From positions 18,352,001 to 18,416,000 of the forward strand of contig OZ024747.1 in NCBI GenBank assembly GCA_964016885.1: DNA of 64,000 bases, read 5' to 3'. Below, piece after piece: positions 1 to 64,000 of the stretch; position 1 is the first letter of the stretch, and every line of letters begins with the position of its first letter. The stretch is from Eledone cirrhosa (taxonomy: Eukaryota). The position numbers and the translations under genes are program-made. The notes below the pieces were generated by a model. The model was not told the origin of the DNA. It was given only the letters and a program-made list of their open reading frames with translations, and ran no database searches.

Positions 1-770
1 ACATTCACCACCTCCGAGTTGACCTGGAGTACACACATATGCATTGTTTTTGTATAATTTCATTAGTCCTGTTTTAAAACATGCTCTAACTTTTATTGTA
101 CCTTCAAGTGATATATTAAATGTTTCTGAAGTACACCGCTTGAAAGTAGTATTTTCAGCGAGCGTGCTTCGATGGATGTGCAATGTTAATGTGTGTGAAC
201 GACGAAGCATGGATGAACTGAGAGAAAAACTGTATAAGAGGAATTAAATGTAGTGTGTAAGAGAGATGGTATGACCATATGATGCGTATGGATGAAGAAG
301 TGTCAAGAAATCATAATCGAAAGAACCCGCGGTAGAATAAGACCAAGAAATGCCTGGGCGAAGGTGGTGAGAGCTGAGCTCAAATCGCCGAAGTTTGCAG
401 AGATGACGAAGGACTGCGACTAATGGTGGGATGCTGTGCTGGATAAGTCCTGTCCAACCCATGCAAGCGTGGAAAAGCTAACTTAAAATGGTGGTGATGA
501 TGATGTTTAAAATTAATGTTGTGTTATATAAAATATATTAGTTTCCTTTTATTTTAGGTAAATTATTACTATTACACCCATCTCTGAGACGGGTGTAATA
601 GTAAAAAATGTTTTGTTTTAAGAATTTCGTTAGAATTTTGAAGGTGAAATCTTTATTTTTCCTATGAATTTTTATGTTTTGTACGTACGTATATGGCCTT
701 CAAAACCGTCGTAAATTATTCTCTTTTTGTGCTTACCCAACCAAAGAACTTCATAACACCGGTTTCCAAG

Positions 771-776
771 ATGGAT
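771..776 (+). CDS. Putative micro first coding exon (Met-Asp) of the PHOSPHO-like gene
   Basis: caagATGGAT|gtaaga gives an ATG in good context followed by a strong donor in phase 0, matching the phase-0 acceptor at 3128. This is an inference only; no other evidence. Confidence 0.45.
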
Positions 777-1124
777 GTAAGAATTAAAATTTTCCTTATT
801 CTACTTAGTATCAACACATTAGTTTCATTTTATTTTGTTTAATTCCGATATTCACGTTCAGCGCAATACATGATCTAACACTTTCTTAAGTTTGTTTGTG
901 TGTTTATGTGTGCGTGCGCGCGCATTTGTTGCATTTTCATTTGTTAGCTCCATTTTAGCTCTTTAAACTAGTTTTCCTCCAATTCCTTGAGTTGTTTTTT
1001 TTTTTATAAATGATATTCTTAATGTATGTAGTAGTATGTTGTAGTTCACATTTAAAAAAATATTTGAATCTCAGCTAAGTTTTCAAGTTTATTTTTTTTT
1101 TTGGTATTTGACAACCACACACGG

Positions 1125-2430
1125 TAATGGTTTCAAATTTAAGTACAGGACTAATAATTTGAGGGGAAAGGAAAGTCGATTAAATAAACCCTAGTACTTG
1201 ACTGGTACTTTATTTTATCAGCCCCGGAAGGGTGATCTGGATGGGATTTGAATTTAGAACTAAATACCACAAAGCATTTTATACTGCCAATCCACCGCCC
1301 CAGAACAACGTACCATAATTAAAGTAAATTCAATAAGAATTCTTTTTATCTAATTCTATATAAGTTTAACCAGTTGCTAATTTATGATAAAAACGTAAAA
1401 AAAAACAAAAAAAACATACGTCTTAAGTAAAGTAAATTCTCGTAAGGCTGCCATATCGTACTTGAAATCATGATCGTGCAACATATAGTTCAAAGCGTTT
1501 ATTTTAAATGTTGCTCAACAGCAATGAAATAATTGCTTATTCTCTAGTTTTTCAACTCCACCAGCTGCAACTCTCTCTCATATGATAAACGATATTCTCC
1601 TTATAATATCTAACAATATATTATTGTATAGAATGTCCTATTATTTTGTTAGAAATTTTTTTTATCACCGTGTTGGCCCGTGTATAATTTATCAAACGTA
1701 AATTCGAGTTATGTCCCCTTTCATTCAATGATTTGTTGCCATCATTGATATTATAAACCCTAGATTAAAATAATTGTTTCTACTTTTTGGCACAAGGCCA
1801 GCAATTATCGCAGTGTTTTACTGGTACTTTATTTTATCGACCCCGTAAGGATGAAAGGCAAAGTTAACCTCGGCTGGATTTGAACTCAGATTAAAATAAT
1901 TGTTTCTACTTTTGGCACAAGGCATTACTGGTACTTTATTTTATCTACCCCGTAAGGCAAAGTTAACTTCGGTGGGATTTGAACTCAGAATGGCAAGGGC
2001 CGTAACTATGCGTCAAAGCATGGCGTTCGACCCTCTACCGATACTGCCAATCCACCGCCTTTCTAATTTACGCACATGGTAACCAAATTTCGGAGGAGTG
2101 GTAAGTCGATTAAATCGACTTCAGAAAGATGAAAGGCAAAACTCACCTCAACCTGATTTGAACTCAAAACGTAAAAAACCTGAACAAATACTACTAAGCA
2201 TTTGTTGGACGCTCTAACGACTCTGCCAATCCATCGCCCTGCTCAAATGAAAATAATTGTTTCTACTTTAGGCACAAGGCCAGCAAATACTCAGTACATT
2301 ACTGGTACTTTATTTTATCGACCCCGTAAGGATGAAAAGCAAAGTTAACCTCGGCGGGATTTGAACTCAAACCGTAAAGGGACGTAACTATGCTAGAAAG
2401 CATGGCGTCCCACCCTCTACCGTTACTGCC
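1125..2430 (-). mobile_element. Cluster of the same SINE family in the PHOSPHO-like intron
   Basis: Reverse complement of the same core at 1125-1300, 1772-2060, 2080-2240 and 2254-2430. Confidence 0.85.
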
Positions 2431-2574
2431 AGTATGCATAAAGTCACATTTCGTCAGAGTAAAGTCTAATAGATTGTTTCAGTTGCTATTACTTTAAACA
2501 TTGACAGATCCCCCCACCCCTCTCTTATCAGGATATCTTCTATGTATATTTTTGTGGCATATGCCACAATCTAT

Positions 2575-3068
2575 TACAAAACCCTCCATCAGGCATCTAC
2601 CATACTCTGAATGCCTTGCTTCCCTGGGCATGTATACATTAAAGTTCCGACGTCTGGTAACTGACTTGATAGATATAACCCTGGGCACCTTTTTGAATTC
2701 CATATGTCTAATACCCATCGACATGCTTACAAGATCAGAAAACAGTACAGCTGCCCTGACTTTTGGAAACATTTTTTCATGCTTAGAGTTGCTGAAGCAT
2801 GGAACAAACTACCCACATCAGTTATTAGTTGTTAGTTGTCAGGACACTGCATCCTTTAAAACCTCCATGCTTCTCGAAATTTGCCAACACTACACCTATT
2901 ATTTCCCCTCTATACACATGTATGCATGTATCTGTGTGTATATTATGTCTCCTACACTGTTCAATTTCCTGACTGTTGTACATTGTTGTGTACTATACAT
3001 GCACCTATGATGAGTTGTGTACCTGAGCACTGTACACAATAATTTTCATTACTATTATTATTATTATA
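2575..3068 (+). mobile_element. CR1-clade LINE 3' fragment (same family as 49.3 kb)
   Basis: PSIRHLPYSECLASLGM..; same 3' UTR and (TTA)n tail; a short tail copy also occurs at about 10355-10402. Confidence 0.85.
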
Positions 3069-3127
3069 TAAAGATATATAACATTGCTGTTACTTATTTC
3101 TTTTCTATTTTTTTTTTTTTTCTACAG

Positions 3128-3847
3128 GAAAACAAGACTTTATTGTTGGCGTTTGATTTTGACCATTCTCTTATTGATGAGAACTGCGACAGCTATGTGA
3201 CGAAATTAGTACCACCTATTCCGGTACAGATAAAGAAACGATACAGCAGCCAGTGCTGGGTCTATTACATGGGAGCAATCTTTGAACATTTGCATAAACA
3301 AGGCATTACTCCCACAGAAATTTTGAACTGTATGAATGAGATTCCATTTGTGAAAGGTATCAAAGAACTGCTTAGTTTTCTGGACAGAAGTGATGTTGAA
3401 ATGGTCATTATATCTGATGCTAATTGTGTATTTATTAAACAAGTGTTGGAAAATGCAAAGATTGCACATTTGTTTGCTGAAACGTTTACGAATCCTGCTC
3501 AGTTTGATGACAGTGGGTGTTTGCGAGTACAGTGTTACCACTATCAGGACTGGTGTGAGCTAAGCACAACTAATTTGTGCAAAGGAAGGATATTACAAGA
3601 TTACCTGAAGAAACGTTGTAATGAAGGCACCACCTTCTCCTATGTGGGGTTTGTCGGGGATGGCACACACGATTATTGTCCTTGCTTAACGCTTGGAGAG
3701 AAAGATTTCACATTTCCACGTATCAACTATAACCTGTGGGAAAAAATTAACAAGATGCCTAAAAATGATGAACTTTCCTTGAAATCCAAGATATATCCAT
3801 GGAAAGATGCATTTGAAATACTAGAGGTATTGAAAACAGTCCTCTAA
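3128..3847 (+). CDS. PHOSPHO2: PHOSPHO1/PHOSPHO2-family HAD phosphatase (pyridoxal-phosphate / phosphoethanolamine-phosphocholine phosphatase-like), main coding exon
   Basis: Polypyrimidine tract plus tacag acceptor ending at 3127. HAD motifs FDFDHSL, IISDAN, IFTNP-like TFTNPA, NLCKG and GDGTHDYCP; stop TAA at 3845-3847. PHOSPHO1 versus PHOSPHO2 orthology cannot be resolved by eye. Confidence 0.9.
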   Translation, partial: ENKTLLLAFDFDHSLIDENCDSYVTKLVPPIPVQIKKRYSSQCWVYYMGAIFEHLHKQGITPTEILNCMNEIPFVKGIKELLSFLDRSDVEMVIISDANCVFIKQVLENAKIAHLFAETFTNPAQFDDSGCLRVQCYHYQDWCELSTTNLCKGRILQDYLKKRCNEGTTFSYVGFVGDGTHDYCPCLTLGEKDFTFPRINYNLWEKINKMPKNDELSLKSKIYPWKDAFEILEVLKTVL

Positions 3848-6264
3848 GAACATTTGTAGAGAATCATATTTGGGAAACTCTGATCTCACTCAAAGTTTTA
3901 AATTTCAGTGTAAATGTTTTAAGATGGTAAATATACTAAGTCAAAATCACACAAACAATTATAACTGTGTTAAATAATGTGTATTACATTGTATGTATGT
4001 ATATATGTCAGGTCACTCTCGAGTGCTACTGGTAACATGTAACCCGGTACAACCTGTCTCATGGTCGGGTCATTGGCGACTAAACTGGCAACCCCATCAA
4101 GCTTGCTTGGTGAGGAGGGTGATATTTGGACACCCTGCGGGATAAGATACAAGACCCGTCAAAGAGTGGAGTAACTCAGCAGAGTCAACGGCCATCCAAA
4201 TAGCACTTTTTTTTTTCACCTGGGAGTGAAAGGCCCCCAGTTGTTGTCAACACCTTTCTAGAAGAGGGGAAACTCTGAAAAAAAACCTGTGGCTTCGGAA
4301 GAATCCGATGATGTTGACCAGATCTCCTTTTCGGGTAGTGTTTTTGATGCTCAGAGAGTGGGATTGGTCGAGTGCAAGACCTTTCCCCACTTAAAAAACC
4401 TTGAAAGCTCAGACATTGCTTGTTCAGGATATTTTACAGGTTCATTTGGCTGGCCGTAGCCATCATGTATGTACATAAGAAAAGTAAACAAGGAGAATAA
4501 TACAATTGAATGATGAAATATGTTAGAAAGAGAGGATGCTTGAGATAGGAAGAGAGACGAGAAGAAGAAAAGGGGAAGAAACCATATATTTATATATATA
4601 TATATACTCACACACAGATACACGCATATATATTTGTGTATGTACTTGACTTTTTTTCAAAAACTTCAAGGGATGTTATCAAAATGTTGTTTTTTGGTGT
4701 TGTATGGATGATGATGAAGTTGATAATAATAATTTTTATTTTTTATTTTTAGTAATAATAATAATAGGGGTTGGAAAAAGAAACAACCTTTGGGTATGAT
4801 AAAAACAAAAAACATACAAAGATACATAAATATGCACAGCTAGACATTGGACATATATTGTGTAGAGTAGATTCAATGGAATAGAAACAACACTACAACA
4901 AAATACTGCACATATCCAAGGCACAGTATGCTGTGCCCAGAAATGCAGTTAAAGCATGCAATAAAAATAAGACTACTGAATAATGATAATAATAACAATT
5001 GTTTCTAATTTAGCCATAAAACCAAATATTTGTGGCTAGGGGGAAGGCAATGATATCAACTCCAGTACTTGACTGGTACTTTATTTTATTGAACCCAGAA
5101 GGATGAAAGCAAAGTTAACCTCAGCAGAATTTGAACTCAGAATGTAAAGGGCTTGGACAAATACATTTTATTCAATGCTCTACTGAATCTAATCCACTGC
5201 CCTTAATTGTGATTTCTTTATTGGCCACTAGGGTCACAAACACAAAGAACAATACAAATGAATAGGGACAGTGGGGATTTACATAAATCAAATAAATAAA
5301 AAAATAATTAACACTGCAATATTCATTGCCCAGTTCTATGTACAAAGCATACATTTCTTCCTGTAAATATGGCGTTCCCAATGCATATAGCTGAAGCAAC
5401 TAGCCACTTGTCTTCTCTTGCCTCAGGTCATAGGTAATGGCCCAGTGGGTGATTGTATAAAGCTACAAAAGAAATAATAATAATAAAGATGGTGATGCAG
5501 TATATAGAAATCAACACTGCACACATGAAGAACACTTTCAATATAAAAACAATAACACCAAAAAACAACACTGCACATAGCCAAGACATACAAAGCTCTC
5601 CTTGGCAATGCAGTGAAGATATGCAATAAAAATAAGACTAATAATGGTGATGATAATAGTAATAATATCCATCTACTTTCCATTGTCTCAGAAAAAGTGT
5701 GAACTGTACCTCCTCGAAGTACCATATATACTTTAATATAAGCCGACTCCACTATTTTATGTCTGAGAAATGGGCAAAAATCCAAACCTTATTTACATAG
5801 AATTTGAAGTTGGTAAAATTCATCAAAATATTGACCCCCAAATATGAACTGACTCCCCTTCTACCATTATTCCTTGGCTTATATTCTGTAGATATCATGT
5901 CAAATTAGCAATAGTCATAACAGAGTGGTTCAGAATAGAGGTATATATATATAATATATAACATGTTTCTACATATATAATGCTCTTGCACAGATACTGA
6001 GGTAACTGTGATATGATCACAGTTTAAAATACAGCAAGATTATGTGTATGTTTATTTTACATAAACTTATATATGGGTCCATATATGCCTTAGTTATATC
6101 AAGTCAAAGTCCCGATTAATGTGCAGCACAAGTAATCATTGACAATTGACTAGGCAGCATCTTCATGACTTGAAAAATTGTGTGACTCTTTATATATATA
6201 CTGTAGTAAAAGTTTGGTAGAAATATCCAATGATAAGAGCCCTTAGTCCATAGGACGAGTTTAG

Positions 6265-6423
6265 TATAAATAATTACAACAGTGACATAAACAGGTACTT
6301 AAGATTCGTTGGGTTCTGGACCCCAACTCATTCAGCCTGTCATAATTTTTCTTATGACAGGCTGAATGAATAGGGGTCCAGAAACCAGTGAAACTTAAGT
6401 AGCTGTTTATGTCACTGTTAACA

Positions 6424-6432
<9 letters not shown>
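6265..6432. mobile_element. Fold-back element with two inverted hammerhead-like motifs, between (TA)n tracts
   Basis: About 81-bp arms with a 6-nt spacer; arm consensus gacagg-CTGAATGA-gttggg/cccaac-GAAAC-TTAA-GTA-cctgtt. Confidence 0.7.

Positions 6433-6478
<46 letters not shown>
6429..6478. repeat. (TA)n microsatellite; others at about 27496-27529, 47036-47069, 53478-53530 and 53922-53947
   Basis: Direct reading. Confidence 0.95.
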
Positions 6479-6483
<5 letters not shown>

Positions 6484-6716
6484 TGTGTAAAAGGTAAACA
6501 GAAATAACAACACAATCAGGACAGTATATGGAAGGAATATATTAGCTTAATACTTGAAATAGCAGGAAGAGGGTCTTAACATTTCAGACACTAGTCCTTC
6601 TTAGGGTGTTTATCCATGGAGGTTACTTTGTAATGCCGCAAGGATAAACCGGTTTAAGCTGTCCAAAATCCAAAAGCACTCCACATATCAGTGTATCCCC
6701 AGTGAAATGTTGGTGA

Positions 6717-6929
6717 TTAACCCTTTAATGTTCAAACCAGCCAGAATTCTCTACCTTTTTCTGTTGAAACTGGCTGTAACTGGTCACTCAAACTGATGTT
6801 AAGGTATTGTTCTCAAAATAAATACTTTCAAAATCTCATAGATTCGATATTATGTGAGATAAAGCATTTACCATGAAAATATAATAGTATATATATATAT
6901 ATAGAATAATGTGAATGCTAAAGGGTTAA
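6717..6929. mobile_element. TTAA-flanked piggyBac-like MITE family A
   Basis: TTAA-CCCTTTA(GCATT)...(AATGC)TAAAGGG-TTAA; other copies at 9376-9583, 14742-14957, 25692-26169, 28040-28242, 29575-29777, 49154-49862 (interrupted) and 57036-57264. Confidence 0.8.
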
Positions 6930-9321
6930 GTGTGATAGAGTTTCCATTTACAAAATATAAAGCTAGTTGCTTTTACAATTATGTAAAAGTAACTGTCTTA
7001 ACAATATTTCGTAAATATGTGTGTGTATATTCATATGTATGTATATATATAACCACATTCAATACCATTTGAAATACCTCTTTATATTTTTTGTTTTTTG
7101 TTTTTTGTTCTAAATTAACATTTTTCAAGAAAAAAGTATTCAAATGTATACGGACATCTTTTTTTCTTTTCATTTTATTAATTATACAATGGAAGAAGAA
7201 CAATGTTCATCACCTTTGCAGGCCTTCTCAGACAGGTGTGATCTATGCATGTAATATTTACTTTGAATTAATATAGGCCAGTAAGTCTGTTGGGAAAATG
7301 TAGAATCAAAAAAGAATTCTAGGTCAGTAGTACTTAAACCTTTTTGCTCCATGCTGCATCAGGATACCAATAAAAAATTGCTGCATCTCATTCTCCTCAT
7401 CAATATGAAAACTTGTTTGGTGTTAAATAGATATAATGGTGATAGGAAGAGCAACCAACTATAGAAACCATGTCAATATTGCAATGGTGTGTAAGCAAGA
7501 CATGGCTCCTTGACCTGTTTAGAATTAAGTATTGACTTGATCTGTGACAGCATGTCCAACTCATCGTGATGGCAAATGTCAAATTTAGAAACATTGCCCT
7601 CCAAAATATTTAAAATCTTCCCTGTGAGGCATACACCCCATGCTCAGAATCAATATCCTAGAGGTTTATAGTTCTGGGAAGGAATGACTAGACACGAGTA
7701 TTTAGTAATCGAAACAACCAATGGTTGTAGTATGTTGGTGGTTGAATCCAGATCCTGATTAAGTCTTTATGGTGCCCTCCCCTTTCCATATATAAAGTTG
7801 GCAAAACAATTTATTTTAATGACATACAATTAATTTGAATAAAATGATGACCTCTTTAAGTTTAATGTGAACCGCTCTCTGATAGGTTTGTGGTAGAACC
7901 TGTAACAGTGGAGACTTCCAGCATTCTAGGCCCCTGGACCACACCAAGAATTTGGCAGAATTTAGAATTATATAACTGACTTACACATTGGAATGGTGTG
8001 TAAGCAAGACATGGTTCCTTGACCTGTTTAGAATTAAGTATTGACTTGATCTGTGACAGCATGTCAAGCTGATGTTTAGAATGCAACTTAACAAAAGGTT
8101 CCTACATAGATAGAATTGTGATGGGAAGCTTTAATTTCAATATGCAGAATTTAAAATGGTCAGTTTGATTTCATAGAATCAAGGGCAATTTTATGCGGGT
8201 TGGTAACAATAATAAATAAAAACATGTTTTGGGAAAGACAAAAAAAAAACCTTCAGCTGAACACAATTTAAATAAACTTTGCAAAATTAAAGAAATTTTT
8301 TTGTAAATTTCATGTAATAATGTATTTAATCATTAGTTTTGTTTTTATTGGTTATTATTTTATCTATTCTGTGCATGTATAAACATACTTTGGCATATTG
8401 TGAAGGTTACTTCGAGTAAAAAACAGGACTTTGTGCAAACAGATGATATGGAACAATACTATTGTTTGAGTTACTAAATGCATTTAAAATTTTTTTTCCA
8501 AAGATGTTATGGCAAGATGAATGATGACATCTGTTGAATTTACATTTGTGAATCAGTAATTTCACCTCCTGCTGCTAGGGAAAGCAATAATAACTATATG
8601 ATAAAGGCTGATTATATTTCATTAACATTCTCACACAGCTCCTAAGATAGCTTTGACATGATCATGGCTTAAAACATCTATACCAAAATTCATCTCTGTT
8701 TAATGGTGGTCTATTCTAGTTGAGAACCATGATGCCTAGCATCTCAACATCAACTATGCTGTCTCTTTCAAAAACACCTGCAGAGCCACCATCAAAGACA
8801 GGAGGAAGAACCACAATACCAAGTCATTAAAACCTAACCAGACTTTCAACTGTGGCCATGCTTGCCTGTCCTGCATTGACCTGAACAACCACGAGCGTGC
8901 CTGCAGTCAACATGGACCACCCCCTTCATAATCTTTGTTTGTGAAGCCAAGTCATGATGATATTTCAGTATTATCTGTTGGACTACAGGCAACACTTTTA
9001 AAAAAACAATATTACTCTTTCTGTTGTGTGTGTGCAAATATCTGAAAGTACCATACATACTCATATATAAGCCAATAAATATGTGACAAAAAAAATTGAT
9101 GGAAAAATGGGGTCAGCTTATATTTGAGCATTGTCCAAAGTTAGTAGTGCTTTCACTTCAACAAAAGGTTCAAGGACACTGAAGTAATAAAATACAAGAA
9201 AAACTAGTTATTAAAGATATGTAAGTTAAACCATGCTTTATTTAAATGATATGAACTAGTAACTAGTGCATTATGTTTTCCAAAACTTGCAGACACGATG
9301 ACCTCCTTACCACTGCTAACT

Positions 9322-9750
9322 TTAACCCTTTTGATACCAACCTGCCCCAGATTCTATAAAACAAAGCAACCCATGTTAACCCTTTAGCATCTACATTACT
9401 CTATATATACTATTATATTTTCATGGTAAAAGCTTTACCTCACATAATATCAAATCTATGAGATTTTTATGTTAGTTATTTTGAAAACAATACTTTAACA
9501 TCAGTATGAGCAGCTGGTTTGAAGACAGAAAGAAGTAAGATAATCCTGACGAGATACAGCCGATTTAAATGCTAATGGGTTAAAGGATTCCTTGGTAAAT
9601 TAGAATCTTAAAACAATTTTATATAAGAACCATGTATCAGGTTACTATCTTAGTAATTAGATAAATCAATGATTTTAATAGATCCCTCAAAATTCTTCAT
9701 TAATTGAAATAGAGGGTATGTCATTAGAAATATGGTCATGAAAGAGTTAA
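9322..9750. mobile_element. TTAA MITE family B containing a nested family A copy (9376-9583)
   Basis: TTAACCCTTTTGATACC..GGTCATGAAAGAGTTAA; related copies at about 13176-13412, 23163, 33240-33412 and 63467-63868. Confidence 0.65.
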
Positions 9751-10685
9751 ACATGTGAAGGTTTAATTTCTGAATACTTGAGTTTTCCAGGATATTGATC
9801 AATTATGCAACCCAGTTTCATCTTCACTATACAATTTGGAGCCCTTCACAATTATGTCATTTTATCTTTTTTTCTGAATGATTCAGTTTCCTCTATTACT
9901 CATTCCATACTGGTTTCTAAATCACCATAACCATTTATCATTAGCTTTGAAAGTTTTAGTTTAAACCATATGTATAGTTAGTGTGACAGCAGTGCTTTTA
10001 ATTTCTGTATTATGAACATTATTACCATGGGATTGTTGATGGACAAATTATATAATCTTTGCCTCCTCAAGATTTGTATATTTCAACACATTTCAAAGAA
10101 AATGTGATGAGGAATTTGTTCTTAACCTTGGGTGGGTCCCAAACTGTTTGCTTTTTAACTCCATACTCTCCATAAACTCTTACTACTGAAATATCTACCT
10201 ATTACAGTTGTATATATTCCAGTTTCTGATTCACATAGTCATTTATTTCTTTAGATTATTACTCTCACTGAAAGCCATGATGTAAAATACACTGAAAATG
10301 ACAGGGAAAAGCAAGTTGTGTTGTGTATCGTGGTTATTACAATAACAAAGTGGATATGCTGTAGTGCATCTGAGCACTGTATACAATAATTTCATTATAT
10401 TATGCTGAACCTACTAGCATGGCATTAGTCAAAATTAAACACAAGCTTTAGGCTAATTTGATCTAATTTTATTTCTGAATGTATATTACTAGATTTTAAA
10501 ACAAAGTCTGGTCGGCATACTGCATAAACAGAATTGTTATAAAAAAAATTAGTTTCAGTGACTAAAATATTCAATGAATTTATATATGCAACTTCTCACT
10601 GGAAAAAATATAATGCTTATAATACGGGAGTACAAAAGCATAAATAACCAACTGAATATAGATAGAAAGAAGCAAGGGGAGGTGG

Positions 10686-10976
10686 ATACATTTAATATGT
10701 TCTACTTAATTTATTTATACCCACTACACATATATTTAATGTGTGCTATTTACTCATATATTTATGCATAGTATATATATAATGTGTACTACTTGTTAAT
10801 ATATATGTACTATTTACTAATATATTTCTGTTATACTTACTGATACATTTCTACATACTATATATACATTTAATATGTTCTACTTACTAATATATTTATA
10901 CCCACTGTATATACATTTAGTACGTTATACTTACTAATATATTTCTATACACACTATATACATTATACTTACTAAT
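10686..10976 (+). repeat. Degenerate AT-rich minisatellite
   Basis: Recurring ATACATTTAATATGTTCTACTTACTAATATATTT units. Confidence 0.7.
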
Positions 10977-13579
10977 AAATTCACCTTGCATCACTTAGAA
11001 AACAGAACACAACTTTTTACACAAATTGTACTTATTTTATATAAAAGTGTTTAATCCAACCTCATTTATAGTTCCTTTTTTTCAAACTCTTGTTCCAATA
11101 CCTGCAGCATGTCACTGATAAAAATGTAATAAGAAATCATCATCATCATTCATTTCATTTTACGTCCGCTTTTCCCTGCTTGCAAGGGTGGGACGGGAAC
11201 TGATTCTGGCTTGATTTCTACAGCTGGATGCCCTTCCTAACACCAACCTCATTTACAGTGAGTGCTGGGTACTTTTTTTCCGTGGCACCTACACAACCAC
11301 TTTCCAGTGGAATGATAGGGACCCCAGTCCCTATCATCTCATTTCTACAGCTGAGTAAACTGGAGCAATGTGAAATAAAGTGTCTTGCTCAAGGAAACAA
11401 CACATCAACCAGTCTGAGAATTGAACTCACAACCTTTCGATTGCAAGGCCAATGCTCTAAAGACTAAGCCATGTGCCTCCAAATATATATATTTATCCCC
11501 TTCAACTTGCAATATATATCTTTATATTGAAGTATGTATTTTTATTTACATAATATTTGTTCTTTATATATGTACAAAATACTAGCTGTTTATCAATTGA
11601 TATATCTTGTATATTGTGTAAACTTATATGACTGATGCTCTGAACTGAAGTTTTTTAGAGCTTCATACTGGGAAACATTATCAATATATATTTTATATAT
11701 ATTGATTAGACCTAAGATTAGCATATATATTCTTTAAATGAGGAATATTGTTTACGTGGGACATAAATAAATGTCACTGCTTGCTTTAAATAGTATTGAT
11801 ATGAAGACATGCCATAAACTGACAAACACACATACATACTCATATCACCATAGGGTCTATTTTCACATGCTTTCAAGGGTTGAATGGGTCTTCTCCATCA
11901 CAGCTTCTCTCCACTTGTTGTGTTCCTTTGTCATCTTGCAAACATCATGTTAATATTGTTTATAAAAGAAAGTTAGTTGTGACATTGTTTACATCACCCC
12001 AAAATGTCCTGCACTGTGGTTGTTCAACAAATGTTTAGTGCTTTATACCATACATAGAAAATGTCATACAATGACACATTCTGATATATTTATACCAAAC
12101 AAGGTTCATAGTATATTATTATCATCATTATTTAATATCTGCTTTCCATGCTTACATGAGGTTAGACCAGTTGGGTGACTATGTCTGGCTCTAACATTTC
12201 ATTTCAGCATGGTTTCTATGGTTGGGTGCCCTTCCTAACGTCTACCTCTTTTCAGTGTGTACTGGGAATATTTCATCATAACACCCGCACTACCACCCTG
12301 TGAATGGAACATTAAATGTTAAAAATAATGATAAAGTTGTTGGCATATTACCTTGGGGGTGTTTAATAGTCCTTTATAGTCAGGATAAAATCTCTTCATC
12401 AAAATACTATGGACTATTTAAACACTTTCAAAGTAACATTCCAACAATTTCATTATCAATATTTTTAACATTTTATTTCTTATTTGCATTGCAGTAGACC
12501 CCTAAAGAGATTGCACTATTTTCAACACTTTCCACAATGCTTCAAAGAAACTATTACAACCTCCTCTTATATATTCTAAACTATTAATCTATACCGTAGT
12601 ATTGAGTGCTCATTCCATTCTTCTGTTCATCAATACTAAATGTATTTATAGATGTTATATAGATGTGTATGTGTGCTATGACAAAAATCATCCAGTCTAC
12701 ACTAGGAAGGGCATCTAGCTATAGAAAAGAAGCCAACAACTGAACATATGAGATGTGGTCACTTAACCTGTCTAGCTTCAGAACATGACAGCCTGTCTAT
12801 CCCAGCATGGGGAATAGATATCAAACGGTGATGGTGAAGCAATTGACTTGAAGATAGGGGTACATCATAGTCTAATGACAAATTTACTCATATTTAACAT
12901 AATTAAAGTTGATCATCATCATTGCTGTAATAACCAATGATCCTCCTCACCACCACCACAAACATCCTTCTCACCAGTAGCAACAACACTACCATCATGA
13001 TTATTGTGATTTTGCTTAACTCTACTGCTAACACTACAACCATCATCATCTCCATTATTTTTTCTGTTTTAGTCACAGCTGTATTAGAGTTAGTCACAGT
13101 TGTATTAGAGAAAACCCCAAAAAACTATGTAACAAAGTTGCATTCCACTGTTGTACTACACAAAACATGCATTATTTAACCCTTCTGTTACCATATTCCT
13201 TACAAAATATACTGCTTATGTGTCAAAATTAATTTTGAAAATAAATATTTGGAAGAATTGAATAAAATAACTCTTTCATTAGTAAACTTAACAAAAATTT
13301 ATTTAAAAAAAATCATGATGGAAAAATTTCATATAAAAATAAACATTTTAAAATGAAAAGTTTTATATCATAAATCCACTGCAGTTTCAGGTGGTTTAAT
13401 AACAAAGAGGTTTTATGCTAATAACTATTGACCCCAGAGTATATTTCAACCAGACAAACTGACATAACCTTGTAAAGTCGGCTAGTCTGCAATTAGGTCA
13501 CACAATAGAGAGAGATGAGTTAAAACTTTGCATCAGCTTTCTCATAGAGAAAAGTTGTAACTCAAAACTTGCAGTACAC

Positions 13580-13735
13580 CCACACACACATGTAAATATA
13601 CACATACCATCATCATTTTATGTCACACACACATGTAAATGCATACAAACCATCATCATTTTATGCCACATATACACACATGTAAATACATACATACCAT
13701 CATCATTTTATACCACACATACACACACATACATA
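13580..13735 (+). repeat. Three about 45-bp tandem units
   Basis: CACACACATGTAAATATACACATACCATCATCATTTTAT x3. Confidence 0.8.
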
Positions 13736-15517
13736 CATATATATATGTGTGTGTGAACAGTGAACATAAATTAACAAAATAAACAACACAGTACAATGAA
13801 GATATATATTAGTTTAATGCTTGATATAATAGGAAAAGAGTCTTAATATTTTGAACATGAATCCTTCATCAGAAGATAGAATGAACTTTTAAAGAAATAG
13901 AATGAGAAGAGGATGAAACAAAAAAAGTTGGGGGAGGAAAAGCATGTGTTTTCAGTCCGCCATATATAGCCACATAATACCTACATACACATGTATATGT
14001 ATGTATCCACTGTGTTGATGACACAACAGTCTACACTGTAAGGTAGCCGTGTAGGAGACACGGTGAAAAGGCTCCCAGTCGACACTGTAAATGTGGTTGG
14101 TGTTAGGAAGGGCATCCAGAGATGCTTCCGTGCGAGCCAGACATAATCTCCCGACCATTCCCGCATCAAATGGAACAAAACCGTCTAACCCATGCTAGCG
14201 TGGAAGATGGACGTTAAACGATGATGATGATGATGTGTGTGTATAAAAACTATTTTTCTGTTTGGAACAAATCGTAGAGAAAATATAAATAGGCAAAATC
14301 TTCCAGTATTTATCTATCTGTACACACACACACACACATAATTTCATCATACACTGACATCATCAAGAACATAGGGCAATAGCAGAAACCATCTTAAATT
14401 GTGAACTGGGCATATTTTATCTGATTACCAACACTAGAGAGGTTGTTTGCTGCTAGTCTGCCCTTTTGTTACTTTTATTTCAAATATAATACACTGTATT
14501 TTCAATATATTATTAACAAATTTGGAGGGATTTACTAGAATTAAAAATATTGTTATTAAAATGGTATTAATTGATGGGTTGGCAAAGTTGTTAGAGCCTC
14601 AGGCAAATGTATAGCAGTATTTTTCCCAGCTCTTTGCATTCTAAGTTCAAATCCTGGGTTGAGAAAATAAAGTACCAGACAATTTTATTGACTTTACCCT
14701 CCCTACAATTACTGGCCTTGTACCTAAAGCAGAAACCATTATTAACCCTTTAGCATTTAAACCAGCTGTATCCAGCCAAAATTCTCTCACCTCTTTCTGT
14801 TCAAACCAGCCATAACTGGCCACTCATACTGATGTTAAGGTATTGGTCTCAAAATAAATAATATCAAAATCTCATAGAATTAATATTATGTGAGATAAAG
14901 CCTTTACCACAAAAATACAATAGTATATATAGAGTAATGCAAATGCTAAACGGTTAAGAAGGTATTTGTAACATAATTTAACAAAAGTAAAATTATGTTG
15001 GAAGATTTTAATTTAAATAGAATCGTTTTTAGGTTGTTTTGTTTCATAAAACCAGAAGTAGTTTTGGGTGGGTTGGTATCACAAGGGTTACATGGACTTT
15101 CTGCATTTTATCAGTTCTTACTCAGTGTAACTGCCTTCCAAGGCATCTAGCTCGTGATGCAACATATGGTGTCTATACCTCATTCGCATGTTCTGCTTTG
15201 GGCACAGTTTCTACAGCTGTATAACATTCCTCTCACCAACCACTTTATAGTGTTGAAACCAACTGTTCAAACAATAGAACAGCCTACTTCTTAAGTGACT
15301 GGACTTTTCATATATATGCGTATCCTTAACATGATTATCAGCATGACACTATGTATCAAAGCAGGCTCTTTGAATTACAAATATACTCAACCCATTAGGC
15401 TTCTATGTATTTCCCATCAACCAAATTTCATTCACAAGGTTTTGGTCAACCTGAGGGGAAAAAAGTAGATTTGTCAAAGACTTGGGATTAACCTTATGAT
15501 TTTAAAGTGAACTTTTA

Positions 15518-15945
15518 TAATCTGGGACTACACTGCCTCCAACCTTATCGTTTCGACCACAAACCCAGCCACTGTCGCTCGTAACGCGGAAAATAGCTAA
15601 ATATCGTGATTTGACTGATCGCTCCCTTTTCGTGTTGGTCTCCGTCGAGACCTATCTAGTCCTTGGTCCACGAACTGTCGTTTTCCTCTGCAAAATCAGG
15701 TGGAGTGCGTCTCACACAAGGGATGGCCCAGAGTGAGGTAAAGTGGGTGATGCAGCGAGTGTCGCTGGCTATTCACCGCCGGCAATGTCATCGCCATTTT
15801 ATAGCTGAGATAGACCACCTACAGAGTCTGCAGCTTCCTCCCTCTTTCCTTTACTTTCGTTATTTAAATATATTTCTCGCTTTTTCGTTTTTTTAATATG
15901 CATACGTTGATGAATTGTAAATTTCTTTTATTTTCAAATAAATTA
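15518..15945 (+). mobile_element. CRE-like retroelement 3' fragment
   Basis: IWD..SNL..NPAT..VSVET..WVMQRVSLAIHR; similar to the 48.2 and 54.6 kb fragments. Confidence 0.55.
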
Positions 15946-16658
15946 TGCTTTATTTTTGTAGAATTTCTTATTACTTGCAGCAAGTAAATAAAGGAAAGAA
16001 GAATGAATGAAAGTCAGAAAGCAGGGCTGGAGAGGAATACAAAAATAAAGAAAAAGACAAGCAGGTAAGAGAGATAGATAGAAGAGAGGAGGAAAGACAC
16101 CAACAAAATATAGAAATAAATAATTAAAGCATCATTGCCACTTGCTCTGTCTGTGTTCTTTTCTGTCTACAATTTTTCAATGAACCCGCCCTTTTATCTT
16201 CTCTTTCTTTACTCCGTCCATTCCTTTTCCCACTTCTTTTCCGTTCTTTCATCTCGCTTTCTCTGTTTTTACTATCATCCTCTCCTTTCTCCGGCTTCTC
16301 TTTACCCACCTCATTCGCCTTCTATCCTCCTTTTTTTTTTTTGCTTCCTTTCAACTCCCTTCCCCCCTTTACCTTCTACCCTTTCTTTCTTTCTTTCTTT
16401 CTTCCGTGTCATAATAATTTTTTTCTTCTTGTAACTCTTTCTATGCCATTCTCTACTTCTCTCTCTTACCTTCCCATCTCTCTCCCTACTCCTTTTCCTC
16501 TCTCTAAACTGTTAAAAAGTTGAAAAAGAAAAAAAAAGAAAATTCATACCAAATAAATAACTAAAAAGACTGCAGCGTGGTAAACCACTTGCTCAGCTTG
16601 TTATTTATTTTGCTTAGCCAAGCGAGACGTTTATTCTGGGATATACACCGCACTTTTT

Positions 16659-16677
16659 CCACGTGGAGATTTATAAA
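16659..16677 (+). promoter_or_regulatory. Candidate PHGDH promoter motifs: palindromic E-box CCACGTGG followed by TATAAA
   Basis: Motifs lie about 130-150 bp upstream of the ATG in a locally CpG-richer patch; motif presence only. Confidence 0.3.
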
Positions 16678-16806
16678 GAAGTATATATCGCAGAAAAGTC
16701 TGCCTTGTTAGCTGACTATCTAGTAACTACTGGGTCATTTGTTATTAAAAGTACTTTATATTTCCATCTGTCCACACATTAGTAAAATAACAAAACAAAA
16801 ACAAAT

Positions 16807-16941
16807 ATGGGTAAACTAAGTACACCCCTAAAAGCATTGCTATGTGACAAAGTCAGCCAAATTTGTGGTGATATATTGAAAGAGAATGGAATTAATGTTA
16901 TCTATTCAGAAAGCAAAGATCAATTTCAAGAACAAATTGGA
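16807..16941 (+). CDS. PHGDH: D-3-phosphoglycerate dehydrogenase exon 1
   Basis: MGKLSTPLKALLCDKVSQICGDILKENGINV..QIG|gtaagc, phase 0. Confidence 0.88.
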
Positions 16942-19900
16942 GTAAGCCTCTTTTTTTTTTTTATTTGTTTTAGTTTTCTTTTTAATTTTTTTTTTCGCGT
17001 GAAGCTGCCTGTTTCAAATATATGCAAACACTAAAAGTTTATATATATATATATATGGTTTTATAAATATAGTTTCCATTTATTAATATCGTATATATAT
17101 CAGGATATACATATATATATCAGGATATATATAATCTGTCTGTATTCAAATTCTGGGTTATATTAAGGCAAATTTCAACGCATGCATTAAGCTACTGCAA
17201 ATAAATGAGTTCTATATAAGTTTTCATTCTTTTCTAATTAAACTTTTTATAAAGAAAATTAATTTTATTTTTTTATTTTTGTACTCTGATATAGTTGAGA
17301 TGTTACTTTTCCACAAGGAAATTTTAATTTAAGATTTAAAAAGAACGAAGTTTTTTTTTTTTTTTTTTTTCGTGATGAAATTGATGGCATTTGAAGACAG
17401 TACAGCATGGCCGAATTAAGTAGTTTATTTCGTAATAATTAAGATCATGATTTGATCCCACTGCGTGGATTTTTATATTCAAGAGTCTAGTCTTGTCATG
17501 TTGAATCTGCAAGGTTTACACGTGTCTGGAACGCCCAACCACACATATGCACGGTTATGAAACCACTGGAGTTTTCTTTTTCTTTCCCGATATTTGAAAA
17601 AGAAAAAAAAATTGAGAAAATTAAAATTTTTCATTTAACAACTTTAAAGAAAAGAAAGTTTCAGTTAGCAAAATATCTTAATCAAATTTTTTTTTTAGGG
17701 AATTAACCTCAACTTTTTCACTTCTCTGTTAATCTCTTGCATTTTAGTAGCTATATTGCCTTGCTTGCGGTGAATAAATAAAAAAATCGAATCCGGACAT
17801 ATTTTATAAAGTAAAGTTTGTAATTCTCGTCTCGTCTATTCTAAAAGTGCTCATCATAAACCGCATACATTTTTTATTAACTGTAAATAAAAAAATGTTT
17901 CGATTATTGATCTGCACCTTTCAATCACTTAATACCACTGACTAATCCCTTTTTGCTTCTATGAAATATTTTAATCTTGCTTTAAAACATTCCTTGGCTA
18001 ATTCATATGGTCCTGTTGTGTGTTCTGTAATTTGTCTTTTATATATTTTTATCGTCTCTTAATTTCTAACATCTACAATTTTAGGAAAGGGAAAAGTCAG
18101 TCAGTTTAGTCTTGTTTTCTAAATGATATCAGAATTTTGTTTAACGTATTTGTATATTGATATATAAAAAAGATCCTAGTCGGCTAACCATGATTTCCTA
18201 GCCTCACACAGGGTGGTTATGTATTATATGTACCGGTACTTATGTAATAGCGAAGTGCTGTCATAACCCAACTCTTCAATTTTAGTGCTGACGTGTGCTC
18301 ACACACACAACATACTGGTGTTTTCTTTTTAAATATTTCATTTAAAACAGTTTTATGATGCAATAAAGTAGACAGGAATTTAATATTTCAAGTAGATTTT
18401 AAAATTAACAGTTCTCATGTAAGCAAACAAAATTCATTTTTTCTATCAATACATTTCCCGTTTTTTCTTGGAATTTATGCCTTATCAAAAACCAGGACAA
18501 TTCACTGACAATCAGGACAAATTAGTTAACTCGAAGGGGACACCGAGACAGCTTTAGCTTACAAAACCTTTTTTTTTTTTTTTTTTCAATGTTAAATGTG
18601 ATAAATAATAAGATTTCTGCCCATTTAATACTGTGTAGATCATATGGATTCTATATAATATATTTCTAGACATAGTCTAAAACGTCTTTGTATTGTGTTA
18701 CATAATTTCCCCTATAGACTAATTACTAAATTACCTACTCGGAATATTGACTGATGAAAAGAGCATGCATGATCTCAACTGCGCTGTCTCTCTTAGTCCA
18801 TTTGCTAAATTTTCTACTCGGAATATTGGGTTATGGAAAAGTATACATGATCCAAATTGTGAAGTTATCTACTCGGAATATTGACTTGTGGAAAAAGCAT
18901 TCATGATCCTAACTGCTGAAGCTGAATACTATCTAGGTCGAAATACAGATCTTTCAGCAGATAGATTCGCATGTTCTCTCTTCAAGATATTTTCATGTAT
19001 ACCATTTTCTAATAACTATAATGCACGCATATAGAATGTCAAAGAGCCGTATGTAATGAGAACCACGATTTGGGTAGCACCTGGTCACTATTAATACTCT
19101 AACCAGATCAGTTTTTTAATAACTTTTGAGAGCAGAGAGGGAAAAGTATTTTTGTTGTCGCATATGTTCATTAGATTTTTATACAATCACACTTCGTAGT
19201 TTAGAAATTGATCTAGAATAAGCTTATGTTATTGCGTCATCCTATAAATAATGCGTTTTCTTTTTCAACCACATGCAATAAAAGTTTGGGGGGTGGGGAT
19301 AAACACCTGTATAAATTACATTCACTTTGGCCTCATTATTAATGCAAGTATTCAAAAGAGCAATTTATCTTTTTTTAAATATAAGTATTTAAAAAAACCT
19401 ATTATTTAAAGGATGTCCAAAAAATTTAACTTATCAAGTTTCTAAACTTTTCATTACCAGCTTAACGTCGTGTGAATAATGCACGGTCGTCTATCTTATA
19501 CATTCTATTTAATTTGTTGGAAACTATACAGTTTTCCAATCTAATAACAAGCGCATCAGCGAATTGTTAATTGTAAGTAATCATTTTTATTGCAAAAGAA
19601 TACACGTGATAGCAAATACATTGGAAATAACATAAAATCTACTGAGATTGGATGGATGGACTGACAAGAAATATCATTAATAAATGCAGCAATGTATTTT
19701 ATATTTTCTTATACCCACCACCCTTAATTGTATTTAACATGTGCACAAAGCTGCATTTTGAGGAGAGTGGTATCGTCTAGTGATCCGCAGGGTGAGGTGG
19801 GGATGGGGGGGGGGGGGCATCAAAAGTGAACTTGTTGAGTAGACAGTTTTTTCAAAAGTTTGGGTCTGTGGAAAAAAATCATTTAAATGAATGTGATATT

Positions 19901-21785
19901 GGTAGTGAAAAGGATGGTAATGACTGGTATAATCGATTATATTTAACCCTGAACTTCATTAGTATGTATTTGCCGACACGGAACGATGAAATACTAATTC
20001 GACCTCGACCAGATTTAAACTTAGTATATAAAGAGCCGGTATTTAATCAATGTTCTTTACGTTAATAGTTACTATTCCGCCGAGATGAACTGCCCTTTTT
20101 TCTGCTTTCCCTGGTTTGATAAAATAAAGAAAGAGCCAAGATCTGGCGCCTGTCTTAATTTACTATACTTGCTCCATAAAATTGAGACCTTATTTCTGTT
20201 GAAAATCATTGTTACTTGGGTCCATTCAATCGACTATATTCCTTTCTTTTTCACTCATTATCACACTCAGATATTGTGTAACCTAAAAGGTTTAAAAAAT
20301 ATAACTTTTTAAAATCAGTTAGATTGGAAAGCGCTAAATCTATAGCTGAAACGAATTAATAAATTCTGTTAAAAAAAAAAAATGCAAAGTGGAGGCTAAT
20401 GCACTTAACGCTGTGAGCTTCCTCGCCTACTTTATCTGAATTTACACGTAATGAAGAGAAAAAGATTTAATTCATGTAAAACAAGACGAGATATTTCCGA
20501 AATCAAATGTTATAAGAGGGATCCAATCAGTTATTTAGGGAGTACGTTGATGTCTCCGGATATTTCTGTCTTATTTAACCTCATCAGCTAACGTAGTCAT
20601 AGTCTTGTTATATTGTGGATGACTTGGGAGTAGTGGAAATCATTCACTGGTCTAGAAACTTAAAATGACACGAAAATGATTTTTCTTTTCATTTTAGTTT
20701 CGGCATCCCATTACATTGTGTTCGCCCTCCCCACATTTAATTATATGTTAATGTTGAAGGCTAACGGGGGGGAAATTCCATCATGTATCAAGTGGATGCT
20801 AGCGTGCTATATACAGCAAACCGAGATTTTTTGATTAAAATTACAATCCTGAAAATCGTGGGTGATGGAATCATAAGAAAAAGATAATTTACGTATTTAA
20901 ATAACTTGAAAAAAAAAAAAGAAATAATTGTTTCTACATTTGGCACAAAGCCAGCAATTAACCAGTGCATTACTGGTACTTTATTTTATCGATCCCGTAA
21001 GGATGAAAGGCAAAGTTAACCTCGACGGGATTTGAACCCAGACCGTAAAGGGACATAACTATGCTGGAAAGCATGGCGTCCAACCCTCTACCGATACTGC
21101 CAATCCACGAAATAATGACAAGGGAGACACCCCCGAAATTTTAATAAATGTCTATATGTAGTGGTCTTTCTTGACTACACCAAAACTGGATTAGGCGGAA
21201 CCAGCTCAATATCACGCTAGAGCTTTACCCACATCTAGCCGCTCTAAGGATTTCTAATCACAAAATTATTACATAATAATTCTTTTAAGAAATAACCAAT
21301 ATTTAGTGACTAATTTTTTTATATTCTCTTTAAATTAATAAAGTTTATAAATTTGATCTCGCAATCTGTTAGATAGACGGGTGAATGAACTATATCGTCC
21401 TGTATCACAGCACATTGGATGCTTTATCACTTCCACATTTCTTAGTGTTCCAACCGGCTCTCTAGTTCGCTGTCTCGTAACGTTCTTAATATTTTTCAAT
21501 GAAATTTTACCGATATACCTTTTAGAAGATGAAGAGGTCATTTTTTAATAATTACACTCGTCTCTGCGACGGGTATTATAGAGTTCTCGGGTGGCGGGGA
21601 GGATCACCGAAAACGAGTAATATACGACAGTTTGTTCAAAACACTTGAAAAAAACATAAGATTATCGACTTTTTTCTTTTTTTCTTTTTTTCTTTTTTTC
21701 TTTTTTGGAAAAGCTTCTAATCAAAACAACTACAGTTCATTAAATTTACCTTAAATGTTGAAATATAAAATGTATATTTAATATA

Positions 21786-21881
21786 TACAGGGTGTCCCCA
21801 ATTGTATACACAAAGGCTGTGCATTCTAATAAATTTTGCCTGTACAGGTAATAAAAGTGTGTATTCATTTTTTCGGGACAC

Positions 21882-21886
<5 letters not shown>
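21786..21886. mobile_element. Tiny Tc1/mariner-type MITE
   Basis: TA-CAGGGTGTCCC...GGGACACTGTG termini in a TA/TG context. Confidence 0.5.
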
Positions 21887-21919
<33 letters not shown>

Positions 21920-22318
21920 CATTTAATGCGTTTTCCTTGCATTTCGCTTGCATGTCCTGCACTTTACCGAGTGCCTTTTATCCTAACACCAACACTATGG
22001 AAGTTGTCTTTGATACAACTGAAGTGTCCTCCCAACCCTTTGTTTGGCAGGTTTGGTGATAGGAAAGACATCCGGATAGAAGACCTGCCACACAAAGAGT
22101 CAGGACGACTCTTCAACTGTGTCAATGACATGACCAATTTCTAGTACTGGTGCTGCCATAAAATGCACTTGGTAGAGTATGGGATCGTATATCAGCCTCT
22201 TGGCCAACGTGGAAGTCTGTGACTCTGCTTGAGTACTGACCAGTCTGCTGATAACACAACCAAGAATTGCTAGCAGGGAAAACAGAAGCTAAACGATAGA
22301 ATTGTCTTTATTTTTCAG

Positions 22319-22470
22319 TCTGCAAACATACTGGTTATTAGGTCAGCGACAACAGTGACTTCCGACTTACTAGAAGAAGCAAAACATCTTAAATTGGTTG
22401 TTCGGGCAGGAACTGGAGTTGACAATGTCAACATTGACGAGTGTTCTAAACGTGGGATCCTTGTAATGAA
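22319..22470 (+). CDS. PHGDH: PHGDH exon 2
   Basis: tttcag|SANILVIRSATTVTSDLLEEAKHLKLVVRAGTGVDNVNIDECSKRGILVMN|gtaagt; 152 nt. Confidence 0.95.
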
Positions 22471-22889
22471 GTAAGTAAAGATTTGCTAACTCTTATTGAC
22501 TTTTATCTCTCTAATGGCTGCTGTTTTGTCAATTTTCTAACTCGTATCCCTTTAAAAATGAAGTAATTTGAGTCCCAGACTTAGCTCAGCTGGCTCCTGC
22601 TGACAGTACCTGGAATGGGCCCTTATCCAGGGTTCCAGACAGAAGTGCTGAGAGCTAAACCCAAATTACTGAAGCTCACAGAGGAGATGACAAAGGAATG
22701 CAATGAATAGAGGGATGCTGTGTTGGAAAAGACCCATCCAACCCATGTAAGCATGGTAACTTGGGCGTAAAATGAGGCTGTTGTTTGTCTCTTGTTTTTA
22801 ACAATAACAAAAGTATGAGATGTGCATCCACTGATGGAGGTCCAACAACTTTTACTTATTTTGAATTTACTTTTGTATTTTTTTTCTAG

Positions 22890-22955
22890 TACTCCTATGT
22901 CAAACACAATGAGTGCAACAGAACACACTTGTGCTTTAATTATGGCCCTCAGCAG
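22890..22955 (+). CDS. PHGDH: PHGDH exon 3
   Basis: ctag|TPMSNTMSATEHTCALIMALSR|gtgagt; 66 nt, phases consistent. Confidence 0.93.
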
Positions 22956-24022
22956 GTGAGTTTTCCGAACAGTATGTTCATAATATTTATTTTTATTAAA
23001 AAAAAATTCTAATACACCTAAAGGATTTTGTACTATGATAGAATATATCACAGTTAACTGCAGTGGAGTCCTTATTGTATAAAAACCTATGGTCAGATAT
23101 TCAAATTTTCAACATCCCTGCATCCTGGAAATCTTTCTTTTTTTTGTAATATTTATGTTATTTTAACCCTTTCATTACTTTTATTTTTCACAAGACTCTG
23201 CCTATGATTTTAAAATCATCTTGTAAATTATGAAGCGATTTAGTAATATAATTTTTTCATTGGTAAGCTGTTTGGAGCAGAATTTAAAGATTCTTACATA
23301 AAATTATGATGGAAGGTTCTTAGATAAATATAGATATTTTAAAATACCCAGCTTTGTTTCATAAAACCAAGGGCAGTTTGGAATTTTTTTTTTTTTAACC
23401 TAGAGGCTCATCAATCTAGTGGAATGCTCAGCCACTTATTGGTTAACTTTGTGAAAAGATAGCTCCATTGATAGAAAACGATAGTACATGCCTGTTGCCT
23501 ATTTTATAGAACCTACATCAGAGCTTTCCAAGCTTTCACATTAATGATGCATTTTTTAATAATTTTTCTTGACACAGTTTCAAAACAAAATCCATAAACA
23601 ATTAACAATAATGTCAGACGTCACCAGTCATGTATCTAATTGAATGCAGTGTTGTCGGATCATGAATAAACTTTGTGACCAAATATTTGTAAAAAATTGA
23701 ACGGGTTTGATTTAATTTCATGATACCCATATAAGTTATAGGCAACATGTGTTGTGACCCAGTGTGGAAAGCTTTGACTTACACTGATGAAAGGAAGTTG
23801 CTCCCAGTACTCACAAAACCATAAGACAAAGCCATAGGACATAACAACCCGTCTAACCTATGTAAGCATGGAAAATAGATGTTAAACTGTGATGATCATA
23901 TATAACTAAACCTTATAAAACATTTAATCTGGTATTTTACTATTTCTATCACTTCACTATTGTAATGTAGAAATATCAATTTGAACTGCATTTAAAAATT
24001 TTTGAATACTTTTTACATTTAG

Positions 24023-24176
24023 ACATGTTCCTCAGGCAGCGAAATCTATGAAAGAAGGTCTGTGGGACCGTAAAAAATATATGGGAACTGAGCTGTATGG
24101 TAAAACCCTCGGAATTATGGGCTTGGGTCGTATAGGCAGAGAAGTTGCAAAACGTATGCAATCTTTTGGTATGAAG
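24023..24176 (+). CDS. PHGDH: PHGDH exon 4
   Basis: [51 protein letters not shown]|gtaagg; Rossmann GxGxxG motif. Confidence 0.96.
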
Positions 24177-24473
24177 GTAAGGAATATTTTCTTTGTACTG
24201 TTTTTTTTTTTTTTTTTAAACAAATTTCAGTAGCAACAACTTTTAACATATTCCAGTTGTGACTGATTATTATCGTTATTATTACTAGAGCAGTGGATTG
24301 GCAGAATCAATAGAGCATTTGACAAAAGGCTGTAGAATATTTGTTCTAGATCTTTGTATCTGAGTTCATATAGCACAAAAGTCAACATTGCTTTTTATCC
24401 TTTAAGATTCGATAAAATATAGTACCAGTCAAGTACTGTGGTTCATATAATTGACTTTTTGTCGTCGTCGTTC

Positions 24474-24504
<31 letters not shown>

Positions 24505-25485
24505 ATTGCCGGGCTTGTACCTAATTTTTAATAGTGTGTAGTCACAATTTCTTCGATCATCTAATCTTTTTTTTTTTTTTCCAATCATTGCAACTAAGAT
24601 TATATTGTCTAATGTGCCCATTTATGTTTAAGGCAGTTGGATAAGATTTAAGGCCAATTTGGCTGCTATTTCTAGTAAGTCTAGCTAGAGACAATGTAAA
24701 GCCTGTTTTGTATGGCAGTGAAACTAGAGAATGCAGATATGCAATGATAACTTTTTAAAAAAAGTTTCTGGATAAATGAGTTAAGCTAATATATCACCAT
24801 TAGCTTTTTATTTCAATTAAAATCAATTTGTCAACGCAACGTAAATATGATTTAATATATGAGAACAAAATAGGTGTAGGCATGGCAGAAGTTTGCTTCT
24901 GAACCAGATGGTTTTGAGTTCAGTCAAATTGTGTGGTAGTTTGGGCAGGTCTTCTACAATGCCCTGTGAATAAATTTGGTTGATACGAACTACAGAAGCC
25001 CATCATGTGTGTGTGTGGTACTTTCCATGCACAATTTCATATCCATATTGTTTAAAAATAAAACAAGCTGTGCTATTTATGTTCTTCCCTGTAGCAGTTT
25101 AGTGAAGGTTTACGGTTTATCACTATACTTTTTAAACCAAACTCTCTGGTTCTAAGATAAGCTGTTCTATCATAATTTGTGCAAGAACTTTTAAGTTATG
25201 TTCCAAACACCAAATCGATGATATAGTTATATTATTAATCCCTCTGATTATTTTCAAGATTGTTGGTGTTGTATTTCATTAGAAATATAGTAATTAAATG
25301 GTTTAAAGTATGGTTTTGCACCAGAAACGGCATCTATCCATAGAAAAAAAACTACTTCAAAATGTCTTATCCAACCCATGTAACATTAGAAAAAGCAAAT
25401 GTAAAAACAATGATAAAAATAGTTATCACCCACACTCCCACTTAAAATATTTCTCCTAATTTTTAAAAAAAAATTTTTCTTTCAG

Positions 25486-25618
25486 ACTGTTGGTTTTGAC
25501 CCAATAGTATCCGAAGAAGATGCTTTAAAGTGCAATATTACAAAGTTATCACTTGATGATACACTTCGCCAGTCTCATTACCTCACAGTTCATACTCCAT
25601 TGATTCCACAAACTAAAC
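25486..25618 (+). CDS. PHGDH: PHGDH exon 5
   Basis: ttcag|TVGFDPIVSEEDA..YLTVHTPLIPQTK|gtaagg; 133 nt. Confidence 0.95.
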
Positions 25619-25728
25619 GTAAGGTTTCATATAATTCTTTTGTTGTTTTCTATGTTATTCCATAACACATGATGGAGGCATAGAGGCATGTTTAACCCTT
25701 TAGCATTCACATTACTCTATATTTACTA

Positions 25729-25995
25729 CTAGAAAAAGAGCCCGTTGTTGCCGGGCCTCACCTTTCGCCACTGTAAATAAAGACCCACCTCTCTCCTCAA
25801 TATGACCATCTTTAAATAGCCCCAGAACTCTGCTATTTTAGTATGTATCAAAATTAATGTATGGAAAAATAAGATAGCCTACGACGCGTAATAGGACTTC
25901 AGAAACCTATGTATGAAATTTGGTGCAAATCGGTTGTAAAATCTAGAAATGCATGCGGTTACGGACACAGACATCTTCTGTTTTATATATAGAGA
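25729..25995 (-). mobile_element. Non-autonomous Helitron (267 bp) nested in a TTAA MITE
   Basis: Minus strand 5' TCTCTATATATAAAA, 3' hairpin GCCCG-gcaacaa-CGGGC then CTAG; inserted between A and T with no TSD; the empty site is visible in the MITE copy at about 9410. Confidence 0.9.
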
Positions 25996-27492
25996 TTATA
26001 TTTTCATGGTAAAAGCTTTACCTCGCATATCTAATCTATGAGATTTTGATATTGTTTATGTTGAGAACAATACCTTAACATCAGTATAAGTGGCTGGTTA
26101 CAGCTGGTTTGAACAGAAACATGAGAGAATTCTGGCTAGATACGGCCAGTTTAAAGGCTAAAGGGTTAAACCAAGCAGAACCCATCTCTCTCTAGGTCTG
26201 AACACAGCCAATTTCTTCCAGAGAAAGAGAAAGAGAGGGTGTGAGTGGGAAAGAAATATGGAGAAATAATTAAATCTAGGACTTGACTGGTACTTTTTTT
26301 ATTGACCTTGAAAGAATGAAAGACAAAGTTGATCTTAGAGAGCACATAGAACCAGAATAAATGCCACAAAACATTCTCTCCAGTATTCTTATGACTGCCA
26401 ATTTGCTATATATTTCTTTTCTTTTTGTTATATTAATGACAAACTCTTAATCTGAGTTCAAATCCCATCGAGATCAACTTTGCCTTTTATTCTTTCTGTA
26501 TTTATAAAATGGACAGGTCCAGGGTGATGAATTGATCTAATTGTTAGGGTATTGGACATGATGCTTTATGGTATTTGTTCTAGCACTGCATTTTTAATTT
26601 TTAATCTTTCTGTGGCCTACTTGGGTGGTAGACTTGATTCATTGCTCAGTTTAACACCCATCACCTGGACCTTGGATGTAGTTAGCAGAGTCCCCTCTGT
26701 TGCAAGCATTTGAACTGACTTCAATTTAAGGATACTTTCTTTTCTCCCTACCATCTTGGAGGCCCTGTAAAAAGCAGGGGTACTGCCCTTCCACCTATCA
26801 GATATGGAAGTCCTGGAAAGGATCATGGGCACTGCTCTTCTCCCCTTGACTAAACTGCAAAAAAAAAAATAAATCCACATTAACCACTGAACCTATTCTT
26901 CCCTTGAAAGTCCTTAAATTGTAGTTATTTTCAAATAAAAGAATTTTTTTTATTGACTTTTGGATACTGTGCATAGTGAATTGTTTATAATAAAAAGGCA
27001 ATACTTCATTTGTGACATGAAAACAATACAAATTTGTGACAACATATTTGATTTTGCAGGTTTATATACTTTAATATTTAAGTATGATACTTATAATTTG
27101 TTGACTATCATTGTTGTAGGTATGACATGAGTACACTGTCTGTAATCTATATCTATGTATTAATAAATGCGAATTTTTATACATGTCTGCATGGCTTTTT
27201 GGTTTATAGACTAGTTGTGAGGGGTACACCTCCAGGAAGCTTAGTCTATAAGCCAGAAAGCCATGCAAACACAGAATGTATTTTTTTTAAGGGCGCTGGA
27301 TCGATAGTATTGACAGCATTGGACACAATACTTTGAAGTATTTAGTTGCAACCTTCTACATTCTGAGTTCAAATCCCACCAAGGTTAAATTTACCCTTCA
27401 TCCTTCTAGAGTCAATAAAATTAATCAGTATTCTCCTTCCTCCAAATTGGTGCCAAAGTTTGAAAGAATTATAGATTGCTTTGTATTTCATT

Positions 27493-27531
<39 letters not shown>

Positions 27532-27619
27532 TACACGCACGCACGCACAGCAGCACCGCCATCACCCTTGGAAGCAGACGTAAAATGATGATATAATTTA
27601 ATTACATAACAAACAACAA

Positions 27620-27706
27620 TATAATTATTTCATTAACAAAGGTTTCAAGAAACTAGATGGTTCTTGCAAGAAACATCTAGTTCAATTGTCAGACAAAATA
27701 ATTATG
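27620..27706 (-). ncRNA. Degenerate minimal hammerhead motif (same family as the 58 kb element)
   Basis: Minus strand: aattattttgt-CTGACAA-long stem II (aactagatg/catctagtt)-GAAAC-cttt-GTTA-atgaaataatt; core G8 is mutated. Confidence 0.55.
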
Positions 27707-27783
27707 TTCTGGATATAAATTTCAAAAATGATATATGTATGTATATATGTATATATATAGTTTTGTTTTTTGTTTTGTTTCAG

Positions 27784-27932
27784 ATATGATAAACTTTGAA
27801 ACTTTGTCACTGTGTCCTAAAGGAGTCAAAGTTGTAAATTGTGCTCGTGGTGGTATAATTGATGAGGGCGGCTTGCTTTTGGCTTTGGAATCTGGTCAAT
27901 GTAGTGGGGCAGCACTTGATGTCTATGAACAG
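27784..27932 (+). CDS. PHGDH: PHGDH exon 6
   Basis: [49 protein letters not shown]|gtatta; catalytic Arg motif NCARGG. Confidence 0.96.
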
Positions 27933-28039
27933 GTATTATTTTTCATGATTAACCCTTTGAATCCTGGTTCCTTGCCATGTGTGCAGCCCTCAACCTTAAG
28001 CCTTTGCAAGAAATTTACTGAAACAATAACATTTGTCAC

Positions 28040-28242
28040 TTAACCCTTTAGCATTTACATCACTCTGTATATACTACTGTATTTTTGTAGTAAAGGCTTT
28101 ATCTCACATAATACTGAATCTACGAGATTTTGATATTTATTTTGAGAATAATATCTTAACATCAGTATGAGGGACCAGTTTGACCAGAAAGAGGTGAGAG
28201 AATTCTGACTGGATAAGGCTGGTTTAAATGCTAAAGGGTTAA
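28040..28242. mobile_element. TTAA MITE family A, clean copy in PHGDH intron 6
   Basis: Perfect TIR TTAACCCTTTAGCATTTA / TAAATGCTAAAGGGTTAA. Confidence 0.88.
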
Positions 28243-28426
28243 ACCTGGAAAAAATAGATAAATTTGCAATATGTGTATTCCAATGCAAATGACCATATGT
28301 TGATCACTATAAATTGCTGATCTTGTGCTAATGTTGGTGGTGGATTGGTAGAATTGTTAGTTTGCAGTATTCAGTTATGCCTTTATATATTTAAAGAGTT
28401 TCTCATTTTTTCTCTTCTCTTTTTAG

Positions 28427-28579
28427 GAACCTCCCACGAATACAAAGTTAATTCAACATGAGAAGGTGATCTGTACTCCACACCTGGGGGCTAGCACTGT
28501 GGAAGCTCAGCAAAGGTGTGGAGAAGATGCAGCTCGGCAAATTGTCAACTTTATTCAAGGCATTGACTACACTGGAGCT
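28427..28579 (+). CDS. PHGDH: PHGDH exon 7
   Basis: EPPTNTKLIQHEKVICTPHLGASTVEAQQRCG..GA|gtatgg; catalytic Glu and His. Confidence 0.96.
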
Positions 28580-29248
28580 GTATGGACATCTTTTATTGTC
28601 TCTTTTGAAATGTATTTTCTCGACTCTTATTATTTTGGTGGATTGGTAGACATGTTAGAGTGTAGGACGAATGCCTAACAGAATTTGTTCCAGATCTTTA
28701 CGTTCTGAGTTCAAAACCTGTTGAGGTCAACTTTAATTTTCTTCCTTCCAGGGTCAATAAAATAAACTACTAATTAAGTATTGGGGTTGATATAATTAAT
28801 TTTTTCTACAAATTACTGGCCTTGTGCCTAAATTACAAATCATAATCATTGAGGCACATATGTAAGGCCAAATCAAAGTGCAGGGAATTAATTGGGCACA
28901 TTGGCAAAGGCATACAATTTTGAAGGGATCTCACATACCTTTTATTCTATTTGGTTACTTGTAAGTACATCATATATTCCACATGTAACTCATACATAAA
29001 TCATATATATTTAGCACTGATTTCTAAAAGACAATTTGAATATTTTTGGTTGCAAACTTTGTAAATTTTATTTTAAAAATTTTTTAGCATGCAACTTGTT
29101 TTTATATTGAAGTAGGGCAAACATCAAACGTTTTGAAGTGTCATGGTGGGGCAGGGAGCAAAAAGGATTAAGAATCGTTGGGGTATACCTTCTTCCAAAT
29201 TTAAGGCCTTGTTCCTTTGTTAAAAATCATTATTCATTCATATTTTAG

Positions 29249-29399
29249 CTCAATGGTTTTGGTATTATGAATGCTTTTGACCCAAAGATTCAACCCTGGA
29301 TGTCTTTAGCTTACAATTTTGGTATCATTATTTGGAAATACATTGAAAAATGTCTTATGACTTCCTTCCAAGATGTAAGACTTGTGGCAAATTTAAAAG
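29249..29399 (+). CDS. PHGDH: PHGDH exon 8
   Basis: ttttag|LNGFGIMNAFDPKIQPWMSLAYNFG..ANLK-G|gtaaat; the phase-1 end matches exon 9. Confidence 0.85.
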
Positions 29400-30329
29400 G
29401 TAAATATACAATGTTCATTTACAATTTCTATCTCTGACATGGAATACAAGCCAAATGTCCAAATATGTTTAATATTTTTTATCTATTTACTAGTTAATTC
29501 TGGAGGAAGTGGCCATGCCTGTGGCATTCACTGACTCTTTGATACTGGTGAGATTGATGCTGTTGATGTTCCATCTAACCCATTAGCATTTTTACATTAC
29601 TCAATATTTACTATTATATTTTCCCAGTAAATGCTTTACCTCACATAATATCGAATCTATGAGATTTTGATATTCATGTTGAGAATAATACCTTCTCATC
29701 AGTGTAAGCGGCCAGTGTGGGAGAAGAGGTGGGAGAATTCTGGCCAGATACGGCCGGTTTAAATGCTAAAGGCTTAAACTCTTGCAAGATATTACCTGTA
29801 GAAGAGAATTTAGTGGTTTTTGTTTTGGATGGGAAAGACTGGGTGCAGTGGTTAGTGCAGGTCCTTGGGAGGTTGCATATAACATGAGTGATGAGAGGAT
29901 GAGAAACAAGTTAGAATGCCTGAGTGAATGTGGCAGAAAGCCAGCCAGCTCAGAAGAGCAGAAGCATATTTTGGGGGTGACGGGAACGTTTCAAGCATCG
30001 TCATTTTACATGTTGGATAAGTTTTTAGCCTCATTTTGCTCGTGTTTCGCATTTGGTGTGGTTTCTACAGCTGGAGGCCTCGGCCATTAAAGACTAGTGG
30101 GGTTTTTTTTTGGGGGGGGGGGGGGGGGTACAGAATGTACTGTTTGTTTGGTTTATTTGTTGCACCAACACTAGAGAGTTGTCACTTGCTCATTTAGACT
30201 GAAGAGGCTTTCAAACCCTATGTCTCCATTTGATTGCCACCACTGACCTTCATTCCTTCCTAGTGGGGACTATGTTAGGTCGGAGGATTTCTTTTTTTTT
30301 TACTAATGACTTGTGAAATTTAATTTCAG

Positions 30330-30454
30330 GTTGTGGATTGAAGACATTGAAGGATAGTATCATTGGTGCTTTTTACACTGGTATCTTGAAAGAAAATAAC
30401 AGAAGTGTTAATTTGGTCAATGCTCAGAAGATCTTTGATCAGAACAAAATGCAG
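30330..30454 (+). CDS. PHGDH: PHGDH exon 9
   Basis: ttcag|..GILKENNRSVNLVNAQKIFDQNKMQ|gtaaat; conserved VNLVNA motif. Confidence 0.88.
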
Positions 30455-30556
30455 GTAAATTTAACCTTTTTGATACTAACTTGCTTGTGACTGCCTGTGG
30501 TTCTATCAGTAACTACATTTTTTGATTTGCAAACAATTATTATTATTATTATTTAG

Positions 30557-30773
30557 GTTCAGGTGAACTATGAAGAATCTACAACAGCCCTATTTTCTGT
30601 TGATATTATGTTGAAGGAGACAGTTGTCTGGAAAATTGGTGGAACTTCCCAAGGATATGATCCAACAATTGTTTATATTGGGAACTCTAATCTCACATAC
30701 CCTCTCTCTCTCAAAGATACTATGTTATTTTTTCCAATCAATAATCGGACCAAAATCATTGAACAGTTAATTC
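30557..30773 (+). CDS. PHGDH: PHGDH exon 10
   Basis: Open frame VQVNYEE..KIGGTSQGYDPTIVYIG..EQLI|gtaagt; alternative in-frame acceptor at 30563. Confidence 0.8.
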
Positions 30774-31501
30774 GTAAGTACACACTGACCAATTATCTTC
30801 AGATTCTTTATTTAAATTTTTTGTTAGAATTTCCTAACCAAGGCATGTTGGTGTTTTTAAGAAGCTTACCTTAGCAATTGTGTGGTTATGGGTTCAATTC
30901 CATTGTTTGACACACAACCTAAGAGCCTTCTATCATAGACTTAAGTTGACCAAAATTTTGTTAATGAGCTTTGGTTGGCAGAAAGTGATATCATCCAATA
31001 TTTTTCCCAAATGACAGTAGCGTCATATTCATAAGGAGTGCCTCCAAAATATAAAGGATTTTTGAAAGAAGCAGAAAAAAACAAATGAAAAATACAAGCA
31101 AAAGTACATGGTGAATTTTGATTTGGATATTTCAGTTTTAGATAGTGATTGCAATGACTGACAATAACAGTGATACTGATAATGTGCTATTTTCCCAGAA
31201 GAATAGTGAAAATTTTCAAATTTCTCTTTTAAGTCTTTCTGAAAAGACAGGACTTAGTCATAGTCTTTCTGATGATACATTTGTTGGTCTTCCAAAAAAC
31301 CTTGCTTAGGCTTGCTCATTGAAAATATTTCCAGGTGTATCTTACAAGACATAGAGGTCCTGAGATGATGGGAGTTCCTCCTCTTACTGTAATGAGCAAT
31401 ACTTATTCTGTGATACCTGGACGGATTGAACGACTTATAATACTTTAATACTTTATGAGAATGTTTTCGTTTTCTTTAACTTTATTTTTTTTTTTTTTTA
31501 G

Positions 31502-31680
31502 AGAAACAAGATATGTGTGGAAACTCTTTCTCTTCCATAATCATGCCACATGAAAAGAAAAATGAAAGCTGGGGTGTGGTTACTGCTTGTGGAAAGCTGG
31601 ATATTTCAAAGTGTGGAGATGCATTTGGAATAAGTTTCCAAGTGTCCGTCTGTCCTCTTTCAGAGGTATTACCATTTTAA
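31502..31680 (+). CDS. PHGDH: PHGDH exon 11 (last)
   Basis: Poly-T plus ag acceptor, phase 1, QKQDMCGNSF..ESWGVV..EVLPF*. Total CDS is 1614 nt = 537 aa, the size of an animal type I PHGDH. Confidence 0.75.
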
Positions 31681-31756
31681 ACAGTTAAGATGTATTCAAT
31701 TGATGGTTGTGTGAACATGTTGCTAAAAACTGCCATTTTAGTTACTTATTATTAAT

Positions 31757-32440
31757 CCCGCCTTACGGGGTCGATAAAATAAAGTACCAGTCATGCACTG
31801 GAGTTGATTTAATTGACTTTCCCCTCTCCCAAAATTGCTGGCTTTGTGCCTATATAAGAAACCATTATTATTATTGTATTTTAGGGCGGTGGATCAGCCG
31901 TATCGTTAGAGCATCAGACACCATGCTTTGCAGCATAGTTATGGCCCTTTCGTTCCGAGGTTAACTTTGCCTTTCATCTTTACGGGGTCGATAAAATAAA
32001 GCACCAGTAATGCACTGGGATCAGTTTAATCGACTTTCCCCTCCCTCAAAATTGCTGGCCCTGTGGCGAAAGTAGAAACAGTTATTGTTATTGTACTTTG
32101 CTTACCTTGCCAAATTTCTGGTCTTGTGCCAATTTTACATTATAATTATTATTATTATTATTATTGAAGGTGGTTGATTAGTAGAATGGTTAGACCGTCA
32201 AACAAAATGCTTTGTGGTATTTATTCTGGTTCTTTATATTCAGAGTTCAAATCCTGCTGAGGTCAAATATATCTTTTACCCTTCCAGGGATAAAATATAG
32301 TACCAGATAAGTACTGGTGTTGATTTAATCAACTTTCCCCTTCCTTTAAAATTGCTGGCCTGTGCCAAGTCTAGAACAATTGTTTTAGAGAATGGTGGAT
32401 TGGCAGTACTGGAGCATCAGACAAAATACTTTGCAGGATT
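31757..32440 (+). mobile_element. Tandem SINE cluster immediately 3' of the PHGDH stop
   Basis: Three to four partial or complete units of the same SINE. Confidence 0.85.
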
Positions 32441-32722
32441 TAGTTTGTTGTTGAAAATGTTTGACAACTAAATAGTGCAAAAATTTTTTATCTATATTCC
32501 ATTAAATGTTATGCAGCAGTATCTCATCAAAGTTGATGTTTTTAGTTCTTCTCAAATTGATAAAATAAATACTTGTCAAGTAACTAGTTGTTGTTATAAC
32601 TCACACCTGTGCTGGTTTAGCTGGCCTCCAATGAAGTTTCATCTCATAGGAGGTTTCTTGCTATCAAACAACCTTCGATTCTATGGTACAAAATTGCTTG
32701 TTTTAAAATGATCATCACAGTG

Positions 32723-32754
<32 letters not shown>

Positions 32755-34249
32755 TTTTTTTTTCAAATCTGGCATGGGTTGGACTGGACTTTTTGAGGCA
32801 CTGTTTTAGTCAGATGGCCTTCCAGACGCTAACCCATTTAGTTGCTTCTTATGACACAGGAATACAGTGTCATCATCATCATCATAATTTTACGTCCGCT
32901 TTTCCCTGTTTGCAAGGGTGAGACGGGAACTGATTCTGGCTTGATTTCTACAGCTGGATGCCCTTCCTAACACCAACCTCATTTACAGTGAGTGCTGGGT
33001 GCTTTTTTGCCGTGGCACCTCCGCAACCACTTTGCAGTGGAATGATAGGGACCCCAGTCCCTATCATCTCATTTCTACAGCTGAGTAAACTGGAGCAATG
33101 TGAAATAAAGTGTCTTGCTCAAGGAAACAACACATCACCCGGTCTGAGAATTGAACTCACAACCTTTCAAGTGCAAGGCTAATGCTCTAACCACTAAGCC
33201 ATATGCCTCCATCAGTGTATCTATTCTAAACTGGAATGACGAAATCTAAAAACATTCCATCATAATTTTATGTAAGAACCTTTTTGAAGGTATATTCCAA
33301 ACACCAGCTTAATAATATGAAAGTTTTCCTAAATTCTTAAGTCTTGATTATTTTCAAAATTATTTGAAAATCATGGGCAGTTTCTATCACTAGAAATATG
33401 ACAAAGGGTTAAATTATAGAGGCTTCAGTTCTAGCATATCACCATTTTCCCTGTGACAGGGTGGAATTTGAACCCAGAATATGTTTGGAACAGATACTGT
33501 AGTGCATCCCATCTGACACTGGGATTAATAAATTAAGTACCAGTTGTATACAGAATTCATTTCTACCAAATATATCATCGTTTTTATGTCTGCTTTTCCG
33601 TGCCTTATAGGTTGGACATGTCATTTTCAACACAGCATCACTCTACTCATTGTGTTGCTTCATCTTCTTTGTGAGTTTCAGCCATTTGTAATTTGCTCAC
33701 CACCTCCACCCAGGTTTTCCTTGGTCTGCCTCTACTGTGGTTTCCTTCTTCTGGGATTTCCTGGCACTTCTTCACCCAGCAATCATCATCCATGCATATC
33801 ACATGTCCATACCGACACAGTCTTCTCATACACACCACTTGATGATCACTGGGTGAAGAAGTGCCAAGAAATCCCAGTGGAAGAAAGCTGTAGTAGAGAA
33901 AGACAAAAGAAAACCTGGGTGGAAGTGGTGAGATCTGATCTCAAATAACTGAAGCTATGAGTGGAAGGTTTTTTTTTTTTTTTTTTTTTCCATTTCACAA
34001 AACATGAACCTAATAAAACCTTTTGTAATTGTTCTGTTTGTTTTCACTTTTTTATAGTTGACCTTACATTACATTATCATTTTATGTCTGCTTGCATGGG
34101 TTGGACAGGTCTCAGTTATTTGAGATCAGATCTCACTGCTTCTGCCCAGGTGTTTGTTGGTCTTCTACTGCAGCTTCCTTCCACTGGGATTTCTTGGCAT
34201 TTGTGCAGGCATGATCACTGGGTGAACATCACCTGTCCATACCAGTAGA

Positions 34250-35328
34250 AATAACAGATTAAAGTTTAAGCAAAGAATCGCTGCTTTCACCCTTAACGGG
34301 ATCTGAAACTAAAAAAAATCAATCTGTGAATGCAAAAGTAAATATTTCGAAAAACGTTGCAACCGAAGGAAAACGAAGACGATACTTTGGTTCATGAAGA
34401 CGTTCCCTGGCAATGAAGGGAAAAAAAGCGAAGATAATACGTCAGCAATGAGAACTATTTGCTCTAGGGTTCTTATATATTTGATATATATTTAACCTTA
34501 TCGAGCCCTCTTTGGATTTTAGTCTTCACAGTTATTATTATTACTAATTATATATATATATATATAATTAATTATTGAGAGGGCGTGCGGTATTTTGCAC
34601 TGAATTAATTAAAAGATGATTAGAAGCGAAGTCAATGCTGACACGGATATTATAAGCGTGCGATGTTATAGCTATGTATCTAATGCAGACAGTCAGACAT
34701 ACAGACATATTATAAGGGTGCGACGTTATAGCTATATATCTATCTAAAAAGACAGACTAAGAAAGATAGAGGAATGTCATATAACCGGAAGTGTTGACAT
34801 TTGAAAATTTTAAAGTGAATATTTAAATAAACAAAATATCTTTAATCTTTTAACAAAATTTAGAAGACAAAAAAAATACCCTCACTTTCTTACTTGAAAA
34901 AGTTACATCTATGGTGCTTTTTGGTCCAGCCGTTTGGCGAAAACTTTGTTACATATATACAGCCGTCGGCTTTATAATATAGATATATAATAAAGTACCA
35001 GTAATGTAGTCAGCTTTATTAATATAGATTGAGATTGACAATATACATACAAATTTAATCCATGATACATTTTTAAAAAAGACGATATATATATATAAAC
35101 TGCAAAATATATGAATGTTTATTTAAGCGATCGCTAACCGGAAGTGTTGATATTTGAAAATTTTAAAGAAGTGAATTTTTAAATAAACAAATTATCTTTA
35201 ATCAAGAAAAACAAAATTTAGTAGACAAAGATACCCTCACTTTCTTCTTTGGAAAAAGTTACATATTTGGTGCTGTTTTGTCAAAAGTTTGTTACATACA
35301 TACGGCCGTCAGCTTTATTAATATAGAT
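34250..35328 (-). mobile_element. Composite Helitron-like element with repeated 5' termini
   Basis: Minus-strand TCTATATT(A)ATAAAGCYGAC termini at about 34984, 35029 and 35328; duplicated block 34782-34984/35135-35328; left part repeated at 40218-40430; middle part shared with 46535-46620. Confidence 0.55.
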
Positions 35329-37610
35329 AATTTGTGGCAGCTACTTCATTGGATGTGTCGTATTAGTGTGCATCACAAGTGAAATGAGAAAAATGTGTAT
35401 AAGATAAATTGAATGTAGCATGCAAGAGAGTATTGCGCCTGTATGGGCATGTGATGTGTAAGGCGAGCAAGAAAAAAAGTGCTTAAAGTGGATGGAACAT
35501 GTAAAAGAGAGAGAGAGAGAGACTAAGTAAGATGTGGGGACAGTTGCGAAGAAGGTCCTCAAAAGATTGAACCTCATGAAAATGAGATGACACATTACCA
35601 AGCAAACTGATGATATGCCAAAATATAAAAGACAAGTATAAGCATGGTAGCACTAAAAGTAAACAAGAGACAATGGTGGCTACAGTGTTTGACAATGAAA
35701 TGGGGACAATTTAGAGTCTGAGAGGACTTTTCAATCTGGATGAGCATATATGACAACCTCTCTTGGGTTGGTACCATGATAAAACATATTCAGTCCATTG
35801 TAAAGTGGTAGAGCTGGTGCCCAGATAAAATGGACCCAGTTCATTCTATAAAGAGGCAATCTTGGTTCCACAAAAAACAGTCACCTTGTACACTTGGTTG
35901 GTGTGAGGAAGAGCATACAGCAATAGAAACTATGCCAAACTGGAATCTATGAGCAAGATGTTAGCTAACCTGTTTAGTCTCAAAACTTTTCAACCCAATG
36001 CAACATGCCTGACTCCCACTATCCTGTATGATGCTGTCCACATAAAATGTCTTTAGTCTTGTTTATATCCACCTGTCTCTATTTCTCTTCTCTACTACAA
36101 CCCCACTTCTGAGCACCCAGTCATTACTTGGTGTTTCTCTTCCATGACAGAAGAAGAATATGTGTGGAAATAATGGTTTCTTATATAGGCACAAGGCCAG
36201 CAAATTTGGGAGAGGGGGAAAGTCGATTAAATTGATCCCAGTGCATGACTGGTACTTTATTTTATCGACCCTGTAAAGATGAATGGCAAAATTAACCTCG
36301 GCGGGATTTTAACTCAGATCATAAAGGGCCGTAACTCTATGCTTCAAAGCATGGTGTCAGACTCAACTGATACTGCCAATCCACCGCCCTAGATATGTGC
36401 AGAAATAATGAAAGTTGGTCTCGAGGAAATGAACCACAGAAAGGAGATGACAGAAAAGAAGCAAGCAGGGAGACAATGTGTTGGAGAAGACTAGTCTAAC
36501 CCATACAATTCATGGAAAAATAAAGCAAAAATAAGGTTTGCTCCATTGTATGTGAAACACATCTTTGCTTAATTTCATAATCCTTATACTCCATTCCGTT
36601 GGGTACTCTCTCTCCAGCCTTTATACTTCTTACTGAATCAGAAACCAAAATGCTTACATTCTTCTTCTCATTTGTACATCTTACAGTTTGTTTGTAGCAA
36701 CTGAAAAAAAAGGGAAAAAGAAAAAAATTATCAGTTTCACTCCCTGCTTCTACTCTATTTCCATTTCGTAAATAATAAACACACGTAAACCTATGAAGAT
36801 GGAGGCTATAGTTGTTGAAGTGCATGGCTTAGTGTTTAGAGCGGTGAGCATACAATCATGAGGTTGTGAGTTCAATTCCCATACTGAGCAATGTGTTATG
36901 AGCATGACACTTAATTTCACATTCCTCCAGCTCACTTAGCTGTAGAAATGAGTTTGGAGAGCAAACGTAAATCTGCTCTCCAAACAAGCAAGTCAATCTG
37001 ATTGATTTTTAAGTCTCTCATAGGGTTTCTCCCTTTATAATGGGTCTTTAAGCCCGAAAATATTTGGGATCGTTAAATTTGCTACGGTAAGATTCTTTTG
37101 TTTTCTTGGTGATCTAATGTCCTCCATAACGCATTGTTTGGCTTTCAAAATTTAAATTTGTTTCCTATTCAACAATGCTTCAAGCAAGCTAAAAATACTC
37201 TGTTGTGTGTATATATATGAGAGTCGGATTCACAAATGTGAGGTAGTGGGCTTGATTCTCAGACCAGGCAATAGTTTGTCTTAGAGTAAGACAATTTATT
37301 TATCATTGCTCCAGTTGGGGAAATGACTGGTATCCATGGATAACTGCTAGTCTTCCACAAAAACTCAAAAGTTATATCACTCATTATAGCACTTCTAGAT
37401 TTCAAATTGTATTTATTGTTAGCAATAAAAAATCTTGTTTTCCCTTACCGTTTTGAGTTAATACATTCCTGCTTACATTTTTTTCTGAAAAATGAAAAAA
37501 ACAATTTACAGCATTACCAATTTCTCACCCCAATTCATACTTTATTTCCATTTCATATTGTAACCTTCCCTAATACATGCAAACATATGTGTGTGTATTA
37601 TATATATAAA

Positions 37611-38529
37611 CTAGCTGAATTACCCGGCGTTGCCTGGGTTACTGGTGTTCTTATTCAGATTAATAAACAATAAATATGAAGATATGTTTTTTTTTTCTCA
37701 TAATTATTTCAAAATATCTATATTTTATTAAAAAAAAATATCAAAATTGTAATGTTAATAGAATTTAGAAATGAAAATCTGTCTATCTTGAAACACCTTA
37801 GGGTAAACAATATTCATTATGTAATTTTTTGTTGGTGTCCAAATGAATAAATTGTTGCTACACACTCAAACACATACACTCTCACATACATATACTAAGA
37901 CAGACATACATTCACGCAGACACACGCATAGCTTTTCACCTCATTTTTTTGACAGTCACTACATATGTATAGATGTGTGTGTGTATTTAATAACGTACTT
38001 AATGAACATGCACACACACACTCACAGACACATACATATTCATATACAAAATGTGACGTGGTTGTGTTGTTTTCGATTGTTTTAATCCAAATGAAAATAA
38101 AAATTATTACACATACATTCACACACACTGTCACATACTCACATACATACACTAAGACAGATTCACACAGACATACATTCACGCACACCTATCTGTCATC
38201 ACATATGTATCGGTATGTGTAGATGTGTGTGTGTGTTTAATTGTCTATATGTATGTGTAGATGTGTGTGTTTAATTGTCTGAGGCCTAACATATGTAACG
38301 AACTTGCAAACACACATACACACTCATATACAATGTGAAATCGTGGTGGTGGTTTACTATAGAAAGGTTATTTTAGATAAAATATTGTAATGTTTTAATC
38401 CAAATGAAAATAAAAATTACATGTTGACACTCCCGGGGTCTAGAAAAATTTGATTTGATTTGGTCCTGCCGTTAGAGAATGCATAGGAACAGACAGTCAG
38501 AGAGACAAAGAATTTTATATATAGAGAGA
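37611..38529 (-). mobile_element. Non-autonomous Helitron (919 bp) with internal CA-rich duplications
   Basis: Minus strand 5' TCTCTCTATATATAAAATTC, 3' hairpin ACCCAGGCAACGCCGGGT then CTAG; A|T insertion site. Confidence 0.85.
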
Positions 38530-38672
38530 TGAATTAGACACTTACCTTTTACACTTTCCTGTTATAATGATTGGGAACTTTTCTTCAAATTTTACTATCT
38601 TGTAAAATTTATCACTTAAATGGTGGTACTTTCTAGATATAAACAAAATAAGTGAAACATTTATTTGTTTTA

Positions 38673-39110
38673 AATAATAATAAGGACTTCTTTATTACCC
38701 ACAAAGGGATTGCATGAAGAAAACGTTAAGGACAGTGCAGGATGATACAATGTGGGTTTTTAACGTGTAAAAAATGTTTAACAGAAAACAACAAACATGC
38801 AAAAAATATTCAAACAAAAAGTTTCGCAATAGAGGGAAGTCTTCTGAGTCACTTGTGGAAAAAGCCCTGGCCACTCTGCCAACTGTCCTCCTCTAATCTA
38901 TAGATGCATAGTTAGAGCAGGCCTGTTTATTTGGAACATACTACTCTCATCACCTCTCAATAAACTGGTTGGAAGGCAGCACTTCCCTCTCCACTCTGAT
39001 ATTCCTTTTCAAATGAAACTTAAAAAAGTTAATCAGGGTCTCACTGAATCAGAAAATGCTTGTTCTCAGCTATTTCATCCACTTCCACCACACATCTTTT
39101 ACCATGGCTA
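38673..39110 (-). mobile_element. Old decayed 3' end of a related Tx1/L1-like element
   Basis: Minus-strand translation AMVKDVWW..TLINFFKFHLKRNIRVEREVL aligns by eye with the C-terminus of the 44.6-46.3 kb element. Confidence 0.65.
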
Positions 39111-39404
39111 CCAAGCAGATAAAAACTGCCTACTATTTAGTGATATGTAACATATCACTGAACCCATGCAGTTACTACTGGGGTGACAGCTGATTAAAGA
39201 TTGTCCATTAACATCAACATCGCTCCTCACAAAAAAACCCCACAAAAACTCACTAACATGTGCACACTCATGACTGTTTTCTTTGCAACCATGTTGTTGT
39301 TTCAGGTTCAGTCCCAATACATGACACCTTTGGCAAGTGTCATGTACTTTGGCAAGTGTCATGCCTTGTGAGGAGTGAAATTTTATAGCTGGAAACTCCC
39401 TGTA

Positions 39405-40195
39405 TAGATAAGAAATGTATAATCTGTAAGCTAAGCCCGCATATTAACTGTAAAACTAGAAATGTAGTATATAGCATAAGATGTACTGAAGGACAATGTA
39501 GAGATAAGAATATAGTGTACATAGGTGAGACAGCTCGTAGTATAGGGGAACGGATAAATGAACACTGGCGAGAGCTTCAAGATAGTAAAGAATCATCTGT
39601 ACTCCACCAACATGCTAAAATAGAACATAAGGGTAAATTAGAGAACATAGAAATAAAAATAGAATCTACACACAGAAAAGACGCAATGTTTAGACAAATC
39701 ACAGAGGCAATAAACATAAATGAACTCCAACCAAAATTAAATAGAAAACATGAATGGAATAGCAACATCACAACTTACAATTAAGGACAAAATGAAAAGA
39801 CACACACACATAGAACAAACAACCAACCAGTAACATGTAAATAAACAAATATAAACACACACAGACACCCGGATGTAACACATGCGCAAACTAAGCACAC
39901 AACACACAAAAACAAGATGGCATAGGACAGAACAAAGGAGAGGCACAAAAACAAAGAAAAGAATCCCCAGTCACTGAAGAGGTCACAGAATGTGTGACGA
40001 AAGAACTTTGACAATATATGAACAATCGTCTGGTTGTGGAACCAACCAACCGGTAATTTATAAATGCTTAAATTGAAGTGAAAGCAACTGGTGCGTGTGT
40101 TTCTTATTGGCAACATGACCCTCCCAAAGCATAACAATATCGGTTTCAACACACGTTTTCAGATAAAGAATCTTGCTAAACAAATTCAGAAACGA
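39405..40195 (+). mobile_element. Penelope-like element 3' fragment: GIY-YIG endonuclease plus 3' pLTR region
   Basis: RNVVYSIRC..C..VYIGETARSIGERINEH..HQHA..RQITEAI..PKLN; hammerhead motif downstream; ends at (TA)n. Confidence 0.85.
39970..40012 (+). ncRNA. Minimal type I hammerhead ribozyme motif in the Penelope 3' region
   Basis: gtca-CTGAAGA-g-gtcac/gtgac stem II-GAAAG-aa-CTT-tgac; stem I gtca/tgac. Confidence 0.55.
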
Positions 40196-41997
40196 TATAT
40201 ATATATAGATTTATTAAAATAACAGATTAAAGTTTAAGCAAAGAATCGTTGCTTTCACCCTTAATGGAATCTTCTGAAACTAAAAAAATCAATCTGTGAA
40301 CGCAGAAGTAAATATTTCGAAAAACGTTGCAACCAAAGGAAAACACGAAAACGATACTTTGTTTCGTGAAGATGTTCCCTGGCAGTGAACGGAAAAAAGC
40401 GAAGATAATACGTCATTATGGTGAGCGATGAGAACAACTACACGCAAAGACACAACCACGTTTGTGGTATAAATGGAGTCATTAGACTGATATTCTATTT
40501 AGGAAAACGAATGATTCTCGGCTTCAGAGTTAAGAATAATGTAAATTAGTTGAACGAAAATGACAGAGGTTATTAAAATCATAAAAGTAATAATAATTAA
40601 ATATATACATACACACATCTATATACGTATATACACGTGCATATGCAAAAACACATGCCATGCATGCATAATCATGCACGTACACATAAACACGCGCACA
40701 CGTACGTAAACCCGCGCAACACATGTACCCGCACACATACGAACATATACACCAAATACACATATAAAAATATATGTGTGTCTATGTGTGTATATACATA
40801 TAATTATATAAACGTATATAAATATACGTGGAGGCATGTGGCTTAGTGGTAAGGGTGTTGGACTTACGATCATAATGTGATGGGCTCGATTCCTGAGCTG
40901 CGTGTTGTGTTCTTGAGCAAAACACTTCATTTTACGTTGCTCCAGTATACTCAGCTGAAAATGAGTACCAGCAATAGCTGGAGGTTTAACCCTGCAATGG
41001 ACTAGCGTCCTGTCCAGGGGCGAGTTTTGTACTCTCAGTCGCTTCATGCAATGAAACCGGGATAAGCACCGGCCAAATGAGCCTTCTGGCTTAAGACAGA
41101 CTTTAGACTTTAGATATAAACACATAAATACGTATATAACGCACACACACACATACCTACAGGTAAATACACATATGTTCACCAAGCGTACATATACCAA
41201 AACCCAATGTACACATATACATACCTTAAATACGTGCAAACATGCATACACGCATACAAATATACGCGCACAATCATCATCATCATCATCATTTAACATC
41301 CATTTTCCATGCTAGCATCAGTTAGACAGGTTGTCTTATTTGAGGCAAGTTGAGGTCAGATGACCATGTCTTGCTCATACAGAACAGATTTTGGCTTGGT
41401 TTCTATGGCTGGATGCCCTTCCTAATGCCAACCACATTTACAGTGAATACTGGGTGCTTTTTGTTGTGACACCTACACAACCACTTTACAGTGTGGGCTG
41501 GGGGCTTTGGTAGGAAGGGTGTGGGGGGATTAGGGAGGTGGGTATATGGGTGTGTGTAAGGAGTGGAGTGTTAGGACGTAGGAGGGGGGATGAATGTGAA
41601 TGTAGTGCATACCAGATGTATGCTTCAGCCTGTACTCATAGATCTTCTGTATTATTGCACAACACCAGAGATCACCAGAGGTGCAATTATGCAAGGTTAA
41701 CTTTCATCACCTCATCCCAAGTCTTCCTGAGCCTTCCTACTTTATAGCTTCCGTCAACTTTGAACGCTCTGCATCTTTTTATACAGTATAAAAAAAAAAG
41801 AGAGAAATTTAAACAATAAATACTTACGTTTCACAACACCAATTTGCACACATTTTAACTTCAGAATCAAGTGGGTTAGACATTTGACAATATCCTAAGG
41901 GATTGCATGTACAAAATGCAGAAAGGCCAACTATCACAATATAAATCATTTGCACCTGAAATTCGAAACAAAATGTTTGATGGTTATTATTATAATA

Positions 41998-43091
41998 GGG
42001 CAGTGGATTGGCAGTATCGGTGGAGGGTCGGACGCCATGCTTTCCAGTATAGTTACGTCCCTTTACGATCTGAGTTCAAATCCCGCCGAGGTTGACTTTA
42101 CATTTCATCCTTACGGGGTCGATAAAATAAAGTACCAGTCACGCACCGGGGTTGATTTAATCGACTTTCCCCTCCCCCCAAATTACTGGCCTTGTGCCTA
42201 TATAAGAAACCATTATTATAATAGGGCAGTGGATTGACAGTATCGGTAGAGGGTCGGACGCCATGCTTTCCAGCATAGTTATGTCCCTTTACGATCTGAG
42301 TTCAAATCCCGCCGAGGTTGACTTTGCCTTTCATCCTTACGGGGTCGATAAAATAAAGTACCAGTAATGCACTGGGTAATTGCTGGCCTTGTGCCTAAAG
42401 TAGAAACAATTATTATAATAGGCCAGTGGATTGGCAGTATCGGTAGAGGGTCTGATGCCATGCTTTGCGGCATAAAGTTACGGCCCTTTATGGTCTGAGT
42501 TCAAATTCTGCCGAGGTTAACTTTGCCTTTCGTCCTTACGGAGTCGATAAAATAAAGTACCAGTAATACACTGGGATTATTGCTGGCCTTGTGCCTATAG
42601 TAGAAATCATTATTATAATAAAGCATTTAGGGTAGTAGATTGGCAGAATTGTTAGTATGTCATACAAATGCTTTATGCTATTTATTATGGCTCCTGAGTT
42701 TAAATTCCGATGTAGTCAACTTTGTCTTTCATCCTTCTTGGGTAAATGAGATAAAGTACTAGTCAAAAAAAGGTCATTAAAAATTGGTGGACTGGTAGAA
42801 TCATTAGGGAGTTAAACAAATGCTTTGCAGTATTTGATATTACTTTTACATTCTAAGTTCAAACTTTGCCTTTTATCCTTTCAGGGTTGATAAAAATCTT
42901 TCCCTTTCCTTCAAATTTGTTGGCATTGTGCCTAAATTAGGCAGCATAGAGTTACGGCCCTTTATGGTCTGAGTTCAAATCACACCAAGGTTAACTTAGC
43001 CTTTTATCCTTACGGGATCAATAAAATAAAGTACCAGTAATACACTGGGCTAATTGTTGGCTTTGTGCCAAAAGTAGAAACAATTATTATA
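41998..43091 (+). mobile_element. Head-to-tail array of tRNA-derived SINEs (about 6 units)
   Basis: Units start at about 41998, 42224, 42421, 42629, 42785 and a partial at 42941; A-box-like TGGCAGTATCGG, B-box GAGTTCAAATCC, core GCCTTTCATCCTTACGGGGTCGATAAAATAAAGTACCAGT, (ATT)n tail. Confidence 0.9.
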
Positions 43092-43529
43092 GTGGGGCAT
43101 TGGATATCAGAATGTATTAACTGATGAGCAAGTTGTTTTTTTTTCCATTATAAATTGTCATCACCTTAGTCGTTATAATAATATTTCAGCTATTGTACAC
43201 TCTGGCCTTCTTCAGGGGCCTGCCATCTTTGGTAATGTTCTCAGAATTTTCAAACCAAACTTGTTATTCACATAATGGAGATAGATTGTTTTCTTTCCAT
43301 TGTCCATGTCTTGGATTTCCCTGTGGTTCACTTCTAAACCCTGAGAAGAATATTAATGATGACAAACACTTCAAGAAGGCTGGTCGGTTACATTGGCTGA
43401 TGTGATTATAGCAAGCAAGGTGAAGACAATAGTGCAAATAAACTAGTTTGTATTAATAATTCCACATCTCAGAAACTTGGTAGATGGGAACTGCAGAAGC
43501 CCATTGTATATATATATGTGTGTGTGTGG

Positions 43530-44030
43530 ATATATAGAATGGGATAGAAGAAGTTCGAGAGCTACTACCACTGCTAGCTACAAAAGGCTTTTCCCTCAAA
43601 ATGAAAGGCAAACTGTATGATGTGTGCATATGAACAGCAATGTTGCATGGTAGCGAGACATGGGCACTGTGTGCCAAAAACTTGTGTAGTTTAGAAAGAA
43701 ATGAAGTGTGCATGCTCTGATGGATGTGTAATAATAGTAATATACATGAATGGCAAAGCATAAACGAACTGAGAGAAAACTAGGCATAAGAGGAATCAAA
43801 TGCTGTGTGCATGAGAGGCAATTAGATTGGTATGGACATGTGATGCATATGAAGGATGAGAGCTGTATGAAAAAGGTGCAGAGTGGTCAAAGTTGATGGA
43901 AGCCTTGGAGTGGGGAGACCCAGGAAGATATGATAAAAGCTGACCTTGCCCAATTGCATCACTCTCAAAGGTGATGATAGCGGACAGAGATCTCTGGTAT
44001 TATGTAGTAATACAGAAAACCTGACTTCCC
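43530..44030 (+). mobile_element. RTE-clade LINE 3' fragment; similar fragments at about 160-505, 22600-22770, 33590-34245, 35345-35590, 41630-41790, 46770-47030, 55595-55860 and 61220-61620
   Basis: Decayed RT C-terminal motifs (LHGSETW, MLRWMC, ELREKLGI, RLRWYGHV, GRPRKTW). Confidence 0.8.
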
Positions 44031-44640
44031 ATGAGCAGAGGCTGAAGCTGAAGCATATATTCAACCACTAGCACGCTGGTTGCGATGCCATTACTAAGTG
44101 CCTTGTCTAATTTTCTAACTAGTTCTCCCTCTGCTTTATTTTTCTCTATTGCTAATAATAAGTGGAAACGAAGTATCAATATAATATCATTATGTTTATT
44201 CACACGTAACATGTTTTTCGTGATCAATCAGCTCAAGGTATGATCAATATAATGATCATATATTGATACTTCCTTCTTGTTCCTTATTATCATTATTAGA
44301 TTGGCAGTATTGGTAGAGCGTCAGGATAGAGTTACGACCCTTTACTTTCTGAGTTCAAACCCCGCCGAGGTTAGCTTTGCTTTTCATCCTTTCGGGGCTG
44401 ATAAAATAAAGTACCAGTAATGCACTGGGGTCGATTTAATCGATTTTCCACTCCTCCCAAATTGCTGGCCTTGTGCCTATAGTAGAAATCATATTTTTCA
44501 TGAAATATATCGAATGTGTTTTGATTAACTTTGAAAATAATCAGGAAGTTATTCATAAAGTTATTGTTAAAGTTATTCATAAAGTTATTGTTAAGAACAA
44601 AAGTTATTATGTTCTTTTTTTCATCTCCTTATAATATATA

Positions 44641-46309
44641 TATTTCTTTATTTACCATAAAGGCATAAAAAGAAGGGACAAATACAAAGGGGGAGTTTAC
44701 ATATAATCGAGTAAAAAGGGTGTAACATGAAAATAATCGAAAATAACCTCAAAAGGGAGGGGATGTGATGGGGGTTGCACCCCCCCCCCCGAAAAAGTGT
44801 GCAATCCTTTGCCCGGGGAGCACATGGAGAAGGTGCTCCCCTCTCCTTTACTTCTTTACCTACAGGATGGTATACAGAGAAGGCCCACTTACACGAGCCA
44901 TTCTCGCCACTATCACCCACCTTTCATAAAACTGCCTGTGGCCAAGCACCTTTCTCTCCATTCTTATCCTTCTTCCGAAGTGATATCGGAAGAAGTAGAC
45001 CAGACTATGACCAGAGAGGAAGTTGCCTGACCTCAGACCTTTCAATCGTGTCCACCAAACAACCTCTTTCAACATGGCTATTACGCACAGAAAAACCGCC
45101 TTTGCTTCCTTTGTGAAGAGGGGAGGCGGTTTGATTGTCATCACGGACTCGGCGGTCAATTTAATCGGCGCCACCCGCGACAGCAGTCGTTCGGCGTAGC
45201 CCCACAGATCAGCCACGCCTGGACATTGCACCAATGCATGCGCAACGGTTTCTTCGTGACGCACGCATCTAGGGCAAATATTTTTTGAGGGATCCCTGCC
45301 CGGGCGCCCGTGTCTGTAGAGCCTCTCTCGAACGGGTAGAGCCCCCAGTAGCACTGCCAGGCCAGTGACTTCTGGAAGTTGTCCATTGGTCCTGGGCCGA
45401 AAGTCCTACCGAACAGGCTGGCCAGTTCGTCTTCTTCCATGTCTAGCGACTCTCCAAGGGTATCATCGCCCCTGCTAGTCACCAGCCCTCTATAGAATGA
45501 TGAGGTGGATTCTCCACCGATGGCCTGGCCCGCTTGCCAGAGAGCCCTGAGCGCCTGAGCACACTCAGTGTGCCAGTCTCCCAGTTTTCCGGATCTTTGC
45601 TTGACCCAGGACTGTAGCTCGGTGAGCGAGACGAGTCTCGGAAAGGCTCGTTTCACGAACGGAGCCCACACCGGTTGACCAGTGAGGAATACCTGTAGGT
45701 GCCGTAGCCTTAATGCGTGCCTACGCATCATCAACCACGGCATCCCCAGCCCTCCTTTCGAAGGTTGTTGGCAGCAGATGGATCTTCTCACCATAGGAGG
45801 GCGCTTCTTCCAAAGAAATTGGAAGAGCATGCGTTCCATGGTGGTGAGTGTTTCCTTAGGGCAAGGCACGACAGTCAGGCGGTAGTAAGTGACGGACGCT
45901 ATGTAAATGTTCGCCACCTCCGCCCGGCCTTTTAGGGACAGCTTACACTTGGCCCATTTCTGGGTTAGTGCAAACACCTTGTTCGTAACCTCGTTCCAGT
46001 TCTTTTCCACCTGGAGGTCCGGTCCAAACCAGATCCCAAGCAACTTTACCGGGCCCTCCGTCCAGTGTCCGACGACACCGTCAGGAGGCATCGGTCTGCC
46101 TCTCCACGTTCCGAGTTGCAGCCCGATGGATTTTTCCCGGTTCAGTTTCGCTCCTGACAACCTTTCGTACTCCTCCAGTAAGGTACCGATCGCCTCGATC
46201 TCCGAGTCGGTCGATACCATTACTGTTACGTCATCGGCGTAGGCCGACACCGCTTTGCTCAATCCTGCTTCCAGGGGGATACTCTGCAACAACTCCAACT
46301 TCCTCAGTA
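44641..46309 (-). mobile_element. 5'-truncated Tx1/L1-clade non-LTR retrotransposon (RT C-terminal half, Zn-binding region, 3' UTR)
   Basis: SAYADDV RT motif, KLLGIWFG, GGLGMP, CPRC..EETVAHALVQC; one frameshift near 45350; AATAAA near the 3' end; identical 18-bp flanks ATCTCCTTATAATATATA at 44623-44640 and 46310-46327. Confidence 0.9.
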
Positions 46310-46310
46310 A

Positions 46311-46740
46311 TCTCCTTATAATATATAACCAGCAATTTCTCTGTCTGTCTGTCCGACGCGTAGAGAGAGAGAGAGAGAGAGTGAAAGAAAGAGACAGACT
46401 ACAAGAGGGGGGTAGCGGGAGGGAGAGAGAGAGACGCTGGAAGAGGGGAAGGAAAGCTATGTCTTGCTGTCTGCATTACGATACATATATATATACACAC
46501 ACACACACACACTGAGCGCGTCATAATGACGTAATGCAGACAACCAGACATACAGACAGATATTATAAGGGCGCAACGTTATATCTATGTATCTATCTAA
46601 AAAGAAAGACTAAGAATTATATAGAGAGAACGCTAAATCGCCTAATGCGGTCCCTAGGGCATTGAAAATTTGAAATAATTTTTGCTCAAAACACTCACAG
46701 GACCATAAGTATTACATGCCTATATTTTGTTAGAGATGCC
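46311..46740 (+). mobile_element. Helitron-like element 5' part (target of the Tx1-like insertion)
   Basis: A|TCTCCTTATAATATATAACC..(CTGT)n start, typical of non-autonomous Helitron 5' ends; no 3' CTAG hairpin found. Confidence 0.5.
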
Positions 46741-47029
46741 TAGTGGCTGTAGTAGGTTTTACTATGTATTTAGGTAAGGCGGGTCTTCTCTGTTACTGAG
46801 TACCGCCAAAGGTCTCGGCCCAGTGACATTGTCTTGGAGAGGTATAAGTGTGTGAGGTCGGAGTTTATCAGCTCGTCCCAGGTTTTTCTAGGTCTGCCTA
46901 TTCCGTGGCTACCGTCTATCTTTATTGCCCTGCACTTTGTTATACAGCTATCGACTTTCATGCGCATCACGTGTCCATACCAACGTAGCCTTCTCTCGAG
47001 TAAACAACATCTGATCCCTCTTATTTCTA

Positions 47030-47069
<40 letters not shown>

Positions 47070-47072
<3 letters not shown>

Positions 47073-47276
47073 GAGAGTCAGGACTCCCGACGGCTGAGCT
47101 CCGGCCGTTTCGACAGCTAGATACGAACGGTTCCGATCTAGCTGTAGAAACGGCCGGAGCTCAGCCGTCGGGATCCTGACTCTCTTCCTTTCTTCATATT
47201 ACCCACTCTACTACCCTAAGAATTGAGTACACTGGGGCGTTATTGTCCACCTGGTATCTTACCACACCCTCTTTGT
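47070..47276. mobile_element. GC-rich 118-bp palindrome plus tail inserted in (TA)n; arms carry the 3' half of a hammerhead
   Basis: Palindrome at 47070-47187; (C)GAAAC-GGC..GCC-GTC stem III and cleavage triplet; (TA)n on both sides. Confidence 0.65.
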
Positions 47277-47502
47277 TATATATATATATATAAATGTGTG
47301 TATGTGTGTGTTCGTGTGTGCATATGTATACGCACATGTATATATACGTATATATGTATATATATGTGAGTATGTATGTCTATATGTATGTATATTTATA
47401 TATGTATACGCGTATATATATATATATCCGGGAGCTTCCAACAGAAATGGTCGTATTCTTTAAGGGTATGTCAATATTTATTTATAAAACTGCTCTATAT
47501 TA

Positions 47503-47567
47503 TATTTTATCTGATGAAAGCACACCATAATTTAACTTGGTGTCCTTGAAATATGTATAATGAAATA
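47503..47567 (+). ncRNA. Minimal type I hammerhead motif (same family as the 60.2 kb element)
   Basis: tattttat-CTGATGA-aag.acacca/tggtgt.ctt-GAAAT-atgt-ATA-atgaaata. Confidence 0.65.
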
Positions 47568-48224
47568 AATATGGTTTTATAAATATAGTTTCCATTTGTT
47601 AATATATCGTGTATTCTGACCTAGGGAGGAAATGGCAATGTCATAGAAGAATGGGATAGTATGCTAAAATTTAAGTGAAAATGAAAATGAAAATGAAAAT
47701 GAAATGTTTTATTACAGAACTGAGTGTGGGTATGTATTGAAAGGGTAAATAAAACAAAATAGTACCTACTTTTATGATGGTCATATTTTGGAGCTTCATA
47801 ACTTTATATCTATGTAGTCTTCTGAAAGTGACAGTCCTTTCTTAGTGTTAAAATGAATTATAAGTTAACAAACTCTTTCTAAAACAATTTTCGTTTCAAT
47901 TAATATGTTCTTGGAATCAACAACTGTTTTGGAAAATGGTATAAGAGTTCTGTGGCCAAATAAGTTTGAGAGCTACAGGGAATTGATGCTGCATAAATTT
48001 TCAAGTTTTCAGCTTGATTTGGTTCAGCTTTCATGTAGTGTAACCACTGCAGTAGTAAATACAACTTGCAACTTTTTCTACCCGCACCCTCTCTCCCTCT
48101 CTCTCTATATATATATATCATGGATAATAGGCCTCGCATACCAGGACTGAACAGAGTCTGATTTACCACCTTGGGTCTTGTTTCCCTCATGGACTCAATT
48201 CCCTCTCCAATTTCTTTAATATTA

Positions 48225-48560
48225 CCTCATCTGGCATGCCATATGTTGTGACACGTTCTCCACCTCCAACTTAGTCACTTTGGCTACAAACCCTGGTACT
48301 GCAGTCCGTAATGCAGACAAACAAATACTGGGGATTGTCTGCCCGCTTCCTCTTTGCATTGGTTGCCGTTGAGAGCTCAGGCGTACTTGGACCCTGAACT
48401 GTCAAGCTCCTCTGTGAGATCGGAACGTCAGCAGTCCATCTGAGCAAGGAGCCCCACGAGGTGGAGAAACTATTGCAGTGGGTGCCGCTGGCCATCGTTC
48501 GCGTGCCCTAGGCCCAGAGCTCACCCCCTCCCCTTTCTTTCTCCCATTCTTCTGTTACCC
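48225..48560 (+). mobile_element. CRE-like non-LTR retroelement C-terminal (restriction-like endonuclease) fragment
   Basis: LIWHAICCDTF..NPGTA..VAVESSGVLGP..LLCEIG..LLQWVPLAIVR. Confidence 0.6.
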
Positions 48561-49282
48561 TAGAGTACTTGCATTTCCCTTCCTTTTCTGTTTATAAATA
48601 TCTGTAGAGTTGTTGCTATTTGAATTAGATTTGATGATTTTTTTTTTTTATTAATAAAACACAAATTTATAATTTCTCTAACTAAATCTAACAAAAAGAG
48701 AACTACATGAAATAACTTCATTTGGCTGTCATTTCTGTAGTAAGACATAGAAAAATAATAATTGGTGATTACCATACATAACTGCTTCACTCCCATGTTT
48801 TAAACATTTTAATTACTAATTATGTCAATCTCCTTCATATAATTTGGGTATAAAACATTGTTAATTGAGATGTTCTTGACCCCAAATGTGAACTGCAAAA
48901 ACATTTTTCATGATAAATATAATTCAAGTTTGATTATAAATATCAATAAGGTGAATTGAAAGAGTCATTAGGGTGTCAGATAGAATAATAGTTTGTGGTA
49001 TTTGTTCCAGTTCTCAGAGCTCAAATTCTGCTGAGATTAATTTTGCTTTTCATCCTATTGGGGTTGATAAAATAAGGTATCAGTGAAAAGTAGTGGTTTG
49101 GTAGAGTTATTAGAATATCAAACAAGATGCCTTCTAGCATATGGTATTTTACATTAACCCTTTAGCATGGAAACTGGCCAGAATTCTCTCACCTCTTTCT
49201 GTCAAACCGGCCATAACCACCTCCTCATACTGATGTTAAGTTCTCAAAATAAATATCAAAATCTCATAGATTCAATATTATG

Positions 49283-49824
49283 TTATAACCCCTATCTTGC
49301 TCAGAACATTGACCTCCTAGAAACTGTTCAGAGACATGCAACCAAGCGCATACCCTCCATCAGACACCTACCATACTCTGAACGCCTTGCTTCCCTGGGC
49401 ATGGATTCATTGAAGCTCCAACATCTGGCAATGGACTTGGTAAACACCCACAAAGTTATTAACCATCTCACCAACAACAACCCTGAGCACCTTTTTGATC
49501 TCTATGTGTCTAACACACGTGGACATGCCTACAAAGTCAGAAAACAGCACAGCTCCCATGACTTTCGGAAACATTTTTTCACGCTTAGACTTGCTGAAGC
49601 ATGGAACAAACTGCCTGCGTCAGTTGTTAGCTGCCGAGACACTGCATCCTTTAAAACTCTCATGCTTCCTGAAATTCGCCAAAACTACACCTGATGTCCC
49701 CCTTCCATACACATGCACACATGACGTTTGTACATTACCCTATGTACTATACATACACTTTTGATGAGTTGTAGTGCACCTGAGCACTGTACACAATATT
49801 TTCATTATTATTATTATTATTATA
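49283..49824 (+). mobile_element. CR1-clade LINE 3' fragment with (TTA)n tail, nested in a TTAA MITE
   Basis: LETVQRHATKRIP..LPYSERL..LGMDSL..NTRGH..RKHFFTLR..WNKLP; ATTATG duplicated at both junctions. Confidence 0.88.
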
Positions 49825-50811
49825 ATTATGTGAGGTAAAGCCTTTACCACAAAAATACAATAGCTGTGGTTAAGAAGTCTGCTTCATATTTACATGGCAC
49901 CTTGGCCTCAGAATTCAAATCTCACCAATGGCTAGGGTTAATCATTCGAACATGGGACCACAATTACAATGGTTGGAGAAGAATTGTTGCTGTATTCTAC
50001 AACAGTCAATACACAATTTTTGTGTGATCCCCACATTCTTGTTCAACTTCTAATAGACCGGTAATTATAACTTATTTAATCCCTTCAATGCTGTGGGGCT
50101 AGTGTGCTGGAAGTGCAGGGGAGGTCTTGCTGGAAGCAAGGGGCCAGTGATGTGACATGACGCTCCCTTTGGTCAAGGAGCCATACTTCATGGATGTGCA
50201 TGTTCATGAGAGCTATGATTGTGTGAGACTTGTTATATTCTTTGACTGGACATAAAACAGGTAAACATCCAGACAGGGAGATTCAAACTGGACTCGAATA
50301 GAGACGCAAAGGTAAGTCCCTTCATTTCCTACAGCATATACAAAAAGTATGTTTAAGTGGTAGACAAACACTGGCTTTAATTTCAGAGTTCCTGAAACAT
50401 TACAACTAAGTAAGAGAGTTAGTTTCTCCTTGGCAGCTTTAATTCTGAATGCAAACTTTTCTTCAATGGCAATAAAGTTCCTTTAAGAATTTATTTTCCA
50501 ATATAATCATGTCTTATCTACATTGAAAATAGGATTGTCAAGATATTCAGTACTCTAGAAAATGGTCTGCAATTCTGCAAGAAATACTTTAGCTGCTTCA
50601 ATATTTGCCCTTTCTGCCATACCAGTTTTCTTAATGCTAAAACACATAGTGCAACACTTATAACCTGCAAACCAGCTCTTGCTGGCTGCAAATGTTTCCT
50701 CTCCATCCTCATTTTCATTCAGTTCATAAAAAATAAACTTTGTTTTATCATAAACTAGCAGTAGTACCTAAGAAAAGAGATGACTCAGTTATTAGATAAT
50801 TTTTTCGAAAA

Positions 50812-51212
50812 TAATGGTCTCAAAGCCAACAATTTGGGAGCAGGAGAAAGTTGATTAAATCGACCTCAGAGCATTACTGGTATTTTATTTTATTAACCTC
50901 TAAGAAAAAGAAAAAAAAAAAAAAGCCAAAGCTAACCTTGGCAGGATTTGAACTCAGATTGTAAAGGACCATAACCCTATATAGTCCAATGCTTCACCAA
51001 TACTGCTAATCCACCACCATTTTCTTGGAAAATAATTGTTTCTACTTTTGGCACAAGGCCAGCAATTATCCCAGTGTATTACTGGTACTTTATTTTATCG
51101 ACCACGTAAGGATGAAAGGCAAAATTAACCTCGGCGGGATTTTGAACTCAATCCGTAAAGGGACGTAACTGTGCTGCAAAGCATGGCGTCCGACCCTCTA
51201 CCAATACTGCCA
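50812..51212 (-). mobile_element. Two tandem SINE copies; single copies also at about 4995-5200, 20925-21108, 36170-36390 (-) and 44297-44490 (+)
   Basis: Same core sequence. Confidence 0.85.
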
Positions 51213-51569
51213 GAAAATAATAATAGCAATTCTGCATGAATATATTATTTGAAACACAACATTTACATTAAGTGTGTGTATGTCTATGTGTATGTGTGTA
51301 TGCATGTGAGTGTGTGTGTGAGTTAGTGTGTACTTATGTCCATATATATCTGTTTTCTTGCTTTTAATGGAATTTATTTAACTCATTTTCCATGAAAATA
51401 ATTCACATGCACTGTACCTATTCTGGTAGCTTGATGCATAACCTCATTTTTTTCTATATTCTTTATGATCAGGTTATAAATGTTTGAAGAAAATTCACAG
51501 ATCTGTAAAACAATAGTCCACATATCACCACATTCCTTTCAGTAAATGACTTCTCTTATATTTCTCAAA

Positions 51570-52115
51570 GAAAGCCAAGGTCATTTCACCCGCAGGGAAG
51601 GTGATGGCCTCGGTTTTGGGGGATGCAAAAAGCATTGTGTTTATCGACTATCTTCAAAAAAGCCACACCATCAATGGAGAGCACTATGCCAACTTGCTAA
51701 GGCAGTTACAAAAGGTTATCAAGACCCAATGCCTGGGAAAACTGACGAAAGGGATTTTTTTTCATCAGGACAATGCTCCAGCACACAAGTCCTTGATTTC
51801 AATAGCTGCTGTGTGTGACTGTGACATCAAACTGGTTGATGATCCTCCCTATTCTCCTGATTTGGCCCCATCTGACTATCATCTGTTCTCCAACATGAAA
51901 AAACACTTGTTTGGGAACAAGTATCACAGTGATGATGAGGTCATATCTGCTCTTGATCTTTTTGACTAACAGAGTGAAAGCTTTTTCACCAAGGGGATCC
52001 AAGCATTACAACACTTCTGGAAGAAGTGTGTAGAGTGCAGGGGGGACTATGTTGAAAAATGAACTTCTGTGAGAGTATCTTGATTAGCCTTTGAATGTTT
52101 TAGCCGATCCTCATA
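51570..52115 (+). mobile_element. Mariner (DD34D) transposase C-terminal fragment, pseudogenised
   Basis: GKVMASV..FHQDNAPAH..PPYSPDLAPSDYHLF..KKCVECRGDYVEK; in-frame stop at about 51967. Confidence 0.9.
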
Positions 52116-53172
52116 ATTAGTAATTGAAATAGTCCTTTCATTTCGTCATTTTCCAGCTCAAAGAATTAGTGTAAGCCCATCTTTTCTGAAGCACCTGGAT
52201 ATGAGCAAATGGCAAAGAGGCATTTTTATTTTATAAAAAAGCTGAGCACGTAAAACTACAATGTTTTTAATAAGTTATATGTAAGTTTATGTAAAAATGT
52301 ATTCTGTTATTTATCATTATTGGACAAATTTCAAATTTAATAAAGTAATGAAAAACAAACTAAATTTAATATAAATGTAAAGTAATGTTATAAATGCACA
52401 AATATTTAAAAATAAACATCTATTTATTTTAAATATGTTATAAAATACACATATATACAAAGCCATTGTCCATAGAAAAAGGATATGGAAACTGTTGAAG
52501 TTTACCTTTATATCAAGTATAGGGCCGCTAGAAAATCTGCCACTGGTTCCAACCATGATATGGACAATGGGAGGTTACCTTAATAACTTCTGTTACAGAA
52601 TCAAAATAAATATAACTCCTTTAGAATTTAGAAAACAATTGAACGTACATAATATAATAATTTTCCAGTTTCCGTAATACTCATTTTAAACAACTATCTT
52701 CCTCTTCACCCACTTATTTATGAAGGGTTCGTGGGGGTGGAGTCCTCAAACACCCCTTCCAGTGGGTCCTGTCAGAAGCAACCGTCTCAAACTGATCCGA
52801 ATGGATTCCCAAGGGAGACCAGCCAAGCTCATGGATGTTATCCAACCCATCTTGCTCGGAATCTACCCCCTGGGTCTCCTGCCAGTTGGTTTTGCTCGTA
52901 AAATCTGTCCAGCGATTCTTTCCTAACCACATGCCCATAGTATCGAAGCTGTGATTCGGATATAATAAATTAAATATTGTAATATTAGAATAACAATATA
53001 ATAAATTAAATATCGTAAAATTAGAATAATAATAAAATAAATGAAAAGATTATCTTAAGTTTTCTAAATCGTCTATTACTATTTCGTTTTCTGTTACAAG
53101 GGTGAAAACCCGTCAGTCAAATTTGTGATTGTTATCTCCCTTGTGTTTTTATATTCTTCTTTAATTGCAAAC

Positions 53173-53281
53173 ATGGCGAGTGGAGGTTCGGCAGGAATTC
53201 CACCTAATTTCAAACCTATCCAACATTATTTAAAGATTTCCGATGAACATAGTAACAGGGATCAAGTAGTTTCATATTACT
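53173..53281 (+). CDS. VTA1: Vacuolar protein sorting-associated protein VTA1 homolog, exon 1
   Basis: MASGGSAGIPPNFKPIQHYLKISDEHSNRDQVVSYYC|gtaaga; N-terminal MIT1 region. Confidence 0.93.
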
Positions 53282-53474
53282 GTAAGAATCTTTTGAATTT
53301 ACTTTCTTATAATGATTCGTCGTCTTTATTATCGTTTCCGCTTTCTTACTTTTGAACATTCTGTTGAAATACGTCATGTTTAAAAAAAAACCTTCACCGG
53401 AGTTGTTTTGTTTACTACGCTTTGTTATTATCACTTACTTTATTTCTTGCAAACCACGTATCGTATTTAAACTT

Positions 53475-53523
<49 letters not shown>

Positions 53524-54479
53524 TATATATGTGTGTGTGTGCAGGATTGTTTCCGTAAATCACGAGCAATAAGTGATGGGAACTTTATAGAAATAACCAA
53601 CTGGTTGATAAGTATTTAAGTCTTCTAGAACCAGAAATAATTACCTAGAAAATTATACCCATCGATCTATCTACCTATCTATCTGAAGATATGTGTGCGA
53701 TCACTGAATGGGAAACTACCAAGTTAATAGACATATTCAACTTCAGGCTTATGAATAAACAAGTATCATACAATCTTTACCACTTTATATGGATGATTTT
53801 TACACTACATGTTATAACTATATGTTAATGTGTGTATATATATATAGTCATAACAACAGAATTATTTCCAGCATTTTACTTGACGACAAAGTTACTTTCA
53901 AGCATTACATAATTATAGTTGTATATATATATATATATATATATATAGTGTGTGCGTGTGTAATTATACATACATGAATGTTCAAGCAATCAACTGTACA
54001 CTATTATTTTTTATTCTTTTACTGATTTCAGTCATTACACTGTGTATTATCTAATGTATTCCTTAATCGATTAAAGAGGTCTGACTATAGATTGGGGCGT
54101 TTCTCCATTCGAGTATATATAGTCGCCCACTGGATATTTTCTTTAATTTACAATGCAATGTGACGTAAAACAACATTCCTTCATATAACGTTGTGTTATT
54201 GTCTAGTGACAAGTCAGCAGACCTATATTTAAAATTGTTAGTTTTGACCATCCGGTTTTCTTTTTAGGAGTATCTAGGACCACAATATTTATTTTGTTTG
54301 TCCAGTTTGGCTGTTATTCCTAAGAGGCGGAACGATCATTTAAAGTTTTCCTCGATGACTCGGTTTATGTTTTGTTATGATTTGTTTACTATAATGAAGA
54401 AGAGGTAAAATTAGTAATGTTGTTCAGAAGGACATTACAAATATAATGTCTAAACCGTGTATAAAAATATAATAATATA

Positions 54480-54765
54480 AATTTATTGAATAAAAATTAT
54501 AAAGAAAAGAAATAAGAAGGAAAAAAAGGGGGTGGGCGCAATTCACCATTAAGTGCGATAATCGGCCGCACCTCACACCTTAGGGGTTAACTACACAATT
54601 GAGGCAAGCCAACACGCTCGCAGCATTAGCACGGGTGATGGCGAGGCTAAGGCGCTGAAATAACCAGACACACTCACGGGCATCACCTGACACTTCAGTA
54701 AAGTGAGTCGCCCCTGATAAGAACTTCGCTGTCAGCGAACAAGTAATGTTGTTCCACTTCAATTC
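54480..54765 (-). mobile_element. CRE-like retroelement 3' fragment
   Basis: SGDARECVWLFQRLSLAITRANAASVLAC. Confidence 0.65.
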
Positions 54766-57382
54766 AAACCTATAATCACCGGCATTCTAACCGCGATCAT
54801 CCTGTCTTACCTTAAAAAATAACATAGCTTTCCTTGTTTATCACAGTAGGGTGTGATTTGAGGGAGATTTGGCTGCTATTTCTTGCTAGTTGAACTACTG
54901 CGTAGAAGTGTCTTTCTTAATCTTATTGGCTCTATTGGTATTGTTATTTATGTTGTGGCAAGTGTCACATTGTCGAATTAATTCCTTGATAGATGAATTT
55001 GTAATGCCGGTTTCTCCCCTAAGTACCATTCTATATAGCTTAGGTTGATTACGTTCTTTCGGGAAATACACCACCTCATTCCATGGAAATTCAAACTCGT
55101 GTGCTTGTTGTCACTGTAGTCTCAGATTCTACTTATATATTCTTTGGACTGCTATTGGGATTCGCACTTTGTTGTTATTGTTCTTGACTGAAGATAAATA
55201 CATTGGTAAATATATATAGATAGACAGTCAGACAAACATAGAGACATGTAAGTAGGTAGGTGGATGGCTAGATAGCTTGATAGATAACTTGGTAGATATA
55301 TAAATATACAGGTAAATAGATAAATAGATAGAAAGATACATAGAGAGTTAGGTAGATAGACTGACAGAAGAACAGATAGCTAGAGAGGTAGATAGACAGA
55401 CAAACAAATAGGTAGACTGAGAGACAGATAGATAGAGAAATAGATCGATATTGTTTTATTGTCCCAAGATAATATGTATAAATAAATATGTGCATGTATT
55501 TATAAATATGATTGTATAGATAGACTGACAGACATAAGTAGATAGACAGATGTGGTTGATGTGGTTATTGTCCAAAAATAATATGTATAAGTATCATCAT
55601 CATTTTACGTCCACTCTTCCCTCCTTGCAAGAGTGGGACGGGTCCTATTCAGCACAGCATCTCTCCACTTGTCACGGTCCTTCGTCATCTCCTCCGTGTG
55701 TCTCAGCGATCTGAGGTCTGCTCTCACCACCTCTCTAAACTTCTTCCAGCCCATCCTTATTCTAGATACTATGGCCTCGGAACACCCCCCTCCCATGCTA
55801 ATCTGATCACACCTACGTACCGGAAGCTATCAACCACTTCTATAGAACCCACCTGCATTGGAAAAATGTGTCTATCAGTGTGATTACTACTGCCAATTTT
55901 CCCTGTACATCTACTGCGTATGTAGTTTTCCCTACCTGTTAGTTTGCCTGCTATCCCACTACATCTCTTGTGTATGTGTGTATAAATTAGTATATATATA
56001 TATATGTCAGTATGGATACACTGTAAGGTAGGTGGTGACACAGTAAAAAGTGCCCAGCCCACATTGTAAAGTGGTCGTGTAGGTGTAATGACAAAAAGCA
56101 CCCAGTGGTCACTGTAAATGAGGTTGGCATTAGGAAGGGCATCCAGCTGTAGAAACCAAGCCAAAATCAATTCTGAATGAGCAAGACATGGTCACCTGAC
56201 CTAGCATTGCCCACAACAGGACAACTTGTCTAACCCATGCGTGGAAAAATGTATGTTAAATGGTGATGATGATATATAAATATATGTCTGTGTCAAATAT
56301 ATATTGACAGTAATTACAAACATCTAATATCTAATACTTATTCAGGCACATGTGTTGACATTCACATGAAACAGAAATGAGACAACTAGACAAAAAGTTC
56401 TGTTTTTTTTATACTCTTTTATTTGATCACTTCCTGAATGCATAAAGTGGTTGTCACATACATGCCTACCGTATTTTATTATAATGATATATATATATAT
56501 ATATATATATGCTACATGCTGTGAAGTGGTTGGCATTAGGAAGGGCATCCTGCTGTAGAAACTATGCTAGAATAAAATGTATGAACAAGATGCAATCATT
56601 TGAATTGTTTAACCTCTATATGTAACAATCCATTTAACCCATGCAAGCATGGAAAATAGATGTAAAACAGTAATGATGATGATGATATAAGTATGTGTGT
56701 GTGTTTGTTTATTTCTGTCATTCCTTTGCATATGATATCATTAGCACAGGCAGGGATGTTTATGTCCTGCATGAACAGAAATCCCAGAGTTCAGTGGTTA
56801 GATGTGCAAAGATCCATATCTAACTTAAAAAAAAAAACAAAAAAAAACAATACAAATAGACAAATGAGAGTTGGCACGAGGAAAGGTATCCAGCAGTATA
56901 ATGCAGCCTCAAAAAATCTCATCCAATTAATGTCAGCATAGAAAAGTGGATGTAAAAGCAATAATGCTGATAATGACAGTGGATTATAGAAAATAGTGTT
57001 TTATTTCAAAGGCTACAGCAATGCAAAATGGAACATTAACCCTTTAGCATTTACATTACTCTATACTTACTATTGTATTTTCACAGTAAACACTTTATTT
57101 CATATAATATCCCACATAATATCTAATCTACGAGATTTTTTATATTGTTTATTTTGAGAACAATACCTTAAGATAAGTATGAGCAGCTGGTCGCATCCAA
57201 TTTGAATAGAAAGAGGTGAGAGAATTCTGGCTGGATACGGCCACTTTAAATCCTGAAGGGTTAAATGTTAACAAAACTATAGTTGTATTTTGAAGTAAAA
57301 TAAAGTGTGTGTCAGCTACTGGGTGTTGAGTTCTAGTTTGTTATTGATTTGGGGTTTGAGTTTTGTATTCTTTTCATGACAG

Positions 57383-57477
57383 GTCAGCTGTATGCCTTTC
57401 AAAAAGCAATGGGAATTGATAAGAAGTCTCCAGATTGTAGGGACTATTTGATGACACTAATGGACTCTCTAGAAATG
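57383..57477 (+). CDS. VTA1: VTA1 exon 2
   Basis: acag|CQLYAFQKAMGIDKKSPDCRDYLMTLMDSLEM|gtatgt; 95 nt. Confidence 0.93.
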
Positions 57478-57914
57478 GTATGTGCTGTTTGTTTATTTAC
57501 TAGAGTGTCAGATATGTGGCTAATTTTGGGAATATACTTTTGCCACTAGCTGGCCTAAGTGGTTAGGGTGTTGGACTCACAATGATATGGTTGTGTGTAC
57601 AATTTCCAGTTCAAGTAGCATGTTGTGTTCTTGAACAAGACACATTTCACATGGCTTTTTGTGGTATGTTCCCTCTTCTATCATTAAAACATTCAAGAAA
57701 CTTCTTATGAGATGCAACCTAAAATAAGATTAGATAAACAAAGCTCCCATTTGGATACTTGCTATGATTTATGTTATCAATAAAAAAAAGCATCAGATAA
57801 ACGCCATTGCAGTATTTGTTTTGGCTCTTTACATTTGGCGTTCAAATCCTATTGAGGTCGAAAAAATTAAAGTACTATTCAAGTACTGGGGCTGATGTAT
57901 ATATATATATATAT

Positions 57915-58740
57915 AATTATTTAATGTATAATATTATTTAATGTATAATATTATTTAATGTATAATAAACAATACAATATAATTACATCATTACCAAAGG
58001 TTTCCCGAATGAGACGAATACAAGAAACGTCCGCATTCATTCGTCAGACAAGGCAATTTAAAACATAGTGAAATATTTGAAAAATCTCCTCAAGAAAGGC
58101 TAAAAGTTTAACAGGCAAAAAATAAATAAAAGTAATAATACAAGAAATATAGTAAGGGGCTGTGTGTATATGCACATGTGTATGTTTATACGAATGCGTC
58201 CTTTCATCCTTGTATGTGTATATATTTCAGCCCTTAGTCACTAAGTCTATGTATGCTAACTCCATTATCTTACAATTTCTATTTTCAACATATATATATG
58301 TATTTGTGGTCACACATACACTAATATGTTTGCCCTCATGTATGTACTTATGCACACTTTTTTTCACTATACACATGCATTTGTACATACACACACATGT
58401 ACATATGTATGTGCATATACACACATTTAGACACATCCCCTTACTATATATTATTTTTATTTTTTATACATTTCTTGTATTATTACTTTTATTTATTTTT
58501 TGCCCGTTAAACTTTTAGCCTTTCTTGAGGAGATTTTTCAAATATTTCACTATGTTTTAAATTGCCTTGTCTGACGAACGAATGCAGACGTTTCTTGTAT
58601 TCGTCTTATTCGGGAAACCTTTGGTAATGAGGTAATTATATTGTATTGTTTATTATACATTAAATATTTAGCTTTGTAACTTACATAGAGCACTCTTCAT
58701 TCCTCTGACTTTTTTAATTTTCAACGGAAACTTCAATACT
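57915..58740. mobile_element. Inverted-repeat element (about 215-235-bp arms, about 265-bp CA/TG-rich spacer) with a hammerhead in each arm, flanked by (TA)n
   Basis: Arms at about 57952-58165 and 58431-58666 are near-perfect reverse complements. Confidence 0.8.
58560..58637 (+). ncRNA. Minimal type I hammerhead ribozyme motif (sense to VTA1 intron 2); inverted copy at 57981-58058
   Basis: Stem I aattgccttgt/atgaggtaatt (11 bp with wobbles); CTGACGA at 58571; stem II cgaat..agacg/cgtct..attcg; GAAAC at 58614; stem III ACC-ttt-GGT; triplet GTA. Confidence 0.72.
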
Positions 58741-59389
58741 ATATATATATATATATTTCTGTATATATGTATCTTGTTTTTTAGAATAGGTATACTATAT
58801 AGCTGCATACCATAAGCAGTGCCAAAAACGGGCTGACATCAGGAAGGACATCCAGCTGTAAAACATTGTCTCAAATCATCCCAGCCAACCCATGCCATAT
58901 ATTTTTAAACATGGTCATAAAAGTGATGATGATTAATTTGGTATTTAATTCAATGAGAATATTTTTGGCATTGCAAAGGATATGGAAAAACAGAGACTAC
59001 ACAGTAGAAATTATACTAACAGATTGTTTAAATGATGATGATGATGATTTTTTTTCTTGTGTGAAATTATCTTCCAATTTGTAATTTACTTAAGCAGAAT
59101 ATTTAGTTAGTAGAAATAACAATAACAGACTAACTGAACTATAGTAATTACAAATTACAAGTAAATGACAAAGGCTCTGTACTCAACTTGCTTGAAGTAG
59201 CAGCCAAATCTTCCTCAAATCATGTAGTCCTAGAGAAACTATTTTTGGTAAAAAAATGGATGGCCATAGCTTTGATCATAATGCTGTTCAGTTGTGGCTG
59301 GTCTGGGGTTAAACAATTACAAAACTTTATCAATTATAGTAATTAGATTTGTCATTTTACTTTCTGAGTTCAAATCCTAATGGAGGAGG

Positions 59390-59598
59390 ACAACTTTGCC
59401 AGTATTATTCAGAGGTCAACTTTACCAGTAATATTCAGAGGTCAACTTTACCAGTAATATTCAGAGGTCAACTTTACCACTATTATTCAGAGGTCAACGT
59501 TACCATTAATATTCAGAGGTCAACTTTACCAGTAATATTCAGAGGTCAACTTTGCCAGTAATATTCAGAGGTCAATTTTGCCATTATTATTCAGAGGT
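59390..59598 (+). repeat. 26-bp minisatellite, about 8 copies
   Basis: TATTCAGAGGTCAACTTTACCAGTAA repeated with period 26 (59406, 59432 ... 59588). Confidence 0.95.
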
Positions 59599-59876
59599 CT
59601 GTTCTAATCTATTATTGAAGACATTTCCAGAATAATCATCTGGTCTTGTTTTCAGATACAGGGCTTTTTGGAATACATTATCCAATGTTTCCTTTCTTTA
59701 AGACAATAGAGTGTGATTCATGGGAAATTTAGTTGTGATGCTCTAATCAGCATTTTCTTTTGTTGTTTTTATCAATACAAAGAAAAATATTTTACATTTT
59801 TTTTTCTCTTTTATGTTTCCTTTCACATTAATCCATGTATTTTAAATGTTTTACCTTTGTGTCTTGATACAACTAG

Positions 59877-60004
59877 CTGAAACAGCAATTAGTTGATAAT
59901 GATGCCATCAAGTCCGAAACAGTTGGGCAAGCATATTTGGAGGACTATGCTCTCAAGTTTTTCATTGTGGCTGACAACAAAGACAGAGCTGCTCAGTTTG
60001 ATAA
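59877..60004 (+). CDS. VTA1: VTA1 exon 3 (gene continues beyond the window)
   Basis: ctag|LKQQLVDNDAIKSETVGQAYLEDYALKFFIVADNKDRAAQFDK|gtatgt; 128 nt. Confidence 0.93.
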
Positions 60005-60059
60005 GTATGTATTGTTTGTAGCCCCCAAAATTTTGTCTAATAAATGTATATATATATAT

Positions 60060-60452
60060 ATATTATTCAAAATGTTAACAAATGAAAAATATTCTCATAA
60101 TCAAAATATATATTTTATTATACATATTTAAAAGGTACAATGGTGTTTAAGTACATTTTCATCAGACAAAATATAAGATTTGATATGCGACATACCGCTA
60201 CGGTTTTGATTATTCAATTCCAGTATTGGCACATATCAAATCATATATTTTGTCTGATGAAAACGTACTTAAACATCATTGTACCTTTGAAATATGTATA
60301 ATAAAATATATATTTTGATTATGAGAATATTTTTCATTTGTTAACATTTTGAATAATATTAAAAACTCCAGGAAAATAGTCTGTCGAGTGCTTCTAATCT
60401 ATTGTAATTTTGTATTCGTTGAGTAATCAATGAACTATACTAATCTTTGGTT
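60060..60452. mobile_element. Fold-back element (about 128-bp arms, about 44-nt spacer) with an inverted hammerhead pair, flanked by (TA)n
   Basis: Arms at 60060-60187 and 60232-60359; the right arm extends about 90 bp further to the second (TA)n tract. Confidence 0.8.
60243..60311 (+). ncRNA. Minimal type I hammerhead ribozyme motif (sense to VTA1 intron 3)
   Basis: atatattttgt-CTGATGA(60254)-aaa.gtac/gtac.ttt-GAAAT(60289)-atgt-ATA-ataaaatatat. Confidence 0.72.
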
Positions 60453-60656
60453 ATATATATATATACATATGAAGGGCATCCAACTGTAGAAAACCTGCCA
60501 GACAGTCCTATGCGAGCAAGACAATCACTCTTGCCTCAAGTGGGACTACCCCCGTCGAAACCCATGCAAGCGTGGAACACGGACGTTAAACGTTGATGAT
60601 GATGATGATATATCATCATCATCATCATCGTTTAATGTCCATCTTCCACGCTTATG

Positions 60657-61104
60657 AAGGCGCATAGCTTAGTGGTTAGAGCATTGGGCTTGCAATCGAA
60701 AGGTTGTGAATTCAATTCTCGGACCGTGTGATGTGTTGTTTCCTTGAGCAAGACACTTTATTTCACATTGCTCCAGTTTACTCAGCTGTAGAAATGAGAT
60801 GATAGGACTGGGGTCCCTATCATTCCACTGCAAAGTGGTTGTGGAGGTGCCACGGCAAAAAAAGCACCCAGCCCACACTGTAAAGTAGACGTGTAGGAAC
60901 CACGGAAAAAAGACACCCAGCACTCACTGTAAATGAGGTTGGTGTTAGGAAGGGCATCCAGCTGTAGAAATCAAGCCAGAATCAGTTCCTGTATGAGCAA
61001 GACAAGGTCAGCTGACCGGACACTGCCCACAACAGGACAACCCGTCTACCCATGCTAGCGTGGAAGAACGGACGTAAAACGGTGGTGGTGATGATGATGA
61101 TGAT
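60657..61104 (+). mobile_element. Second tRNA-derived SINE family with an RTE-type 3' end and (GAT)n tail
   Basis: GCTTAGTGG A box, GTTCAATTC-type B box, CCTTGAGCAAGACACTT core, AGGAAGGGCATCCAGCTGTAGAAA, CCCATGCTAGCGTGGAA..(GAT)n; near-identical minus copies at 11137-11481 and 32868-33211. Confidence 0.85.
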
Positions 61105-62477
61105 AGTTCAAGAATAGACAAGACAAATACAGAGATATAAAAACTCAATGTCTTATTAGTTTCATTTGTAAATGAGTGTTCCAACGTGTTGGACACACAC
61201 ACACACACATATACATATATGAAGGTCAGATTGCATGATGCATGTATACGAACAGCAGTGTAGGATGGTAGTGAGACCTGGGTGCTGTGTGCAGAAGACC
61301 TGCGAAGATTGGAAAGAAATGAAGCTTGCATGCTTCAATGGATGTGTAATAGTAACACATGAACGTCAAAGCATAAATGAACTGAGAAAGAAACTGGGCA
61401 TAAGAGGGATCAGATGCAGTGTGCAGGAGAGGAGATTGCGTTGGATGGACATGTGATGCATATGAAGGATGACAGCTGTATGAAAAGGTGCAGAGTGCTC
61501 AAAGTTGATGGAAGCTATAAAGTAGGAAGACTTGGGATGAGATGATAAAAGCTGACCTTGCCCAATTGCACCTCTGAAAGGTGATGACACTAGGTTGAGA
61601 TTTCTGGCGTTATACAGTAATATAGATGTTATGATATTGATGGTGTCCAAGGGAAAGACAACACCAAAACAGTTAAGTATCTGTTATGTTGCAGTCAGGA
61701 CTCAAACATCTAGAACAGTCACCTCAAGACATCCCATCCAACACTTTAACAGTTCTGCTAAATCTTTGAATTGGTACTTTTTCATTCCCCACCCCTAGTT
61801 ACTCCTTTTATTAATCTGATATCACCAAGGTATGTCATTTAATGTCTATACTTGAAAAGTTTTATCCAGTAAACAGGCCCACAGCCCAAACTCTGTCCCG
61901 TCCTAGGCCTAGAATCTCTCCCTTCTGTGACCCAAGAGTCATTGTTTTTTTCTTCCTTTTCCTCATTTATGGCATTTATAGTCCTTTCCTCTAACCCCCC
62001 ACCCCCCTCGGACAGTCAGATCTGTCCTTATTTACCCCGTCACCTTTTTCTCATTACTTAATTTTGTTTTTATCTTACTTTTTCATATTTATGTAATTAT
62101 CAATGGTTTTTCAGCCAACTTTCTGAGTGAAACACATGTATTGAGAATAAACACTTAATCTCTCCTGGCAATCAGAGAGAGTGTGTGTGTGTGTGCGCCC
62201 TGGCTGCACCGCTTCTAGACACCTGAACAAGGTAGACATCAGTTGAACTGAGTGACTGACTGAGTGTTGGAATGGAATGACATGGCAGTTAATCCACAAT
62301 GTTGTGGGAAGGGTAGTATGTTGACAAACTTCTCAGCTGTCAGAAGAAATGGGAGTAGTAAGTTAGTATAAGAAAGACAGTTAAGAGGAGGGAGTGGGAA
62401 TCTCTGATAATACCTGCCTGTCTAGTGTTGCCTGACTACAATGCGGGAGTGTCAATTTATATCTTTGAAAGGAATAA

Positions 62478-62704
62478 TTAACTCTTAACGTCCTGCACCT
62501 CATGAAACCACATTGGCAAAATATTCTTGAAAAATACAAAAACTATACTATGACTGCATTACATCAAAAATTAAAGTCTTTGCTTTAGTTTACTGCACAT
62601 TTTCACAGCAATCTGTCTACTAGTAAATATACTATAAACATTTGTATTAATAGACATATTTTTAGATATTTTCTGCTAAATCATTATAGGATGTTAAGAG
62701 TTAA
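62478..62704. mobile_element. TTAA MITE family C
   Basis: TTAACTCTTAACGTCCT..AGGATGTTAAGAGTTAA; decayed second copy at about 63275-63456. Confidence 0.7.
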
Positions 62705-64000
62705 ACACTTAAACACATAGGTGCAGGCATGGCTGAGTGGTTAATAACTTCATTTTGGAACCACTTGATTTTAGGTTCAATCCTACTGCATGGCACTTTG
62801 GGAAAATGTCTTCCCTATTATGGCCTCAGGAACTGATAAATGCTTTGTGAGTGAATTTGGTAGATTAAACATATAAGGAATCCTGTTGTACACATGCACA
62901 CATGTGATAACACTCAATACATTCTAGAAAGTGGTTAGTGATCTGAAGGGCATCCAGCTGTAGAAAAATTATCAAGCAAAGTCATGACAACCTCCCCAGT
63001 GGTGATGCCATGATAAAATGCACCCAATACACTCAGCTGAGTGACATGATCACTGCTTAAAATATTCATAGTGAAATATAAAATACTGAAGTGGCTATGT
63101 AAAGGCTCCATCTTTAGCTCCTAATACTTAGTTTGTTGTTGCTTTTGTTTAGACCTAGGTCATTTCTGTTTAAATAGATATGTGATCAAAACTGTTCAAA
63201 CATTGATACCCACCCCTATCTTTTTAGGGGTATCTAGGTCTGCAATATCTAATGTAACATTTCCTTTAATTATGCTTAACATCTTCTACTGAATGACTAC
63301 ATTAACTTCTCAAAAAGTACAAAACCGCACTTTGACTGCATCACATTACAAATTGAAGATGTTTTTAGTCTAATACTGTAAAGTTTTAGTACGATCTGTC
63401 CACTAGTAATTGTTTTCAGGTATTTTCTGCTAAACCATTACAGAGTGTTGAGAGTAAAAAAGACAGTTAACCCTTCTTATACCAAATCACTTGGAATACC
63501 CTCAGTTTTATTATGGAAAACTGCTCATTTTAAAGTGTTCATACTTATATTAAAATCTTCCATCATAATTTTATGTAAGAACTTTTGTTAAGTTATGCTC
63601 CAAACATCAGCTTAATAATGAGAAAATTGATTATGTTATTAAACTCCTCCAAATTCTTGATTATTTTTAAATGTCACATCCTTGATATTCCGCTTAATCA
63701 AAACAAGGAAGGTTGAGAGGTTGTCTGTGTCTGCTTGTGACTGTTATAGGGACTTATAACCCTTAGTGAAAGCATGGTACATACTATCAAATCATACTCT
63801 GTAGTGAGAGATGTGTGTAGTTTTGTAGTTTTAGTTATTCATTAGAAATATGGTAATGAAAGAGTTAAAGAATAACAAATTCTTCTTCATATTTTATCTG
63901 AATTAGGAACTTGGTGAAGATGTTTTATACAGCAGGATTGTTGTTTGATGTGTTGGCTGTCTTTGGAGAAATAGATGAAGAAGTGAGTTATTTTGAAGTT

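What the first reader, a model, noticed from the sequence alone, without database searches (positions are those of the whole stretch)
57915..58740. Long inverted repeat in VTA1 intron 2 with an intact hammerhead core in both arms
Seen: arms of about 215-235 bp, highly similar. The plus arm has an 11-bp stem I, CUGACGA, a two-part stem II, GAAAC, a 3-bp stem III and a GUA triplet. The minus arm keeps the same core, and its stem II variants (gaatg/cattc, gacg/cgtc) still pair. Inference: in VTA1 pre-mRNA the antisense arm is transcribed first and could sequester the sense ribozyme in a long duplex, silencing self-cleavage while creating an ADAR substrate.
Basis: partly seen in the sequence, partly recalled or inferred. 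Interest (0 to 1): 0.75.

Follow-up and report, generated by a model that had tools for sequence, protein, structure and literature searches.

The report
Head-to-head Penelope retrotransposon ends in intron
The inverted repeat in this VTA1 intron is two truncated ends of an abundant Penelope-type jumping gene inserted back to back; each end carries the family's hammerhead ribozyme motif, which is predicted to be locked in the long hairpin and likely does nothing for the host gene, so it is an ordinary insertion rather than a new RNA switch.

Summary
Observation confirmed: 200-nt arms, 97% complementary, lie in VTA1 intron 2, each with a type I hammerhead core (cut predicted after 58626). The arms are not a host device. 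They are the 3' terminal repeat of a Hydra-clade Penelope-like retrotransposon: 2,088 candidate copies; near-full-length copies carry RT/endonuclease with Hydra motifs; (TA)n targets; a tail on one arm only. This architecture is published. Head-to-head geometry puts the antisense arm first in either transcription direction, so the arrangement needs no selection; 18 of 86 sampled core-holding copies have it. Masking is predicted (92 kcal/mol), but the lone ribozyme is probably weak anyway: 3-bp stem III, A-G at the base of stem II, active fold about 0.6%. ADAR editing is plausible but untested. By-products: 16 of 16 inverted pairs join one long-tail and one short end, and 21 of 101 copies start at the hammerhead's first base against 0 at the cut, which points to twin priming on an uncut RNA. 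The scan noted similar insertions and a similar 5' boundary on other DNA.

The parts
57383..57477 (+). VTA1 exon 2 (host)
   Evidence: PF04652 match 57385-57474; spliced contig of X4
57478..59876 (+). VTA1 intron 2, holds the insertion
   Evidence: GT..AG joint, 2399 nt skipped, in a contig of X4; sequence
57898..57915 (.). left part of the (TA)n target
   Evidence: sequence; (TA)n follows the 3' end in 26 of 28 and 28 of 30 other loci
57916..57949 (-). two extra 17-nt copies of the left arm's outer end (slippage or repeated priming; inferred)
   Evidence: direct repeat D7, spacing 17, 17
57952..58176 (-). inverted, 5'-truncated copy of the element's terminal repeat, short end (no tail)
57981..58058 (-). 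hammerhead motif of the inverted arm (antisense to VTA1; one stem I pair broken)
58177..58739 (+). direct, 5'-truncated copy of the terminal repeat (pLTR) with tail
   Evidence: 90% identical over 575 nt to the pLTR of near-full-length copy L033
58560..58637 (+). minimal type I hammerhead motif, sense to VTA1; cut predicted after 58626; its first base matches the family's 5' truncation hotspot
58667..58739 (+). 73-nt tail, present on this arm only; in L033 it runs on into the ORF leader
58740..58756 (.). right part of the (TA)n target
   Evidence: sequence
59877..60004 (+). VTA1 exon 3 (host)
   Evidence: PF04652 match over the cut-off; spliced contig

Best explanation
The repeat is one insertion of a Hydra-clade Penelope-like retrotransposon into a (TA)n tract of VTA1 intron 2, made of two 5'-truncated terminal repeats joined head to head, and its hammerhead is predicted to be locked in the resulting hairpin and likely has no role for the host. 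Shown: family membership, architecture, target and tail asymmetry. Inferred: the endonuclease nicked both strands of the TA tract; one nick primed reverse transcription at the distal start (long tail), the other at the proximal start (short end); both cDNAs stopped early and were joined at their 3' ends near 58176. Predicted: in VTA1 pre-mRNA the arms zip into a duplex of about 200 bp that hides the ribozyme and is a likely ADAR substrate. This is a by-product of the geometry, since the antisense arm comes first on either strand.
For: 2,088 candidate copies, 40 scored, full-length matches 94-100% identical; 299 exact matches to a core pattern, control 0. Copies share a 3' end and differ in 5' extent. 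Locus L033 shows inverted piece + pLTR with hammerhead + degraded ORF + pLTR with hammerhead. RWK, DKT, CxCX5C, CxxC, CxH and YRDD are in frames of L199 and L031, the Hydra diagnostics of PMC8557442 section 11. Upstream inverted pieces in 9 of 28 and 12 of 30 other loci; 18 of 86 core-holding copies have an inverted partner with a whole core within 450 nt. 16 of 16 head-to-head pairs within 1 kb join one long and one short end, p = 1.4e-5, matching two RT start sites and two-strand priming in vitro (PMC11167929). Published precedents: inverted 5' copy with one tail (PMC8557442, PMC3846280), hammerheads 100-700 bp apart on opposite strands (PMC4209133), Penelope-13_HM with a hammerhead on each strand. 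Masking energetics. Exons 2 and 3 are joined normally in X4.
Against: Pfam gave no RT or GIY-YIG match for the six ORF pieces scanned and PDB none for the 417-aa piece, so the protein assignment rests on motifs and on a by-eye comparison with Hydra-1_Obim; no tree was built. No listed contig spans the inner junction or the whole element, so the locus structure rests on the assembly. No empty site was seen, and the TA tract hides any target duplication. Twin priming is inferred; PMC3846280 proposes self-priming on an antisense template instead. It is unknown whether the X4 animal carries this insertion.
Confidence: 0.92

Rival explanations
1. The host keeps the pair as a regulated switch: the antisense arm masks an active ribozyme, and ADAR editing or a helicase releases it to cut VTA1 pre-mRNA.
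For: Masking is predicted to be complete and co-transcriptional; core bases are intact in both arms; cephalopods edit RNA heavily (established knowledge).
Against: The arrangement is automatic for head-to-head insertions and common in the family. The arm differences look like neutral decay, 3 of 6 at CpG and one breaking stem I. The lone motif has an active-fold probability of 0.006, and no second sense copy of this family lies in the window. Editing of core adenosines would tend to destroy the motif (inference).
Confidence: 0.03
2. No switch, but a selective filter: unmasked sense copies cut host pre-mRNA and are purged, so inverted-arm copies are the ones that survive in introns.
For: Both hammerhead insertions in VTA1 introns 2 and 3 are masked pairs; tandem retrozymes are reported as excluded from introns in Xenopus (bioRxiv 2026.07.22.740005, abstract and part 1).
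Against: Two cases, against a background rate of about 21% (18 of 86); minimal hammerheads showed no monomer cleavage (PMC4209133) or needed the element's protein (PMC11167929). No genome-wide test was possible without gene annotation.
Confidence: 0.1
3. The inversion arose by fold-back self-priming on one template (the proposal of PMC3846280), not by two priming events.
For: Published proposal based on palindromes at inverted junctions; some junctions here hold short fold-back scraps.
Against: Fold-back copying would be expected to give matching outer ends or random ones, whereas 16 of 16 pairs have one long and one short end; a 315-nt unpaired middle separates the arms here.
Confidence: 0.15
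4. A MITE or other DNA transposon with 200-bp terminal inverted repeats.
For: Long inverted ends flanked by TA.
Against: Most copies have a single arm, arm length varies per insertion, the middle is more of the same terminal repeat, and the arm continues upstream into an RT/endonuclease frame.
Confidence: 0.01
5. An assembly artefact that folded one copy back.
For: No listed contig bridges the junction.
Against: The arms differ at 6 of 200 positions and by a deletion, have different outer ends, and follow the family-wide long-plus-short rule.
Confidence: 0.02

Closest known systems
Hydra clade of C-terminal EN+ Penelope-like elements, including Hydra-1_Obim of Octopus bimaculoides and Penelope-13_HM (Craig et al. 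2021, PMC8557442; passages, section 11 and supplement part 2 plus search hits read)
   Same: RWK, DKT, CxCX5C, CxxC and CxH motifs; (TA)n target; hammerhead near the 3' end with a 3-4 bp stem III (Penelope-2_HM has the same 3 bp + UUU shape); inverted 5'-truncated copy with a tail at one end; a mismatch at the base of stem II occurs in several listed members.
   Different: A separate family: the hammerhead sequence differs from Hydra-1_Obim; stem I is 11 bp and stem II is two-part; the mismatch is A-G rather than U-U; the 3' UTR is about 1.4 kb; the tail is 73 nt rather than 30-40.
Minimal type I hammerheads of metazoan PLEs (Cervera and de la Pena 2014, PMC4209133; parts 1-2 of 4 read)
   Same: Weak stem III predicted to work as a dimer; extra base after A9; mostly truncated single copies; pairs 100-700 bp apart on opposite strands already reported in Schistosoma.
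   Different: The conserved G10.1-C11.1 pair is absent; stem I is longer; masking of the sense motif inside a host intron was not discussed in the parts read.
Poseidon PAc of Anolis (Frangieh et al. 2024, PMC11167929; parts 1-2 of 4 read)
   Same: Two RT start sites define the tail; both target strands are cut and extended; unprocessed RNA is the main template.
   Different: Another clade, in vitro data; the long-plus-short pairing rule and a 5' hotspot at the hammerhead's first base were not reported in the parts read.
Inverted Alu pairs in primate introns as ADAR substrates (recalled)
   Same: Near-identical inverted repeat arms a few hundred bases apart in pre-mRNA.
   Different: Here both arms come from one insertion event and include a ribozyme motif; editing is not shown.
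Metazoan non-LTR retrozymes (bioRxiv 2026.07.22.740005; abstract and part 1 of 5 read)
   Same: Type I hammerhead related to PLE terminal repeats.
   Different: No head-to-tail tandem units here; the repeat is attached to its own RT/endonuclease frame.

Membership tests
Penelope-like element, EN+ | Single ORF with RT and C-terminal endonuclease between direct pLTRs | tested here: met
   L033: pLTR - degraded ORF - pLTR; 417-aa open piece in L199 with FYPS, GSFDSA, YRDD, IVY, YVG. No Pfam or PDB match.
Penelope-like element, EN+ | 5' truncation, inverted 5' copy, tail on one end | tested here: met
   the window's copy has a short left end and a tailed right end
Penelope-like element, EN+ | Target-site duplication | tested here: inconclusive
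   Both flanks are (TA)n, which hides a duplication; no empty site seen
Hydra clade | RWK and DKT motifs | tested here: met
   L199
Hydra clade | CxCX5C linker; CxxC and CxH beside the conserved E and N | tested here: met
   L199 and L031
Hydra clade | (TA)n insertion preference and a canonical hammerhead near the 3' end | tested here: met
   26 of 28 and 28 of 30 loci; fold
Hydra clade | Placement in the RT tree | not tested
   Reference proteins were seen only in the paper's supplement and compared by eye
Minimal type I hammerhead | Core CUGANGA, GAAA, NUH with stems I-III | tested here: met
   (core conservation is partly by ascertainment: copies were located by the core)
Minimal type I hammerhead | G10.1-C11.1 base pair | tested here: not met
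   A opposite G in 58 and 57 of 58 pieces; several published Hydra motifs also lack it
Minimal type I hammerhead | Self-cleavage as monomer or dimer | not testable with these tools
   No pile-up of 5' ends at the cut, 0 of 101, is only indirect
Non-LTR retrozyme | Head-to-tail tandem units each with a hammerhead, no ORF | tested here: not met
   One tandem neighbour pair among 147 end matches within 1 kb; ORF linked
ADAR-edited intronic duplex | A-to-I clusters in RNA reads | not testable with these tools
   No run on record as RNA and no raw RNA reads listed

The most novel reading that the evidence does not exclude
Hydra-type Penelope elements insert by twin priming from their two RT start sites on an uncut RNA that begins at the first base of the hammerhead. 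Every such two-armed insertion puts the antisense arm first on either strand, so the element carries its own antidote, and this lets ribozyme-bearing copies persist in host introns while seeding ADAR substrates across the octopod transcriptome.
Probability: 0.15. Interest if true: 0.55.

Novelty: new member of a known kind. Interest (0 to 1): 0.2.

Why it matters
For VTA1 it probably does not matter: it is one of thousands of retrotransposon scraps. The family is useful as a record of how Penelope-like elements insert, which the papers read call an open question. The long-plus-short pairing rule and the pile-up of 5' ends at the hammerhead's first base, not at its cut, give testable predictions about priming, the RNA's start and whether the ribozyme cuts. 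If masked copies were enriched in sense introns, insertion geometry would double as self-silencing.

Tried and rejected
Rfam scans found no hammerhead model. My strict scan missed this motif because of the A-G mismatch. Idea that 5' ends pile up at the predicted cut: rejected, 5 of 101 at 58625-58629 (p = 0.30), 0 at 58626-58627. Idea of a copied cap G at the hotspot: not supported, 6 of 23 against 14 of 83 elsewhere. A shared upstream exon at the hotspot (spliced leader): not seen; flanks are (TA)n, inverted partners or unrelated DNA. The stem I edge as a general cause: not replicated in the second family, whose copies mostly start 53-68 nt before the core (19 of 30). ADAR scars fixed in DNA: none among 242 pieces, at most 4 A>G per piece; the sample is biased to well-matching copies. 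Reads: no RNA holder listed; letter differences in X1-X4 come from paralogues and occur in all runs; no empty allele or bridging contig listed, and the RAD-seq runs gave only partial paralogue reads. Pfam and PDB gave nothing for the ORF. In one search the short-end pattern was wrong and matched nothing; one search corrected it. Paper searches listed no paper on masked intronic PLE hammerheads or on a 5' hotspot at stem I; most listings were seen as titles and abstract starts only, and subscription papers are not held.

Full report
Observation. The inverted repeat is real: arms 57952-58151 and 58467-58666, 200 nt, 97% complementary, 315 nt apart, with about 30 more paired bases past a deletion in the left arm. 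It lies in intron 2 of VTA1. PF04652 matches fall in order at 53218, 57385, 59874 and 63905 (only the third is over the cut-off), and a contig of run X4 joins exon 2 to exon 3 at GT..AG. The plus arm folds as a type I hammerhead with an 11-bp stem I, CUGACGA, a two-part stem II, GAAA, a 3-bp stem III and GUA ending at 58626. The minus arm keeps the core. Of the six arm differences three are CpG transitions.

What it is. The arm has 2,088 candidate matches in the 3.0-Gb genome, 40 scored; a core pattern has 299 exact matches against 0 for the control. Copies share the 3' end, differ in 5' extent and are followed by (TA)n in 26 of 28 and 28 of 30 loci (two loci occur in both sets). Long copies run upstream into a coding frame. 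L033 shows an inverted piece, a terminal repeat with hammerhead and tail, a degraded ORF, and a second terminal repeat. The window's 58177-58745 is 90% identical to that repeat. Frames of L199 and L031 hold RWK, DKT, YRDD, CxCX5C, CxxC and CxH, the diagnostics of the Hydra clade (PMC8557442 section 11). By eye the protein resembles Hydra-1_Obim, but the hammerheads differ, so this is another family. Pfam and PDB did not recognise the ORF.

Architecture. An inverted 5'-truncated copy with a tail on one end is the published norm for these elements (PMC8557442 passages; PMC3846280 passages; PMC2377424 passages). Hammerheads 100-700 bp apart on opposite strands were noted in PMC4209133, and Penelope-13_HM is listed with one on each strand. 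Here 9 of 28 and 12 of 30 loci have an upstream inverted piece, and 18 of 86 core-holding copies have a partner with a whole core. Because both 3' ends point outward, a transcript crossing such an insertion meets the antisense arm first on either strand.

How it likely formed. I took the exact matches to the two 3' ends: 78 long-tail and 69 short. All 16 head-to-head pairs within 1 kb join one long and one short end (p = 1.4e-5), as the window's copy does. The Anolis element primes at two start sites that define the tail and extends both target strands (PMC11167929). Twin priming at the two sites followed by joining of the cDNA ends is the simplest reading (inferred); fold-back on an antisense template is the published rival.

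A side result on the family. 5' ends were mapped for 144 of these 147 matches (76 long, 68 short); 14 near-duplicates were dropped, leaving 130, of which 101 end within 58500-58638. Of these, 21 start at 58558-58562, the first bases of stem I (corrected p about 1e-8 against a uniform spread; both arms of two insertions are counted), 5 at 58625-58629 and none at 58626-58627. So integrated templates were mostly uncut and often began at the hammerhead. A transcription start is my preferred reading (an initiator-like YYANWYY lies at 58557-58563; the consensus is recalled), but a cap-derived G was not enriched (6 of 23 against 14 of 83), so an RT stop or a nuclease site remains open. I noted the hotspot before seeing that earlier scan notes describe a similar boundary in shark genomes.

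Does the ribozyme act on VTA1? Alone, the plus motif takes the active fold with probability 0.006 and the minus motif 4e-5; with the upstream arm all 14 tested core bases are paired to it at P>=0.997, and the active fold costs 92 kcal/mol. Pairing starts long before the ribozyme is made. Masking is thus predicted, but minimal metazoan motifs showed no monomer cleavage and low dimer cleavage (PMC4209133), and the Anolis motif needed protein. No second sense copy of this family lies in the window. The duplex is a likely ADAR substrate by analogy with inverted Alu pairs (recalled); no RNA reads were available, and no hyper-edited copy was found among 242 DNA pieces.

Limits. No listed contig spans the junction, no empty site was seen, and the genome has no relatives here, so age and polymorphism are open. 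The supplements of PMC4209133 and PMC11167929 were not read, those of the bioRxiv preprint are closed, and only parts of the PMC8557442 supplement were seen; they may hold closer hammerhead variants or 5'-end maps.

Verdict. Real feature, known kind: a new Hydra-clade family member with textbook head-to-head ends. Interest 0.2, most of it from the family-level footprints.

Noticed in passing
window 60060-60452 (+), VTA1 intron 3: A second head-to-head insertion of a different hammerhead family: arms 60060-60192 and 60227-60359, 95% complementary, short left end, tailed right end, (TA)n on both sides. 1,642 candidate copies; 19 of 30 sampled copies start 53-68 nt before the core and none of the 30 showed shared element sequence further upstream. 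No ORF was linked, so it may be a short non-autonomous or leader-derived family.
   Followed up: partly
window 47495-47580 (+): A single type I hammerhead motif resembling the intron 3 family, next to a TA tract, upstream of VTA1.
   Followed up: no
window 57916-57966: The outer 17 nt of the left arm occur three times in tandem before the TA tract; L024 has a similar partial repeat of its end.
   Followed up: no
window 59386-59593: Tandem array of 26-nt units in intron 2, about eight copies.
   Followed up: no
window 60568-60653 and 60665-60720: Two SINE-like ends meeting tail to tail as a 43-bp palindrome, followed by a tRNA-like head (Rfam tRNA 28.2 bits, just under the cut-off).
   Followed up: no
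L199 (G000:C2:350711000-350720000) and L200: Near-full-length family copies with tandem and inverted terminal repeats; L199 has a 417-aa open stretch covering RT core, linker and the start of the endonuclease.
   Followed up: partly
L036 2307-4737: An inverted arm of about 2.4 kb reaching into the ORF, showing that arm length varies from under 100 bp to kilobases.
   Followed up: no

What the first reader, a model, noticed from the sequence alone, without database searches (positions are those of the whole stretch)
60060..60452. Hammerhead-bearing hairpin 55 bp downstream of the VTA1 exon 3 donor
Seen: 128-bp arms. The sense arm has the complete motif (CUGAUGA...GAAAU-AUGU-AUA with an 11-bp stem I). 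The antisense arm has GAAA changed to TAAA. The same family core occurs solo at 47503-47567 with a different stem II sequence that still pairs, which is covariation visible inside the window. Inference: a long duplex this close to a 5' splice site could influence splicing or editing.
Basis: partly seen in the sequence, partly recalled or inferred. Interest (0 to 1): 0.7.

Follow-up and report, generated by a model that had tools for sequence, protein, structure and literature searches.

The report
Penelope retroelement hairpin stub in intron
This hairpin is real but ordinary: it is a short mirror-image stub left in a VTA1 intron by a Penelope-type jumping gene with hundreds of near-identical copies in this genome, and its small self-cutting RNA motif is predicted to be locked inside the hairpin, so it likely does nothing for the host gene beyond probably being edited like other repeats.

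Summary
In detail: arms 60060-60192/60227-60359, intact sense hammerhead (11-bp stem I, cut predicted after 60300), GAAA>TAAA in the antisense arm, donor 55 nt upstream, stem II covariation. It is a 393-bp two-armed stub of a Hydra-clade-like Penelope element (PLE): inverted 172-nt pLTR piece, truncated pLTR, 93-nt tail, in (TA)n. 459 exact copies of a core 34-mer; 40,136 hits of a looser hammerhead pattern. Longer copies carry decayed RT-CxCX5C-GIY-YIG ORFs. 46 of 86 sampled insertions are two-armed; 42 of 46 pair one short with one tailed end, as here. The covariation reflects PLE subfamily history, not selection at VTA1. In the pre-mRNA the duplex is predicted to mask the ribozyme (stem I probability ~0), which has a dimer-type stem III and no sense partner nearby. 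One transcript-like contig leaves the genome at this donor; splicing rates and editing could not be measured. Editing of the duplex is likely, a host function unlikely. This architecture is in print (PMC8557442, PMC3846280), and the scan has noted it before on other DNA (224 notes, at least 40 genomes). Interest low.

The parts
60060..60231 (-). Inverted pLTR arm, element positions about +3 to +174 (from the predicted RNA start to the proximal fixed 3' end)
   Evidence: matches family copies over its full 172 nt at 92-97%
60108..60176 (-). Hammerhead motif of the inverted arm, G12>U (private change); not present as a motif in VTA1 sense RNA
60230..60359 (+). 5'-truncated pLTR arm (about +45 to +174), joined head to head to the inverted arm through 2 shared bases
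60243..60311 (+). Type I hammerhead motif: 11-bp stem I, stem II with conserved C.C mismatch, 2-bp stem III with wobble-palindromic loop; predicted cut after 60300
60360..60452 (+). 93-nt one-sided 'tail' (+175 to +267, distal fixed 3' end); in longer copies it runs on into the ORF start about 55 nt further
   Evidence: L223, L227, L230
60047..60059 (.). (TA)n target, left flank; no target duplication can be read
60453..60465 (.). (TA)n target, right flank
59877..60004 (+). VTA1 exon 3; donor GTATGT starts at 60005; intron 3 runs to 63906
47435..47605 (+). Solo one-armed stub of a sister subfamily with intact hammerhead (47503-47567), ending at the proximal site; 5' end approximate (may reach 47381)
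17049..17089 (+). 41-nt 3' fragment of the 47.5-kb subfamily after a TA run

Best explanation
60060-60452 is a non-coding two-armed stub of a Penelope-like retrotransposon with Hydra-clade features, inserted in a TA repeat in VTA1 intron 3; it was likely made when the element's enzyme copied the front end of its RNA twice, and its hammerhead is predicted to be silent in the VTA1 pre-mRNA. Shown: the arms are pLTR sequence of a family whose long copies encode RT followed by GIY-YIG; family copies end at two fixed sites 93 nt apart; 5' ends pile up at a TATA/Inr-like start; two-armed copies nearly always pair one short end with one tailed end. Inferred: the endonuclease nicks both strands of (TA)n, each 3' end primes reverse transcription at one of two internal RNA sites (+174, +267), both cDNAs run towards the RNA start and are joined head to head by microhomology. 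Inferred for the host: the left arm is transcribed first and captures the right arm, so the ribozyme does not fold; it would also need a second sense copy to build stem III. The duplex is probably A-to-I edited as an intronic repeat and removed with the intron. The arms have decayed without compensation since insertion.
For: Family size: 1642 first-look candidates, 459 exact 34-mer hits, control 0, 40,136 loose-pattern hits, control 0. Link to ORF: 11 of 12 loci picked by the upstream region carry the pLTR about 1.2 kb after GIY-YIG pieces; RT motif YRDD, DKT, CxCX5C, YIG, CxxC, CxH in long copies; tail continuous with ORF start in 3 of 12 RT loci. End rules: 62 of 94 arms end near +174, 32 near +267; 46 of 86 insertions two-armed; 42 of 46 short+tailed; 41 of 94 5' ends within -6..+10 of the predicted start (7-fold density, p 3e-16); 78 of 94 ends abut TA repeat. 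Same architecture described in PMC8557442 and PMC3846280; two RT start sites define the tail and both strands are cut and extended in vitro in PMC11167929. Masking: hairpin pair probability 0.998, stem I and II ~0 in context; stem III costs 2.9 kcal/mol as a monomer. Of 4 arm differences one is a G.U wobble, three are mismatches, none compensated.
Against: Pfam found no RT or GIY-YIG match in 5 fragments and no tree was built, so the clade call rests on motifs and by-eye likeness to published Hydra proteins. The tail is 93 nt against 30-40 nt in print. No locus-specific RNA reads: neither editing nor splicing efficiency was measured, so host neutrality is inferred. The exon 3-exon 4 joint itself was not among the rows shown. 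Twin priming is one model; PMC3846280 favours self-priming on an antisense template.
Confidence: 0.87

Rival explanations
1. Same origin, but the duplex 55 nt from the donor measurably changes VTA1 exon 3 splicing (slower use of the donor, intron retention or skipping), perhaps tuned by ADAR.
For: Very stable duplex near the donor. Precedent: inverted intronic Alus pair, are edited and shift splicing of a nearby exon (PMC2533698 abstract). Coleoid intronic repeats are edited (PMC9068888 passages).
Against: Donor is canonical and outside the duplex; X4 holds one 1056-nt contig that includes exon 3 and leaves the genome at the donor, with no cover at 60010-60090; exon 3 is 128 nt, so skipping shifts the frame; such hairpins are common by-products, with a second one of another family in intron 2.
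Confidence: 0.09
2. A co-opted ribozyme switch: editing or co-transcriptional folding frees the sense hammerhead, which cuts intron 3 after 60300 and regulates VTA1; the G12>U change in the other arm would be selected.
For: Sense core is intact; without the left arm stem I forms with probability 0.4-0.9; the G12>U change is private.
Against: Left arm is made first and masks the motif; dimer-type stem III, whose monomers showed no cleavage in PMC4209133 and a PLE ribozyme needed the element's protein in PMC11167929; 459 other copies also keep the intact 34-mer, so intactness needs no selection; G12>U is one of 4 scattered arm differences; family 5' ends show no excess at the cut site (3 of 40, 3.8 expected).
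Confidence: 0.02
3. The hairpin is a self-standing mobile unit (MITE-like or retrozyme) that copies itself as a hairpin.
For: Many short copies with sharp ends and 97-98% identity.
Against: Centres differ from copy to copy, so each hairpin was made anew; no tandem units; the arms are the pLTR of an ORF-bearing element.
Confidence: 0.02

Closest known systems
Hydra clade of C-terminal EN+ Penelope-like elements, including Hydra-1_Obim (Craig et al. 2021, PMC8557442; section 11, passages, supplement rows and part 2 read)
   Same: RT then GIY-YIG, DKT, CxCX5C linker, no CCHH, CxxC and CxH, hammerhead in the pLTR, (TA)n target; Penelope-13_HM is listed with an inverted 5' copy and a hammerhead on each strand.
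   Different: A different family from Hydra-1_Obim (different hammerhead, diverged protein); RWR for RWK; about 4 kb by adding pieces of several loci, against under 3 kb; stem III shorter; not placed on a tree.
Complex PLE insertions: inverted 5'-truncated pLTR plus one-sided tail (PMC8557442 Fig. 2 legend; Pen2a_Av in PMC3846280, passages; PAc in PMC11167929, parts 1-2 of 4)
   Same: Head-to-head arms, tail on one arm only, TATA plus TCACT initiator-like motif at the pLTR start, AT-rich target, tail leading into the ORF start.
   Different: Tail 93 nt rather than 30-40; the stub has no ORF between the arms; no readable target duplication.
Minimal/dimer-type type I hammerheads of metazoan PLEs (Cervera and de la Pena 2014, PMC4209133, parts 1-2 of 4)
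   Same: Type I layout, short palindromic helix III, long helix II, large varied families with covariation, pairs on opposite strands 100-700 bp apart.
   Different: First stem II pair is A-U or G-U, not G-C; no extra base after position 9; conserved C.C mismatch at stem II position 4; longer stem I (8-11 bp).
Non-LTR retrozymes (bioRxiv 10.64898/2026.07.22.740005, part 1 of 5)
   Same: Non-coding, type I hammerhead, PLE pLTR-related.
   Different: Retrozymes are head-to-tail arrays; this is one inverted pair.
Inverted intronic Alu pairs (PMC2533698, abstract only)
   Same: Intronic repeat duplex near an exon, a likely ADAR substrate.
   Different: Here both arms arrive in one insertion; no effect on splicing shown.

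Membership tests
EN+ Penelope-like element insertion | Sequence is the pLTR of an element encoding RT and GIY-YIG | tested here: met
EN+ Penelope-like element insertion | Inverted 5'-truncated pLTR copy, head to head | tested here: met
   window; 46 of 86 insertions
EN+ Penelope-like element insertion | One-sided tail extension | tested here: met
   93 nt, longer than the 30-40 nt in print; 42 of 46 pairs
Hydra clade PLE | RT followed by C-terminal GIY-YIG | tested here: met
   order YRDD, thumb, linker, YIG in L040, L046, L049, L225, L230; motif reading, Pfam gave no match
Hydra clade PLE | CxCX5C linker; CxxC and CxH near the end; no CCHH between GIY and YIG | tested here: met
   read by eye against the text
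Hydra clade PLE | DKT in place of DKG | tested here: met
   L220, L223, L224, L231
Hydra clade PLE | N-terminal RWK motif | tested here: inconclusive
   RWR at the matching place in L224, L230; exact RWK in 0 of 12 loci
Hydra clade PLE | (TA)n insertion preference | tested here: met
   78 of 94 arm ends; both flanks in the window
Hydra clade PLE | Groups with Hydra RTs in a phylogeny | not tested
   no reference proteins were held as sequences; likeness to Hydra-1_Obim and Hydra-1_Ajap judged by eye
Type I hammerhead ribozyme (PLE dimer type) | Core CUGANGA, GAAA, UH cut triplet | tested here: met
   sense arm; core invariant in 30 of 30 aligned rows but these were chosen by the core; not met in the antisense arm
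Type I hammerhead ribozyme (PLE dimer type) | Stems I and II kept by covariation | tested here: met
   30 rows chosen by hand from 120 distinct motifs: 88.2% cells paired, 59 two-sided cells vs 25.5 shuffled (0 of 500), slid controls 35-63%; 5 of 7 inner stem II pairs two-sided; but pairs-with-change 8 vs 7.8 and pair types 21 vs 23.8 do not beat shuffles, and rows are related
Type I hammerhead ribozyme (PLE dimer type) | Short helix III with palindromic loop | tested here: met
   2 bp; loops AUGU 60, AUAU 45, GCGC 4, ACGU 2 of 120; self-duplex only -2.2 kcal/mol
Type I hammerhead ribozyme (PLE dimer type) | G10.1-C11.1 pair and extra base after position 9 (typical in PMC4209133, not universal in Hydra hammerheads) | tested here: not met
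   A-U 18, G-U 11 of 30; so 'works like' a PLE hammerhead, but not the typical consensus
Type I hammerhead ribozyme (PLE dimer type) | Self-cleavage | not testable with these tools
   indirect test negative: no 5'-end excess at the cut, 3 of 40 vs 3.8
Non-LTR retrozyme | Two or more head-to-tail units each with a hammerhead | tested here: not met
MITE / fold-back DNA transposon | Fixed terminal inverted repeats and constant interior copied as a unit | tested here: not met
   variable centres, asymmetric ends, RT-linked

The most novel reading that the evidence does not exclude
The family records how Penelope-like elements insert: one RNA front end is copied twice, from the two nicked strands of a TA repeat, always once from a proximal and once from a distal start site 93 nt apart (42 of the 43 pairs in which both ends fell at a fixed site), both copies running towards the promoter start. 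Each such event drops a self-masking ribozyme hairpin, so this genome holds thousands of ready-made long intronic duplexes for ADAR.
Probability: 0.55. Interest if true: 0.45.

Novelty: new member of a known kind. Interest (0 to 1): 0.18.

Why it matters
The single locus matters little: it is one repeat stub among hundreds of its subfamily. It is a warning that hammerhead hairpins in introns of this kind of genome are by-products of insertion, and that edit calls there can be faked by family reads (RAD-seq DNA reads give A>G at 60155 in 292 of 293). At family level the strict short+tailed pairing, the 93-nt tail and the pile-up at the promoter start give sharp predictions for the still open PLE insertion mechanism in a clade with no biochemistry.

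Tried and rejected
Rfam scan of the window: no hammerhead family at E<=1, only low-complexity miRNA matches below gathering. Own-genome DNA search with 47470-47610 found nothing (the tool skips very common words), although the pattern search lists that subfamily's core. Pfam on 5 PLE fragments: no relevant family. Protein atlas gave no answer for two fragments. No RNA holder listed for 59700-60700; X4 is taken as transcript-like only because it holds a GT..AG joint 57477/59877. Editing not testable: contigs and reads over the hairpin come from many family copies. Presence/absence not testable: RAD-seq runs X21, X22 have no depth on the unique left flank and DNA contigs of X1, X2 stop at 60035; runs X15, X16 show only short repeat pieces in the rows listed. 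Naiad assignment considered first and rejected (EN is C-terminal). Inherited A>G scars in this copy: none among 4 arm differences and 7 tail differences. Loop-out of exon 3: only one 45-nt 80% inverted match between upstream and downstream introns, unrelated to this element. L220 looked full length, but its tail is followed by TA repeat and a truncated ORF, so it was not used for tail-ORF continuity. The bacterial promoter scan is not applicable; TATA/Inr were read by eye. Luense et al. 2017 on dimeric PLE hammerheads is recalled only (not held). Paper searches: VTA1+hammerhead gave 1 unrelated paper; octopus/Penelope/hammerhead gave no study of this family in the 25 of 128 listed; 'twin priming' had 0 occurrences in the three PLE papers among the 9 listed. 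bioRxiv supplements could not be seen and may list further invertebrate families.

Full report
OBSERVATION. The inverted repeat is there: 60060-60192 with 60227-60359, 133 nt, 95% complementary; the inner 128 bp differ at four places. The region folds at -196.4 kcal/mol, z -21.9. The right arm carries a complete type I hammerhead motif: stem I 11 bp, CUGAUGA, stem II of 3+4 bp around a C.C mismatch, GAAA, a 2-bp stem III around AUGU, and the cut triplet ending at 60300. The left arm's copy has T at G12. That change is private: 459 genome hits of a 34-mer with G, 6 with another base, only this one with T. The exon is VTA1 (Pfam Vta1, E 5e-08); exons read from the sequence are 53173-53281, 57383-57477, 59877-60004 and 63907-63982, so the arm begins 55 nt after the donor G at 60005. 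Rfam does not pick the motif up, and alone it folds no better than shuffles.

WHAT IT IS. The unit is a dispersed repeat (1642 first-look candidates, top copies 97-98% identical). A looser hammerhead pattern hits 40,136 places, control 0, about one per 75 kb, so two intact motifs of this group in a 64-kb window are no surprise. Against other copies the window's element is 60060-60452: a 172-nt inverted arm (to 60231; the 'loop' is element sequence), a truncated sense arm from 60230, and a 93-nt tail, between TA repeats. Upstream of one copy lay a GIY-YIG fragment. Searching with that upstream DNA gave long copies; 11 of 12 fetched carry the arm about 1.2 kb behind decayed ORF pieces in the order RT (YRDD), thumb, CxCX5C, YIG, CxxC. 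Twelve loci picked by the RT show DKT, an RWR at the RWK place and a terminal CxH; none of the four printed in full is uninterrupted. In 3 of these 12 the tail runs on into the ORF start. These are the features given for the Hydra clade of Penelope-like elements (PMC8557442), which includes an Octopus family, Hydra-1_Obim, with a different hammerhead. Pfam matched none of 5 fragments and no tree was built, so the clade call rests on motifs. That the genome is octopus-like is my inference from its size (3.0 Gb) and recalled repeat types; no call tested it.

FAMILY RULES. I sampled arms by an exact 34-mer downstream of the cut site (434 hits; about the first 94 on contigs C1-C2 fetched). Of 95 arms one failed to align and was dropped. 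3' ends fall at two sites: 62 of 94 near +174, 32 near +267. 46 of 86 insertions are two-armed and head to head; 42 of the 46 pair one short with one tailed end, 1 has two short ends, 3 have a partner ending elsewhere. 41 of 94 5' ends lie within -6..+10 of a start predicted by eye from TATAAAA and a TCACT initiator-like motif 30 nt on, seven times the density further in (p 3e-16); the reference copy differs at +6, so ends scored +7 probably lie at +1 to +6. There is no excess at the ribozyme cut (3 of 40, 3.8 expected). 78 of 94 ends abut TA repeat. The window's copy follows the rule (+3..+174 inverted; +45..+267 sense). The idea to test these end rules came partly from earlier scan notes; the counts are mine.

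COVARIATION. On 30 rows chosen by hand from 120 distinct motifs, 88.2% of cells pair; two-sided changes 59 against 25.5 shuffled (0 of 500), slid controls 35-63% paired; 5 of 7 inner stem II pairs change on both sides; the C.C mismatch is kept. Two other measures do not beat shuffles, and rows are related. The window's two copies differ by three two-sided stem II changes. This shows that the ribozyme fold mattered to the active elements over the history of the subfamilies; it says nothing about selection at VTA1, where the arms have drifted without compensation (one wobble, three mismatches).

HOW IT WORKS. Shown in the literature for a Poseidon element: both strands are cut and extended, reverse transcription starts at two internal sites that bound the tail, the hammerhead needs the protein and is dispensable for insertion in vitro (PMC11167929). 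Inferred here: two nicks in (TA)n each prime a cDNA on the RNA's front end, at +174 and +267; both run towards the RNA start and are joined by microhomology. PMC3846280 proposes self-priming on an antisense template instead. For the host: the left arm is transcribed first; in context the long duplex has pair probability 0.998 and the ribozyme stems ~0, while without the left arm stem I forms with probability 0.4-0.9; stem III costs 2.9 kcal/mol as a monomer. Monomers of this type showed no cleavage in PMC4209133. So the ribozyme is predicted silent. The duplex does not pair with the donor. Run X4 has one 1056-nt contig that joins exon 2 to exon 3 at GT..AG, covers exon 3 and leaves the genome at the donor, with no cover at 60010-60090; the joint to exon 4 was not in the rows shown. 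Editing of the duplex (109 adenosines in the arms, one A.C mismatch at 60155) is likely, since coleoid introns and repeats are edited (PMC9068888 passages), but it could not be measured, and family-derived DNA reads mimic A>G at 60155.

COMPARISON AND VERDICT. Inverted 5' pLTR, one-sided tail, TA target and pLTR hammerhead are described for PLEs; opposite-strand hammerhead pairs 100-700 bp apart were noted in 2014. Differences: a 93-nt tail, A-U/G-U instead of G-C at the base of stem II, a conserved C.C mismatch. The scan holds 224 similar notes in at least 40 genomes and 1096 notes fitting 'hammerhead Penelope' in this genome; none near this place. Papers seen: PMC4209133 parts 1-2 of 4; PMC8557442 passages, section 11, supplement rows and part 2; PMC11167929 parts 1-2 of 4; PMC3846280, PMC9068888, PMC13282606 passages; PMC2533698 abstract; the 2026 retrozyme preprint part 1 of 5. 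Verdict: real, explained, a new member of a known kind; interest 0.18.

Noticed in passing
window 57952-58151 / 58467-58666, tail to about 58735: A second fold-back with a hammerhead-like motif in each arm (200-nt arms, 97%, 315-nt spacer, one-sided extension ending at a TA run) in VTA1 intron 2; a different family, not complementary to the intron 3 element.
   Followed up: partly
family loci L130-L219: Two fixed 3' ends 93 nt apart, strict short+tailed pairing (42 of 46), 5' pile-up at a TATA/TCACT start, no pile-up at the ribozyme cut.
   Followed up: yes
alignment A1; L024:2449-2524, L096:1644-1722, L142:2094-2168: A C.C mismatch at stem II position 4 is kept across subfamilies and also in a distant hammerhead family that has the usual G-C first pair; possibly a structural element.
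   Followed up: partly
L030:300-1100 and related long copies: About 1.2 kb of AT-rich then pyrimidine-rich sequence lies between the ORF end and the 3' pLTR, long for this clade.
   Followed up: no
L031 and L035: The PLE ORF is split between thumb and linker by a younger LINE with a 1150-aa endonuclease-RT frame on the opposite strand.
   Followed up: no
window 59979-59990 with 60004-60013: The exon 3 donor is predicted to pair with the exon's own 3' end, independent of the insertion; prediction only.
   Followed up: no
window 47074-47183: GC-rich 110-nt near-perfect palindrome just upstream of the solo hammerhead copy; related sequence at L026:2130-2230 suggests another two-armed repeat.
   Followed up: no
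window 59360-59645: Tandem array of a 26-nt unit in intron 2, resembling part of a common short repeat.
   Followed up: no
window 60480-61090: Cluster of very high-copy short repeats, one with a tRNA-like head at 60665-60720, right behind the element.
   Followed up: no
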